The notes under the pieces were generated by a model. That model was not told the DNA's origin, made no database searches, and saw only the letters and a program-made list of their open reading frames with translations. Below, in pieces: positions 1-53,530 of a stretch of DNA of 53,530 bases (its first letter is position 1; the number at the start of each line of letters is the position of its first letter). This DNA is from Candidatus Cloacimonadota bacterium (GTDB lineage: Bacteria > Cloacimonadota > Cloacimonadia > Cloacimonadales > TCS61): NCBI GenBank assembly GCA_030620155.1, contig JAUXFF010000002.1, forward strand, positions 1 through 53,530, written 5' to 3'. Position numbers and translations under genes: made by a program.

Positions 1-1
1 A

Positions 2-943
2 AGTGTTTTAGGTCTTCTGATGTGTATTATTATTTTGTTTTCGTTCACCTCGAAGGTTTACACCCAGACAGATTGGACGAAATACGAGGGCAACCCCGTA
101 TTGGATGTGGGACCAGCAGGAAGCTGGGATGATGAAGTTGCCGGAGGTGGATATGTCCTCTTTGATGGTACCACATACCATATGTGGTACAGTGGTTACG
201 ATGGAACATACTTCCGTATCGGTTATGCCACTTCGTTAGATGGTATCATTTGGACAAAGCATCCAAAAAACCCGGTCATGGATGTTGGACCAGTAGGAAG
301 TTGGTATTATCCAAGAGTCCAGGATCCCAAGATTATCTTTGATGGTACTACATATCATATGTGGTTCTCTGGTGGTGATCTATTTACTTGGCGTATAGGT
401 TATGCCACATCACCAGATGGTTTCATCTGGACAATCCGTCCCGACCCTGTTTTGGATGTGGGACTAGCAGGAAGTTGGGAATCGTTATATGTTGGGTTGT
501 GTTCAGTGCTCTTTGACAATCCCACTTTCACTTTTATGATGTGGTATACTGGAGGTAGTAGTAGTTGGGAAGGAGAGATCGGCTATGCAACCAGTACTAC
601 GACCGGTATAGATGACAATATAATTGTTCAAACACCGGAAGTCTTTTTACAGCAAAACTACCCCAATCCATTCAATCCGTCAGGTGCCGGACGCAGTCCG
701 GAAACAACTATCTCATTTAATCTCACCGCAGAGGATGGAGAGAACGCAGAGTTAATTATTTATAATATCAAAGGTCAAAAAGTGAAAGAATTTCTCATTG
801 TCTCACCCTCTCCTGGTCACACCCTCTCTATTACCTGGGATGGAAAAGATGACCAGAACAAAACCGTTTCATCAGGAATCTATTTCTACAAGCTGAGGGC
901 AGATAATTTTCAGAAAGTTAAGAAGATGATTCTCCTACGCTAA
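2..943 (+). CDS. secreted beta-propeller-repeat (glycoside-hydrolase-like) protein with T9SS-type C-terminal sorting domain; true 5' end probably outside the window
   Basis: Reading frame is open from window start (no in-frame stop before the ATG at 20). N-terminus is hydrophobic and signal-like. There are four repeats of a GSW..(V/I).FDGTTYHMW(Y/F)SG...RIGYATS.DG..W block. The C-terminal NYPNPFNP...IYNIKGQKV...GIYFYKL tail is shared with 8263..9699. Confidence 0.75.
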   Translation, partial: SVLGLLMCIIILFSFTSKVYTQTDWTKYEGNPVLDVGPAGSWDDEVAGGGYVLFDGTTYHMWYSGYDGTYFRIGYATSLDGIIWTKHPKNPVMDVGPVGSWYYPRVQDPKIIFDGTTYHMWFSGGDLFTWRIGYATSPDGFIWTIRPDPVLDVGLAGSWESLYVGLCSVLFDNPTFTFMMWYTGGSSSWEGEIGYATSTTTGIDDNIIVQTPEVFLQQNYPNPFNPSGAGRSPETTISFNLTAEDGENAELIIYNIKGQKVKEFLIVSPSPGHTLSITWDGKDDQNKTVSSGIYFYKLRADNFQKVKKMILLR

Positions 944-1150
944 AACTACGGAGGACAGGTCCTCCTAAAATAGTGACATATTGCTCTTGCATCCAAGCCT
1001 GTAAGGGTGATATATATTACTCCCAGCTTGGATACAAATAATCAACATGATGAGAAGGTTTCCAAGCTGGGGCTTGGAAACCAGAATACGGCGGACAAGA
1101 CGGTGGATAAATATTGTTGAAATAAGCATACATTAAAAAGTGTTATCATG

Positions 1151-1178
1151 ACGCTCCGAGCTTTCGGAGCGTTTTTTA
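1151..1178 (+). terminator. Rho-independent terminator
   Basis: acgctccga-gctt-tcggagcgt forms a perfect 9-bp stem and is followed by tttttt. Confidence 0.7.
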
Positions 1179-1352
1179 TATAAGCAATCTTTAACAAATA
1201 AAATGTTTGACACATAAAAGCAAAAATCCTCTTCTTGGAGATGTGAATAAAGAAGTGTTGAATATTGAAATTTCTAAACACTTCCGAACTCTTAAAATAT
1301 CTCGCACTTCTTTAGCTCGCTAAATTTTTACTTCTCAAAAAAGGATGTATTT

Positions 1353-1886
1353 ATGAGAATCTTATTTTTTGTTTTCGTAATAGTATTTGTATTAATTTCA
1401 TCTTTACTCACAGCACAAGAACTGGAGGATAAAATGCAACAGGAAATATCCCGTGATAGTTTATTATCAGTAGCCCGAACTATTATTGATTCCGCTAAAT
1501 GCCGAATTTTCATCACTGTTGATGAAAATGGAAAACCTCAGGCCAGAACGATGTCTCCATTCCCTACTGAAGAGAATATGGTCATTTGGCTTGGTACAAA
1601 TCCAGGGAGTAGAAAAGTAAAACAGATTAAAAATAATCCAAATGTGATCGTATATTATTATGATACGAAAGGATTAAGTTATGTGTCGGTCTCAGGTCAA
1701 GCCCGTCTTGTTAATGATCCTGATAAGAAAGCCCATTATTGGGTGGAAAGTTGGACACGTTACTATCCCGATCCCGATAAGGATTACATACTAATTGAAG
1801 TAATCCCCAAGAGATTGGAGATTTGCAGTTTTAAACATAAATTATTTTGGGATTCAACTGGGAAGCCAGCCTTCGTTGAATTTTGA
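1353..1886 (+). CDS. pyridoxamine 5'-phosphate oxidase-like FMN-binding protein (general stress protein 26-like) with N-terminal signal/anchor
   Basis: 177-aa ORF with a hydrophobic N-terminus. The pattern VDENGKPQARTM...W..T...S.K...I..NP.V...Y......YV.V.G.A.LV.D is typical of the PNPOx-like split-barrel family, recalled from memory. Confidence 0.55.
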   Translation: MRILFFVFVIVFVLISSLLTAQELEDKMQQEISRDSLLSVARTIIDSAKCRIFITVDENGKPQARTMSPFPTEENMVIWLGTNPGSRKVKQIKNNPNVIVYYYDTKGLSYVSVSGQARLVNDPDKKAHYWVESWTRYYPDPDKDYILIEVIPKRLEICSFKHKLFWDSTGKPAFVEF

Positions 1887-2045
1887 TCATGTTATGTGCA
1901 ATAAAAACATCCTTATCAAAGATTAAATTTTGTATATCTTCTTATGATATTAAATTTAATAAGCCTGAGGCTTATAAAGCAGTCTAATATATGTTAGGTC
2001 GCGTTATTGCATGAAGTTCTTTAACTAAGGAAAGAAGAATCAGCG

Positions 2046-2894
2046 ATGAGCGAAATATTGCAGGATCTATCGGTACCAGCGTTGGTCACGACCATCGAAG
2101 CGAACTTGTTCGAGTTCATTCGACTTTTCCGGTACTGGTCACAAGCCGAAACACATGATGACTCAGACATACTGTGGATAATCACTGACATTCCCTTCCC
2201 ACTATTCAATAGTGTCCTCCATGCACAACTTGCGCCAGAGAAGGTAGATGCCACCATCGACGCAGCGATAACCCGTTGCAGATCAAGGAAAGTGCCTATG
2301 CTTTGGTGGATTGGTCCAGCCACAAAACCCGCCGACCTGGGGGAGCACCTGAAAGCACATGGTTTCACCGGGAGAGATGATGGACCGGGCATGGCAATGG
2401 ATTTGCTGGTGTTGAATGAAAGCTTACAGGCACCGCCTGAACTTATTATTGAGCAGGTCGAAGATGTCGAAACGCTGAGGCAGTGGTGCCAGGTTTTCGC
2501 CATTGGCTTTGGAATGCCTGATTTTGCTGAAGGTGCTTGGCTAGACTGCTTGGGGAGTGTAGGTGTGGGTGCCCAGCTGCCGCTACGTCACTATATAGGT
2601 TGGGTGAATGGAGAGCCTATGGCTGCGTCGTCGCTGCTCCTGGCGGCAGGTGTGGCCGGGATCTACAATGTAGTCACCATTCCAGAGGCAAGGCGGCAAG
2701 GGATTGGAGCGGCATTGACGTTAGCCCCCTTGCGCGAGGCACGTGCGCTTGGATACAGGGTTGGTATCTTGCAGTCTTCCAAGATTGGGTTCAGCGTCTA
2801 CAACAAGATTGGGTTTCGGGAGTACTGTAAAATAGGTTATTACGTGTGGAAAAGTGAGACAGAGCAAAGTAAAGAGACAGCCCCTGCCACATAG
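2046..2894 (+). CDS. GNAT-family N-acetyltransferase on a high-GC patch
   Basis: 282-aa ORF. The C-terminal segment [33 protein letters not shown]...S..G...Y.K.GF matches the acetyl-CoA-binding motif A (Q/R-x-x-G-x-G/A) of GNATs. Two 60-nt samples I counted gave 55% and 57% G+C. Confidence 0.7.
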
Positions 2895-3086
2895 CACCCA
2901 CGTACATCGGCGGCCACACGCGCTTTGTAGTTGGTTTGGTGGTGTAGACTCTTTCCTGCATACGCTCGACGGGTGATGCGCAGACCGTTAGACTTACAGA
3001 ATTTTAGAAGATGGATGAAAGTAATATGAATTATGTGTAAAATGAATATTGCTAATAATGAAATAATAATTAAGGAGGAAATTATT

Positions 3087-4202
3087 ATGAAAACAAAAAG
3101 TATTTTAAAAAGGCATTTTATTATAATGTCTTTAAGTGTTGCTGTTGCTTGTATGTCCTTTGTGCTTTGGTCCTGCGTCGGACAAGAGTTGGACAAGACA
3201 GTACAGCAAGCCTATGAATTAAGAATAAATGGACAAGCAGACTCTGCCAAAGTGCTTCTTGAGCAGATCATAGCAGAAGATTCCACTAATGCTGCTGCCT
3301 GGTATGAGCTAGCGCGAACAAAACACCACATGGGATTAGGAAATCCTATGGAACTAATAAGTGGAATGGTCGATATTCAGCAAACCGTTCAAAATGCTGT
3401 TGACATTGACCCGGATAATGTAATTTATCAATATTATAAGGGATGCATTGACTACTTTAATTTATACATAGGTTTGCAGATGGGTAAGGAAAATGTTAGT
3501 GAAGATTTTGCGAAAGTTGTCGAATCCTATAAATCTGTGCTTATCCTGAAGCCTGATTATCACGAAGCAAAGTTGTTTCTTGTTGAGCTTTTTGCAATGC
3601 TTCCGTCCAATATGGGTGGTGATTCAGCTAAGGCGGAAATGTATGTTCGGGAGTTAGAAGAAGCAGATGTCGTATCTGGAGCTAAAGCGCGCGAGATTGT
3701 AATGCCGGAAGATGCAGATTATATTGAATTCTGGCAAAAAATAGAAGAGAAGCAAATGGACAACGCTGATGTACATGAAGCACTGGGAAAAGTTTACTTA
3801 TACCACGAAAATATTGAAGAAGCAACCAAATGTTTTGAAACAGCAATTAGTCTGAACGCCAAGAAAAATATTCTGTATGTAGATTTAGGGAGGTACTATA
3901 CGATGCAGGCAATGCAAAATCCAGCGAAACTTGATTCATTAGCTCCCCTGATTAAGAATACATTCGAAACTTATTTGGAATCTCAACCCGAACCAATAAA
4001 TCCCTTGAAAGCCTTTGTAATAGGTAACTTAGCCAGAATCGAATTCAATACGGGAGACAATGAAAACGGGGAAAAACTCAATAAAGAAGCTATGGCTTTA
4101 GACCCAAATTATTCAAAGGCTTTTGGAACTCCTTCTCAAATTCTGTTCGATCCCCCGGATGAAATTTCACGTGTTCATGTATATTTTTTCCGACCGTTCT
4201 GA
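3087..4202 (+). CDS. TPR-repeat protein with signal peptide (possible lipoprotein)
   Basis: AAGGAGG lies 7 nt upstream of the ATG at 3087, so I prefer this start over the ORF-track start at 3033. N-terminus is MKTKSILKRHFIIMSLSVAVACMSFVLWSC. The body shows repeated A..Y.LA......G / A...Y...L TPR-like helical repeats. Confidence 0.65.
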   Translation: MKTKSILKRHFIIMSLSVAVACMSFVLWSCVGQELDKTVQQAYELRINGQADSAKVLLEQIIAEDSTNAAAWYELARTKHHMGLGNPMELISGMVDIQQTVQNAVDIDPDNVIYQYYKGCIDYFNLYIGLQMGKENVSEDFAKVVESYKSVLILKPDYHEAKLFLVELFAMLPSNMGGDSAKAEMYVRELEEADVVSGAKAREIVMPEDADYIEFWQKIEEKQMDNADVHEALGKVYLYHENIEEATKCFETAISLNAKKNILYVDLGRYYTMQAMQNPAKLDSLAPLIKNTFETYLESQPEPINPLKAFVIGNLARIEFNTGDNENGEKLNKEAMALDPNYSKAFGTPSQILFDPPDEISRVHVYFFRPF

Positions 4203-4369
4203 AAATTATAACTATGAAAAATGTAAAACCTGAATGAATGTTGCACTAACAAATCACTGCCCTCGATGACGCTTTGCTCTGCAGGTGAGTTTCAGTGTTA
4301 GTCCTGCAAAAAGAGGAGAGATAAAAATGGAAAGAAAATGATTATGTTTAAGTAAATTCAGGAGGAGAT

Positions 4370-5235
4370 ATGAAAATAATTTTTGTATTTTTTATGCTTA
4401 TCATCTTTACTTAATTATTCTCAGCAGGTAGATCTGAAGGGGTTGTATCTCTGGAAATACCAGATTCCACTCAAATACAAATCCTGACTATTGAAGATGG
4501 GTCTTCATTTATTGGAAGGATCATCGAAATTGGTGAAGAAGAAGTTAAATTTGAAACAAAACATGGAGTTTTGACTTTTTCAGTTTTCGAAATAACAGAA
4601 GTAAAACTGGTTTCGGAAGATCGTTTTAAAGAAGGGAAATACTGGTTTCCCAATCCTAATGCTACACGATTGTTTTTTGCTCCCACAGCAAGAATGTTGA
4701 AAAAGGGAGAAGGATATTTTGCGGATTATTTTATTTTTTTCCCGACCTTTACTTTCGGAGTGACAAACAATTTCACACTTGGAGGAGGATCTCTTTAATC
4801 CCGGGGTTGGCTCTAGATGAGCAGATTCTGGTCTTTACTCCTTAAGTGGGTTTAGCAACATCGAAAAAAATGAACTTAGCAATTGGTGCACTTATTATTA
4901 AACCTCCAGAGGACATATCATCTTTAGGAATTCTCTACGGTGTCAGTACTTTTGGGTCTTTAGATCATAGTTTTACATTTGGCTTGGGATATGGTTATGT
5001 TGAGGATGAACTTGCGGACAAACCAATGATCGTGTTAGGTGGAGAAACAAGAACGAGCAGAAGTGTATCTCTGGTAACTGAAAATTGGATAGTGCCAGAA
5101 TTAGATAATCCAATCATTTCATTCGGATTACGTTTCTTTGGCGAAAAATTGAGTGCGGATTTCGCTATTATTTTCCCAATGGAAGAAGAGGTAACTATTT
5201 TCCCATATATAGATTTCGTTTATAAATTCAAATAA
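4370..5235 (+). pseudogene. disrupted outer-membrane/secreted protein gene (two in-frame TAA codons plus one frameshift)
   Basis: AGGAGGAG RBS precedes the ATG at 4370, giving signal-like MKIIFVFFMLIIFT. An in-frame TAA at 4412-4414 follows, and the same frame continues to 4798. From about 4798 the frame shifts by one (IPGLALDEQILVFTP). A second in-frame TAA sits at 4843-4845, then the frame is open to 5235. Confidence 0.6.
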
Positions 5236-5280
5236 AAGCGATAAAAAGCAAAAAAAAGTAAGACAATTGTTAATGATTAA

Positions 5281-5403
5281 TTTTCAATTCTCTGGAACGG
5301 CACCGATGACAACGGAAAACCCGTCTCATCAGGAATTTATTTCTACAAACTAAGAATTGAAGAAAATTTTTCCAAAACCAGGAAGATGGTTTTATTCAGA
5401 TAG
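5281..5403 (+). pseudogene. orphan relic of a T9SS C-terminal sorting domain
   Basis: Translates to FSILWNGTDDNGKPVSSGIYFYKLRIEENFSKTRKMVLFR*. This aligns by eye with the last ~40 aa of 2..943 and 8263..9699. A stop codon lies immediately upstream at 5278-5280, and there is no start or body. Confidence 0.7.
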
Positions 5404-5835
5404 ATTGTAACACCGAACCCCGAACTTGATCGGGGAAGTTAGGTGACTCCTCCGAAGTCAATTTTTTATTCAGTTTCTGCTCCGAAGGAGCATTCTATTT
5501 GTAACAAATAATTCACAATCATATTTTTGCTCCAGGGGAGCTTTCTATATGAAGGACTGTACATAAGAGACTATTAAGCTAATTCCTTCTCCAGTCCTTT
5601 AGCAACTGGATTGCTAAGGATGGATGGGAGTAGCTAAACAATCTTAAAGCTTAAATAAAATTAAATATCATAAAAAGTTTGACACCTTTCAAGTAATTCT
5701 AAATATGTAAATATGTTTTTTATAGAAATGTTTTGATTTGAAAAAAAATAATTTCGAAGAGATGGATTCAAAAAAAAGAAAGTTTAATTTTAATTAAATT
5801 TAAATTAAGCCAAAAGTGTAAAAGATTGTATGAAT

Positions 5836-5900
5836 CCGGCTTCGTTACATTACGCCGGGACAGGTCCGGCTTCGTTCCCAATAAATTGGGACTTCGCCGT
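5836..5900. repeat. GC-rich nested-palindromic repeat, two tandem units (locus A)
   Basis: Sequence is ccggcttcgt-tacatt-acgccgggacag / ccggcttcgt-tcccaataaattggga-cttcgccg. The 34 nt at 5866-5899 are the exact reverse complement of 50944-50977. Confidence 0.8.
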
Positions 5901-5982
5901 GATAATTGGAAAAAAGATGAAAAAAATTGGTAGTAAGTAACCCCATCGTCTCGATGGGAATTACCCTATGTAACCGGGCTAC

Positions 5983-6023
5983 AAGGTAGTGTATCATAAT
6001 TTATGAAAGATTATGAAAAGTAT
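5983..6023. repeat. 41-bp direct repeat, copy 1
   Basis: aaggtagtgtatcataatttatgaaagattatgaaaagtat recurs at 6443-6483 with one mismatch. Confidence 0.85.
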
Positions 6024-6038
6024 TATAAGGAGGTTTGA

Positions 6039-6401
6039 ATGAAAGAACTATTACTAATCTCAGGTTTATTATCTGGGATAAGTGTATTATTTTCAGTTGT
6101 TTTATTTTTGTATGGATTATTTGTTACTATTTCCGGGAAATTCAAATCTATCGAAAAAAAACGTGCCCGAACAGCGGGTGTATTTTTAATTGGGCAGTTA
6201 TTTCTCAGTTTTCTGATAGCTTACCCACTTCATAATGCATTGGATTGGGGATATCAAGAAAATGCCCTGCAATCAAATATTGGTAATACAATAATCTTTC
6301 TTATTTTCGGTGTAGGAGCTTTATTTCTTGCCTTGTTTTATGCAAGAAAAAATAAACAAACAGATACTACATTAAACGATGAGAAAAATGCTAAAGTCTA
6401 A
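6039..6401 (+). CDS. small integral membrane protein (about 3 TM), unknown function
   Basis: AAGGAGG lies 5 nt upstream of the ATG at 6039. The 120-aa product has three long hydrophobic stretches. The gene sits between the two 41-bp direct repeats. Confidence 0.55.
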   Translation: MKELLLISGLLSGISVLFSVVLFLYGLFVTISGKFKSIEKKRARTAGVFLIGQLFLSFLIAYPLHNALDWGYQENALQSNIGNTIIFLIFGVGALFLALFYARKNKQTDTTLNDEKNAKV

Positions 6402-6442
6402 GTTTTACTTAGGGAAAAAAAATTAAAAAAAAAGACTCATTT

Positions 6443-6483
6443 AAGGTAGTGTATCATAATTTATGAAAGATTATGAGAAGTAT
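6443..6483. repeat. 41-bp direct repeat, copy 2
   Basis: Matches 5983-6023 at 40 of 41 positions. Confidence 0.85.
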
Positions 6484-6525
6484 ATTTAAGCAATACAAGT
6501 AAAAGGTGGTACTGTGAAGTCGGTA

Positions 6526-6642
6526 AATTGTTGGATAAGTCTAAAATTTAAACACTATCCACATTACTACTACGACGAACTGAAGTAGAGAGTTCCTTGA
6601 ATGTGGATAGTGCATAAATTTCTTAACAACTTATCCACAATT
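6526..6642. repeat. 117-bp nested palindrome built from four DnaA-box-like 9-mers
   Basis: Outer arms are aattgttggataagt (6526-6540) and acttatccacaatt (6629-6642). Inner arms are cactatccacatt (6553-6565) and aatgtggatagtg (6600-6612). TTATCCACA is perfect at 6631-6639. CTATCCACA occurs at 6555-6563 and, as reverse complement, at 6602-6610. TTATCCAAC occurs as reverse complement at 6530-6538. Confidence 0.75.
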
Positions 6643-6703
6643 GGCTTAATCCGAGTAGTTCTTTATAGAAAAATAGCGTGAAAATATTGTGAAGTGATTT
6701 GAG

Positions 6704-8116
6704 TTAGGTTGTCGATCTTAAAATTTCAGCCCAAACATCCTGGATGAGCGGAATATTTTTGAGTTTATCGAGAGCAACGGGAGTTTGATAATTTAATGAT
6801 CTATGAGGTCTGATAAAATTGTAGTTTGTAACAACCGGAGCAAGATGTGATGATGCACCTTCGATATTTTGGAAACAGTTAACGGCATAGTGTTTATAAG
6901 TCCGATTGACCCTTTCAACCAGATTTTTCAGGTATCTGTAAGTCGTTGAGATCAGGTCTTTGTTTTCCAGACCTATAACTTGTTTCAGGTCAAGATCAAT
7001 ACCTTCTTTTTTCAGAAAAGTAACAGCAGCCTGATAGGAAGGATTACCGTCTGCAACAAATAGCAACGGGTCTTTATTCTCATTTTTCTGATGTTTTTCA
7101 GAAGCCATATATAAGGTTTCAACAGCAGATAATTCACCTCTGTTATCAGATACTTTGTAGGCAGTAATTATAGAGCGGAATTTGGCAATAGCGAACCAGA
7201 CATAATGAAACTTACATTTAACTTTGATATATGTTTCATCACCGGCTTGTCCTCCGGGAACTTTTGGGATATTCTTCAAATTAAAATGATGACAAACAGT
7301 AGAAGCTGCTTTTGCCATACGGGCAACTGTGGAATGAGAAATCTTTATACCGAATATTTTTCTCAACGCAAATGCTGTTTCTCTTGTAGAATGTCTTAAT
7401 GTAATATGAAAAGTGAGAACAAGTCCGATTGTAGAAAGGGAACATCGGAATTTATCGAGTTTTTCCAACGGTGATTTAAGTTCGTTTGTAACAATGTCTT
7501 TCAGATTTATTTTATACTCCCTGTAAATGTAGCGAAGTTTGAATTGAGATGGTTTTTCTTTCTGCAATTTCTTTTCTACTGATGAAAGTTTTTCTTTATT
7601 TTCCAAATATCTGGGACAGTTGTCATTTCCGCATTTATACATTGTTACAAGCAACCTGCTTTTCCATTTGTATAAGGCTTTTTGACATATAGGACAATAA
7701 TATTTTGAAACTGATATTTTGGGAGTTTCGCAGAATGTCTTTTTGCATACTTTGCATTGATATTGGGTACTTTTCTTATCACCATTATTCACATAAATAT
7801 AGTTATGAGGTGCTCCGCAATGCGGGCATTTTATGTGTTTGCCAGGTTTATTTTTTCCACGATGTTTAATTGTTTTTATAGCTTCATTTTTAATAATTTC
7901 TTTATAATCAATTTCCAATTCTTTTTTATGAAAAGCATCGAGAGGAGGTTCCGGATCGACTTGGAACTTTCGGTAATTTGGATATTCTGGTTTTGACTCT
8001 TTGAATTTTGTATTTGAATCATTTAAAAGTTCGTTTAATACTTCAATGATTCTAATAACTTGTTCTCTTGTTAATTTTCGGCAAATCCATTTCGCAATAT
8101 TTTCAATTATTTTCAT
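6704..8116 (-). CDS. DDE transposase with N-terminal CxxC zinc-ribbons (IS1/IS1595/IS6-like architecture, family unresolved)
   Basis: The 470-aa product has CPHCG...YQCKVCKKTF and CPICQ...CGNDNCPRY zinc ribbons. Candidate DDE residues are in GDETYIKV, FVADGNPSY and NLVERVNRTYK. The C-terminal YNFIRPHRSLNYQTP is typical of transposase/integrase cores. Confidence 0.75.
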   Translation of the reverse strand: MKIIENIAKWICRKLTREQVIRIIEVLNELLNDSNTKFKESKPEYPNYRKFQVDPEPPLDAFHKKELEIDYKEIIKNEAIKTIKHRGKNKPGKHIKCPHCGAPHNYIYVNNGDKKSTQYQCKVCKKTFCETPKISVSKYYCPICQKALYKWKSRLLVTMYKCGNDNCPRYLENKEKLSSVEKKLQKEKPSQFKLRYIYREYKINLKDIVTNELKSPLEKLDKFRCSLSTIGLVLTFHITLRHSTRETAFALRKIFGIKISHSTVARMAKAASTVCHHFNLKNIPKVPGGQAGDETYIKVKCKFHYVWFAIAKFRSIITAYKVSDNRGELSAVETLYMASEKHQKNENKDPLLFVADGNPSYQAAVTFLKKEGIDLDLKQVIGLENKDLISTTYRYLKNLVERVNRTYKHYAVNCFQNIEGASSHLAPVVTNYNFIRPHRSLNYQTPVALDKLKNIPLIQDVWAEILRSTT

Positions 8117-8262
8117 GGGAATATCTCTTTCTTTTTTTTAGCTCATAAACCTAAATTTAGGGGGAGATTTTCCCAATGGTTATAAATGTATAGAAAATAA
8201 TATGTTAATTGAAAAATAAAAGGTTCTTTGTTACACAACCGGCTACAAAAGAAGGAGGGATT

Positions 8263-9699
8263 ATGAAAAAATTTTTGTTATTATTCGTTATTTTTATTCT
8301 TAGTTTTTCCATTTTATTGGGAAATTCAAACAGCACCCCAATCTTAAATGATCTAAATGAACATTACGAAGTATTCAAAGCTTTATATGACCAGTCCCAA
8401 AAATTCAATCTGGATTCAAAACTTCCAGTAGTAATACAGCAGATGTTCGACAATCAATCAACAGAAAATCTCCATAATCGTGTTTCTATCTACAATGTTG
8501 AAACTACAAGAGAATATATGCTATATCAGATGTTGTACGAAACCTGGGAAGGCGGAGAGTGGGTTTATATTTCTTTAGAAACTTTTACATATAATGATCA
8601 AAACCAAATGATAGAAATTTTGACTCAAATATGGGAATTCGGGGCATGGGTTAACTCAATGAATTTCATTAATACTTATGATATAAATGGAAACATAATT
8701 GAAATGATGATACAAATGTGGGATGCTACCGGTTGGCTCGACTATATGATTATGACAATAGAATACAATGAATACAACCTTATATATCAAATTCAAACGG
8801 AAATAAATATGTTTGTTGAATGGATTATTATTTCAATAACAACATATTATTATGATGGAGACCTGTTGTTGATAGAAGAAATTACACAAGCACATGATTT
8901 TTTCTCTGGCTTGTTAGTGAATTCAGATAGAACTACATATTTTTACGATGCTCAAGAAAATCAGATTGAGAGAATCTACCAGATATGGATAGATAATGAT
9001 TGGGTTAATGATGCAAGAACAACCTGGCAATATGATGGAAATAATTATGAAACCGAACGTATGCATCAATATTGGATTGGAGCTGATTGGGAAAATTCAA
9101 CTAGATATACATCCTCTTATGATGCAAGTTATAATTTAATAGAAGAATTAAAGGAAATATGGTCACCCTACAGGACCTGGGATTATTATAGAAAATGGAT
9201 ATATTCCTATGAAGCACAAGGAGTTATGACGGAAATACTTGCTCAGGACTGGGAAGGTGGAGCATGGGTAAATGATTATCTTTTTACTTATACCTATGAT
9301 GGAGATGATTATTTAATTGAAGAACTTGGCGAAACCTGGGAAGGTTCCTGGGTATATGATGAAAGGATCACATATACTTATCAAGAAACAAACACTGAGG
9401 ATACTGTTATTGATAATTTAATGATCTCACTATATAATTATCCTAATCCCTTCAACCCGGAAACGACTATCTCATTTTCTCTCGCAAAGAACACTAAGTA
9501 CGCGGAGTTAATAATTTATAATATCAAAGGACAAAAAATAAGAGAACTTCCCATCGTCACACCCTCTCCCTCTCAAACCCTCTCTGTTACCTGGAATGGA
9601 ACAGATGATTACGGAAAACCTGTATCTTCAGGAATATATCTATATAAACTGAGAACAGAAGATAACAGTAAATTAAAGAGGATGATGTTACTCAAGTAA
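8263..9699 (+). CDS. secreted repeat protein with T9SS-type C-terminal sorting domain
   Basis: GAAGGAGGG lies 5 nt upstream of the ATG at 8263, giving signal peptide MKKFLLLFVIFILSFSILLG. About 8-9 degenerate repeats of W..G.WVN.....(Y/T)YD..(N/Y).IE follow. The C-terminal tail is YNYPNPFNPETTISF...IYNIKGQKI...GIYLYKL. Confidence 0.8.
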   Translation: MKKFLLLFVIFILSFSILLGNSNSTPILNDLNEHYEVFKALYDQSQKFNLDSKLPVVIQQMFDNQSTENLHNRVSIYNVETTREYMLYQMLYETWEGGEWVYISLETFTYNDQNQMIEILTQIWEFGAWVNSMNFINTYDINGNIIEMMIQMWDATGWLDYMIMTIEYNEYNLIYQIQTEINMFVEWIIISITTYYYDGDLLLIEEITQAHDFFSGLLVNSDRTTYFYDAQENQIERIYQIWIDNDWVNDARTTWQYDGNNYETERMHQYWIGADWENSTRYTSSYDASYNLIEELKEIWSPYRTWDYYRKWIYSYEAQGVMTEILAQDWEGGAWVNDYLFTYTYDGDDYLIEELGETWEGSWVYDERITYTYQETNTEDTVIDNLMISLYNYPNPFNPETTISFSLAKNTKYAELIIYNIKGQKIRELPIVTPSPSQTLSVTWNGTDDYGKPVSSGIYLYKLRTEDNSKLKRMMLLK

Positions 9700-9716
9700 A
9701 TAAGACCTAAATTTTA

Positions 9717-9757
9717 AGAGCCGGAATTTTATCAATGTATTCTGGCTCTTTTTTTTA
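9717..9757 (+). terminator. Rho-independent terminator
   Basis: agagccgga ... tctggctct forms a 9-bp stem including one G-U pair, and is followed by a run of eight T. Confidence 0.65.
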
Positions 9758-9898
9758 TTTCAAAAGTACAATTAAATCCTGTCGTTATTCATTTTCTAAC
9801 AAATTCAAAGAATGAAACTTAGACAAATTCTTATTGACACAATAATTTTATAAAAAATTGTATTCCAGGTTTATTTCTCAGATTAAATTAGGATAATA

Positions 9899-11794
9899 AT
9901 GAAAAATATTGTAAGAATTTATAAAGTAATGCTGCATCACTGGGGTTATCTTGTTGCGGGTCTATTTTTCATGCTTGGTTTTGCCTTCTTTAGTGGAGTC
10001 AGCATTACCATGGCTATACCGCTGTTTGATTATGTTTTTATAGCATCTAGAACAGAAATTATTTACCAGAATTTTTCAACATTTTCAAATGCTTTTGCAA
10101 ATGCTCTTTCTGAGTTTTTCGCTCAAAATCCCAATATTTCAGCTTTAACAAATAAAGACGCTTTAAAACTCTTATCAGATAAAGTTAAGGAGATATTATC
10201 AGTAACAGACCCTCTTCTACTTTTATGGATTATCGGAGCTACTTTAATTATATTAGTTCTTTTTAAAAACATCTTCTTTTATGGTAATAGAGTGATGTTC
10301 GCTAATTTAAGAGGGAAAACAATAAAAGATATCCGAAATAAGATATTCAAGAGGTATTTATATCAATCTTTAAGTTTTTTTGGTAAAAACAAAGTAGGTG
10401 ATTCTCTTGTAAGAATGATATCGGATGTAAAAATTGTAAGTAATCTTTTTATTGGTTCTCTTCTCAGAACTTTTCAGGATATAATATTACTTTTGGTTTA
10501 TACAACTATAGCTTTGCTTTTAAATCCGAGATTATTCCTCATCAGTCTTATTTTATTTCCTTTATTTAGTTTAATTTTGAATTATATCGGGAAAAAAATA
10601 AAAAAATATTCGAAAAGAATTCAAAATCAATCATCGGAAATGTTCTCAAACGTTGATGAAACTTTAAACAGTATGCGGATTGTAAAGGGATTTTCCAGGG
10701 AAAATTATGAATTGGAAAAATTCAAAAAGATCAATAATAAATATTTTCAATTCTGGAGAAAATCAATTGTATATGCTGCAGTTAATGTCCCTCTTTCCGA
10801 AATGAACGGAACTTTAATGGGAATTATTGTTCTTATTATTGGGGGCAGGCAGGTTCTGGCACCGGGAAGTACATTTACTTCCGGACTCTTTATCACTTTT
10901 CTTCTGGCAATCTTCTCAATGCTTCATCCTATGAAAAAAATAACCAAAGCTTATACTGATATCCGGAAAGCTCTTGTTTCTTTAGATAGAATTTCAGTAA
11001 TTTTAAATAGACAATCTGAAATCATTGATTCTCCTTCAGCTATTGAGAAGAAATCTTTTGAAAATAAAATAGAATTCAAGGATGTTTCTTTTTCCTATGA
11101 TGAGCAAATGGAAGTATTAAAGAATATTAGTTTCGATGTAAAAAAGGGAGAGCAAGTTGCTATAATAGGAGGAAGTGGTTCAGGGAAAACCACTCTGGTC
11201 AATTTACTTTCCAGGATGTATGATAAAAATTCTGGTGAAATCCTGATCGATGAAATTCCTATAGAAAATATAAAATTAAAAGACCTGAGAAGACTTTTCG
11301 GAACAGTTACCCAGGAGTCTATTTTATTCAGCGATTCTATTTCCAATAACATCAGATACGGCTCTTTAAATGATATTTCTGATCAGGAAATAATCAAAGC
11401 AGCAAATATAGCTTATGCAGATGAATTTATTGAAAAGTCCCCTGACAAATATAACGCGGTTCTGGGAACAAAAGCTTCCAATCTTTCAGGTGGTCAGAAA
11501 CAGAGATTATGTATAGCTCGTGCAATTGTAGGTGACCCTCCGATTTTAATATTTGATGAAGCGACCAGTGCCCTGGACACTGAAGCAGAACAAAAAGTTC
11601 AGCGAGCAATTGAACAGGCAACAAAAAACAGAACTGTAATTGTAATTGCCCATAGACTATCAACTATATTATCTTCTGATAAAATTGTTGTACTTGATAA
11701 TGGTCAAATCGTAGGAATAGGTACACATAAAGAACTTCTTAAATCCTGTGAAAGATATAAGACTCTTTACAAATTACAATTTGCAGATTTATAA
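9899..11794 (+). CDS. ABC exporter, fused permease + ATPase (MsbA/lipid-flippase-like)
   Basis: 631 aa. The N-terminal half has six hydrophobic segments. Walker A is GGSGSGKTT, the signature is LSGGQKQR, Walker B is ILIFDEATSALD, and the H-loop is IAHRLST. Confidence 0.9.
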   Translation: MKNIVRIYKVMLHHWGYLVAGLFFMLGFAFFSGVSITMAIPLFDYVFIASRTEIIYQNFSTFSNAFANALSEFFAQNPNISALTNKDALKLLSDKVKEILSVTDPLLLLWIIGATLIILVLFKNIFFYGNRVMFANLRGKTIKDIRNKIFKRYLYQSLSFFGKNKVGDSLVRMISDVKIVSNLFIGSLLRTFQDIILLLVYTTIALLLNPRLFLISLILFPLFSLILNYIGKKIKKYSKRIQNQSSEMFSNVDETLNSMRIVKGFSRENYELEKFKKINNKYFQFWRKSIVYAAVNVPLSEMNGTLMGIIVLIIGGRQVLAPGSTFTSGLFITFLLAIFSMLHPMKKITKAYTDIRKALVSLDRISVILNRQSEIIDSPSAIEKKSFENKIEFKDVSFSYDEQMEVLKNISFDVKKGEQVAIIGGSGSGKTTLVNLLSRMYDKNSGEILIDEIPIENIKLKDLRRLFGTVTQESILFSDSISNNIRYGSLNDISDQEIIKAANIAYADEFIEKSPDKYNAVLGTKASNLSGGQKQRLCIARAIVGDPPILIFDEATSALDTEAEQKVQRAIEQATKNRTVIVIAHRLSTILSSDKIVVLDNGQIVGIGTHKELLKSCERYKTLYKLQFADL

Positions 11795-11797
11795 AAG

Positions 11798-12829
11798 ATG
11801 AAATTCCTGTTCTATCTATCCAAAAAATACTCATACTCCATTATAAAACCTATTGTAGAATATTTGGAAAAATCAACAAATGATGAAATATCTTTCTATG
11901 TGTTTCACTGGATAATTAATGAATTTCCTGAAAAATGGTTGAAATATGAAATCTTTGAAACTATTGAAGATGTTATTGATTATAAACCTGATTTTGTAAT
12001 CGCTCCGGGAAATTTTGTGGATTATCGCATCCCCGGAATCAAAGCACAGATCTTCCACGGTCTGGGAGTTGAAAAAAAATCGCACTTTGTAATTAGACCT
12101 TTTTTTGATGTATATTTAACCTCCGGTCCTTTCGTTACGGAACGTTTTAAAAGATTGCAGAGAAAATATGGTTTTTTCCTGGTGAAAGAAACCGGATGGG
12201 CAAAAATCGATCACATTATTAAATATCCCACAAGGGGTTTAAAAAAGAAACTTGATATTCCCGGATACGAAAATATTATACTTTATGCACCAACCTGTAG
12301 TGAAAAAATGCATTCTGCCGATGAACTCTTCCCAATTATTCCTGACATAATAAAAGATAATGAATTCTGGCTGATAAAATTTCATGAACTAATGAAGAAA
12401 AGTATAATTAAAGAATTTAGAAAAAATAAACCTGAAAACTGCAAAATAATTGAAGATACAGATATCACACCCTATCTTCATATTTCCAATATTTTAATTT
12501 CGGATACATCCTCAGTATTATATGAATTTATGATACTCGATAAACCGGTTATCACTTTCAGAACTATTAGCAGGTCTGATAAAGGCATAAATATTACCGA
12601 ACCTGATCAACTTAGAAATGCTATTGACCGCAGCCTGGAAAAACCTGATAAGCTTCATTACAATAGAGTGATTAATCTGAATGAGGTTTGCCCTTATAAA
12701 GATGGAAAAACCAGTGAAAGAATAATCAACACATTAAAAGGAATTCAATTAGAAGACTATCATTCTAAAAAGGATAAGCCTTTAAATTTGTACAGAAAAT
12801 TCAAGGTATTAAAAAAAGTTAGAGGGTGA
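11798..12829 (+). CDS. CDP-glycerol glycerophosphotransferase family protein (TagB/TagF-like)
   Basis: ILYAPT..., ISDTSSVLYEFMILDKPVI and a C-terminal DGK.SERI motif are typical of the Glyphos_transf family. Confidence 0.75.
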   Translation: MKFLFYLSKKYSYSIIKPIVEYLEKSTNDEISFYVFHWIINEFPEKWLKYEIFETIEDVIDYKPDFVIAPGNFVDYRIPGIKAQIFHGLGVEKKSHFVIRPFFDVYLTSGPFVTERFKRLQRKYGFFLVKETGWAKIDHIIKYPTRGLKKKLDIPGYENIILYAPTCSEKMHSADELFPIIPDIIKDNEFWLIKFHELMKKSIIKEFRKNKPENCKIIEDTDITPYLHISNILISDTSSVLYEFMILDKPVITFRTISRSDKGINITEPDQLRNAIDRSLEKPDKLHYNRVINLNEVCPYKDGKTSERIINTLKGIQLEDYHSKKDKPLNLYRKFKVLKKVRG

Positions 12830-12836
12830 CCCGGAA

Positions 12837-13919
12837 ATGATAAAAGCCTTATTTGATTTGAAGATGGAATATCATTTAAACTCCATATTCCCATTGTATC
12901 AGGAACTGGCTAAAGATAAAAATTATGATATCCGGATAAGAGCGGGAAAGGATCCTGAAAAAATCCTGGGTCTATTTTTAATTTCTAAAAAAGAAAAGAT
13001 TGTTTCCTATCTGAAAAAACAAGGATATAAATTAACAAATAACACCAAAGGTTTTGATGTTGTAATAAGCTGCGATGCTCTAAAAAAACCTGAGAAATAC
13101 GGAGATGTTATTCGTATTACTCTTGATCACGGTGTGGGGATCAAAACATCCAGGATACGGAATATAGTTAAACAACCTGATTTTTCTTACCATGTATTTT
13201 TAGAAGGTCAATACTGGTTTGACTATATCAAAAGTCTAGGTTGGGAGAACAAAGCCAATTTCCATATTACAGGACTTCCGAAATTGGATCCTTTATTCCG
13301 GAAAGGCTTTTATGATAATAAAAAATTAAACTCAAAACTCGGATTTGATCCTGATAAAAAAACTGTTCTCTTCGCACCTTCATATAAACCGAGTTGTATC
13401 GATTTCATTAAGGAAAAAATCGTTGATCTAATCCCGAAATATAATTTAATCATAAAACTCCATCCTTACAGTTGGAGCGGAAGATATGCTCCTCATTCTC
13501 ATCACAGGTTCTATGAAAAACTTGCTGAAAAAAATAAGCAATTATATTTAATTCCCAAACATGAATATGATATATATCCATACCTTTACTTTGCTGACAC
13601 CTTGATCAGTGATACATCCAGTGTTATAAATGAATTTTTAGCTCTCGGAAAATTCGGGATAATTTATGTGCTTCCTCAATTCAAACGAAAACACAGTGAT
13701 GGTATGGATGTTCTTTCAATTGCTCCAAAAGAGTGGCTGAAAGGGGCTTTCCCTCACATGTCCAAACCAGCAGACCTTATCCCTGCTGTGGAATCTGCTT
13801 TAAATCCAACTTCAAAAATGAAGAAGAAACTGGATGAATATAGAAATTATTTCTTTTACGGTTTAGATGGAAATTCCAGTAAGCGGGTGAAAGAAAAAAT
13901 TGACGAATTAATCAAATAA
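12837..13919 (+). CDS. CDP-glycerol glycerophosphotransferase family protein (TagB/TagF-like)
   Basis: VLFAPSYK, LISDTSSVINEFLALGK and DGNSSKRV motifs. Confidence 0.7.
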   Translation: MIKALFDLKMEYHLNSIFPLYQELAKDKNYDIRIRAGKDPEKILGLFLISKKEKIVSYLKKQGYKLTNNTKGFDVVISCDALKKPEKYGDVIRITLDHGVGIKTSRIRNIVKQPDFSYHVFLEGQYWFDYIKSLGWENKANFHITGLPKLDPLFRKGFYDNKKLNSKLGFDPDKKTVLFAPSYKPSCIDFIKEKIVDLIPKYNLIIKLHPYSWSGRYAPHSHHRFYEKLAEKNKQLYLIPKHEYDIYPYLYFADTLISDTSSVINEFLALGKFGIIYVLPQFKRKHSDGMDVLSIAPKEWLKGAFPHMSKPADLIPAVESALNPTSKMKKKLDEYRNYFFYGLDGNSSKRVKEKIDELIK

Positions 13920-13934
13920 TAGGAAATTCTTCAC

Positions 13935-14543
13935 ATGGCAGGTAAAAAAAAATTAGAGGGTAAAAATTCCCGAAGAGCGCTGAAATTATTAAAAAATGTT
14001 ACAGCTACTTTAAATAGATATGAAATTCCTTATTTATTGGAAGGAGGAACACTGCTCGGAATAGTACGGGAAAACAGACTGCTTCCCTGGGATAACGATA
14101 TGGATATATCTTTAATTGAAGACTATAAAGACAAGCTTTTATCAATTCTTCCCAAACTCTTTTTCAAAGGATATATTGTCAGGATTAAAAGATATAAATT
14201 CAATGTGGAACCTTTTAAAAAAGGTGAGATCAGAATCATAAAAATCAGGAACAGGAAACTACTATTTATCAAAGGAGACGTCATTCTTGATATTTTTATA
14301 AAAAAGAAGATCGAAGATAAATATTATTGGACTGTGGGAGTGAAAAAACCCGTTCTTAAATCAGTTCCCAAACAGTTTTATGAGGATTTGACCGAATTTA
14401 AATCAAATAACCATTCCTTTATGGTTCCCGAAGATTACGATGGTTATCTAACATATAGATATGGAGATTGGAAGACAACAGTTAAAGAGTGGAATTTCAA
14501 GAAAGATGATAAAGCTATTGTATCAGAACATAAGGATAAATAG
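13935..14543 (+). CDS. LicD-family phospho-headgroup (e.g. phosphocholine) transferase
   Basis: IPYLLEGGTLLGIVRENRLLPWDNDMDISL matches the LicD GTLLG..R...(F/L).PWD.D.D signature. YGDW lies near the C-terminus. Confidence 0.75.
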   Translation: MAGKKKLEGKNSRRALKLLKNVTATLNRYEIPYLLEGGTLLGIVRENRLLPWDNDMDISLIEDYKDKLLSILPKLFFKGYIVRIKRYKFNVEPFKKGEIRIIKIRNRKLLFIKGDVILDIFIKKKIEDKYYWTVGVKKPVLKSVPKQFYEDLTEFKSNNHSFMVPEDYDGYLTYRYGDWKTTVKEWNFKKDDKAIVSEHKDK

Positions 14544-14546
14544 ATA

Positions 14547-15743
14547 ATGGAAAAAAAATATAAAATCGGCTATTTCCTGGTAACCGACATTCAACATATT
14601 CCACCAGTTATTAGATTATATCCTCATCTTGGTGGAATCGTTTTTACCTGCAAAAAGAAAATTTATAATTTTATAAAGGAAAAATATAAAAAACATAATA
14701 TTGAAGCATATCTATGTAAGAATGACAAAGAGATCCAGAGACTTATAAAGAAAAATCGTATCCGTGTTATGATCTATCCGAGCTATCATATTCTTTTCAG
14801 AGGTAAGGCAATTGAAATATTTCACGGTGGACTTTCAGATAAAACTTACGTTGAATCACTGAAAATTTTAGTCTATGATTATGTTTTATTTCCAGGTGAA
14901 AAGACAAAAGACAAAGTAGCAAGATCGGGTTATTTAAAATATGTTCCGGAATGGAAGATTATCGGATATCCAAAATTTGATCCCCTGATAAATGCCAGTT
15001 TAAAGGTAAAACCTATTTTTAATAATAACAAAAAAACAATATTATACGCACCGACCTGGAACAGCAGGAAAGTTGATTTGAAGATTATAAAATTTTCTCA
15101 TTATGGTGAAAGTTCTCTGGAAAGGTGGGGAAAAGAGATCATCCAGGCCCTTCATAAAGATTACAATATAATCATAAAATACCATAGTAGAATATATCGG
15201 GAACCCGGAGATATTTATGAACAGATCGAAAGCATGATAAAAGAGTTGGGAGCTGAAGAAACCATTCAAATCAAAATCGATGATAACATCCTGCCCTATA
15301 TGTATCAGTCTGATTTAATGATTTCAGATATTTCCACTGCCTGCTATGAATGGTTTCATTTTGATCGTCCCATTGTATATGCAAATCCTGATCCTGAACA
15401 TTACCAGCCCTCTGATGACCTTAGTTCAAATACATACGCATGGCAAGCCGGTGATGTAATCAATAAGAAGGAAGATATTCTCCCCTTTGTTAAACGAAAC
15501 CTTGATAATGACATATACAAAGATAAACGTAATGAAATATTTAATTATACTGTATATAAACCTGACGGAAAAGCCACAGAAAGGCAGGCAAACGCTATTA
15601 TCGAATTTTATAATAGATACAAAGATACACCTTACTGGTGGTTAATCCTCTCATCATATATCTTTCGAAGAACAAGAAGAAATATATGTAAATATGTAAA
15701 TATTTATTATCATAAATTTAAGAAAAGTAAAATCGGAAAATAA
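14547..15743 (+). CDS. CDP-glycerol glycerophosphotransferase family protein (TagB/TagF-like)
   Basis: ILYAPTWN, MISDISTACYEWFHFDRPIVY and DGKATERQ motifs. Confidence 0.7.
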   Translation: MEKKYKIGYFLVTDIQHIPPVIRLYPHLGGIVFTCKKKIYNFIKEKYKKHNIEAYLCKNDKEIQRLIKKNRIRVMIYPSYHILFRGKAIEIFHGGLSDKTYVESLKILVYDYVLFPGEKTKDKVARSGYLKYVPEWKIIGYPKFDPLINASLKVKPIFNNNKKTILYAPTWNSRKVDLKIIKFSHYGESSLERWGKEIIQALHKDYNIIIKYHSRIYREPGDIYEQIESMIKELGAEETIQIKIDDNILPYMYQSDLMISDISTACYEWFHFDRPIVYANPDPEHYQPSDDLSSNTYAWQAGDVINKKEDILPFVKRNLDNDIYKDKRNEIFNYTVYKPDGKATERQANAIIEFYNRYKDTPYWWLILSSYIFRRTRRNICKYVNIYYHKFKKSKIGK

Positions 15744-15755
15744 AGGAAGGTAATA

Positions 15756-16166
15756 ATGAAAATCGTCTATTCATATTATGTACTGGATATTGTACATAGA
15801 GGTCATCTTAAAATGATGGAAAACGCAAAAGCTATAGCTGGAAAGGATGGAAAACTTATCGTAGGAATCCTGACCGACGAAGCAGTAATGGAGAAAAAAT
15901 CAAGACCCATTCTCTCATTCGATGAAAGATTTGATCTTGCAAATGCTTTAAAATACGTTGATCTGGTCGTTACCCAGGAAACTTACTCTCCACTACCGAA
16001 TGTAAAAAAAATCAAACCTGATATTTTAATGGAAAGTTCCAGTCATACTGAAGAAGCTATTGAAGAAGCTCGTGAAGTTATGGAAAAAATTGGGGGAAAA
16101 GTAATTGTAATACCGTATTTTCCATCACAATCATCAGCTAATATAAAAAATCAAATAAAAAAATGA
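15756..16166 (+). CDS. HxGH-type cytidylyltransferase (TagD / glycerol-3-phosphate cytidylyltransferase-like), paralog 1
   Basis: 136 aa. YYVLDIVHRGHLKMM carries an intact H-x-G-H motif. Size and layout fit the CTP_transf_like family. Confidence 0.75.
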   Translation: MKIVYSYYVLDIVHRGHLKMMENAKAIAGKDGKLIVGILTDEAVMEKKSRPILSFDERFDLANALKYVDLVVTQETYSPLPNVKKIKPDILMESSSHTEEAIEEAREVMEKIGGKVIVIPYFPSQSSANIKNQIKK

Positions 16167-16963
16167 AATTAGTCTATTCTTATTTTGTACTGGATCTTGT
16201 CCATAAAGGACTATTAAATATGATGAAAAGCGCAAAAGCCATGGCCGGGAAAAATGGAAAATTAATCATTGGTATTTTAACAGATGAAGCTGTTATGGAA
16301 AAAAAACCAAAACCTTTACTCTCTTTCGAAGAGAGATTTGAGCTTGCTTCCGCAATAATATATTCTGATATCGTTGTTGCTCAAGATACTTATTCCCCTT
16401 TACCAAACTTAAAAAAAATCAAACCTGATATCCTGATGGAAAGTACAAGTCATGATGAAAATGAGATTGAAAAGGCAAGAAAATTTATGGAAAGTATTAA
16501 CGGTAAAGTTGTTGTACTGCCTTACTTTCCTCCGGAATTACATACTGATCTCATGAATAAAGAAAATAAGAATATCGTAAAACCTATCGAAGAATTTGCA
16601 AAGCTAAAAGATCTTAAATGGAAAGAAATAACTATGAATATCTATTACTATGAGAAAATTAAAATTGAATTTATAGCCAGAGATATGAAAACTGGCAAAC
16701 AACCTGCTAAAGCATTTGGGTTTGAATGTAGAGGTAAACCCGGCAAATTATGGACACTATTGATAGATTTCTATGATAATAAATTAGAAATCTCAAAATA
16801 TTCAACATACCTTAGAACGAATCCCAACAAATTAAAAGACAGAGTAAGCAGACTGAGATCTCATTTAAGAAAATTAGTTGATATCAAAGATGATACACCA
16901 ATAAGCAATTACAATAAAAACAAAGCCTATTGTTTAAGATTTGATTTAAAAGTAGAATATTAA
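16163..16963 (+). CDS. cytidylyltransferase-like domain with degenerate HxGH motif, fused to a ~135-aa C-terminal domain (possible winged-helix DNA-binding domain)
   Basis: The N-terminal ~130 aa are paralogous to 15756..16166, but the motif reads VHKGLL (second His replaced by Leu). The C-terminal pattern KLWTLLIDFYDNKLEISKYSTYLRTNPNKLKDRVSRLRSHLRKL...KAYCLRFDLKV resembles OmpR/PhoB-type Trans_reg_C by eye. The start overlaps the upstream stop (ATGA). Confidence 0.7.
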   Translation: MKLVYSYFVLDLVHKGLLNMMKSAKAMAGKNGKLIIGILTDEAVMEKKPKPLLSFEERFELASAIIYSDIVVAQDTYSPLPNLKKIKPDILMESTSHDENEIEKARKFMESINGKVVVLPYFPPELHTDLMNKENKNIVKPIEEFAKLKDLKWKEITMNIYYYEKIKIEFIARDMKTGKQPAKAFGFECRGKPGKLWTLLIDFYDNKLEISKYSTYLRTNPNKLKDRVSRLRSHLRKLVDIKDDTPISNYNKNKAYCLRFDLKVEY

Positions 16964-16968
16964 AATAA

Positions 16969-16984
16969 AAGTGAAATTTCACTT
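16969..16984. promoter_or_regulatory. perfect 16-bp palindrome AAGTGAAATTTCACTT (candidate operator)
   Basis: Read directly from the sequence. Its GTGAAATTTCAC core is repeated at 17088-17099. It lies in the only sizeable intergenic gap (180 bp) of the operon. Confidence 0.4.
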
Positions 16985-17086
16985 TTAACATCCACAATTA
17001 TATCAATAAACCTTACATCATATTTTTCTTAACTTTATTTAAAATAAGAAGTTAAAATTACTGCCAATATTTTAATATACTCATAA

Positions 17087-17100
17087 GGTGAAATTTCACC
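17087..17100. promoter_or_regulatory. perfect 14-bp palindrome GGTGAAATTTCACC (candidate operator)
   Basis: Same GTGAAATTTCAC core as 16969-16984. It lies 44 nt upstream of the ATG at 17144. Confidence 0.4.
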
Positions 17101-17143
17101 ATATATTAGTGAAGAGTTCTGAAGATTAATAGAGGTAAATAAA

Positions 17144-17557
17144 ATGGAATTAGTTTATTCTTATTATGTATTGGATATTGTTCATAAAGGTCATCTCAAA
17201 ATGATGAAAAACTCAAAAGCAATGGCTGGAGAAGATGGAAAATTAATAGTTGGGATTCTAACTGATGAAGCTGTTATGGAAAAAAAATCAAGACCTACAC
17301 TCTCTTTTAACGAAAGATATGATCTTGCTTCAGCCATAAAATATGTTGATCTGGTTGTGGCTCAAGAAACATACTCACCAATACAGAATATAAAAATGAT
17401 AAAACCTGATATTTTAATGGAAAGCTCAAGTCATGCTGAAGAAGATATTGTAGAAGCACAAAAGGTTATGGAAAACCTGGGTGGAAAAGTTGTAATAATC
17501 CCTTACTTTCCTACAATATGCTCGACTATAATAAAAACAAGAGTAAAAAATAATTAG
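17144..17557 (+). CDS. HxGH-type cytidylyltransferase (TagD-like), paralog 3
   Basis: 137 aa. YYVLDIVHKGHLKMM has an intact HxGH motif. The sequence is very similar to paralog 1 along its whole length. Confidence 0.75.
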   Translation: MELVYSYYVLDIVHKGHLKMMKNSKAMAGEDGKLIVGILTDEAVMEKKSRPTLSFNERYDLASAIKYVDLVVAQETYSPIQNIKMIKPDILMESSSHAEEDIVEAQKVMENLGGKVVIIPYFPTICSTIIKTRVKNN

Positions 17558-17591
17558 TAAAGGGAAAAAATATCTCAACAAGAAAGATTAT

Positions 17592-18338
17592 ATGAATATA
17601 AGAAAAATTGAGCAGGAAGAATATTGGAAGGTCAGAGCACAACATTATAATGAACTTCAGTGGGCAAACGAGAAGCAATATCTGAATGCAGTAGTAGAAG
17701 CTGGAGATTTTAGACCAAATCACCTTGTTTTGGATGTAGGAACAGGTACAGGTATTGTTCTTCATGCAATTGCACCAAAAGTAAATGAAATTATCGGTCT
17801 TGATATTTCCCAGGCAATGTTAGAACATAGCAACTGGCAGAATAATAAATATTTTGTGAAAAGAGATATTAGGGAACCATTCTTTCATGAATCAGTGTTT
17901 GACAGGATAGTTGCAAGGATGGTCTTTCATCATATTATTGAAGACATACAAAAAGCAGCTGATGAGTGTTATCGTATTCTCAAACTCGGAGGAAAGTTCA
18001 TCCTCTCTGAAGGAATACCGCCAAACAAACAAGTTAAGAAAGATTATATCGAGATTTTTAAATTAAAGGAAAAGAGAATTACTTTTATGCTTGAAGATTT
18101 GGTGGAGATGATAATAAAAGCGGGATTCAGAAACATCCAAACATCCACTTTCGTAATGCCAAGGATGAGTATAAATAACTGGCTTGAAAAGAGTGGTCTT
18201 CCAGCTAAAACGCAAGACAAGATTTTTGAGATGCATATTTGTGCATCGGATTGTTTTAAAAAGGCTTACAATATGAAAATAATCAGAGGTGACTGCTTAA
18301 TTGACATTAAGTACGTTATCCTGATTGGAGAAAAATAA
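17592..18338 (+). CDS. class I SAM-dependent methyltransferase
   Basis: Motif I is VLDVGTGTGIV. An acidic post-I residue follows (GLDIS), then ILKLGGKFIL. Confidence 0.75.
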   Translation: MNIRKIEQEEYWKVRAQHYNELQWANEKQYLNAVVEAGDFRPNHLVLDVGTGTGIVLHAIAPKVNEIIGLDISQAMLEHSNWQNNKYFVKRDIREPFFHESVFDRIVARMVFHHIIEDIQKAADECYRILKLGGKFILSEGIPPNKQVKKDYIEIFKLKEKRITFMLEDLVEMIIKAGFRNIQTSTFVMPRMSINNWLEKSGLPAKTQDKIFEMHICASDCFKKAYNMKIIRGDCLIDIKYVILIGEK

Positions 18339-18348
18339 AGGAGGAAAA

Positions 18349-19422
18349 ATGAGAAAAACAATTTTAACTTTAATTCTAATCATAGTAGCATTAGGGTTTC
18401 TTCATGCAGAGACAAAGTTAAAAATGGAACTGTGGAATCGCTGGACTTACCAGATGATCGATGGTGATGTAACAAAAAACGAAATGGCTCTTAAACGTGG
18501 TTACTTCCGTTTGGAACCGAAATTCAGTGAAAATATCAAAGGTCGCTTTAATGTAGACTTCTTTAGTGACGATGATGACAAAGTAGCAGATGGTGCAGGA
18601 ATTAAGATTAAATATGCATATCTTGATTTTAATAATTTACTGCCGATCAAAGATGCAAAACTTACTGTCGGCCTGATGAAAACTTATTTTGGTACTATCT
18701 ATGAATGGGATTATACAACTATCGATGGAGATCCATCCGACAAATATAAATTCGTCAGTTCCACAGATTTTGGATTGGGTGTAAGTGGCAAAATTCCTAA
18801 CGGATTTGGATCTTATGCTCTTGCTGTTTACAATGGCGAAGGTTACAAAAAAGTAGGAAGTAATATCAACAAAGATATGAACTATGTAGCCAATCTGCGT
18901 GTGACTCCAATCAACGGTGTAACTCTTGGTGGTTCATACATGTTTAAATCCAAATATGATTCTCAGATTGAAGATGAAACTGCAAGGGGTGATATGGTTG
19001 ATAATCCGGATCGTGAAGAGTATAATTTAATTGCTGGTGTTGGAAAATTTGCTTACGGACCTGTAAGTCTTTTAGCTCAATATCTGAATAAAGTTAAATG
19101 CAAACCTAATATGGATGATTATGATGATATAACTACTACAGTAATGTCATTCATGCCTGTTTTCAAAGTAAATAATAAAATCGATATCGTGGGAAGATAT
19201 GATATGTACGATCCCGATACAGATACAGACGATGATGGATATAACGCGATCGTAGCAGGCATCAATTATCACATTATGAGAGATGCTAAGAACGCTCCCA
19301 AATTATTCATCCAAACAAACTATCAGTTGAAACAATATGAGGCTGAAGATTCTGATGATGAAAGTGAACTTATGGTTCAATTACGCTGGATATTCTCAGA
19401 AACAATAAATAAGGGAAAGTAA
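18349..19422 (+). CDS. outer-membrane porin (possibly phosphate-selective porin O/P-like)
   Basis: AAGGAGG lies 5 nt upstream of the ATG at 18349, giving signal peptide MRKTILTLILIIVALGFLHA. The body shows alternating beta-strand-like segments with Y/F/G and acidic loops. The gene is immediately upstream of the phn-type transporter genes. Confidence 0.55.
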   Translation: MRKTILTLILIIVALGFLHAETKLKMELWNRWTYQMIDGDVTKNEMALKRGYFRLEPKFSENIKGRFNVDFFSDDDDKVADGAGIKIKYAYLDFNNLLPIKDAKLTVGLMKTYFGTIYEWDYTTIDGDPSDKYKFVSSTDFGLGVSGKIPNGFGSYALAVYNGEGYKKVGSNINKDMNYVANLRVTPINGVTLGGSYMFKSKYDSQIEDETARGDMVDNPDREEYNLIAGVGKFAYGPVSLLAQYLNKVKCKPNMDDYDDITTTVMSFMPVFKVNNKIDIVGRYDMYDPDTDTDDDGYNAIVAGINYHIMRDAKNAPKLFIQTNYQLKQYEAEDSDDESELMVQLRWIFSETINKGK

Positions 19423-19492
19423 CTCAAAGCTCCTGCTTTGAGAAAAATTCACAAACGAGGACGTTTGTGTTACTAAAAATAAGGAGAAAAAA

Positions 19493-20368
19493 ATGAAAAG
19501 AACTTTATGTAGTTTATTATTGATTATTTTGATGTCATTATTGCTTTTTAATGGCTGCGCTAAAAAATCAAAAGAAGAATCAGGGGTTGTAATAAGAATG
19601 GTATGTGTTCCTGCGAGTGAAAAAGGTGATGAAGATGATTTCGTTTCACTTTTGGAAATCATTAACAAAATAACCGGGTACAAGATGGAAATGATCAAGG
19701 TTACTGACTATAATGCTGCTGTAGAAGCTATGAGAGCTGGAAGAGCTGATATGGCTTGGTTTGGTGCTAAAACCTACATTGAAGCTGCAAGGATTGCTGA
19801 TGCAGAAGCATTTGCGGCTGGTATCAGAAAAGGAAAGAATTCTGTAGTTTATTATACACATTTTATCGTAAGAAAAGATAGTCCAATTACAGAATTTACA
19901 AAAGAAGAGCTAAAAGGTACTGTTTTGGCTTTAAACCATGTTGGTTCTACCAGTGGAGATTTAATTCCACGATATGAACTTATCCAAATAGACATGAATA
20001 CAAAGGAAAAGGAAGATTTTAAAATGGTTCAATATACTGGTAGTCATGATGCTGCGATTCTTACTGTTTTAAATGGAATTGCTGATGTTGGCGGTGTAAG
20101 TTCCGTTAATTGGGATGCAAGAATTAAAGATGGTACAATCAATCCTGATGACTATCGAATTATTCATTCTTCACCTCCAATAGCTGCTGCTCCTCTTGCT
20201 TATTCCAAAAAACTTCCTGAAGAAGTGCGAAAAAACATAAAAGCAGCTGTTTTAGAAGCACATAAACATGGAACCATTGGTGGTTATGGTGGTGAAATGG
20301 AAAAATATGTTGGTGTAACTGATGCTGATTATGATATCACGAGAAGAATTAACGAGACAGTAAAGTAA
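19493..20368 (+). CDS. phnD: phosphonate/phosphite-type ABC transporter substrate-binding lipoprotein (PhnD family)
   Basis: Lipobox-like LLFNGC. The pattern MVCVPASE...Y.AAVEAMRAGRADMAWFG...Y......HVGSTSGDLIPRY is typical of the PhnD family. Confidence 0.75.
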   Translation: MKRTLCSLLLIILMSLLLFNGCAKKSKEESGVVIRMVCVPASEKGDEDDFVSLLEIINKITGYKMEMIKVTDYNAAVEAMRAGRADMAWFGAKTYIEAARIADAEAFAAGIRKGKNSVVYYTHFIVRKDSPITEFTKEELKGTVLALNHVGSTSGDLIPRYELIQIDMNTKEKEDFKMVQYTGSHDAAILTVLNGIADVGGVSSVNWDARIKDGTINPDDYRIIHSSPPIAAAPLAYSKKLPEEVRKNIKAAVLEAHKHGTIGGYGGEMEKYVGVTDADYDITRRINETVK

Positions 20369-20374
20369 ATTATA

Positions 20375-21172
20375 ATGGTTATTGTTTCAAAACTGAAAAA
20401 AGTTTTTCCTGATGGTACTGTTGCGTTGGATGGAATCTCACTAAAAGTAGAGGAAGGACAATTTACAGTCCTTCTTGGACCAAGTGGAGCAGGTAAAACT
20501 ACATTACTTCGCTCAATAAATGGACTTGTTAAACCATCCAACGGTGATGTGACTGTTGATGGAATAAAAGTAATTGATGAAAACTATCGGAAAATCAGAA
20601 CATTGGTTGGTATGGTTTTCCAGCATTTTAATCTTGTTGGGAATCTCTCTGTAATCAAAAATGTTCTGTCCGGCAGTTTAGGCACGCACCAGAAATGGTG
20701 GTCCAATCTTTTTCTTTTTCCAAAATCCTATCGTATTAGGGCATTGGATCTTTTGGACAGAGTTGGATTATTAGATAAAGCCTACAACCGAGCTGATGAA
20801 TTAAGCGGTGGTGAGCAGCAGCGAGTTGGTATTGCCAGAGCTATGATGCAAGAACCAAAAGTACTTCTTGCAGATGAACCCGTAGCAAGTGTAGACCCAA
20901 CCAACTCCAGCAATATTCTTTCTTTGTTACGTGATTTATGTAAGGAAAAGAAGGTTACTGTATTATGCTGTCTGCATCAAGTTGATCTTGCTCTTCAGTT
21001 TTCAGATCGTATCATTGGTTTTACAAACGGGAAATTGATTTTTAATGATAAAACTTCAAATTTAAATAGAGATTCTTTACGCCAGATTTATGATGAAACC
21101 AGTGTTGAAGGCATGTTTTTTGGTTCTGATATGAAAACACCAGATATTAGCCACATCCAATGGAAAGAGTAG
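20375..21172 (+). CDS. phnC: phosphonate-type ABC transporter ATP-binding protein (PhnC family)
   Basis: Walker A is GPSGAGKTTLLRSINGL, the signature is LSGGEQQRVGIARAM, Walker B is LLADEPVASVD, and the H-loop is CLHQVDLA. Confidence 0.85.
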   Translation: MVIVSKLKKVFPDGTVALDGISLKVEEGQFTVLLGPSGAGKTTLLRSINGLVKPSNGDVTVDGIKVIDENYRKIRTLVGMVFQHFNLVGNLSVIKNVLSGSLGTHQKWWSNLFLFPKSYRIRALDLLDRVGLLDKAYNRADELSGGEQQRVGIARAMMQEPKVLLADEPVASVDPTNSSNILSLLRDLCKEKKVTVLCCLHQVDLALQFSDRIIGFTNGKLIFNDKTSNLNRDSLRQIYDETSVEGMFFGSDMKTPDISHIQWKE

Positions 21173-22716
21173 ATCAAATGAATACAAAAAACAATCAAAT
21201 CAAACTGAATATGGTCGCTGTTCCTGCAACAAAGGGTAAGATGGATGATAAATTCCGATCTCTTATTGAAACCATAAAGAAAACTACTGGATTCAAATTA
21301 AACTTTTATGAAGCTGCCACTTACGATGAAGCTATTGAAAGTTTAGTTAATGGCAAAGCACATATCGCATGGTTAGGACAAAGTGCTTTTCATAAAGCAG
21401 TGAAGAAAGTAGAGTTGGATTCTCTAGCAGTTCCATCAGGTGATGATGAATCTATTTATCGAACGGTTTTAATCACTCCTCATCGTACAAAAATCTCATC
21501 CCCAAATGATCTTAAAGGCAAAAGATTAATTTTAACAGAAAAAGGTTCTACCAGCGGAGATCTAATACCTCGTCATATTTTAACTCAAAACGGTTTAAAT
21601 CCTGACATCAGTACGAATTTTTCTAAAGTAATTTATGCTGGGAGCCAGAAAGAAGCAGCAATAAAAATCATCAAAGGTGAAGGTGACGTAGCTGCTTTGA
21701 GTGATGTTAATCTCAAGGAAATGCTCAAGAATGGAATTTTACAAAAAAAAGATATAAAAATCATCTATGAATCAAAACCCATTCCAGGAGCGCCTATTGT
21801 TTGCTTAAAAAACCTGAATACTGATGTTAAGGAAAAATTAAGAAAAGCAATTCTGGAAGCTCATAAATTCGGTGCTGTCAATGGCTATGGAACTCATATT
21901 GAACATTATGAATCTCCACAGGAAGCAAGATTAGATTTTCTAAAAGCTTATTTAAAACCACAAGTCGGAATTAAAGCTTTAGCAGTAAGCTTGGGATTAT
22001 TATTTCTAACAATTTTAGTATCATTACATCTAAAAATCAGTCCAAAAGTAATATTTTCCAGTTTCAGTTATTTTTCTGATATAATCGGAAGAATGATGCC
22101 ACCAGATTTTTCTGATTTGTGGAATCTTGTGATTTCTATGGTTGAGACAATTGAGATTGGATTTCTTGGTACTGTTTTTGCTGTGTTAATATCAATTCCA
22201 ATTTCGTTAATGGCAGCAAAGAATATAACAAAAAGTAAATTTTTGTACTATCCAGCACATTTGATCACAACTTTTTTCCGTGCAGTCCCGGAGTTCATCA
22301 TTGCTATGATACTGGTAATATCTGTAGGATTTGGTGCATTGCCTGGTGTTTTGGCTCTGGGACTTCATACAATGGGTTTTCTTTCTAAATTTTATGCTGA
22401 AGAAATGGAACATGTACAAATAGGACCTATAGAGGCAATAGAATCGACTGGTGCAAACTGGTTCCAGAAAATCACTTATTCCATTCTACCACAGATTCTT
22501 CCATCTTTTATGGGAAACACACTTTATATTCTTGATCGAAATATTAGAATGGCGACAATATTGGGAATAGTCGGTGCAGGTGGAATAGGTTATAGATTGC
22601 AGTCAGCATTTCGTATGTTTAAATACCCGGAAGTCTCAGCAATAATTATCATTATTTTTGTTACGATTTTTATCATTGATATTATTTCTTCGAAAGTTAG
22701 ACACTCGGTTAAATAA
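21160..22716 (+). CDS. phnE: fusion of a PhnD-like substrate-binding domain (N-terminal ~260 aa, no signal peptide) with a PhnE-type permease
   Basis: N-terminal LNMVAVPATKG...Y.EAIESLVNGKAHIAWLG...KGSTSGDLIPRH parallels 19493..20368. The C-terminal half has multiple TM segments and the EAIESTGA...ILPQILP permease motif. An alternative start lies at 21178. Confidence 0.75.
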   Translation: MERVDQMNTKNNQIKLNMVAVPATKGKMDDKFRSLIETIKKTTGFKLNFYEAATYDEAIESLVNGKAHIAWLGQSAFHKAVKKVELDSLAVPSGDDESIYRTVLITPHRTKISSPNDLKGKRLILTEKGSTSGDLIPRHILTQNGLNPDISTNFSKVIYAGSQKEAAIKIIKGEGDVAALSDVNLKEMLKNGILQKKDIKIIYESKPIPGAPIVCLKNLNTDVKEKLRKAILEAHKFGAVNGYGTHIEHYESPQEARLDFLKAYLKPQVGIKALAVSLGLLFLTILVSLHLKISPKVIFSSFSYFSDIIGRMMPPDFSDLWNLVISMVETIEIGFLGTVFAVLISIPISLMAAKNITKSKFLYYPAHLITTFFRAVPEFIIAMILVISVGFGALPGVLALGLHTMGFLSKFYAEEMEHVQIGPIEAIESTGANWFQKITYSILPQILPSFMGNTLYILDRNIRMATILGIVGAGGIGYRLQSAFRMFKYPEVSAIIIIIFVTIFIIDIISSKVRHSVK

Positions 22717-22750
22717 TAATTAATTCAGTTATATAGATTCTGTTAATACT

Positions 22751-23932
22751 ATGGAAATTCATAACAATAGAAGAGTATTCTGGAACATCTGGACTTCTTA
22801 TGCAACATATTATTTTGGAAGAGCTAATTTAAGTATAGTTGTTCCAGCATTATTAGCTACGCACAAAAATTTAAATATGTATAACATCGGTCTGATCTCC
22901 AGCGGATTCTTTTTATCATATACAATAGGTCATTTTTTTCACGGTTTGTTTTCTGAAAGACATAATCCATTCTTATATATATCACTTGGTCTTATTGGCT
23001 CTTCTATAATAAATCTAATTCTTGGATTTTCTGCTGGATTTTTTGTAGTATTATTTATTGGTGAAATCATAGATGGGTTTTTTCAATCAATGGGTTGGTC
23101 TTCTTGTGTGCGAGCAAACGCGATAACGCAGAAGAAGGATGAAAGAGAAAGAACATCTATCTTACTGGGAACATCTTATCAAATAGGAAATTCAGTTGCT
23201 TGGTTAGTATCTGCATTTGCTGTAGGAAGTCGGGGTTGGCGAGCAGGATTCTGGGTCGCAGCTACATTTCTTTTTATAAGAGGAATACTATTATTGATCA
23301 CGAAACCTAAAATTGAGAGTGCTCCTACTCAAAAGGTTAGACACCAGGTAAAGACCATACTAACTTTTCCAATTTTAATGAGTGGACTCTCTTTTTGTTT
23401 TCTTAATATGATCAGATATGGTATAATTGTATGGATTCCTTTATATTTATTCCAGACTCAAAATATGGTTGTTGAACAAATGGGTGAATTAGGTTTGAAA
23501 GTTTGTTTAATTCCCATTGCAGGGGTGTTTGGAACACTAATATATAATGTTTTGAAATTCCGTAGAGATGTAGTAACGGTTGTTTTCTTATTATTTTTAG
23601 CGTTCAGTTTCGTTGTGCTTCCTTTTACAAAAGGGATGTTATCTATATTTATATTATTAGTTGGGAGTTTTTTCTTGTATGGTCCTCATGTTTTTTTAAG
23701 TGCAACTCTTCCAACACGCTATTTTGATAAACAAGTAGTGGCTGCATCAAGTGGATTTATTGCTGGAATGGGATATGTCGGAACAGTTTTTGTAGGATTG
23801 ATAATTCCTGTTTTGGTGTCGTCAGCAAATGGTAGCTGGAAAAATGTTTTTATATTTTGGGCAATTCTCTCATTTACAGTAGTGGCAATTATGATTACAT
23901 TTGTCTGGAAATATGAATTGAAAAAAACCTAA
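22751..23932 (+). CDS. MFS transporter, organophosphate:Pi antiporter-like (GlpT/UhpC family)
   Basis: 393 aa with about 12 hydrophobic segments. The N-terminal W.SYATYYFGRANLSIVVPAL resembles the OPA-family Y..YY..R.N...A.P.L signature. Confidence 0.6.
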   Translation: MEIHNNRRVFWNIWTSYATYYFGRANLSIVVPALLATHKNLNMYNIGLISSGFFLSYTIGHFFHGLFSERHNPFLYISLGLIGSSIINLILGFSAGFFVVLFIGEIIDGFFQSMGWSSCVRANAITQKKDERERTSILLGTSYQIGNSVAWLVSAFAVGSRGWRAGFWVAATFLFIRGILLLITKPKIESAPTQKVRHQVKTILTFPILMSGLSFCFLNMIRYGIIVWIPLYLFQTQNMVVEQMGELGLKVCLIPIAGVFGTLIYNVLKFRRDVVTVVFLLFLAFSFVVLPFTKGMLSIFILLVGSFFLYGPHVFLSATLPTRYFDKQVVAASSGFIAGMGYVGTVFVGLIIPVLVSSANGSWKNVFIFWAILSFTVVAIMITFVWKYELKKT

Positions 23933-23945
23933 AAATATTCTTTAT

Positions 23946-24010
23946 TAAAATCCTTATAATCATTCTTTGGTTATAAGGATTTTTTTATTTGTTTTCACCT
24001 GGATAATCCA
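23946..24010. repeat. 65-bp direct repeat, left copy (islet boundary)
   Basis: Matches 25883-25947 at 64 of 65 positions. It contains the hairpin/terminator plus a duplicated copy of the last ~17 codons of 25897..26823. Confidence 0.9.
23949..23987 (+). terminator. Rho-independent terminator after the MFS gene
   Basis: aatccttataa-tcattctttgg-ttataaggatt forms an 11-bp stem and is followed by tttttt. Confidence 0.65.
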
Positions 24011-24132
24011 AAAAAGAAATTGAGAATTAGCTGGCAATTAAGATTCTGAAAGAAAAGATTTTGCAGGGACAGAAGGTGGAGATTGGGTTTGATGGGAAGG
24101 TGTTTTTGTTTTAATGTATTTGATGTTTTGGA

Positions 24133-25164
24133 TTAATTATTTTGTGATAATTTACTCAGAATATTTTCTGCTTTAATTATTGGTTCAAACCATTGATATA
24201 AATCATCAAAATCTAATTCTTTTGGAATTTGATATTCTTCAACAAATTTACCTTCTATTTTAGGATAAAAAAGTGATTCGCAACTTCTTCTAGGATGATT
24301 AGGTATCCATGATTTATAAAAATCTTTTTTATATAATAAATGGTAAGTTGGCATAAATGAATGCCAATGTTTTGATAAAATATTACGGTCTTTTTTATCA
24401 ATAATTTCTATATGTTCAAGTTTTCTTTCACTATATTTCTTCCAAGCATTTCTCAACCGATTATAAGCTTCACGATCGGTGTCAGATGCATTAAATCCAA
24501 ATATAGTAACTGAAAACGCCTTACTTAAAGCATAATTAAGTATGTTCCATTCATTTAGATTGAAAAAATCATTATAATTTTTTTTTGGTATTGGATAAAA
24601 AAGATTGTAGGGAGTTAATTTTTTATCGCAATCGGGACAGAAAGTTCCATTTTTTCCATAAATATTATGCTTTGAGCAATATCCGATACGGACATTACCA
24701 TGCAAATGTATAATTTGAGGTAAGGGAATATTTTCTATGTTTCTTTCATATGCATCAAATAAAAAGGGATCCCAATTAAAAGTTGCAACAAAATCTTTTG
24801 GTCTAAGTGACATTAACAAATGATCATATAAAGTTGGTCTGTTAGGTAATTTTAATTTATCAAAATAATTATATACTATGTTTTCAATTTCCTTTATTAT
24901 TTTTGAATATTTATCTTTTTCATATAGTTCGGAATAAATTTTCTCAAAATCTTTTCCGTTATATTCAATACCATTATTAAGAAGTAATTCATCAAGACCA
25001 ACAATTTCAATTAAGTCATTCATTAATGGAATTTTGTTACCATTTGCATCCCCATTTTCAAATGCTTGTTTACTAGCACCTGCTCCTAAAATTACAACAT
25101 GTGGTTTTAGTCTCCTTGGTTCGTTGATAAGTTGTTCTTTATTAATTATCGTACGTTTTCCCAT
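24133..25164 (-). CDS. SIR2-like (SIR2_2-type) NAD-binding/NADase-family protein
   Basis: 343 aa carrying the ordered sirtuin-superfamily landmarks: VILGAGAS (GAGxS), ATFNWDPF (TTNYD/TQNID-like), IIHLHGN (catalytic HG), C-x20-CPDC zinc-like cluster, and TIFGFNASDTD (G(Y/F)S..D). Confidence 0.65.
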   Translation of the reverse strand: MGKRTIINKEQLINEPRRLKPHVVILGAGASKQAFENGDANGNKIPLMNDLIEIVGLDELLLNNGIEYNGKDFEKIYSELYEKDKYSKIIKEIENIVYNYFDKLKLPNRPTLYDHLLMSLRPKDFVATFNWDPFLFDAYERNIENIPLPQIIHLHGNVRIGYCSKHNIYGKNGTFCPDCDKKLTPYNLFYPIPKKNYNDFFNLNEWNILNYALSKAFSVTIFGFNASDTDREAYNRLRNAWKKYSERKLEHIEIIDKKDRNILSKHWHSFMPTYHLLYKKDFYKSWIPNHPRRSCESLFYPKIEGKFVEEYQIPKELDFDDLYQWFEPIIKAENILSKLSQNN

Positions 25165-25167
25165 TTA

Positions 25168-25386
25168 TTAAATATCTACTATTTCATCATGTATTGTATC
25201 ACAAATAATACATACAAAATCGCCTTCAGGATATTCAAGATTGTTTGCAATTCTTGTATAAATATCGTTGAAATCAGGTATTCTATTTACAAATAAACCA
25301 GAACCAAATGAAACAGATTTCCCACAGTGATTACAAATTTCAACGAGTTTCTTACTTCCAACTTTTTCAGATATTTTCATAATCAA
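25168..25386 (-). CDS. small zinc-ribbon protein (CxxC...CxxC), unknown function
   Basis: 72 aa with CNHC ... CIIC. Its stop codon lies 3 nt from the SIR2-like start codon, which suggests translational coupling. Confidence 0.55.
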   Translation of the reverse strand: MIMKISEKVGSKKLVEICNHCGKSVSFGSGLFVNRIPDFNDIYTRIANNLEYPEGDFVCIICDTIHDEIVDI

Positions 25387-25401
25387 TTCTATAGTAATTT
25401 T

Positions 25402-25680
25402 TTAGGAGTTCCAATACCTACCTACAAACGGATCTAAAACCAGCTTACCTTCATGACTAAAAAGTTCAATGCACTTTTAAGCTAAAGAAATTGGAAATGT
25501 AGCTGGGTGTTTTTCTTTATCTCTGACATCACGTCTTTCATAAAGAAATTGCCATACACCAATTTGGTTTTTAAGCCACAGTTTTTCTGTTAAACAATTT
25601 ATATGAGTTCTTGGGCAATTACAAGTTCTTTTGTATCCAATATTCAGCTTTTTATTTTCTAATGCTCTTTGACTTTCCAA
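25402..25680 (-). pseudogene. relic of an N4/N6 DNA methyltransferase (beta-class)
   Basis: ...GVWQF...KHPATFPISLA is followed by an in-frame TAA (25477-25479). The frame then continues KCIELFSHEGKLVLDPFVG, and the GxGTT motif is lost by frameshift (GRYWNS*). No N-terminal DPPY region is present. Confidence 0.6.
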
Positions 25681-25882
25681 AATGCAACTCCTCTCTAATT
25701 ATTTTTCTTATAAAGAATATCTTTTTTATTAAAGTATTTTTTTAGATTTTTTGTAAAGTAATAAAAACTACAATTTTTTCACCTTTTTACAATTAACTTC
25801 TGAATCTTCTAAAAAAGGGAGGAAAACTGGTTCTAACAGTTTTCATTTTTTTTAAAACACCTGAATTAATTAAGGAATATTG

Positions 25883-25947
25883 TAAAATCCTTATAATCAT
25901 TCTTTGATTATAAGGATTTTTTTATTTGTTTTCACCTGGATAATCCA
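25883..25947. repeat. 65-bp direct repeat, right copy (overlaps 3' end of 25897..26823)
   Basis: See 23946-24010. Confidence 0.9.
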
Positions 25948-26823
25948 GAGAACTATCATCCAGATATTTGCGACTCCAATTGTATAAATGAAGAAAATTA
26001 TCGGTCTGAATAAAATAACTGATATGATAAAAACAAAAGCATGTGCAGTAGGTCCTATCCAGAACCAGAGAAGGATTAACATCTTATTTGCATGATAATA
26101 TTCTTTAGGGTCATATTCTTCTTTTTCATTTAATTGAAAAAGTTGAAGATGTGAATATCCCAGGTATACTGCAATCAGAATTTTATCTAATAATTTCCCT
26201 CTCTGATGTTTGATTTTTTTCAATTCGCCCGAGAACTTTTTCTTAGCTTCCCAGGTTGATGTTGATTTGCCCAGGCCATGTGCCATGAATTCTGCCCGAT
26301 AATAATCTACTAACATAGCATGGAAAATCTGGCTGACAGCTGCAATAACAAGAAGAGTCCAATGAGATATTGAAAGAGAAAAGGAAAGTTGATAGTCTGC
26401 ATTAGATAAACCTATTCCTAAACCAACATAAACAGAAACTCCAACAATATAATCAGCAAATCCATCTATAATTCTGCCTACTGCTGTCCCACTGTTCTTT
26501 AAACGTGCTATCATGCCGTCAACACAATCTAACACCATGCAGAAAAAATATAGACTTCCTGCAATTACAAAGCAGGTTACAGTCCCCCAAGAAAATAAAT
26601 ATCCACTGATAATTCCTACAATTATGGTCATAAGTGAAACCTGGTTTGGAGTTACATTTGTACGATATAAAAGTTTTACAAATATAAAGGCAATAGGTCG
26701 AAGAATATAAAGGGTTAAAGTTTCATCGAAAATAATATGTTTTAATGATCTTTTGAATTCCCTGAACATTTTAATGTTATATTCTAAGAATTCATCTCGC
26801 ACTTTCTTACTTTTATTAATCAT
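25897..26823 (-). CDS. CDP-alcohol phosphatidyltransferase family membrane protein
   Basis: LDCVDGMIARLKNSGTAVGRIIDGFADYI is a complete match to D-x2-D-G-x2-A-R-x8-G-x3-D-x3-D. The protein has multiple TM segments. Confidence 0.85.
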   Translation of the reverse strand: MINKSKKVRDEFLEYNIKMFREFKRSLKHIIFDETLTLYILRPIAFIFVKLLYRTNVTPNQVSLMTIIVGIISGYLFSWGTVTCFVIAGSLYFFCMVLDCVDGMIARLKNSGTAVGRIIDGFADYIVGVSVYVGLGIGLSNADYQLSFSLSISHWTLLVIAAVSQIFHAMLVDYYRAEFMAHGLGKSTSTWEAKKKFSGELKKIKHQRGKLLDKILIAVYLGYSHLQLFQLNEKEEYDPKEYYHANKMLILLWFWIGPTAHAFVFIISVILFRPIIFFIYTIGVANIWMIVLWIIQVKTNKKILIIKE

Positions 26824-26836
26824 ACACTATCCTTTC

Positions 26837-28048
26837 TTAGAATCCTTTTTCTGCAATAGTACCACTTTCTACACTTGGGTCAAAATCAGGATGAGGTGTC
26901 TTCCAGTCCCCATAATTCAATTCAAGATATTCCTCTACATGAGAAGGTATCTTAACCTTCCTACCTTCCCAGGTAATAGTATCAAGTTTATCAAAAAACT
27001 TTCCTTTAGAGTGTTTTAACGCATTCATAATAATCCAATGATATCTATCATTTATTTTATACTTGAAAAACAGGTCAATATGAAAATTAATTCTTACTAT
27101 TCTTTCAAATGGAGTTTTAAGTTTGATAGACCTTATTCTACCCGGTAACCACTTATTTTTAGTTCTATTCGTTTTTACAAAAAACTTAGGAAAAAATTTA
27201 TGTTGTATTTTTAGTATTTTTTCAGCATACTCACCAGGAACTCCGAAATCCGCATCATGGTCCCAGGGTAAAAGGTCACCATCTCGGATTATTCCCAGTA
27301 AAGTTCCTTCATCTAACCAGTAAGGGATATTATTTTTTTCCAGGATATCGATTGCATCAAGAATAATTTTTTTCATACGTTCACGATATTTACCTTCTAA
27401 TCTGACTCTCTTTTTCTTCCTCTTCTTATATCCCCTTAATCTTTTCTTGGAAGGAACTTTTTTAATAATTTCATCCGGTACAATTGATAAATCATCTATC
27501 CCACTGATCCAATATTTTTGTACTTTCTTCCAATCCCCATATCTTGCAGTCAAATAATTCTCTGTGTCAGAAGGAACAGGGTATTCTTTACCTAGATAGT
27601 TTATTTTCTCCAATTCATCAAAAAAGTGTGAACTTACCCACTTACAGCTTCTTTTATCAATCCAGCGAAATGTATTTTCTTTTTTATACTTAAATGTAAC
27701 ATTTATTTTTAAACTGGCTTTTCTATGCTTTTCCCAACCTTTCAGAACCTTAACTCGAGGAAATTCGGTATCGATCCACCGGCGACCTGACCTGTCAACC
27801 ATAGGTTTTAACCTGTAAAATGGCGAGAAATCTTTTTTAAGGGATATAAACTTCTCATGATATTCACCAGGTATACCAATATCCAATTTTCTGTGCCGGG
27901 GTATGTTTTTTTTATCCCTGATTATCCCCAGTAATGTGCCGGATTCAAGCCAGAAGGGAATATTGTGTTTTCTTAATATTTTAAATGTATTTTGTACTAA
28001 TTTACTTTGTATTGGTTCAAATTGTTTCATATCTATTCCTGTTATCAC
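26837..28048 (-). CDS. tandem LicD-domain protein (first domain degenerate, second intact)
   Basis: Domain 1 reads IPFWLESGTLLGIIRDKKNIPRHRKLDIGI (PWDxDxD lost). Domain 2 reads IPYWLDEGTLLGIIRDGDLLPWDHDADFGV. Each domain ends with YGDWK. Confidence 0.8.
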   Translation of the reverse strand: MITGIDMKQFEPIQSKLVQNTFKILRKHNIPFWLESGTLLGIIRDKKNIPRHRKLDIGIPGEYHEKFISLKKDFSPFYRLKPMVDRSGRRWIDTEFPRVKVLKGWEKHRKASLKINVTFKYKKENTFRWIDKRSCKWVSSHFFDELEKINYLGKEYPVPSDTENYLTARYGDWKKVQKYWISGIDDLSIVPDEIIKKVPSKKRLRGYKKRKKKRVRLEGKYRERMKKIILDAIDILEKNNIPYWLDEGTLLGIIRDGDLLPWDHDADFGVPGEYAEKILKIQHKFFPKFFVKTNRTKNKWLPGRIRSIKLKTPFERIVRINFHIDLFFKYKINDRYHWIIMNALKHSKGKFFDKLDTITWEGRKVKIPSHVEEYLELNYGDWKTPHPDFDPSVESGTIAEKGF

Positions 28049-29109
28049 GACATTTTCTGTAAACGATCTTTAACCCATTCTATAGCACGTTCATTAGCTT
28101 TGCCATCATTAAAATAGAAAGTATTCTCTTTAACAACCTGGATTTGTTCTGCAAAAGGATGTTTCTTTAAAGATTCTGATATCAGTTCATTAATATTATT
28201 TTCACCCGGAATATAGGTATAACCGCAAGAATAGACCTGAAATTTCTTCTTCCTGATCCATTTCCCTTTTTCCAGCCCTTCATCACTTGTTTTTATCAGA
28301 ATCAAGGGTTTATTAAAAAACAGCCAATCATACATAACAGAGGAATTTTCTCCGATCAAGAGATCTGCTACTGTAAGATTTTCAATAATATCAATTTCAT
28401 CAGGATCGATTAGATACACATTATTAATTTTGTTTTTCTTAATAAAATCTTCTATGATAGTATAGTTCTTTAAATCATAGGGGTGAGTTCTAATCAGTAA
28501 ATTATGTTCTTTTGAGATTAATGAACAAAATTTCTTATAGGTCTTTAATAATGAACCGTGTCCCCTACTCCAGGTTGGAGCATATAAAATATTCTTTCTG
28601 GATTTATCCTTAATGCCCAGTTTCTGAATTGTCTTATCTTTTTTATACTTATTATTAATAATAAAATCCGATCTCAAATGTCCGATTTTCACAATCCTTT
28701 TATTAAAACTTCTCAGTCCATATGAGTAGTGTTTGAATCTTTGATAATCTTTATCTCCGGAAATGAAATAAAAATCGTACCTGCTCACAGGAAACTTCCT
28801 GCCTTTTAATGTTTTGTCCATTCCCATTCCATGATAGATAAGTACATTCTTAAAATGTTTTCCTCTCTCTAAAAAGTATTTACTATTCAAAGCCATTTCA
28901 ATTATCAATCCACCAACTTTTTGTGGTAACACTCTACTCTTTGGAAATAAATAGCAGTTTTCTTTTCCTACTTTAGTCTGGAGAAGATCAAATCTCTCAG
29001 AATTTAGTTGTATAAATTTTCCTCCCAGATGTTTGTATATTTCCCATATATAGCTGTACTGATAATATGATTTAGCACGATAATATAAATCTGTCACCCA
29101 CTCTCCCAA
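28045..29109 (-). CDS. CDP-glycerol glycerophosphotransferase family protein (TagB/TagF-like)
   Basis: ILYAPTWSRG, LIGENSSVMYDWLFFNKPLILI and DGKANERA motifs. Confidence 0.7.
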   Translation of the reverse strand: MGEWVTDLYYRAKSYYQYSYIWEIYKHLGGKFIQLNSERFDLLQTKVGKENCYLFPKSRVLPQKVGGLIIEMALNSKYFLERGKHFKNVLIYHGMGMDKTLKGRKFPVSRYDFYFISGDKDYQRFKHYSYGLRSFNKRIVKIGHLRSDFIINNKYKKDKTIQKLGIKDKSRKNILYAPTWSRGHGSLLKTYKKFCSLISKEHNLLIRTHPYDLKNYTIIEDFIKKNKINNVYLIDPDEIDIIENLTVADLLIGENSSVMYDWLFFNKPLILIKTSDEGLEKGKWIRKKKFQVYSCGYTYIPGENNINELISESLKKHPFAEQIQVVKENTFYFNDGKANERAIEWVKDRLQKMS

Positions 29110-29241
29110 GAGTAAAAAATTAGTTGTGAAATAAATTTAGGAATTATAATTGTCAAGTCCATAATAAAATCTTCCAAGAAAAATTGTAGACATATAATTA
29201 GCATAAATGTATATTGTTTTATAAAAAATAAGGAATTATAT

Positions 29242-30006
29242 ATGAGAGCAATAATTATTGCAGCAGGGAAAGGTACCAGATTATATCCATTAACAAAAAA
29301 TACTCCCAAAAGCCTTTTGGAGGTTGGGGACGGTCTTTCATTGTTAGAAACTCAGTTACATAGTTTAGCGGAAAATAATATTAAAGATATCACAATAATT
29401 GTAGGTTATAGAGCAGAACAAATTGAAGCTAAATTACACAAATATAGAAACAAATTTAATATCTCTACAGTATACAATCCTTTCTATGATATCTCAAATA
29501 ACTTAATCTCAGTGTGGATGGCTAGACATTTTATGCATAAGGATTTTATTTCTATCAATGGTGATGATATATTTACTCCTATAGTTATTGAAAATCTTCT
29601 TAAAAGTAAAAATAATGTTACGATGGTAATAGATGAGAAAAAAAACTATGATGAAGATGATATGAAAGTAATTCATTCTGAAGAATTAATTCATGAAGTT
29701 AGTAAAAAAATAATGCCTGAAAAAGCAAATGGTGAATCAATTGGAATTATTAAGTTCTCAGGTCATGGACCCAAAATATACAGAAATATACTTGAAGAAA
29801 TGGTTAGATTTCCCGAAAATAAAGATGTGTTCTATCTCCAGGCAATTCAGGAAATAATCCATAAGGGTTATCCCGTACATTTTTCTGTTTGTAATGAAAA
29901 TGATTGGGGTGAATTAGATTTTCATCCTGATCTTATGCTGATCAGGGAATATGTTTCCCAAACTAATCTGGTAGATAAAATTTTCGGTGATAAAAAAGAA
30001 TTATGA
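29242..30006 (+). CDS. LicC/PntC-like nucleotidyltransferase (phosphocholine- or phosphonate-cytidylyltransferase-like)
   Basis: N-terminal MRAIIIAAGKGTRLYPLTKNTPKSLLEV matches the G-x-G-T-R-L nucleotide-binding signature. Size (254 aa) and the ...NGDD... / ANGESIGIIKFS layout resemble LicC. Confidence 0.7.
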   Translation: MRAIIIAAGKGTRLYPLTKNTPKSLLEVGDGLSLLETQLHSLAENNIKDITIIVGYRAEQIEAKLHKYRNKFNISTVYNPFYDISNNLISVWMARHFMHKDFISINGDDIFTPIVIENLLKSKNNVTMVIDEKKNYDEDDMKVIHSEELIHEVSKKIMPEKANGESIGIIKFSGHGPKIYRNILEEMVRFPENKDVFYLQAIQEIIHKGYPVHFSVCNENDWGELDFHPDLMLIREYVSQTNLVDKIFGDKKEL

Positions 30007-30581
30007 TCCACAATCTTCTGAAAGGTAAGCAGGTAATTTTAGCTTCAGCTTCTCCAAGACGAAAAGAAATATTTGATCTCATTGGCATTAAAGCCCTTCA
30101 AATGCCTGCTGAGATAGAGGAAGATAACTGTATTGCGAATCCCAGAAAACTTGTTCAATTCCATGCAGAAAACAAAGCGAAATCCATTTCCGGGAAAGTT
30201 GACTCAGAGTGCTTAATTGTAGCAGCAGACACAATTGTTTATCACAACAATAAAATTATGGGTAAACCTGTAGATAAATTTGAAGCAGCATCTTTTCTCA
30301 CCAGATTATCAGGTACATTTCATTATGTTTATACAGGTATCTCAATTTCTTACAAAAACCAGTTATTAACAGATTTTACAAAATCCCGGGTCGAATTTAT
30401 ACAGATTTCTGCAAAAGAAATTGAAGACTACCTTAAAACAGGTGAACCTTTAGACAAAGCCGGAGCTTATGGAATTCAGGGTTACGGAAGCCAATTTATT
30501 AAAAAAATATCAGGTTGCTATTTTAATGTAATGGGATTCCCTGTTTCTCTATTTTATCAAATGCTGAAAAAGATATTGTGA
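30003..30581 (+). CDS. maf: Maf-like nucleoside triphosphate pyrophosphatase
   Basis: ILASASPRRKEI, AADTIV and KAGAYGIQG motifs. Confidence 0.85.
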   Translation: MIHNLLKGKQVILASASPRRKEIFDLIGIKALQMPAEIEEDNCIANPRKLVQFHAENKAKSISGKVDSECLIVAADTIVYHNNKIMGKPVDKFEAASFLTRLSGTFHYVYTGISISYKNQLLTDFTKSRVEFIQISAKEIEDYLKTGEPLDKAGAYGIQGYGSQFIKKISGCYFNVMGFPVSLFYQMLKKIL

Positions 30582-32053
30582 AACTGTTTTATAACGCAAA
30601 ATTCTACTCAATGGATAAAGAAGGTGAATTCTTTTCCGCCGTTCTTGTTAATAATGGAACTATCCTGGAAACGCTTAAAAATACCCCTGAATTTAAAGAT
30701 ATTGAAAAAATTAACCTGGAGAATTCTTTTGTTTACCCGGGATTCATTGATACTCATACTCACTCTTTTGAAGGCGGGTTATATAGTTCAGGTGTAAATT
30801 TAGAAAATGTAACTTCATTAGAAGAAGTTTTTGAGCTACTGGTAGAAGCAAAACCAATCGATGGGAAAATTCTGGCTTTTCATTTTGATGAAAACGATAT
30901 AAAAGAACAGCGATTCCCAACTGCAGAGGAACTGGATAAAATTTACCCGGAAATGCCTGTTTTACTGAGAAGAGTGGATGGTCATTCTTCAGTTATCAAC
31001 ACTTCAGCAGCAAAAAAAATCAACTGGGAAAAACCTTTACTTGCTAATTTCAACGGATATCTTAATAAATCTATGGATGGGAAAGCGTCAAAATGGTTTC
31101 ATGAAAATCTCTCTGATGAAGCTATTCTAAGAGCTTATACTAAAGCATCTGAAATTGCACTTAAAACCGGTCACACAACAATTCATACAATGGTTGGCAA
31201 TACCAGGTCAGATACTAAACATTTTAAATTAATTCAAAAAAACATAAATAACTTTCCCATCGAATTTATCTTATATCCTCAAATTACTGATATAGAGAGT
31301 GCTCTTGAAATAGGGTCACCCAGAATCGGAGGATGTTTATTAGCGGACGGTTCTTTTGGTTCACATACTGCTGCCTTGTTACAACCATATTCCGATCAAC
31401 CCGATAACAAGGGTATTTTGTATAGAAGTAATGAATTCTGGGAAAAATTCATCCGCAAAGCACACAGGGAAAACCTGCAGGTCTTTATTCACTGTATCGG
31501 GGATGCAGCTATTACTCAAATATTAAATTGCTATGAAAAAGTTCAAAAAAAAAATCCGAAAGATATGCGTCATGGAATAATACACAATGAATTAACCTCT
31601 GATAATATGCTCGACAGAATGCAGAAAATCAATATCAGTTCAATGATGCAACCTGCTTTTGACAAATTATGGGGCGGTAATAATGGTTTGTATGAAAGAA
31701 GATTAGGAAAAGAAAGGACTTCCAGAACTAACCGTCTGGCTTCAATTTATAACCGTGGTATTTTAATTACCGGAGGTTCTGATTGGTACATTACAGACCT
31801 GAATGCTCTTAAGGGTATAGATGCTGCTGTTAGAATTCATAATCCATATGAAAGATTAAGTAAATTCCAGGCTTTAGAACTTTATACTTCGAATGCTGCC
31901 CAACTCTCTTCTGACGAAAACAGGTTGGGACGGATAAAAAAAGAACTGCAAGCTGATTTTGTATGTTTGGACGAAGATATATTCAAATCTGAAAACATTA
32001 ATAAAATTAAAGTAAACTCTGTAATTAAGAAAGGAATTTCATATCAATGGTAA
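30578..32053 (+). CDS. amidohydrolase-family metal-dependent hydrolase (YtcJ/Amidohydro_3-like)
   Basis: PGFIDTHTHS (HxH metal site), HCIGD and GGSDW motifs. 491 aa. Confidence 0.7.
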   Translation: MKLFYNAKFYSMDKEGEFFSAVLVNNGTILETLKNTPEFKDIEKINLENSFVYPGFIDTHTHSFEGGLYSSGVNLENVTSLEEVFELLVEAKPIDGKILAFHFDENDIKEQRFPTAEELDKIYPEMPVLLRRVDGHSSVINTSAAKKINWEKPLLANFNGYLNKSMDGKASKWFHENLSDEAILRAYTKASEIALKTGHTTIHTMVGNTRSDTKHFKLIQKNINNFPIEFILYPQITDIESALEIGSPRIGGCLLADGSFGSHTAALLQPYSDQPDNKGILYRSNEFWEKFIRKAHRENLQVFIHCIGDAAITQILNCYEKVQKKNPKDMRHGIIHNELTSDNMLDRMQKINISSMMQPAFDKLWGGNNGLYERRLGKERTSRTNRLASIYNRGILITGGSDWYITDLNALKGIDAAVRIHNPYERLSKFQALELYTSNAAQLSSDENRLGRIKKELQADFVCLDEDIFKSENINKIKVNSVIKKGISYQW

Positions 32054-32868
32054 ACAATTCTCAGGAAAAAGTGATTAGAAACAACATCAGAAAATTCAAA
32101 ATAAGAAAAATAATACAGAGCGTTTTTTTTTCAATAATATTATTACTATTTGCAACCTTAATTAAAGGGGATTTAAATAATGCTCACCCTTTTTGTCCAT
32201 ATTCATCAGTATGTTTCGGTCCCATGCTTTTAAAGGGATTTCTAATTTTCCCGATTTCGGTTATCGGGGGTTTAATAATTGCTTTTTTAAGTATGTTCTT
32301 TGGAAGGAAATTTTGTAGTTACGTTTGCTTTTTAGGCACTTTACAGGAATACATCTATAAATTAAATTCAAAAAAGAACAAATTCAATCAAAAAATCCCA
32401 CAAAAATACCATAGGATTTTAATTATACTTAAATATATGGTTTTTGCTTTTACCCTTACAGCAGCTTTTTTTTCTATCCAATATACATTTATGAAATATT
32501 GTCCGGTTTTAAACCTTGCATTTCCGACTAAAATAGGAGTTATTTCAGGATTTGTTCTGTTTGTAATATTTGTGGTTGGATTTTTTGTAGAAAGATTCTG
32601 GTGCAGGTATTTATGTCCTTATGCTGCTTTGATGAACCTCTTTCAATATTTGGGAAAACTCATTGGTGTAAAAAGAACAAAAATTTTCAGGAACATTAAA
32701 ACAAGTATAAATTGTTTTAACTGTGAAAATTATTGCCCTATGCATATTGATATAGGTTATAATGAAGAAATTTCAGACCCGAATTGTATACAATGTTATA
32801 GATGTGTAAGGATTTGCTCCAAAACCGAAACTTCAAAATCAAAATGTATATACAAAGACAATATATAG
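32047..32868 (+). CDS. membrane-bound 4Fe-4S binding protein (NapH/MauN-like polyferredoxin)
   Basis: Several TM segments, CPY and FWCRYLCPYAAL motifs, and C-terminal CFNCENYCP and CIQCYRCVRIC clusters. Confidence 0.7.
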   Translation: MVNNSQEKVIRNNIRKFKIRKIIQSVFFSIILLLFATLIKGDLNNAHPFCPYSSVCFGPMLLKGFLIFPISVIGGLIIAFLSMFFGRKFCSYVCFLGTLQEYIYKLNSKKNKFNQKIPQKYHRILIILKYMVFAFTLTAAFFSIQYTFMKYCPVLNLAFPTKIGVISGFVLFVIFVVGFFVERFWCRYLCPYAALMNLFQYLGKLIGVKRTKIFRNIKTSINCFNCENYCPMHIDIGYNEEISDPNCIQCYRCVRICSKTETSKSKCIYKDNI

Positions 32869-32874
32869 AAAAAT

Positions 32875-33744
32875 TTAAACCCGGTTATTAAATCTCTTAC
32901 AAGAGATCAGGACATTATTCAACAAAAGTGCTGTTGTAACAGAACCTACTCCACCGGGAACAGGTGTTATTGCCGAAGCTTTTTCAAAACAATTTTCAAA
33001 ATCAACATCCCCTACATATTTATAACCCCTTTCCGGGTCTTCGATCTGGTTAATACCAACATCTATTATAACAACATTCTCTCTTATCATATCAGGAGTA
33101 ACGAAAAATGGTTTTCCAATTGCTGCAATAAGGATATCCGCTGTTTGAGTAATTTCCTGAATATTTTTTGTCCGACTATGACAAATTGTAACAGTAGCAT
33201 TTCCAATCTCAGATTTCCTTAACAATAAATTTGCCAAAGGTTTACCTACAATATTACTTCTGCCGATTATTACAACATTTTTACCTTTTACTTCTATTTC
33301 GTAGAATCGTAATATTTCGAGAACAGCAGCCGCTGTTGAAGGAATAAAACCTTCGCGGTGTAAGACCAGGTTTCCCATATTCAGAGGATGAAAACCATCA
33401 ACATCCTTTTGGGGATCTATTGTCATCACGATTTCATCTTCATCCAGATGAGATGGTAAAGGTTTTTGTATCATTATCCCGTGCACTGTAGTATCATGGT
33501 TCAATTTTTCTATCTCATTTAGGAATTCAATTTGTGAAATCTGCGAATCGAAATTTTTTGTTTGAATTTTTATTCCGACTTTTTCACCCTTTTTTTCCAG
33601 ATTGCGAACATAATAAGCAGCAGAAGGATCTTCTCCAATAAAGATTATAACAAGCTTAGGAGAGTAATTCTTTTGAAATATCTCTTCTTTTATTTTAGAA
33701 TAAATTTCTTTAATTACCGGTTTAGCAGTTAATTTTACTGTCAT
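32875..33744 (-). CDS. folD: bifunctional methylenetetrahydrofolate dehydrogenase/cyclohydrolase
   Basis: Typical FolD pattern: ...VGEDPSAAYYVRN..K....GI......HGIMIQKPLP...DVDGFHP.N.G...GRSNIVGKP...L......ATVTICHS.T...PVPGGVGSVT. Confidence 0.9.
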   Translation of the reverse strand: MTVKLTAKPVIKEIYSKIKEEIFQKNYSPKLVIIFIGEDPSAAYYVRNLEKKGEKVGIKIQTKNFDSQISQIEFLNEIEKLNHDTTVHGIMIQKPLPSHLDEDEIVMTIDPQKDVDGFHPLNMGNLVLHREGFIPSTAAAVLEILRFYEIEVKGKNVVIIGRSNIVGKPLANLLLRKSEIGNATVTICHSRTKNIQEITQTADILIAAIGKPFFVTPDMIRENVVIIDVGINQIEDPERGYKYVGDVDFENCFEKASAITPVPGGVGSVTTALLLNNVLISCKRFNNRV

Positions 33745-34523
33745 TAAACCTTCCTCTTTATTCTCTGGATTTCTACTGCTCTGCCTGTTTTATCATCTAT
33801 ATTGATAAATATTGCATTAATTTGAAGTCCTTCTGAGGAAACTTCATATCGAGTCGGCATACCTGTCACCATTCTTTCTAGAATAATATTTTTCTTTATG
33901 CCAATCACAGAATCGTGGGGTCCAGTCATTCCAACATCCGTGATATAAGCTGTTCCCTGGGGTAGAATTTCTTCATCCGCAGTCTGTATATGAGTATGAG
34001 TGCCTATCACAGCACTTACTCTTCCATCAAGGTAGAATCCCATAGCTCTTTTTTCTGCCGTTGCTTCAGCATGAATATCTACTAAAATATTATTTGTTTT
34101 TTTTCTTAGTTCAGGTAAAAATTTATCAATTGTCTCAAAAGGTGAGTTAGCAGGTCCCATGAAAGCCTGTCCAATCAAGCACACAACTGCGAGTTTTTGT
34201 TTATTTGCTGTATAATGAATAAGATAATTGTTTCCTAAAGCTTTTTCAGGATAATTCAGAGGTTTTAGAATTCTTTTTTCTGTTTCAAGAAAAGATATGG
34301 AATCTCTTTGATCCCAAAGATGATTTCCACTGGTAAAAATATCAATTCCAGCTTCAAAAAGTTTCCTGGAAGTTTTTTCTGTTATCCCTCTGCCCTGAGC
34401 AACATTTTCACCATTGGATATGCAAACATCTATTTCAAATTCATCTTTTAACGATGGGAGATAATCGAAAATGACCTGTCTACCGTATTTACCAAAAATA
34501 TCACCAATAAATAATATTTTCAT
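33744..34523 (-). CDS. YmdB-like metallophosphoesterase (TIGR00282 family)
   Basis: MKILFIGDIFG, NGENVAQGRGIT, DIHAEATAEK, GTHTHIQTADE and TDVGMTGP motifs. Confidence 0.85.
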   Translation of the reverse strand: MKILFIGDIFGKYGRQVIFDYLPSLKDEFEIDVCISNGENVAQGRGITEKTSRKLFEAGIDIFTSGNHLWDQRDSISFLETEKRILKPLNYPEKALGNNYLIHYTANKQKLAVVCLIGQAFMGPANSPFETIDKFLPELRKKTNNILVDIHAEATAEKRAMGFYLDGRVSAVIGTHTHIQTADEEILPQGTAYITDVGMTGPHDSVIGIKKNIILERMVTGMPTRYEVSSEGLQINAIFINIDDKTGRAVEIQRIKRKV

Positions 34524-36088
34524 TATTTGGCAACTGCGCTCTGTCGAGTTTCTCTAATAACCATAACTTTTATTTGACCTGGATATTGTAATTCTTTTTC
34601 AATTTTCTCTGCAATGTCAGAAGCAATATAAGCTGTTTGATTATCATCAACAGAAATCGGATCAACAATTATTCGCAGTTCCCTCCCTGCTTGAATAGCA
34701 AAAGATTTATTAACTCCCTCAATAGAATTGGCGATTTCCTCCATTTTATTTAAGCGCTTCATATATGTTTCCAGCATTTCCCGTCTTGCCCCGGGTCTTG
34801 CACCTGATACAGCATCAGATATCTGAGTAAGAACTGCATAAACGCTCTTATATTCAACTTCCTCATGGTGAGCTTCAATTGCATTGATAATTATATTGCT
34901 CTCCCCGTTTTTCCTGGCAATATTCGCCCCTAACTGTGCATGAGAGCCATCATACTCATGATCAATCGCCTTGCCAATGTCATGAAGAAATCCGGCTCTT
35001 CGGGCTATTTCCTGATCCAGACCTAATTCGGAAGCTAAAATTCCACATATCCAGGCAGTTTCAATTGAATGTTGTAAAATATTCTGACCATAACTCGTTC
35101 TATATTTCAATCTCCCAATAATTTTCATTACATTCTTCGAGATATTATGTAGGTTGATCTCCATACAAGCCTTTTCACCAATCTGAATAAGATCATCATT
35201 CATTTCTTTTGTAGTTTTTTCTATAACCTGCTCAATTCTTCCAGGATGAATTCTACCATCTAAAATCAGCTTCTCCAGAGATAACCGGGCGATTTCTCTT
35301 CTCACAGGGTCAAATGCAGACAAAACTACAGCTTCTGGTGTATCATCTATAATCAGGTCAACCCCGGAAGCTTTTTCAAAAGAGCGGATATTACGACCTT
35401 CTCGCCCTATAATCCTTCCTTTCATTTCCTCATCAGGTAGAGAAACCACTGACACAGTAGATTCTGATACATAATCAATTGACACTCTCTGCATTGCTGT
35501 TGCCAAAACTCCAGCTACAAGTTTATTGGCATCTGCTTTTGCCTGGTTTGCAATATTACGAACTGCTTTTGCTGCTTCATTTCTCGCTTTATTTTTGAGA
35601 TTGTTCTTCAGAATTTGAATTGCTTCTTCCCTGGAAAGTCTGGCTATTTCGGAAAGTTTTGTATTTTGTTCTTCAATTAACTTATTAAGTTCGTCATTTT
35701 TCTTTTGAATTTCTGATTCTTTATTCTTAATTTTCTTTTCAAATTCCTGCAGATATTCATCCTTTTTTTCTAAAGTCATCAGTCTTTTATCTAAACTCGA
35801 AACTCTTTCATTAAATTCTTTCTCAAGAATATAGAGTTCTTTTTTTCTTCGATTAATCTCATCTTCATAAGTTTTTTGAGTTTTATACCAACCCTCTTTA
35901 GCCTCTAAAACTGCAGATTTCTTTAAGGTTTCTGCTTCCATTTTGGAATCTTCTAATATCTTTTTGGCTAGTTCATTGGATTTAAGAATATTTTTATTAT
36001 CTTTAGTCCTTTTAATGTAATTTGCAAACAATGAAACTATAATACCAAGGGCAAGACACACTACTCCTACAATGATATATATATACAT
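34523..36088 (-). CDS. rny: ribonuclease Y
   Basis: N-terminal TM helix, a long coiled coil, a KH domain (GRIIGREGRNIR), and an HD domain (HSIETA...LHDIGKA). Confidence 0.9.
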   Translation of the reverse strand: MYIYIIVGVVCLALGIIVSLFANYIKRTKDNKNILKSNELAKKILEDSKMEAETLKKSAVLEAKEGWYKTQKTYEDEINRRKKELYILEKEFNERVSSLDKRLMTLEKKDEYLQEFEKKIKNKESEIQKKNDELNKLIEEQNTKLSEIARLSREEAIQILKNNLKNKARNEAAKAVRNIANQAKADANKLVAGVLATAMQRVSIDYVSESTVSVVSLPDEEMKGRIIGREGRNIRSFEKASGVDLIIDDTPEAVVLSAFDPVRREIARLSLEKLILDGRIHPGRIEQVIEKTTKEMNDDLIQIGEKACMEINLHNISKNVMKIIGRLKYRTSYGQNILQHSIETAWICGILASELGLDQEIARRAGFLHDIGKAIDHEYDGSHAQLGANIARKNGESNIIINAIEAHHEEVEYKSVYAVLTQISDAVSGARPGARREMLETYMKRLNKMEEIANSIEGVNKSFAIQAGRELRIIVDPISVDDNQTAYIASDIAEKIEKELQYPGQIKVMVIRETRQSAVAK

Positions 36089-36103
36089 GATTTTCCTCTC
36101 TTT

Positions 36104-36279
36104 TTATATAACCCGCAGTACCGTGTACTATATGTTTTCTCGAACCCACAACAAGTGTGGACGTCTACCTTGTCTGCTTTACAGATCCGGATCGTGTCCG
36201 GCATGTGCGCCACAAATGGCTCGACTTCCGATTATCATTTAGTTCAGAAACAAAAATAATAACACGTATACCGCAGGCT
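36104..36279 (-). ncRNA. ssrS: probable 6S RNA
   Basis: A GC-enriched ~176-nt non-coding gap lies directly downstream of zapA on the minus strand. The ends pair (5' GCCUGCGGUAUACGUGU with 3' ACACGGUACUGCGGGU). A second helix is GUUUCUGAAC/GUUCGAGAAAC. There is an apical CCGGA-CACGA-UCCGG hairpin and a CCACA-CUUGU-UGUGG hairpin on the 3' side. zapA-ssrS synteny is known from E. coli. Ends are approximate. Confidence 0.5.
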
Positions 36280-36549
36280 TTATATTTCATCTTCAAATTT
36301 AATTAACAGTTCGTTTAACTGCTTTAACTCACCACTTAAATTCTTATTAATTTCTAACTCATTGAAATAATTCTCAATTAAAATTAGAGCATGAAGAACA
36401 AACAATTTACTTTGATCAACAGTATTAAACTTTTCGTTAAGTTCTTCTAACTGTGTTCCAAGATACTCAGCATGTTTTAGAAGTTCATCCGGGTTATTAC
36501 TTTTTATATAATATTTTTTCCCAAGAATTTCAACTTCTACTGTTTTCAT
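36280..36549 (-). CDS. zapA: cell division protein ZapA
   Basis: 89 aa. V.ILGKKY.I........L...A.YL...L.EL followed by a coiled-coil tail is typical of ZapA. The gene lies downstream of pheT, as in many genomes. Confidence 0.7.
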   Translation of the reverse strand: MKTVEVEILGKKYYIKSNNPDELLKHAEYLGTQLEELNEKFNTVDQSKLFVLHALILIENYFNELEINKNLSGELKQLNELLIKFEDEI

Positions 36550-36552
36550 CTT

Positions 36553-36882
36553 TTAAAGTTCGTCAATTTGACCTAATATCTCATCAATTTTCGTTGATGC
36601 TTTCTCCGTATTTGTTTCATACTCTTCTATCTGATTACGAAGACTTCCATTTTCTGTTCTTAATAATTCAAGTTCTTCCTTTTGCTGGGAAAATTCTTTT
36701 TCAAATTCATCAACTTTCCCACTATCCTGGGAAAGTTTTTCTTTCAACTCAGAATTCTGTTTCTCAAGCTCAGATTTTTCAACTAAAATTTCTTCATATT
36801 TACTTTTCATCTTTGTGTAATTATTTATTAATTTTTGTATTTTTTCATTTAATCCAAAACTCTGTTGTTCACTCATTATCAC
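36553..36882 (-). CDS. coiled-coil protein (ZapB-like?)
   Basis: 109 aa and very E/K/L/Q-rich with a heptad pattern. The gene overlaps the pheT stop by 4 nt, so it is operonic. Confidence 0.5.
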   Translation of the reverse strand: MIMSEQQSFGLNEKIQKLINNYTKMKSKYEEILVEKSELEKQNSELKEKLSQDSGKVDEFEKEFSQQKEELELLRTENGSLRNQIEEYETNTEKASTKIDEILGQIDEL

Positions 36883-39269
36883 CTCATCTCTATTTTAAAC
36901 CTGGATTTCAGTTCCTTTATTACTTTTTGTATTATATTATTTATAAAGTCATCAGTCAAGGTTTTTGTGTTAGAACTGAACATTATACTAAAAGAAAGGC
37001 TTCTATGACCCTCCTTAATATTTTTTCCAGTATATTCATCAAACAAAACAACTTTTCTGATTATTTGTGTATTAATATTGGTAATGGTGTTAATTACCTC
37101 TGAAAGTTTATATTCTTTAGAAACCACAAATGACAAATCACGAAGGACCGGTGGGAACTTCGGTATTTCTTGAAATTTCGGAACTCCCTTTTTATGTAGG
37201 GATAATATATCATCCAACCTGATCTCAAATGTATACAATGACTTTTCCAATTCAAATTTCTGAGCGATTTTTGTATCAATTTTTCCAAGACTTCCTACTT
37301 TTACTTTTTTGAAAAAGACATCCGCTCCTATCCCAGCCTGGTAATAAGGTTCAACTGATTTTCTAAAATCAAATTTCTTCAAACCGAAATCCGCAAGAAG
37401 TTCTTCCACTATCCCTTTTATATCATAAAAATCAACAAGTTTGGGGTCTTCTTTCCAAAAGACAGGATTCATATTCCCTGTAATTAAACCACAAAATTCG
37501 TATTTTTCAGTAGCAAGTTTCTCAGCTTTCCTTGTAAATACTTTCGCTAATTCAAAAATTTTGATATCTTTTTGACCATGATTAATATTGAAAAGTGTGT
37601 TTTTAAGAAGGTGGGGTAGCAACATAGATCTCATAATAGAAAAACTACTTCCCAGAGGATTTTTGATTTTTGCAAAATTTTTTCTCTCATCATCCTCATT
37701 AATTTTTAAAATATCCAAAACCTCAGGATCACCAAAACTCCAATTAATTATTTCGGAAAAACCATGGCTCACCAATAAATCCTTAACTTTTCGTCTGGAG
37801 TAAAAACTATCCCTATCCATTATATTTTGTGGCTTAAAGAAAGTTTCTACATTATTATAGCCATGTAACCTTATAACTTCCTCTATTAGGTCAATTTCTC
37901 GAGTTATGTCTTTTCGATAAGGAGGAATCTCAAAACCTAATAAATCATGTTCGCTTCTTATTAACTTTAATCCCAAAGCTTCCAGATAAGATTTAATTTT
38001 ACTTCCTGTAATATCTATTGTCAGTAATTTTTTTACTCTTGAAGGTCTCAGGTTAACTTCAATTTTCTCTCCTGATTTTGGATAAGAATCCAATTTGCCC
38101 TCTAAAAGAACACCTCCTGCAATTTCCAAAATCAATTGAGCTGCTCGTCGACTTGCAAAATCAGCAGTTTCATCAGCTATATTCCTTTCAAACCTGTAAG
38201 ATGAATCAGTTGAAATATTCAATCGGCTTGCTGTTCTCCTGATAGATGAATAATGGAAATTTGCCGCTTCAATAACTATATCTTTTGTCTCATTTGTAAT
38301 ATGAGAATTCTGTCCTCCGATAATACCTGCAAGAGCGATTGGCTTTTTTGTGTCAGCGATCACCACATCAGAATCTGTAAGTTTATAAACTTCTTCATCC
38401 AAAGCAGGAAACTCTTCACCTTTTTTCGCTCTACGTACAACTATTTTTTCCCCTTCAAGTTTATTATAATCAAACGCATGAAGTGGATGACCAAATTCCA
38501 TCATAACAAAATTTGTTATATCAACAATATTATTTATCGGTCTTAATCCGACAGAAATCAAACGTTTTTTTAACCATTGAGGAGACTCTTTTATCTGAAC
38601 TCCCTTAATAACTCTTGCAGTATAACGAGGGCAAAGTTCAGGTTCCTTATTATCTAAAGCTAAAGTATTCTTAATCTTCTCTTCAACATTTTTCAGGACA
38701 ATTTCAGGTGGTCTTAAAGGTAAATTTAATAAAGCTGATAAATCCCTGGCAATTCCAAATATTCCTAAAAGATCAGGTCTGTTAGGAGTAATCTCAACAT
38801 CAAAAACGGTATCATCCAATTCAAGATAGGAACATATATTTTGTCCTACAGGGGCATTTTCAGGTAAAATCATTATACCATCATGATTTTCAGAAATACC
38901 AAGTTCTTTTTCAGAGCAGATCATCCCAAAAGAGACTTCTCCTCTGATCTTAACTTTTTGTATTTTGAAATCTCCAAGTTTAGACCCAACCGGAGCAAAG
39001 GCAATCTTTTGATTTACTTCACAGTTTGGTGCACCGCAGATAATCTGTTTTAGTCCTACCCCATCATCTATCAGACAAATCGAAAGTTTATCGGCTTGAG
39101 GATGTTTATTGTTTTCTATAATTTTTGCAATTTTTATCTGCTTTAGATCTTCTCCAATATCCAGAACTTCTTCAACCTCAATGCCACCAAAAGTGAGTTT
39201 ATTCTCCAGATTTGAAGGAGTCAAATCCAAATCAATATATTGCTTTAACCAATTATAACTTACTTTCAT
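36879..39269 (-). CDS. pheT: phenylalanine--tRNA ligase beta subunit
   Basis: 796 aa. N-terminal MKVSYNWLK.Y tRNA-binding domain, then B3/4, B5 and FDX-ACB-like segments. Confidence 0.92.
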   Translation of the reverse strand: MKVSYNWLKQYIDLDLTPSNLENKLTFGGIEVEEVLDIGEDLKQIKIAKIIENNKHPQADKLSICLIDDGVGLKQIICGAPNCEVNQKIAFAPVGSKLGDFKIQKVKIRGEVSFGMICSEKELGISENHDGIMILPENAPVGQNICSYLELDDTVFDVEITPNRPDLLGIFGIARDLSALLNLPLRPPEIVLKNVEEKIKNTLALDNKEPELCPRYTARVIKGVQIKESPQWLKKRLISVGLRPINNIVDITNFVMMEFGHPLHAFDYNKLEGEKIVVRRAKKGEEFPALDEEVYKLTDSDVVIADTKKPIALAGIIGGQNSHITNETKDIVIEAANFHYSSIRRTASRLNISTDSSYRFERNIADETADFASRRAAQLILEIAGGVLLEGKLDSYPKSGEKIEVNLRPSRVKKLLTIDITGSKIKSYLEALGLKLIRSEHDLLGFEIPPYRKDITREIDLIEEVIRLHGYNNVETFFKPQNIMDRDSFYSRRKVKDLLVSHGFSEIINWSFGDPEVLDILKINEDDERKNFAKIKNPLGSSFSIMRSMLLPHLLKNTLFNINHGQKDIKIFELAKVFTRKAEKLATEKYEFCGLITGNMNPVFWKEDPKLVDFYDIKGIVEELLADFGLKKFDFRKSVEPYYQAGIGADVFFKKVKVGSLGKIDTKIAQKFELEKSLYTFEIRLDDILSLHKKGVPKFQEIPKFPPVLRDLSFVVSKEYKLSEVINTITNINTQIIRKVVLFDEYTGKNIKEGHRSLSFSIMFSSNTKTLTDDFINNIIQKVIKELKSRFKIEMR

Positions 39270-39348
39270 AATTTCACCAAATCAAATCGGTTTACTATCT
39301 CATAATTGAGTTTAATTCTTTATTAAACTTTTTGAGTTTTTTTTTAAC

Positions 39349-40365
39349 TTAAAACTGCTTTAAGAACCGGATATCATTTTCAAACAACAATCTCATATCC
39401 GGAATTCTGTATTTGAGCATTGCGATCCTGTCTATACCCAACCCGAAAGCATATCCTGTATATTTTTCGGAATCGATACCAAGCATATCAAAAACGTTCG
39501 GATCTACCATTCCTGCACCACCTAATTCCAACCAGCCACTTCCTTTACATAGGTTACATCCTTTTCCCAGGCATTTCAGACAGATGATATCAATTTCAGC
39601 ACTTGGTTCTGTAAATGGAAAGAAATGAGGTCGGAATCTGGACTCGATTTTTTCACCAAACATTTTTTTTACGAATACATTCAGAACATCTCTTAAATCA
39701 GCAAAATTAATGCCTTCATCTACTACAAGCGCTTCCACCTGATGAAACATTGGTGAATGAGAGGCATCACTTTCATTTCTATAACAACTTCCCGGGGAAA
39801 TAATCTTAATCGGTGGCTTGTGTTGATACATAATCCGAATTTGTACAGTTGATGTCTGGGTACGTAAAAGAACATCATCTTCAATATAAAATGTGTCTGA
39901 TAAATTCCTGGCTGGATGATCCGGAGGAGTATTCAAAGCATCAAAATTATGGAACTCATCCTCTATATCGGGTCCTTCTGCAATTTCAAAACCCATCGAA
40001 ATAAAAATATCTTCTAATTCCTGCCACACCTTTGTAATTGGATGTAAAGAGCCCTTTTCTCTCTTGCGACCCGGCATTGTAAAATCAATAGATTCTGCTG
40101 ACTTGCTCTTCTCATAAAGCTGATCCTGAATTTTTTGGTCTCTATCATCCAAAATTTGAGAAATTTTCATTTTTATTTCATTTACAGCTTTTCCAAAAGC
40201 AGGGCGTTCTTCCCTGGGTAAATTTCCTAATTTTTTCATAAAGTTCATAATCTCGCTTTTTTTACCTAGAAAACGAGATTTCAACTGCTGCAATTCGTGA
40301 ATGGAGCCAGCTTTTTGAATTTCATTTTTAGCTGATTCAAGAATTTTGTTTAATTGGGTAATCAC
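39349..40365 (-). CDS. pheS: phenylalanine--tRNA ligase alpha subunit
   Basis: HPARNLSDTFY, LRTQTS and class II motif 3 (GYAFGLGIDRIAML). Confidence 0.92.
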   Translation of the reverse strand: MITQLNKILESAKNEIQKAGSIHELQQLKSRFLGKKSEIMNFMKKLGNLPREERPAFGKAVNEIKMKISQILDDRDQKIQDQLYEKSKSAESIDFTMPGRKREKGSLHPITKVWQELEDIFISMGFEIAEGPDIEDEFHNFDALNTPPDHPARNLSDTFYIEDDVLLRTQTSTVQIRIMYQHKPPIKIISPGSCYRNESDASHSPMFHQVEALVVDEGINFADLRDVLNVFVKKMFGEKIESRFRPHFFPFTEPSAEIDIICLKCLGKGCNLCKGSGWLELGGAGMVDPNVFDMLGIDSEKYTGYAFGLGIDRIAMLKYRIPDMRLLFENDIRFLKQF

Positions 40366-40383
40366 AATAAATCCTTAAATTAT

Positions 40384-40737
40384 TTATATCTGTTTTCTGG
40401 CTAGATCGCAAAGCTTTGCAAATGCTTCCATATCATGAAAAGCTAAATGAGCTAGAATTTTTCTGTCGATATCAACCTCAGCTTTTTTCAATCCATTAAT
40501 CAATCCACTATAGGTTAACTTATGCATCCTTGCTGCAGCATTAATTCTAATAATCCATAATCTTCGGAATTCTCTTTTTTTAGTTCTTCTGTCTCTGTAA
40601 GCATATAACCAACCCTTTTCAACAGCTTGACGAGCAGTACGATATAATTTACTGCGTCCACCCACATATCCTTTTGCAGCTTTTAAATATTTCTTTTTTC
40701 TTTTCTTATGGGCAACATTATTTACTGTACGTGGCAT
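40384..40737 (-). CDS. rplT: 50S ribosomal protein L20
   Basis: MPR....A.KKRKK.LK.AKGY.G.RS...R.A..AV..., 117 aa. Confidence 0.92.
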   Translation of the reverse strand: MPRTVNNVAHKKRKKKYLKAAKGYVGGRSKLYRTARQAVEKGWLYAYRDRRTKKREFRRLWIIRINAAARMHKLTYSGLINGLKKAEVDIDRKILAHLAFHDMEAFAKLCDLARKQI

Positions 40738-40761
40738 TTTTTCTCCCTTAAATTCACTTTA

Positions 40762-40959
40762 TTAAAGACCTAACATTTTTTTCATTCTTGCTGTATCAGC
40801 TCTGCTAACTAAATCGGACTTTCGTAAGTTCCTTTTACGTTTTGATGTTTTCTTTGTTAATTTATGCCCGGCATATGCATGTGATCTATTTAATTTTCCA
40901 CTTGCCGTAACTTTAAATCTTTTTGCTACAGCTCTACGAGTTTTGAGTTTTGGCATCAT
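40762..40959 (-). CDS. rpmI: 50S ribosomal protein L35
   Basis: [23 protein letters not shown]...H.L..K. The start may be the second Met. Confidence 0.9.
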
Positions 40960-40981
40960 TCCCCCTAATTAATATTTTCCT

Positions 40982-41572
40982 TTATATATTCTCTTTCTCC
41001 CAGTTCTCAATAATTTTATCTATATCCTTTCTGGGTGAAACAATCATAAAGATAGTTCTCCCTTCACTTTTGGGCTGGGTTTCAACTTCTATAAGTTCAT
41101 TTATATCTTCTACTAATTTATCTAAAAGTTTAAATCCAAGATCTTTATGAGCTAATTGTCTACCTTTAAACCTTACTGTAAGTTTAACTTTATTGTGTTG
41201 TTTCAGGAATTTAATCGTATTATTTTTTTTAAAGTTATAATCATGTTCCTCTGTATTAGGACCAAATTTAATTTCCTTTGTTTGAACAATATGTTGTTTT
41301 TTCCTGGATTCACGCATTTTTCTCTCTTTCTGGTAATGATATTGTCCAAAATTCATAATCTTACAAACTGGTGGTTTCGCATTTGGTGAAATTTCAACTA
41401 AATCTAATCCCGCATTTTCAGCTTCATTCAAAGCCTTCGATAACGGTACGACTCCTATTTGTTCACCTTTCTCAGAAATTAACCTCACCTGTTTGGCTGT
41501 TATCTCCACATTTACTCTTTCCTTTGGTACATTTGGTTTCATTTTGGCTTTACTTCTACTTCTCCAGCCCAA
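40982..41572 (-). CDS. infC: translation initiation factor IF-3
   Basis: INVEITAKQVRLI...GEQIGV......AL..AE.AGLDLVE..P.A.PPVCKIM.FG...Y. The predicted start is TTG, 5 nt after AGGAGG. An in-frame ATG lies 10 codons downstream. Confidence 0.88.
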   Translation of the reverse strand: MGWRSRSKAKMKPNVPKERVNVEITAKQVRLISEKGEQIGVVPLSKALNEAENAGLDLVEISPNAKPPVCKIMNFGQYHYQKERKMRESRKKQHIVQTKEIKFGPNTEEHDYNFKKNNTIKFLKQHNKVKLTVRFKGRQLAHKDLGFKLLDKLVEDINELIEVETQPKSEGRTIFMIVSPRKDIDKIIENWEKENI

Positions 41573-41715
41573 ATAATCCTCCTTTTGTTTTTTAAAAAAA
41601 AATAAAAAAAATACGAAATAAGTGAATTCGCAAAATTTATCCTAAAGATATTTTTACGATTTTATCCGCTTTTTCACATGACAAAAAATCATTTCTTTTG
41701 CAAATAATAGACTTT

Positions 41716-41845
41716 ATAAAAAAAGCGGATGTATATACACCCGCTTTAAAATATTTTTTATTAATAAATTTATCAATATTTAATCTCGACCTAACTAGTA
41801 TTCAATTATAATCATTGAAACTGCAAGGTAGAAGCGGGTTGCTTC
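41716..41845 (-). promoter_or_regulatory. putative transcription-attenuation leader upstream of infC-rpmI-rplT
   Basis: The minus-strand RNA contains hairpin AAAGCGGGUGUAUAUACAUCCGCUUU followed by seven U (41747 down to 41716). An upstream ACCCGCUU (41839-41832) can pair with the terminator's 5' arm, and is itself part of a local GAAGC-AACCC-GCUUC hairpin. Confidence 0.35.
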
Positions 41846-42137
41846 ATTTTCTATATTTCACTTACTAACTGTTGATTAAAAAAAAATGTACAAATATTGA
41901 GTCAAGACTTTTTATTTTTTTAAAGCACATTTTGTGTAAATTTAGTTACAATCGTCCCATTATATTACAAATTGTAAGATAACTGAAATCAAACTACAAA
42001 AATTAATTTCAAAAATCATTTACTTTATTCTTAAAGTATTGATTTTAATTATCAGAAAAAAAACCTTGCCAACAATTGATTTAAATAGTGTTTTTGCATC
42101 AAGTGTATAGAATTAAGTTAAAATTAGGAGAAAAATA

Positions 42138-42422
42138 ATGAAAAGAAATCCAAGAAACTTTGTAATAACCGTTTTTGTAGTAGTCTTTGTTGTAGCTTCT
42201 TTAAGTGTTAGCAGTATGGTTCAGAATGTGAAAGATGGTTCATTTGAAGCATTTACACAGGGATCAATCTGCACTGCACAGGGTGATATCATGCCTGAAT
42301 CATTTGATGATGTCCTGATCGCACCTGCAACTCCTGAAAATGCTGAGTTATATTGTAGTGCACAGGGTCCAATCCCGCCGGTAGGATGGGACGATTCCGA
42401 TGACGAAACAGATGGTAAATAA
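42138..42422 (+). CDS. small secreted/membrane-anchored acidic protein, tandem paralog 1
   Basis: AGGAG RBS. 94 aa. The basic N-terminus plus FVITVFVVVFVVASLSV forms a hydrophobic anchor. The body has two Cys and a DDSDDETDGK tail. Confidence 0.65.
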   Translation: MKRNPRNFVITVFVVVFVVASLSVSSMVQNVKDGSFEAFTQGSICTAQGDIMPESFDDVLIAPATPENAELYCSAQGPIPPVGWDDSDDETDGK

Positions 42423-42451
42423 AAGAAAATTAAAAAAAATAGGAGATTATC

Positions 42452-42736
42452 ATGAAAAAAAATCCAAGAAATTTTGTAGTAACCGTTTTTGTAGTAGTCT
42501 TTGTTGTAGCTGCTTTAAGTGTTAGTAGTATGGTTAAAAATGTAAGAGATGGTTCATTTGAAGCATTTGCTGAGGGATCAATCTGCACTGCTCAGGGTGA
42601 TATCATGCCTGAATCATTTGATGATGTCCTGATCGCACCTGCAACTCCTGAAAATGCTGAGTTATATTGTAGTGCACAGGGTCCAATCCCGCCAGTAGGA
42701 TGGGACGATTCTGATGACGAAACGGATGGTAAATAA
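42452..42736 (+). CDS. small secreted/membrane-anchored acidic protein, tandem paralog 2
   Basis: AGGAG RBS. 94 aa, differing from paralog 1 at only about 9 residues. The nucleotide sequences are also near-identical. Confidence 0.65.
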   Translation: MKKNPRNFVVTVFVVVFVVAALSVSSMVKNVRDGSFEAFAEGSICTAQGDIMPESFDDVLIAPATPENAELYCSAQGPIPPVGWDDSDDETDGK

Positions 42737-42875
42737 TACCATTAACCGGATATATCGATATTAATTAAATTAATTTTATTTTTCAAGTCAATTACAAGAT
42801 AATACTGCTTAAATTATCGGATGTATTGAAAAGCATCTCGGTCAAAATAATATTATAACCTAAGGAGTAAATTGA

Positions 42876-43532
42876 TTGATCAATTTTATAAAACTTTATA
42901 ACACAACAATTTTATATTTATTGAATATAGTTTTTTGGTCACTTATCTACTTTAAATTTCCCTTAAAATCAGTAAATAAATTATCAGTAAGAAATATTAT
43001 TTTCTTTTTTGGGATATTTTTTATATGGAATTGCGCAATGATCATCAGTAAACGATCAAACTTGGTTTATATCATTTTTTGGGTAATCGTAAGCATATAT
43101 GAACTCTTTTTCATATTAAACATTCTTTTTAAATTAGCAAAAGCAAAAAATAAATTCTCTGATATATTTGTGATTATCATATCGATTTTAGCTATCCCAA
43201 TAACTTTAGCAGCTATTTTAACATGGACAAATAGGACATATAGTCCTATCAATACAACTGATTTCTATAATATTATTCTTTTAATGTTAGGTTCAATTTT
43301 AATTATAAGAAATTTATTAGCATATGATAAATTTCTGGATTATATAGAAAGTTTTTTTATTTTTTCAGGTTTTATTTTATATTTCGGATTACATATTCTG
43401 GCAAGTAATGCCTTATCTATCGATTTTTTAAAACATTTTAAATTGGGAACCTATGCGACTTTAATAAGTCTCATTTTCTGGTTAGGGAGTGTATTTTTCA
43501 TATGGAGAATCAGATCCAAACATTTGTTATAG
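42876..43532 (+). CDS. polytopic membrane protein (about 6-7 TM), possible detached sensor module
   Basis: AAGGAG lies 8 nt upstream of a TTG start. The 218-aa product is almost entirely hydrophobic helices. Its 3' end overlaps the kinase gene by 31 nt. Confidence 0.55.
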   Translation: MINFIKLYNTTILYLLNIVFWSLIYFKFPLKSVNKLSVRNIIFFFGIFFIWNCAMIISKRSNLVYIIFWVIVSIYELFFILNILFKLAKAKNKFSDIFVIIISILAIPITLAAILTWTNRTYSPINTTDFYNIILLMLGSILIIRNLLAYDKFLDYIESFFIFSGFILYFGLHILASNALSIDFLKHFKLGTYATLISLIFWLGSVFFIWRIRSKHLL

Positions 43533-44770
43533 CATCGTCTATTTTTCTCGGTTTTTTCATCTTAATAACAGTTTATTTAATCGTTAAATTAAAAATTAAC
43601 GACATCAAACTAAAAAAATCTGAAGAAAAGTTAAAAACTTTTAATGAAACCCTTCAGGATATCGTAACCGAAAGAACAAAAAAATTGCGTGAGTCAGAAA
43701 AAGAGCTACGTTCGCTTTATGAACTTCACAAAGAGGTTTTAGAGAACTCGCCTGCTGGTATAATAAAATTGAATAAAAATCTTATTATAGAGTATGACAA
43801 CCCGGAAATTGATAAAATCCTGGGATTATCTGAAGACATATCATCAAAAATCCAAGGAAAAAACATAAAAGATATTCCCGTATTCAAAGATCCTGAAATC
43901 GAAACTTTTTTTGATGATTTACTGGATGGATATGAAGTTTCGCGAGAGGTTATCCTTTCAAATAATAATTATAAATCATATGTTGTTTTAAACGGAGTAC
44001 CAATATTTGAGGATGATAAATTTATTGGTGCTGTTTTACTGATTAATGATATAACAGAATTAAAAAATGCAGAAGATCAGATTAGAGCATCATTAAGAGA
44101 AAAGGAAGTACTTTTAAAAGAATTACACCATCGAGTAAAAAACAACATGCAAATTATTTCCAGTATGCTTAAACTTCAATTAGAATATATAAAAGATAAA
44201 AGAGCTTTAGAATTGGCAAAAAATAGTCATAACCGGGTACAAACAATGGCTCTGGTTCACGACAAGTTATACCATTCTGATAATCTCGCCCGAATAAATT
44301 TCAATGATTATATTAAAAGCCTATCTGTTTATTTATTAGGTTATTACGGAATAAACTCAAAACGAGTAAAATTAATAATTAAAATCAGTAAAACATCTAT
44401 GGATATCAATACAGCTATCCCCTGCGGTTTAATTGTGAACGAATTGCTTTCAAACGCATTGAAACACGCTTTTCCTGATGATAGAAAAGGAGAAATTGCT
44501 ATCAGTTTCGAAGTTAATAAAAATAAAACTTATAATTTAAAAATAAGTGATAATGGAATAGGATTCCCAGATAATATAAACATCAAAAACGCAAATACTC
44601 TGGGATTAATATTAATAAAAGCTTTAGTACAACAACTTCATGGAGAAGTAGTTTTACATAAAAATAATAAAACTACTTTCGATATTACTTTTGGTGATGT
44701 CTTTTTAAGTACATATCGTGAATTCCCGAATAAGGATTTACCTGAAATCGAATTAAACAATACTAAATGA
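43502..44770 (+). CDS. sensor histidine kinase (TM + coiled coil + PAS + HisKA_2 + HATPase_c)
   Basis: HHRVKNNMQIISSMLKLQ (HisKA_2 H-box), NELLSNALKHAF (N-box), DNGIGFP (G1) and GLILIKALV (G2). A PAS-like LENSPAGIIKL... segment is present. Confidence 0.85.
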   Translation: MENQIQTFVIASSIFLGFFILITVYLIVKLKINDIKLKKSEEKLKTFNETLQDIVTERTKKLRESEKELRSLYELHKEVLENSPAGIIKLNKNLIIEYDNPEIDKILGLSEDISSKIQGKNIKDIPVFKDPEIETFFDDLLDGYEVSREVILSNNNYKSYVVLNGVPIFEDDKFIGAVLLINDITELKNAEDQIRASLREKEVLLKELHHRVKNNMQIISSMLKLQLEYIKDKRALELAKNSHNRVQTMALVHDKLYHSDNLARINFNDYIKSLSVYLLGYYGINSKRVKLIIKISKTSMDINTAIPCGLIVNELLSNALKHAFPDDRKGEIAISFEVNKNKTYNLKISDNGIGFPDNINIKNANTLGLILIKALVQQLHGEVVLHKNNKTTFDITFGDVFLSTYREFPNKDLPEIELNNTK

Positions 44771-46908
44771 CCAATACAATTCACTTAAGATTTTTATTTT
44801 TTTTTTTACTATTACTTTCTGTTTTGAATTCAATCGAAATTCCTTTTTCAGATAATGAAATAAAAACAGAAAAAAACTTATTATCACGATTTCTACGAAC
44901 CTCACCAGCTGATTCAGCAGAATGCTTTCTAAATACAAAAGTCTGGTTCTGGCATAACGGTAAGAATTTGTATTTTCTCTGGGAAGCCGAAATAGATGAA
45001 AGTTTCGAATACGGAAAATACACTCCAGTAGATAAATGGCCAGATTCAGATTATTTACGATTACAAATCATTACTGATGTTAAAAGTTACTATGCTTATA
45101 TGTATTATGCATTCCCTTTGGGTAATAGATATGATGCTATCAATAAACCGGATTTTGATTATGACAAAAACTGGAATAGCACATATACTTATCAATCGGA
45201 AATATTAAATAAAACCTGGAAAGTCTTGATGACCATCCCCTTTAAAGATTTACGGTTTTACGGGTCATCTCCTCACAATTGGAAAATTATTCTCACCAGA
45301 AATTTAAGAAAATATAGAGAATATTATACACTACCCTTTGTACTAACAAAATATGGTAGAGATTATTTCAGAAAGGCAGAAAATATTACAATTAATCAGA
45401 ACATTAAAAAAACTAAAAACTTTTATTTCAGACCCTACACAATATTGAATTATGATATTACGGATAAATCAACAACTTATGATCTTGATAATCTTGGTCT
45501 TGATTTTTCTTTCAGTCCGAGTTTCTCTACAAAATTAAAATTTAGCTTCAATCCTGATTATTCCGACGTGCCTATGGATAATGAAATGGATATATACAAC
45601 TCCAGATACCTGCCAACTTTTGAAGAAAATCGTTATTTCTTTATTGAAGATTTTAATATATTTGGAGTTGATAAAAATACTTTTTATACTCGTGATATAA
45701 TTCAACCTCATTATGCGTTAAAATTTTCAGGAAATACTGAACATTATTCTTTCGGCTTTTTATCGACACTAGATAAAGAAATCACTGAAAAAGAAGTTCT
45801 TGAAGATTCTACTATAGTCAAAAACATTATAAATAACAATAACCTGTATAATATCATTGCTTTTAGACCATCAGGCAAAAATTATAGTATTCAAATGACT
45901 CTCTTAAGTAAAATGCATAATGATTACGAAAATGGAAAAATAATAAATGATTATCATAATGAAGTGTTTCACCTGGCTCCGGAATGGGAAATATCGGATA
46001 ATAAAACATTGTGGCTAAACCTTAATTTATCTATAAAAGAAGAACAAAATACTGAATCAAAAAAAGGGTATTATGGTGAAATAGGTTTTAATGTTATCCA
46101 GAATGATTTTTTTATCTCTTTATCAACTCAGAGAATGTCTAAAGACTATCAAATGGATATGGGAAGAATATATGAAGATGATTTTTATGGATGGAATCTT
46201 GATGTTAATTACGAAAAAGATATTAACTGTGCAGCTGTCAGAGAACTCGGATCAGGAGTATCTCTAGGTGAAGAAATTGATAATATTTCAAACGAATTAT
46301 TAGAAAGGCTTTTCTCAATTAATTTCTGGATAGATTATCAGTTCGATCTAAAACTTTACCTGGATTTTGCTTATGTAAAAGAGTTATATTATTCTCAATT
46401 CTTTGATAAATATAGAACCGGTATTAATTTGACCTGGGATAGAATCAATTGGTTCTATCCAAAATTTGCCTGGAATATTATAGAAACCTTGATTTATACA
46501 CTAAATAATACTTACCCGGGATATTATTTACAATACGGTATCTCCGGAGATATCAGTAAATATTTATCTTATAATCTAGCTGCTGATCATATCATTATCG
46601 AAGACGTTCCGGAACATCCTGAAGTTGATGACAATTATTGGATTAGTAATTTTGATTTTACAATAAGCCTTTCAAATAATCTTTCATTAACTAATGGAAT
46701 AAGATTTAATAACTACCAGTGGTCTGAATATAAAAACTACCAGTGGTCTGAATACAGAGATCATTTAGGAATATTTTCCAATTTTCGCTGGGAATACAAA
46801 CCCGGTTCAAATCTTTATTTAGGTTATAAATCTTCAACAGATGAAATAAACGGAGAATATACAAAAGACTACGAACTTTTATACATAAAAATTTCCTTTA
46901 CATTCTAA
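44767..46908 (+). CDS. large outer-membrane beta-barrel-like protein of unknown function
   Basis: The start overlaps the kinase stop (ATGA). Signal-like LRFLFFFLLLLSVLNS. The 713-aa product is rich in Y/N/F/D, and the C-terminal ...LYIKISFTF ends in Phe, like an OMP beta-signal. Confidence 0.6.
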   Translation: MTNTIHLRFLFFFLLLLSVLNSIEIPFSDNEIKTEKNLLSRFLRTSPADSAECFLNTKVWFWHNGKNLYFLWEAEIDESFEYGKYTPVDKWPDSDYLRLQIITDVKSYYAYMYYAFPLGNRYDAINKPDFDYDKNWNSTYTYQSEILNKTWKVLMTIPFKDLRFYGSSPHNWKIILTRNLRKYREYYTLPFVLTKYGRDYFRKAENITINQNIKKTKNFYFRPYTILNYDITDKSTTYDLDNLGLDFSFSPSFSTKLKFSFNPDYSDVPMDNEMDIYNSRYLPTFEENRYFFIEDFNIFGVDKNTFYTRDIIQPHYALKFSGNTEHYSFGFLSTLDKEITEKEVLEDSTIVKNIINNNNLYNIIAFRPSGKNYSIQMTLLSKMHNDYENGKIINDYHNEVFHLAPEWEISDNKTLWLNLNLSIKEEQNTESKKGYYGEIGFNVIQNDFFISLSTQRMSKDYQMDMGRIYEDDFYGWNLDVNYEKDINCAAVRELGSGVSLGEEIDNISNELLERLFSINFWIDYQFDLKLYLDFAYVKELYYSQFFDKYRTGINLTWDRINWFYPKFAWNIIETLIYTLNNTYPGYYLQYGISGDISKYLSYNLAADHIIIEDVPEHPEVDDNYWISNFDFTISLSNNLSLTNGIRFNNYQWSEYKNYQWSEYRDHLGIFSNFRWEYKPGSNLYLGYKSSTDEINGEYTKDYELLYIKISFTF
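46711..46758 (+). repeat. in-frame 24-bp tandem duplication inside the OMP-like gene
   Basis: aactaccagtggtctgaatataaa / aactaccagtggtctgaatacaga encodes NYQWSEYK NYQWSEYR. Confidence 0.9.
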
Positions 46909-46989
46909 AAAAATATAAAATCCAACTTTCCAAATTCATTATGTTCAGGTTTTATATTTTTCTTCAGGTCTAGATAAAGCTTCAATAAT

Positions 46990-47583
46990 TCAGCTTAATC
47001 GTAAAGTCTCTAATTCTTTCAGGATATCCTTTAATTCAGGTAAAGTCAAATTTTGTTTTACTGTTTCAAAAAATTCAGATGGATCAATAAAATTCTGATT
47101 CTCATATATACCAGCTTGAAAAGCCATTTCTAAACGATCTATTTGACGAACAAACTGAGCTTCTTGTGATTCTCCTTCTTCAAATTCTTCCCAGATTGAA
47201 ATATAATCCAAGCCCTTTGGAAGTTTTCCGAGTACTCGAGAGATAGATTTTTTTTCTAATTGGTATTTCTTATATGATGCTACATTGTCTGCAGGAATTA
47301 AGTCACCCGTATAAATTTCTCCAATATCGTGGATTAAAGCCATCTTAATAACTTTGAATAAATCTAATTCAAGATAATAAATATCTGCTAAGAATAATGA
47401 GAGTAATGCTACAGCAAATGAGTGCTCAGCTACACTTTCGCATCGGGATTCAGGAACACCTCTTTTTAACCATCCCTGACGATATAATTGTTTTAGATGA
47501 TTGAACTCAAAATACACTTCTATAATCGGTAATGTGGTTATATTTTTCAGAAAATTAATAGGTGAAGAATCTTTAGTCTGCAT
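46990..47583 (-). CDS. HD-domain hydrolase (YfbR-like 5'-deoxynucleotidase family)
   Basis: ESVAEHSF.VALL ... ALIHDIGEIYTGD matches the H...HD...D metal-binding pattern. Confidence 0.75.
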   Translation of the reverse strand: MQTKDSSPINFLKNITTLPIIEVYFEFNHLKQLYRQGWLKRGVPESRCESVAEHSFAVALLSLFLADIYYLELDLFKVIKMALIHDIGEIYTGDLIPADNVASYKKYQLEKKSISRVLGKLPKGLDYISIWEEFEEGESQEAQFVRQIDRLEMAFQAGIYENQNFIDPSEFFETVKQNLTLPELKDILKELETLRLS

Positions 47584-47863
47584 ATTGACCTCCTATAAAA
47601 TAATAATAAAAGTATTCTGCAAAATTAAAGAAATCTATGAATCTATTTTTTCCCTCATCCCTTAATCCCTTCTCCCAAAAGGAGAAGGGGAATTCTGTCT
47701 TGAGGTCAGAAAACACTCTATTTTGTAGAATTTACATAATAAATAGAGAAGATTGGAAGAACCGAAGTCCTATTTTTTAATCAAAACGCTTTCATGAACA
47801 TGTGTCTCTATGCGCATCAAAATTTCATATGAATACTAATCTTTTAATATTATCTTATTCCTT

Positions 47864-48769
47864 CTATTTTCTCACAAGCATCAACTTAGCGAATCTGCCA
47901 TGCCAATGTCCGATCAACTTTGCCAGGTGCAAAGTTGATAACAATAGTAACGCTCCTGCAACCGGTAAAAGAGGCAGGAACCATTTAGGGGTGTACGCAT
48001 TGTGTCCTGCTATTTCCATAGGAAGATGAAATATAAGTTCCAGAACGGGTGCCGCTATCAGACTTAATGATACTGATATAAAGCATAAGATCAATGTAAA
48101 ATAAAATATGCCCAAAGCCATCTGCAGCAACATATAGGCAATAGCTTTCCAGGTTATTCCTGCTGTAACTAAAGCCTTGAATTTACCCCACCAGCCACGG
48201 TCTTTACTCATGAACATCGGTTTACGCGGCATACGCACTCCCAGAAGTGCCTCAACAATACGCCCCTCCATAAGAGCTATACCTCGGACAGAAAGAAGAA
48301 AGAATCCTGCAAGTGGTAATCCAATGATAAATATCAACATGGGTAAGGAAAAAGATAATCCACAAATAACCCAAATGCCATATATCATTCCGGTTATAAT
48401 AGAAATAAACATATAAAGGGCTGCACCCCACGCTCTGGGATCAGTGATTACCATAACGAATTTCTTCCACCAGGGAGATTTATCCGCATCTGGTGAAGGA
48501 GCCAGTACAGGTTTAAAACGGACTTCCAGTTTTTTGTAATCTGTAGCAATTTCTGCAGATTCTCCATAATTTTCAATAACTTGCGAAAGTGCTTCTGCTT
48601 CTGTAATATCCTGTTCACTACTTTTTAGATTTTCCAGTGCAGTACGCAGATGTTCCTCAGCATCTGTTAGGGCATCCTGGATGAGTGCTTTGTCACACCC
48701 TTTTAAATCACGTTTCAGCTTTAATAAAAATTCCTCTATACTATTATACATTTTCTTCACCTCCCACAA
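47864..48769 (-). CDS. PadR-associated membrane protein (N-terminal DUF1700/HAAS-like helical domain + 4-5 TM)
   Basis: N-terminal SIEEFLLKLKRDLKGCDKALIQDALTDAEEHL resembles the DUF1700/HAAS type, followed by hydrophobic helices. The gene overlaps or abuts the PadR gene. An alternative start lies at 48751. Confidence 0.6.
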   Translation of the reverse strand: MWEVKKMYNSIEEFLLKLKRDLKGCDKALIQDALTDAEEHLRTALENLKSSEQDITEAEALSQVIENYGESAEIATDYKKLEVRFKPVLAPSPDADKSPWWKKFVMVITDPRAWGAALYMFISIITGMIYGIWVICGLSFSLPMLIFIIGLPLAGFFLLSVRGIALMEGRIVEALLGVRMPRKPMFMSKDRGWWGKFKALVTAGITWKAIAYMLLQMALGIFYFTLILCFISVSLSLIAAPVLELIFHLPMEIAGHNAYTPKWFLPLLPVAGALLLLSTLHLAKLIGHWHGRFAKLMLVRK

Positions 48770-49112
48770 TGTTGTCTATAAATGCTTTGATCTCTTCCCA
48801 GATATTTATCCATTCGGTCAGGGTATGGTTACCTGAATCAGTGATTTGGTAATAGCGTCTGGGTGGACCGGAAATTGAGGGATCCACATAGCTACTTAAT
48901 AACCCAGCAGCAGCCAGGGAGCGTAATACCGGGTAAAGCGCTCCCTGCTTCATCATCCGGATGTTCTCTCCCCTGGCTTCGATTATTTTTGCGATCTGAT
49001 AGCCATACATCGGTTCTTTTACCTGAGCCAGGAAACTTAACAGGACTAAAGCTGCTGTACCGGCGTTTAATTCTTTCCTGAATTTTTTATTAACTTCGAC
49101 TGTAACGGTCAA
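48744..49112 (-). CDS. PadR-family transcriptional regulator
   Basis: YGYQIAKIIE......MKQGALYPVLRSLAAAGLL.S.........RRYYQITDSG is the canonical PadR winged helix. Confidence 0.85.
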   Translation of the reverse strand: MTVTVEVNKKFRKELNAGTAALVLLSFLAQVKEPMYGYQIAKIIEARGENIRMMKQGALYPVLRSLAAAGLLSSYVDPSISGPPRRYYQITDSGNHTLTEWINIWEEIKAFIDNIVGGEENV

Positions 49113-49423
49113 ATCTCACCACCTCCTTTATTTTACAATTAATAACTTCCATATATTAGCAATTTCTCAATATTGCGAGGTCAATACTATTGATAAGTTA
49201 ATAATATGTCAAGAAAAAAATTCGCTGGCTGTGTTAACTTACTGGAATATCTTCAATTAGGATATAAAAATTCAGATTCTAAAACTTTTGGAACAAGGAA
49301 AAATCATCAAAGAATTCATATTAAGTTCTTTATTGTGTACTTCATTAGAAAATTTCACTTTACAAATCTGCTTTAAACTTCAAAATCAAAACAAAATAAA
49401 AATTTTTAAAAAGGGGAATATTT

Positions 49424-50266
49424 ATGAAATATGTAGGAGCTCATGTCAGCGCCAGTGGAGGTGTTGAAAATGCACCTTTGAATGCCAAAGAGATTAAGGC
49501 AAAATCTTTTGCACTCTTTACCAAAAATCAGCGTCAATGGAAGTCCAAGCCATTAACTGAAGAAAATATTAATCTTTTTAAACAGAATTGTAAAACTAAT
49601 AAATACGAAGCAAAACACATCCTGCCCCATGATAGTTACCTGATAAACCTGGGGCATCCGGGAAAAGATGGTTTAAAACGTTCCAGGGATGCCTTTCTTG
49701 ATGAAATGCAAAGATGTGAACAATTAGGGTTAATCATGTTGAACTTCCATCCAGGCAGCAGTCTTGGTAAAATATTCCCTGAAAAATGCCTGAAATTAAT
49801 AGCAGAATCTATCAATATCGCTCTAAATAAGACAAAGAATGTTACAGCAGTTATTGAAAACACGGCGGGACAAGGAAATAACGTTGGGTATACATTTGAA
49901 CATATTTCTGAAATAATAAGTATGGTTGAAGATAAAACCAGGGTTGGTGTATGCCTGGATACTTGTCATTGCTTTGCTGCTGGATACGATTTAAGCACAA
50001 AAGAAAATTATGAACAGACTTTCAGAGAATTTGATAAGATTGTAAGTTTACAATATCTTAGAGGAATGCATTTGAATGATTCCAAAAAAGACTTGGGTAG
50101 CAGAATTGATCGTCATGAACAAATAGGTAAAGGAAAAATCGGTCTTGAAGCCTTTAAAATGATTATGAATGATGATAGACTGGATAACATTCCGATGATC
50201 CTGGAAACACCTGATAACAGTAAATGGGCAAAGGAAATTATACTGCTGAATAAATTAGTGAAATAG
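49424..50266 (+). CDS. nfo: endonuclease IV (AP endonuclease)
   Basis: [49 protein letters not shown] and DRHE.IG.G motifs. Confidence 0.92.
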
Positions 50267-50530
50267 CTGAGTTAAATCAACATCTGGTCGTAACTGGATC
50301 AGGGTATAAATTACAATTTAATTCATTTTTAATAGTCAGAAAGTGTCTTGATATAACCTTCCCAGGGCCCCTTACACCCCAATATTCATCATGGCAGGAA
50401 GAATTTCTAATCTGGTTGACCTTTGGAAGGATGAACAACTTAAATTATAATATATAAAAAAGGCTACCTAAAAGATAGCCCTTAATATTATAAATATTTT
50501 TAGATATGGAGATCCTAATACTTTAAAATT

Positions 50531-50887
50531 CTAATTTTTCCCTAATAGCACATCTTCAATCGCTTTTTTAAAAGATTCCTTTGGTAGAGCTCCCATTGCC
50601 ATCTGTGGTTTACCTTCCATCGGAGCAAATAATATTGAAGGTATGCTTCTGATACCGAAGGTAGCTGATAGTTCCGGTTCCTGCTCAGTATCTACTTTAA
50701 AAATGTTAATTTTACCTTCATATTCTTTAGATAATTCTTCTAGAATCGGTGTTAACATTTTACATGGTCCACACCAATCTGCGTAAAAATCAATAATACC
50801 GGGTAATTTACCTTCGTATTTCCATTCCTTATTCTTCTCATAATTAAAAATTTTTTCTTTAAATGTTTCCTTTGATAATAATTCCAC
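50531..50887 (-). CDS. thioredoxin-family protein
   Basis: DFYADWCGPCK active site. 118 aa. Confidence 0.88.
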   Translation of the reverse strand: MELLSKETFKEKIFNYEKNKEWKYEGKLPGIIDFYADWCGPCKMLTPILEELSKEYEGKINIFKVDTEQEPELSATFGIRSIPSILFAPMEGKPQMAMGALPKESFKKAIEDVLLGKN

Positions 50888-50898
50888 TTTTTCTCCCT

Positions 50899-50977
50899 TG
50901 TCCCGGCGTAGTCCGGCAGCTGCCGGACGAAGCCGGACTGTCCCGGCGAAGTCCCAATTTATTGGGAACGAAGCCGG
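50899..50977. repeat. GC-rich nested-palindromic repeat, two tandem units (locus B, inverted relative to locus A)
   Basis: tgtcccggcg-ta-gtccggcagctgccggac-gaagccgg / ac-tgtcccggcg-aa-gtcccaatttattgggaac-gaagccgg. The 34 nt at 50944-50977 are the exact reverse complement of 5866-5899. Confidence 0.8.
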
Positions 50978-51125
50978 TTTATTATTTTTTAATTTTATTA
51001 GAATATAATCTTAAATTTCATAATGTCAACTATTAATTATATTAAAATTTATAAATTCAATAATAGCTTGCCAAATTAACGATAAATGAAAAATTTAGTG
51101 TAAGAATAGAATATAAGGATTTCTT

Positions 51126-53333
51126 ATGAAACCAATTTATTTAGATTATAATGCTACTACACCTTTAGCTCCTGAAGTTGCTGCAGAGATGCAACCATAT
51201 TTAACCGATTTTTTTGGAAATCCCTCCAGTTCTCATTGGTATGGCATGCAAGCAAGAAAAGCAGTGGAAAAAGCAAGGAAACAAATTTCAGACCTTTTAA
51301 ATTGTGAACTTGAAGAAATTATTTTTACCAGTGGTGGTACGGAATCAAATAACTATGCAATAAAAGGTTCTGCTTTTGCCTATAAGCATAAAGGTAATCA
51401 CATAATAACATCAGCTATCGAACATCCTGCAGTAATGGAAGTGTGTAAGTATCTTGAAAAGAATGGATTCAATATAACTTATTTGCCTGTTGATGAATAT
51501 GGTCTTGTTAGTGTCGAAAATGTAAAAGGTTCTATCACTCCACAGACTATTTTAATATCAATAATGCATGCAAATAACGAAGTAGGGACAATACAGCCAA
51601 TTAAAGAAATTGCAAAAATCGCAAGCCATAACAACATTATTTTTCATACTGATGCAGCTCAATCAACAGGGAAAATCCCGACAGATGTTAAGGAACTTGG
51701 TATAGATTTGTTATCCATTGCCGGGCATAAGTTTTATGCTCCCAAGGGAATAGGTGCACTTTATATTAAACTGGGTACTGAACTCGAAAAAATGATCCAT
51801 GGAGCAGAGCACGAACAAAATCTAAGAGCTGGTACGGAAAACGTCCTGGAAATTGTTGGTCTGGGAAAAGCCTGTGAAATTGCAAAACGTGACCTTTCAA
51901 AGAACAAAACCCATATGAAAAAAATGCGTGACCGGTTGCATCAGGGATTGAAAGTTGAAATAGATGAACTCAAATTAAATGGTCATCCTGAGTTGCGGTT
52001 GCCAAATACTCTCAGTTTAAGTTTCAGAAATATTGAAGCCAATCTTATATTATCAGAATTGGATGATGTTGCTGCTTCCGCTGGAGCAGCGTGTCACTCA
52101 GACAAAATTGAAGTCTCCTATGTTCTTGAAGCCATGAAAGTTCCTCTCGATTATGCCATGGGAACCATAAGATTCTCAACCGGAAGGTCAACCACAATCG
52201 ATGAAATCGATGAAGCTGTAAGTAAGATCACTAAGATTGTTAAAAAAATAAAACCCTCAGAAAAATCTACTCCTGTTACTTTCGAAAAAGTCGAAGAAAT
52301 AAAACTTACTCATTTCACAACAGGATTGGGTTGCGCATGTAAATTAAGACCGCAGGCTTTGGAAAAAATCCTGTGTGATTTACAGATATCTACTGATCCC
52401 AGGATCATTGTAGGCACTAATACAGCGGATGATGCTGCTGTTTATCGTCTTAATGAAAAAACTGCTTTAGTTCAGACGGTTGACTTTTTTACTCCTATAG
52501 TTGATGATCCTTATAAATTTGGAGTCGTTGCTGTTGCCAATTCATTAAGCGACATATATGCCATGGGAGCAAAGCCATTATTTGCTTTAAATATTGTAGG
52601 ATTCCCTTCTAATCGTTTGCCTATGGAAGTATTGAAAAAAATTCTGCAAGGAGCCCAGGATAAAGCAGAAGAAGCAGGGATAAGCATTATTGGGGGTCAC
52701 ACAATCGATGACCCGGAACCAAAATACGGTCTTGTAGTTCTGGGTTTAGTCCATCCTGATAAAATTCTAACCAACTCAAATGCTCAACCCGGAGATGCTC
52801 TAATTTTAACAAAACCAATTGGATTGGGAATAATTTCCACTGCAGTGAAAAAGGGATTAACCACAAAAGAAACAGAAGATCGAGCTTTTGAAATAATGAG
52901 CACACTGAATGATAAAGCTGCTGAAATAATGTCTTTTTTCCCTGTGAATTCCTGTACTGACATAACCGGATTCGGGTTGATGGGGCACCTGAAAGAAATG
53001 TCGCAAGCCAGTAAGGTAAACTCTGAAATAATACTTGATAATGTCCCAACTATTTCGGAAGCGTGGGATTTGATTTCAAACAATATCATTCCTGGAGGTA
53101 CCTTAAACAACCTGGATTATGTATCGGAATTTGTGAGTTGGGATACTGGAATAACACGTTCAGAAAAAATAATGTTATGCGATGCTCAAACCTCAGGTGG
53201 GCTTTTAATTTCTCTTCCAGGAAAATATAAAGAAAAGATACTAAAAGAACTTAAAGCAAAGGGAATAAAAGATGCTGCATGTGTAGGTACATTCACAGAG
53301 AAAGGTTCCGGTATTATTCTTGTAAAAAAATAA
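51126..53333 (+). CDS. selD: fusion protein: NifS-like cysteine desulfurase/selenocysteine lyase + selenide, water dikinase (SelD)
   Basis: The N-terminal ~385 aa carry SGGTESNN, the PLP-Lys motif IAGHKFYAPKG, and active-site SAGAACHS. The C-terminal ~350 aa carry GLGCACK (Cys-type SelD loop), DDAAVY, TVDFFTPIVDDPY, NSLSDIYAMGAKP and GGHTIDD. Confidence 0.88.
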   Translation: MKPIYLDYNATTPLAPEVAAEMQPYLTDFFGNPSSSHWYGMQARKAVEKARKQISDLLNCELEEIIFTSGGTESNNYAIKGSAFAYKHKGNHIITSAIEHPAVMEVCKYLEKNGFNITYLPVDEYGLVSVENVKGSITPQTILISIMHANNEVGTIQPIKEIAKIASHNNIIFHTDAAQSTGKIPTDVKELGIDLLSIAGHKFYAPKGIGALYIKLGTELEKMIHGAEHEQNLRAGTENVLEIVGLGKACEIAKRDLSKNKTHMKKMRDRLHQGLKVEIDELKLNGHPELRLPNTLSLSFRNIEANLILSELDDVAASAGAACHSDKIEVSYVLEAMKVPLDYAMGTIRFSTGRSTTIDEIDEAVSKITKIVKKIKPSEKSTPVTFEKVEEIKLTHFTTGLGCACKLRPQALEKILCDLQISTDPRIIVGTNTADDAAVYRLNEKTALVQTVDFFTPIVDDPYKFGVVAVANSLSDIYAMGAKPLFALNIVGFPSNRLPMEVLKKILQGAQDKAEEAGISIIGGHTIDDPEPKYGLVVLGLVHPDKILTNSNAQPGDALILTKPIGLGIISTAVKKGLTTKETEDRAFEIMSTLNDKAAEIMSFFPVNSCTDITGFGLMGHLKEMSQASKVNSEIILDNVPTISEAWDLISNNIIPGGTLNNLDYVSEFVSWDTGITRSEKIMLCDAQTSGGLLISLPGKYKEKILKELKAKGIKDAACVGTFTEKGSGIILVKK

Positions 53334-53436
53334 TATTGAGAATGAATTTCCACCCGGTCTGGGAAAAATTTTTACATTACACCATACAAATAATTTCTTA
53401 CCCCTCATAAAAATTTTTTTATAAAAAGGAGATCTA

Positions 53437-53530
53437 ATGAAAAAGTTAATTGTTATTATTGTAATTATTGTATCATTTATGTATTTGAAAGCAGAAGAAT
53501 GGAATCTTAAAGCAGATATTTCACTTATGA
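53437..53530 (+). CDS. start of a secreted/membrane protein gene (3' end outside window)
   Basis: AAAGGAG lies 6 nt upstream of the ATG. MKKLIVIIVIIVSFMYLKA is signal-like. The frame is open to the window end. Confidence 0.4.
   Translation, partial: MKKLIVIIVIIVSFMYLKAEEWNLKADISLM

Follow-up and report, generated by a model that had tools for sequence, protein, structure and literature searches.

Background

AbiH of Lactococcus lactis is a single-gene, SIR2-like abortive-infection protein. A SIR2/sirtuin-like fold is predicted for it, mobile elements carry it, and it is proposed to act by depleting NAD+. A separate line of work has documented how restriction–modification (RM) systems enter genomes by "insertion with long target duplication", recognized by the presence of R and M homologs, an insert smaller than 20 kb and a duplication longer than 30 bp, with examples in which the repeats lie over the 3′ end of a gene (Furuta et al., 2010). 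The locus analysed here, a small islet in a Cloacimonadota genome, is compared with both. Our preferred reading, to which we assign a probability of roughly 60%, is that it is a decayed RM cassette with a long target duplication into which a stand-alone SIR2 effector has been swapped, the adjoining zinc-ribbon gene (zn70, or zn72 in the window) being a mere leftover.

An islet bounded by a duplicated gene end

The islet occupies the terminator region between two convergent genes of the window, that is, of the whole 53,530-nt stretch of DNA that was analysed. Its boundaries are:

22751..23932, plus strand: flanking, convergent MFS transporter gene (PF07690); in empty-site genomes its 3′ end adjoins the single hairpin.
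23946..24015, no strand: direct repeat copy L, on the MFS side; non-coding duplicate of the last 17 cdp codons plus the bidirectional terminator hairpin (23947-23983).
24011..24132, minus strand: islet right end; 24011-24062 is conserved with a relative's islet (77%), and the SIR2 stop codon is about 20 nt or less from the replacement junction.
25681..25882, minus strand: left end of the islet, an AT-rich leader that precedes the methyltransferase stub and contains a small hairpin (25822-25844); conserved with the relative.
25883..25952, no strand: direct repeat copy R, on the cdp side; cdp takes its working 3′ end and its stop from this copy, which has its hairpin at 25884-25920.
25897..26823, minus strand: CDP-alcohol phosphatidyltransferase gene (cdp; PF01066, E 6e-12), the flanking target gene, with orthologs in 24 loci.

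The core repeats (23946-24010 and 25883-25947) agree at 64 of 65 positions (98%) and can be extended to about 70 nt at 96% identity; the 65-mer occurs only twice in the window, and 100 shuffles gave no match in the control. The hairpin in each copy is terminator-like, with a 16-bp stem, and the overlap of copy R with cdp comprises the final 17 codons and the stop. The 1.87 kb between the repeats has a GC content of 25–29%, against 31–38% in the flanks. Since the same structure is present in two further independent assemblies (L081 and L082, 99.9% identity), it is not an assembly artefact. Six related genomes (L152, L153, L154, L158, L166 and L175) have the same LicD–cdp and convergent MFS arrangement, in which the 65-mer occurs once; the sequence on either side can be aligned, including the right flank of copy L and the left flank of copy R. 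The islet is a true insertion, and its repeats are a target duplication of a gene 3′ end together with its terminator. A preliminary description of the locus had already composed the repeats of a hairpin and the last 17 cdp codons, proposed that the insertion regenerated the 3′ end of cdp, as an att-site duplication would, and reported no recombinase. The composition of the repeats stands, the empty sites confirm a duplication of the target, and neither the islet nor the ±10 kb around it contains an integrase or transposase.

The repeats could, in a different reading, be the attL and attR sites of a miniature integrative element served by a tyrosine or serine recombinase, acting in trans or since lost, rather than the product of recombinase-independent long target duplication. 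A gene 3′ end with a hairpin is the typical substance of att sites, islets occupy exactly the same site in two lineages, and divergence is lower in the islet DNA than in the adjacent cdp gene (88% identity and a zn70 dS of 0.19 versus a cdp dS of 0.87), which is compatible with repeated site-specific acquisition. However, both lineages are devoid of a recombinase in the islet and the surrounding ±10 kb, the element would measure merely 1.9–2.5 kb, and RM cassettes of exactly this structure are known that have no recombinase. We regard an att origin as unlikely, though still a serious contender. A point against the preferred reading is that the repeats of the window are near-identical while those of the relative have diverged and contain indels; to account for this difference, either gene conversion or a separate, later insertion has to be assumed.

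A probable decayed RM cassette with a replaced downstream half

Between its two ends, the islet contains the following features:

24133..25164, minus strand: gene of the 343-aa stand-alone protein with a predicted SIR2 fold (AlphaFold2, Foldseek, family alignment A1); putatively the later, replacement cargo of the islet.
25168..25386, minus strand: zn70/zn72, a 70–72-aa CxxC...CxxC protein (family alignment A3); 70 aa if started at the ATG at 25380.
25386..25414, minus strand: TTGGAA-17-TAGAAT, a match to the promoter consensus and no more, immediately before zn72.
25387..25680, minus strand: truncated Type II DNA methyltransferase; the ORF 25477..25680 encodes 67 aa (PADLOC MTase_II PDLC03363, E 8.5e-26).

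The methyltransferase ORF is a truncated stub because it covers only positions 6-66 of the 294 in the model. The 90 nt at 25387-25476 are, by contiguous DNA homology, the remainder of a 94-aa stub that is present in the relative L084, and intact methyltransferases of 296–303 aa are found in L089 and L104. The stub has a dN/dS of 0.11, a surprising value if the gene is dead. With its methyltransferase cut to 67 aa, against 294–303 aa in the intact state, and an endonuclease absent, the window does not contain a functional Type II RM system. In the sister lineage (L083-L085) this site, flanked by the same repeats, is occupied by the 94-aa methyltransferase stub, zn70, a 346-aa protein and an MvaI_BcnI gene; of R and M genes, the window islet retains the M stub only, and the sister islet an M stub and an MvaI/BcnI homolog.

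Where the two versions part is informative. Homology between the window and L084 breaks at 25164, just past the zn70 stop, and resumes no more than about 20 nt from the SIR2 stop, and these junctions imply that the SIR2 gene replaced two downstream genes. The adjacency of zn72 and the SIR2 gene is accordingly explained by an ORF-for-ORF replacement within a decayed RM cassette.

Is the whole islet, including the SIR2 gene, then simply non-functional debris? The truncated methyltransferase, the loss of the nuclease genes and the want of an evident dedicated promoter would fit such an end state. Against this, the SIR2 ORF is of full length and has all the invariant residues of its family, in two other assemblies its product has no more than one changed residue, and zn72 is intact, all of which makes wholesale decay very improbable.

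A predicted SIR2 fold without a sequence-level profile match

The AlphaFold2 model of the 343-aa protein has a pLDDT of 90 and a pTM of 0.90, and all 50 PDB matches listed by Foldseek belong to the SIR2 family; the top PDB and viral matches, at a probability of 1.00, are SIR2 proteins throughout. The highest-ranking PDB match is 8wld, from SIR2/HerA (SIR2 subunit; E 2e-8, TM 0.5); DSR2 is matched also, and the significant viral matches are likewise Sir2. Among 35 aligned sequences of 47–60% identity (A1), the invariant or nearly invariant columns are G27/G29/A30/S31, T128-F-N-W-D-P133, H155-G156 and C163/H166/C176/C179, and the 343-aa protein keeps GAGAS (27-31), TFNWD (128-132), HLHG and the CxxH...CxxC zinc site. 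From motif order, as opposed to a residue-level superposition, we take GAGAS, TFNWD and HG to be the sirtuin NAD loop, catalytic Asn/Asp and His, respectively. The family further has an extra helical insertion at residues ~48-118 and a conserved, helical C-terminal PRRxCE region. As modelled, the protein folds like SIR2 and its catalytic signature is intact, in keeping with the SIR2 identity given in the preliminary description.

Searches at the level of sequence returned little. No Pfam, PADLOC or NCBIfam model matched the 343-aa protein, and a PDB sequence search gave no usable match to any chain. The window protein has no hit to Pfam SIR2 (PF02146) or SIR2_2 (PF13289), and one relative scores 13 bits against SIR2_2, for which the cutoff is 24.5. 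It is by structure prediction only that the fold becomes visible.

Pfam AbiH (PF14253) gives sub-threshold matches, extending over the core, in 3 of 35 relatives, the best at E 6e-5; one of these proteins, P0002, reaches 22.2 bits (gathering score 30.9) over profile positions 98-251 of 260. Neither the window protein, searched to E ≤ 1, nor the other 32 relatives match that profile. The family thus appears to be weakly related to AbiH. Matches on Enterococcus plasmids, considered as a bridge to AbiH, turned out to be truncated remnants and were dropped.

A large and scattered family

The 343-aa protein has 3351 family matches in 1472 clusters at 50% identity. Both bacteria and archaea carry the family, at least 475 species in all, among them Legionella, Vibrio and Aeromonas together with their plasmids. 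Family members are mostly 330–350 aa long; the longer homologs are mostly without a Pfam domain, the exception being L035, a fusion with HTH and ImmA/IrrE. Their phyletic pattern is patchy, at 40–60% identity and without synteny, and one MAG has its homolog at another locus, with the islet site occupied by a different cassette. Clustering of all ORFs from 80 homolog loci yielded no conserved neighbour, the largest neighbour family being present in 6 loci. No phage record encodes a member, and a search of the literature by RefSeq accessions and for stand-alone SIR2 systems did not find a description of the family. Judged by these sequence comparisons, it is a large, horizontally scattered, single-gene and unannotated family, for which Pfam, PADLOC and NCBIfam have no model.

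The genomic settings are mixed, and the defence or variable context anticipated in the preliminary description is found for some homologs. On the Legionella plasmid pLPL a homolog adjoins a type I-F CRISPR-Cas system, and on Vibrio pOCN014 one lies between SIR2/SLATT genes and McrBC. Immediate neighbours elsewhere include ResIII, Type III/IIG RM, Mrr, Schlafen/AlbA_2 and Lon/BrxL-like proteins as well as integrases, and some homologs are located in prophage- or transposon-like regions. In an informal hand count, RM, defence or mobile genes made up ~15% of immediate neighbours. Many homologs, by contrast, stand amid ordinary metabolic genes, some of them beside GNAT acetyltransferases and an isochorismatase-family gene. 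Tight bracketing by direct repeats was observed for 4 of 71 SIR2-like genes versus 6 of 351 control ORFs, a difference that is no more than suggestive (p=0.07).

The metabolic settings bring up the possibility that the 343-aa protein has no part in immunity and is instead an ordinary accessory sirtuin, regulating metabolism as a protein deacylase or ADP-ribosyltransferase, its location in the islet being incidental. The zinc module and the "HGNV...C" (HG-x6-C) signature are like those of true deacylating sirtuins. CobB, Sir2Af and SIRT2 are as good Foldseek matches as the defence SIR2 proteins are, and PADLOC is silent. Such a metabolic role sits uneasily with the patchy distribution without synteny across bacteria and archaea, with the MAG in which the gene and the islet site are uncoupled, with the plasmid copies within defence islands, with the insertion into an RM islet here, and with a weak similarity that points to AbiH and not to SIR2 (PF02146). 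We find it unlikely, on balance, but worth keeping in view. By analogy, the family probably defends against phage; the fuller proposition, that it constitutes an unrecognised, widespread single-gene SIR2 antiphage system, is put forward tentatively, at somewhat less than even odds.

The zinc-ribbon gene as a probable leftover

The preliminary description had reported the 343-aa and 72-aa genes, 3 nt apart, beside a decayed methyltransferase, which is indeed the arrangement found, with both genes intact, and had proposed that the two genes may form a minimal abortive-infection module with the zinc ribbon as sensor or antitoxin. Several features would suit this proposal. The zn72 stop lies only 3 nt before the start of the SIR2 gene, with which it is probably co-transcribed, and positions 25386..25414 are a candidate promoter of the joint transcript. 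The zn72 ORF is intact and mildly constrained (dN/dS 0.32). In its own cassettes, moreover, zn70 adjoins or overlaps the downstream gene of P345, a ~345-aa PD-(D/E)XK/wHTH-like protein; an adaptor role that permits effectors to be exchanged is conceivable. The zn70 model has a pLDDT of 80, and no matching structure was found for it in the PDB.

The census of loci argues otherwise. The 72-aa gene is next to none of the SIR2 homologs (0 of 80 loci, tblastn to E=10), a pattern scan upstream of SIR2-like genes detected a cryptic CxxC ORF in 0 of 76 loci, and 0 of 63 zn70 loci outside this strain contain a SIR2-like gene. What accompanies zn70 is RM machinery: the 63 loci include the methyltransferase in 26, P345 in 22 and an MvaI-like gene in 15, in the same gene order across phyla, and the remaining loci are surrounded by other RM genes. 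In the closest relative, L084, it is another gene, of 346 aa, that follows this zn70 (89% identical), and the junction described above shows that zn72 and the SIR2 gene became adjacent by replacement. The proposed pairing is not supported by this comparison, the lack of the 72-aa gene beside homologs being an outcome that the preliminary description had itself named as refuting, and is highly unlikely. From its gene neighbourhoods, zn72 is best described as a retained leftover of the old RM-like cassette and not as a SIR2 partner. A related idea makes zn70 a portable adaptor or regulator with interchangeable effectors, mostly P345 and the MvaI/BcnI-like nuclease but here a SIR2 NADase, such that the swap would have created a working zn70–SIR2 defence pair; this, too, we hold to be very improbable, and the single-gene antiphage reading of the 343-aa family is more likely.

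A possible history and mode of action

Under the preferred reading of a decayed cassette with a swapped-in effector, the ancestor would have been a small, mobile Type II RM-like cassette comprising a methyltransferase, zn70, P345 and an MvaI/BcnI-like nuclease. It would have inserted into the shared terminator of the convergent cdp and MFS genes in a Cloacimonadota genome, duplicating 65–70 bp of its target. Subsequently the cassette may have decayed, leaving the methyltransferase as a 67-codon stub, and the P345 and nuclease genes would have been replaced, nearly exactly ORF for ORF, by the 343-aa SIR2-fold gene, with zn70 simply co-transcribed from the old cassette promoter. By analogy with AbiH, DSR and other defence SIR2 proteins, the SIR2 protein alone may act as an NAD+-consuming effector, either an NADase or an ADP-ribosyltransferase. 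It would presumably be kept in check until triggered by an infection cue, the sensing of which is probably a task of its own C-terminal region, and would then abort the infection.

Significance

First, should the family prove to act as an effector in immunity, the current catalogues of defence lack a widespread single-gene system of the sirtuin type. Testing it is easy, considering that a single 1-kb gene is involved and that N130 and H155 are obvious positions for mutants. Second, on the preferred reading, the islet offers a clean natural case of RM-type insertion with long target duplication beyond the cultured taxa in which the phenomenon was first described, and also of effector genes being replaced with ORF precision within a decaying defence cassette. 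Finally, it carries a note of caution, as tight spacing is not in itself enough to make two genes a module.

Comparison with known systems

SIR2-HerA (Nezha), DSR1/DSR2, Thoeris ThsA and the short pAgo SIR2-APAZ systems share with the 343-aa protein the SIR2 fold and the conserved catalytic Asn and His. The latter differs in having no HerA, TIR, SLOG, pAgo or APAZ partner or domain, and in its size, 343 aa as compared to ~1000 aa in DSR. PADLOC matched neither the window protein nor 35 relatives to Thoeris, DSR, SIR2-HerA or pAgo-SIR2, and such partners are absent from the 25 commonest Pfam/PADLOC families of 116 immediate neighbours. The mismatch to these systems noted in the preliminary description is thereby upheld; a short stand-alone SIR2 defence protein does, all the same, have a precedent in AbiH. 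With AbiH (~346 aa) the family has in common a single-gene organization, a length of ~340–350 aa and the lack of a fixed partner (80 loci). Canonical sirtuins (CobB, Sir2Tm, Sir2Af, SIRT2) are alike in fold, in the GAGxS and HG motifs and in the zinc module right after the catalytic His; in contrast to them, the family is without a sequence-level match to Pfam SIR2, possesses the extra helical insertion and C-terminal region, and is an accessory gene of patchy distribution. As to the islet, it departs from the described RM insertions (Furuta et al., 2010) in that its RM content has decayed and been replaced by half with a non-RM gene, and in its host, an uncultured member of the Cloacimonadota; it agrees with them in being a small cassette without a mobility gene, in having repeats longer than 30 bp that align to a single copy in a relative, and in the overlap of the repeat with the 3′ end of a gene.

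Islet architecture and insertion

The islet and its borders comprise the following features, in window coordinates:

22751..23932 (+): convergent MFS gene, flanking repeat copy L
23946-24010: direct repeat, copy L
24133..25164 (-): 343-aa SIR2-like ORF, between the repeats
25168..25386 (-): 72-aa CxxC...CxxC ORF (zn72), between the repeats
25477..25680 (-): 67-aa ORF, methyltransferase stub (positions 6-66/294 of a Type II methyltransferase model, E 8.5e-26)
25883-25947: direct repeat, copy R
25897..26823 (-): cdp, the CDP-alcohol phosphatidyltransferase gene (PF01066 match)

The repeats agree at 64 of 65 positions in an alignment that extends to ~70 nt. Each contains a hairpin with a 16-bp stem followed by a T-run; copy R covers the final 17 codons and stop of cdp, and copy L begins 14 nt past the MFS stop. 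All that the preliminary description had seen was re-found, the 3 nt between the 72-aa stop and the 343-aa start and the decayed methyltransferase included, and a recombinase is absent from the islet and the 10 kb around it. No further repeat copy occurs in the 53.5-kb window (shuffled-sequence control, 0/100 with a match), and GC content is 25-29% within the islet versus 31-38% outside. Since two other metagenome assemblies (L081 and L082) carry an identical islet structure at 99.9% identity, the islet is not an assembly artefact.

The empty-site relatives that the preliminary description had called for do exist. A cdp protein search of species genomes returned 24 loci, nearly all from Cloacimonadota, and so assigns the window to this phylum. 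Six of the loci (L152, L153, L154, L158, L166 and L175) show the gene order LicD, cdp and convergent MFS gene, with gene ends ~40 nt apart and a single 65-mer. The window left of copy R aligns with the cdp side of these sites and, right of copy L, with the MFS 3' end, the C-terminal peptide VWKYELKK being retained; the inner flanks of both copies are islet-specific. Because both junctions align with single-65-mer sites, the insertion duplicated 65-70 bp of its target, namely the gene 3' end and terminator. Insertion by an integrase acting in trans remains a rival explanation.

Elsewhere in the window, a 6S RNA at 36106-36282 (-), which matches Rfam RF00013 over the whole model at 63 bits, adjoins the RNase Y gene region.

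The zinc-ribbon protein and its cassette

The family to which zn72 belongs, here zn70, is tightly conserved (consensus EICNHCGxSVSFGSGLFVNRIPDFNDIxTRIxNNLxYPxGDFVCIxCD) and was found at 63 species loci in bacteria and archaea. Profile searches built from cassette proteins and run on these 63 non-redundant loci recovered a methyltransferase in 26, a ~345-aa protein (P345) in 22, directly after zn70 in all but L122, and an MvaI/BcnI-like protein in 15; neighbours at the remaining loci include the restriction-modification (RM) genes N6_N4_Mtase, D12, N6_Mtase, Eco57I, EcoO109I, ThaI and TdeIII. On this census, and given the RM genes beside the remaining members, zn70 is an accessory of RM-type cassettes. 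Its predicted structure (pLDDT 80) has no PDB fold match, nor does its sequence match NCBIfam, and neither zn70 nor P345 has an above-cutoff match in Pfam or PADLOC.

A four-gene, RM-like and unannotated cassette, made up of a Type II methyltransferase, a 60-80-aa zn70, P345 and an MvaI/BcnI-like nuclease, recurs across L089-L151 (examples at L089:4080-6888, L115:3806-6877 and L084:912-3006); P345 shows weak matches to YhcG PD-(D/E)XK and Csa3-like wHTH domains. The methyltransferase stub is too short for an active enzyme; its dN/dS is 0.11 between two Cloacimonadota lineages (window 25477-25680 (-) versus L084:912-1196), and its N-terminus bears an invariant C-x-C-x3-H-x2-C motif. Other phyla, too, have stubs upstream of zn70, of 94, 104, 139 and 160 aa (see L141, L102 and L122), at loci where zn70 and P345 remain intact.

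Replacement of cassette genes

A sister Cloacimonadota lineage (L083-L088; MAG CSMAG_2978) carries an islet at the same site, directly after cdp, with a 94-aa methyltransferase stub, a zn70 89% identical to zn72, an unrelated protein of 346 aa and a 180-aa homolog of MvaI/BcnI-family endonucleases, closed by a degenerate second repeat copy. Four loci from other phyla (L089, L104, L115 and L124) have the same gene order with an intact methyltransferase of 296-393 aa, and given this recurrence across phyla we take the four-gene cassette as ancestral. Unbroken DNA homology with the sister islet (82-88% identity) runs from window position 26875 to 25164, spanning the inside of cdp, copy R, the stub and zn70; it ends 4 nt past the zn70 stop, precisely where the 343-aa gene has its ATG, and resumes within ~20 nt of that gene's stop, on through 24062-23890. 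From these breakpoints, the 343-aa gene took the place of the P345 and MvaI/BcnI-like genes, ORF for ORF. The sister-islet MAG also holds a 60%-identical homolog at an unrelated locus beside a GNAT gene (L001), so the 343-aa gene moves on its own.

The window repeats are 98% identical to each other; in the sister islet, the second copy carries indels. Islet DNA is 88% identical between lineages, and zn70 has a dS of 0.19 versus 0.87 for the flanking cdp (window 25851-25164 versus 26875-25897). This repeat identity, together with islet divergence below that of cdp, suggests gene conversion, or later and possibly independent acquisition. The islet, closer to the sister lineage than cdp is, appears to have been exchanged after the host lineages diverged.

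The SIR2-like protein and its family

Although the 343-aa protein has no sequence match in Pfam, PADLOC, NCBIfam or PDB, its proposed SIR2 fold is borne out by structure prediction. An AlphaFold2 model from a 34-homolog alignment (pLDDT 90, pTM 0.90) retrieved only SIR2-family structures among the 50 Foldseek matches listed against PDB (50/50; probability 1.00, TM ~0.5), including SIR2/HerA, PsSIR2, Sir2Af, CobB, Sir2Tm, SIRT2, PfSir2A and DSR2; in a viral structure library, both matches below E 0.001 and the third-ranked (E 7e-3) are Sir2-family proteins. Among homologs that share 47-60% identity with the window protein, GAGAS (27-31), TFNWDP (128-133), HLHGNVR (153-159), C163, H166, C176, C179, YP (190-191), G223, D230 and a C-terminal PRRxCE (291-296) are invariant or nearly so. 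As these motifs correspond to what we take to be the sirtuin NAD loop, catalytic Asn/Asp, catalytic His and a zinc module right after the His, the catalytic apparatus looks intact at the sequence level.

The family is large (3351 matches in a 90%-identity database; in a 50%-identity library, 1472 clusters at E<=1e-3, of which 458 reach E<=1e-30), mostly 330-350 aa long, and present in at least 475 species genomes of many bacterial phyla and some archaea; RefSeq labels its members "hypothetical protein", and none was found in any phage. It is solitary and horizontally scattered: no neighbour gene is conserved, the largest neighbour family occurring in 6/80 loci. The proposal that the SIR2-like and zinc-ribbon genes form a two-gene defence module therefore did not survive. 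Their adjacency here could still reflect a true partnership, but this is very improbable, as zn70 is absent from 80/80 homolog loci, even at E=10, and no cryptic CxxC ORF lies upstream of the SIR2-like gene in any of 76 loci.

Several local arrangements deserve mention. Four homologs (L013:5701-7074, L028:5789-7068, L033:5919-7056 and L048:5805-7233) are tightly bracketed by 34-179-bp direct repeats, a frequency of 4/71 versus 6/351 control ORFs (Fisher p=0.07), which hints that target duplication may also accompany insertion of the single SIR2-like gene itself. An HTH_31 and Peptidase_M78 (ImmA/IrrE-type) protein is fused with the SIR2-like protein in one ORF at L035:4945-6993 and is a separate gene just upstream at L056:4551-5669. 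Truncated remnants (~100 aa, 39% identical) on Enterococcus faecalis plasmids (L179:2501-2797 and L178:3001-3502) sit between aminoglycoside-resistance genes (spw, apmA) and an IS3 element.

Proposed function and comparison with known systems

We give a defence role for the 343-aa protein about even odds (probability ~0.5). Homolog contexts are mixed, with the expected defence or mobile setting at some loci: the gene adjoins type I-F CRISPR-Cas on Legionella pLPL, has SIR2, SLATT and ATPase genes to one side and McrBC to the other on Vibrio pOCN014, and elsewhere has immediate neighbours including ResIII, Type III and IIG RM, Mrr, Schlafen/AlbA_2, Lon/BrxL-like proteins and integrases, with two loci resembling prophage or transposon regions; other contexts, however, are plainly metabolic. 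GNAT acetyltransferase genes lie directly beside homologs in two unrelated lineages (L001:5211-5996; L180-L184, ~8097-8519), an adjacency compatible with an acetylation-related role or with chance, and L180 has an isochorismatase-family gene 2.4 kb away. That the protein is instead an accessory regulatory sirtuin, with which the GNAT genes would be compatible, seems unlikely, though considerably less so than a zinc-ribbon partnership.

Under the defence reading, the protein would act alone as an NAD+-consuming effector of AbiH/DSR type, its own C-terminal region probably serving as the gate. Its gene probably shares a transcript with zn72, one that would start from the promoter-like site of the former cassette (25414-25386) and end at the copy-L hairpin.

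What stands of the preliminary interpretation is thus the fold and the insertion, without the two-gene module. What is left is a SIR2 family that is large, unannotated and easily testable, together with effector replacement, cleanly exemplified, within an islet derived from a decayed RM cassette. Nor is a stand-alone SIR2 defence protein unprecedented: AbiH, a lactococcal single-gene abortive-infection protein, is now recognised as SIR2-like, and Pfam AbiH gives sub-threshold matches in 3/35 family members (best E 6e-5), one member (P0002) scoring 22 bits over profile positions 98-251/260 against a cutoff of 30.9. The islet itself shares its form with the "insertion with long target duplication" documented for RM systems, in which inserts of <20 kb lie between repeats of >30 bp without a mobility gene, the repeats in some cases overlapping a gene 3' end (Furuta et al. 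2010, PMC2853133).
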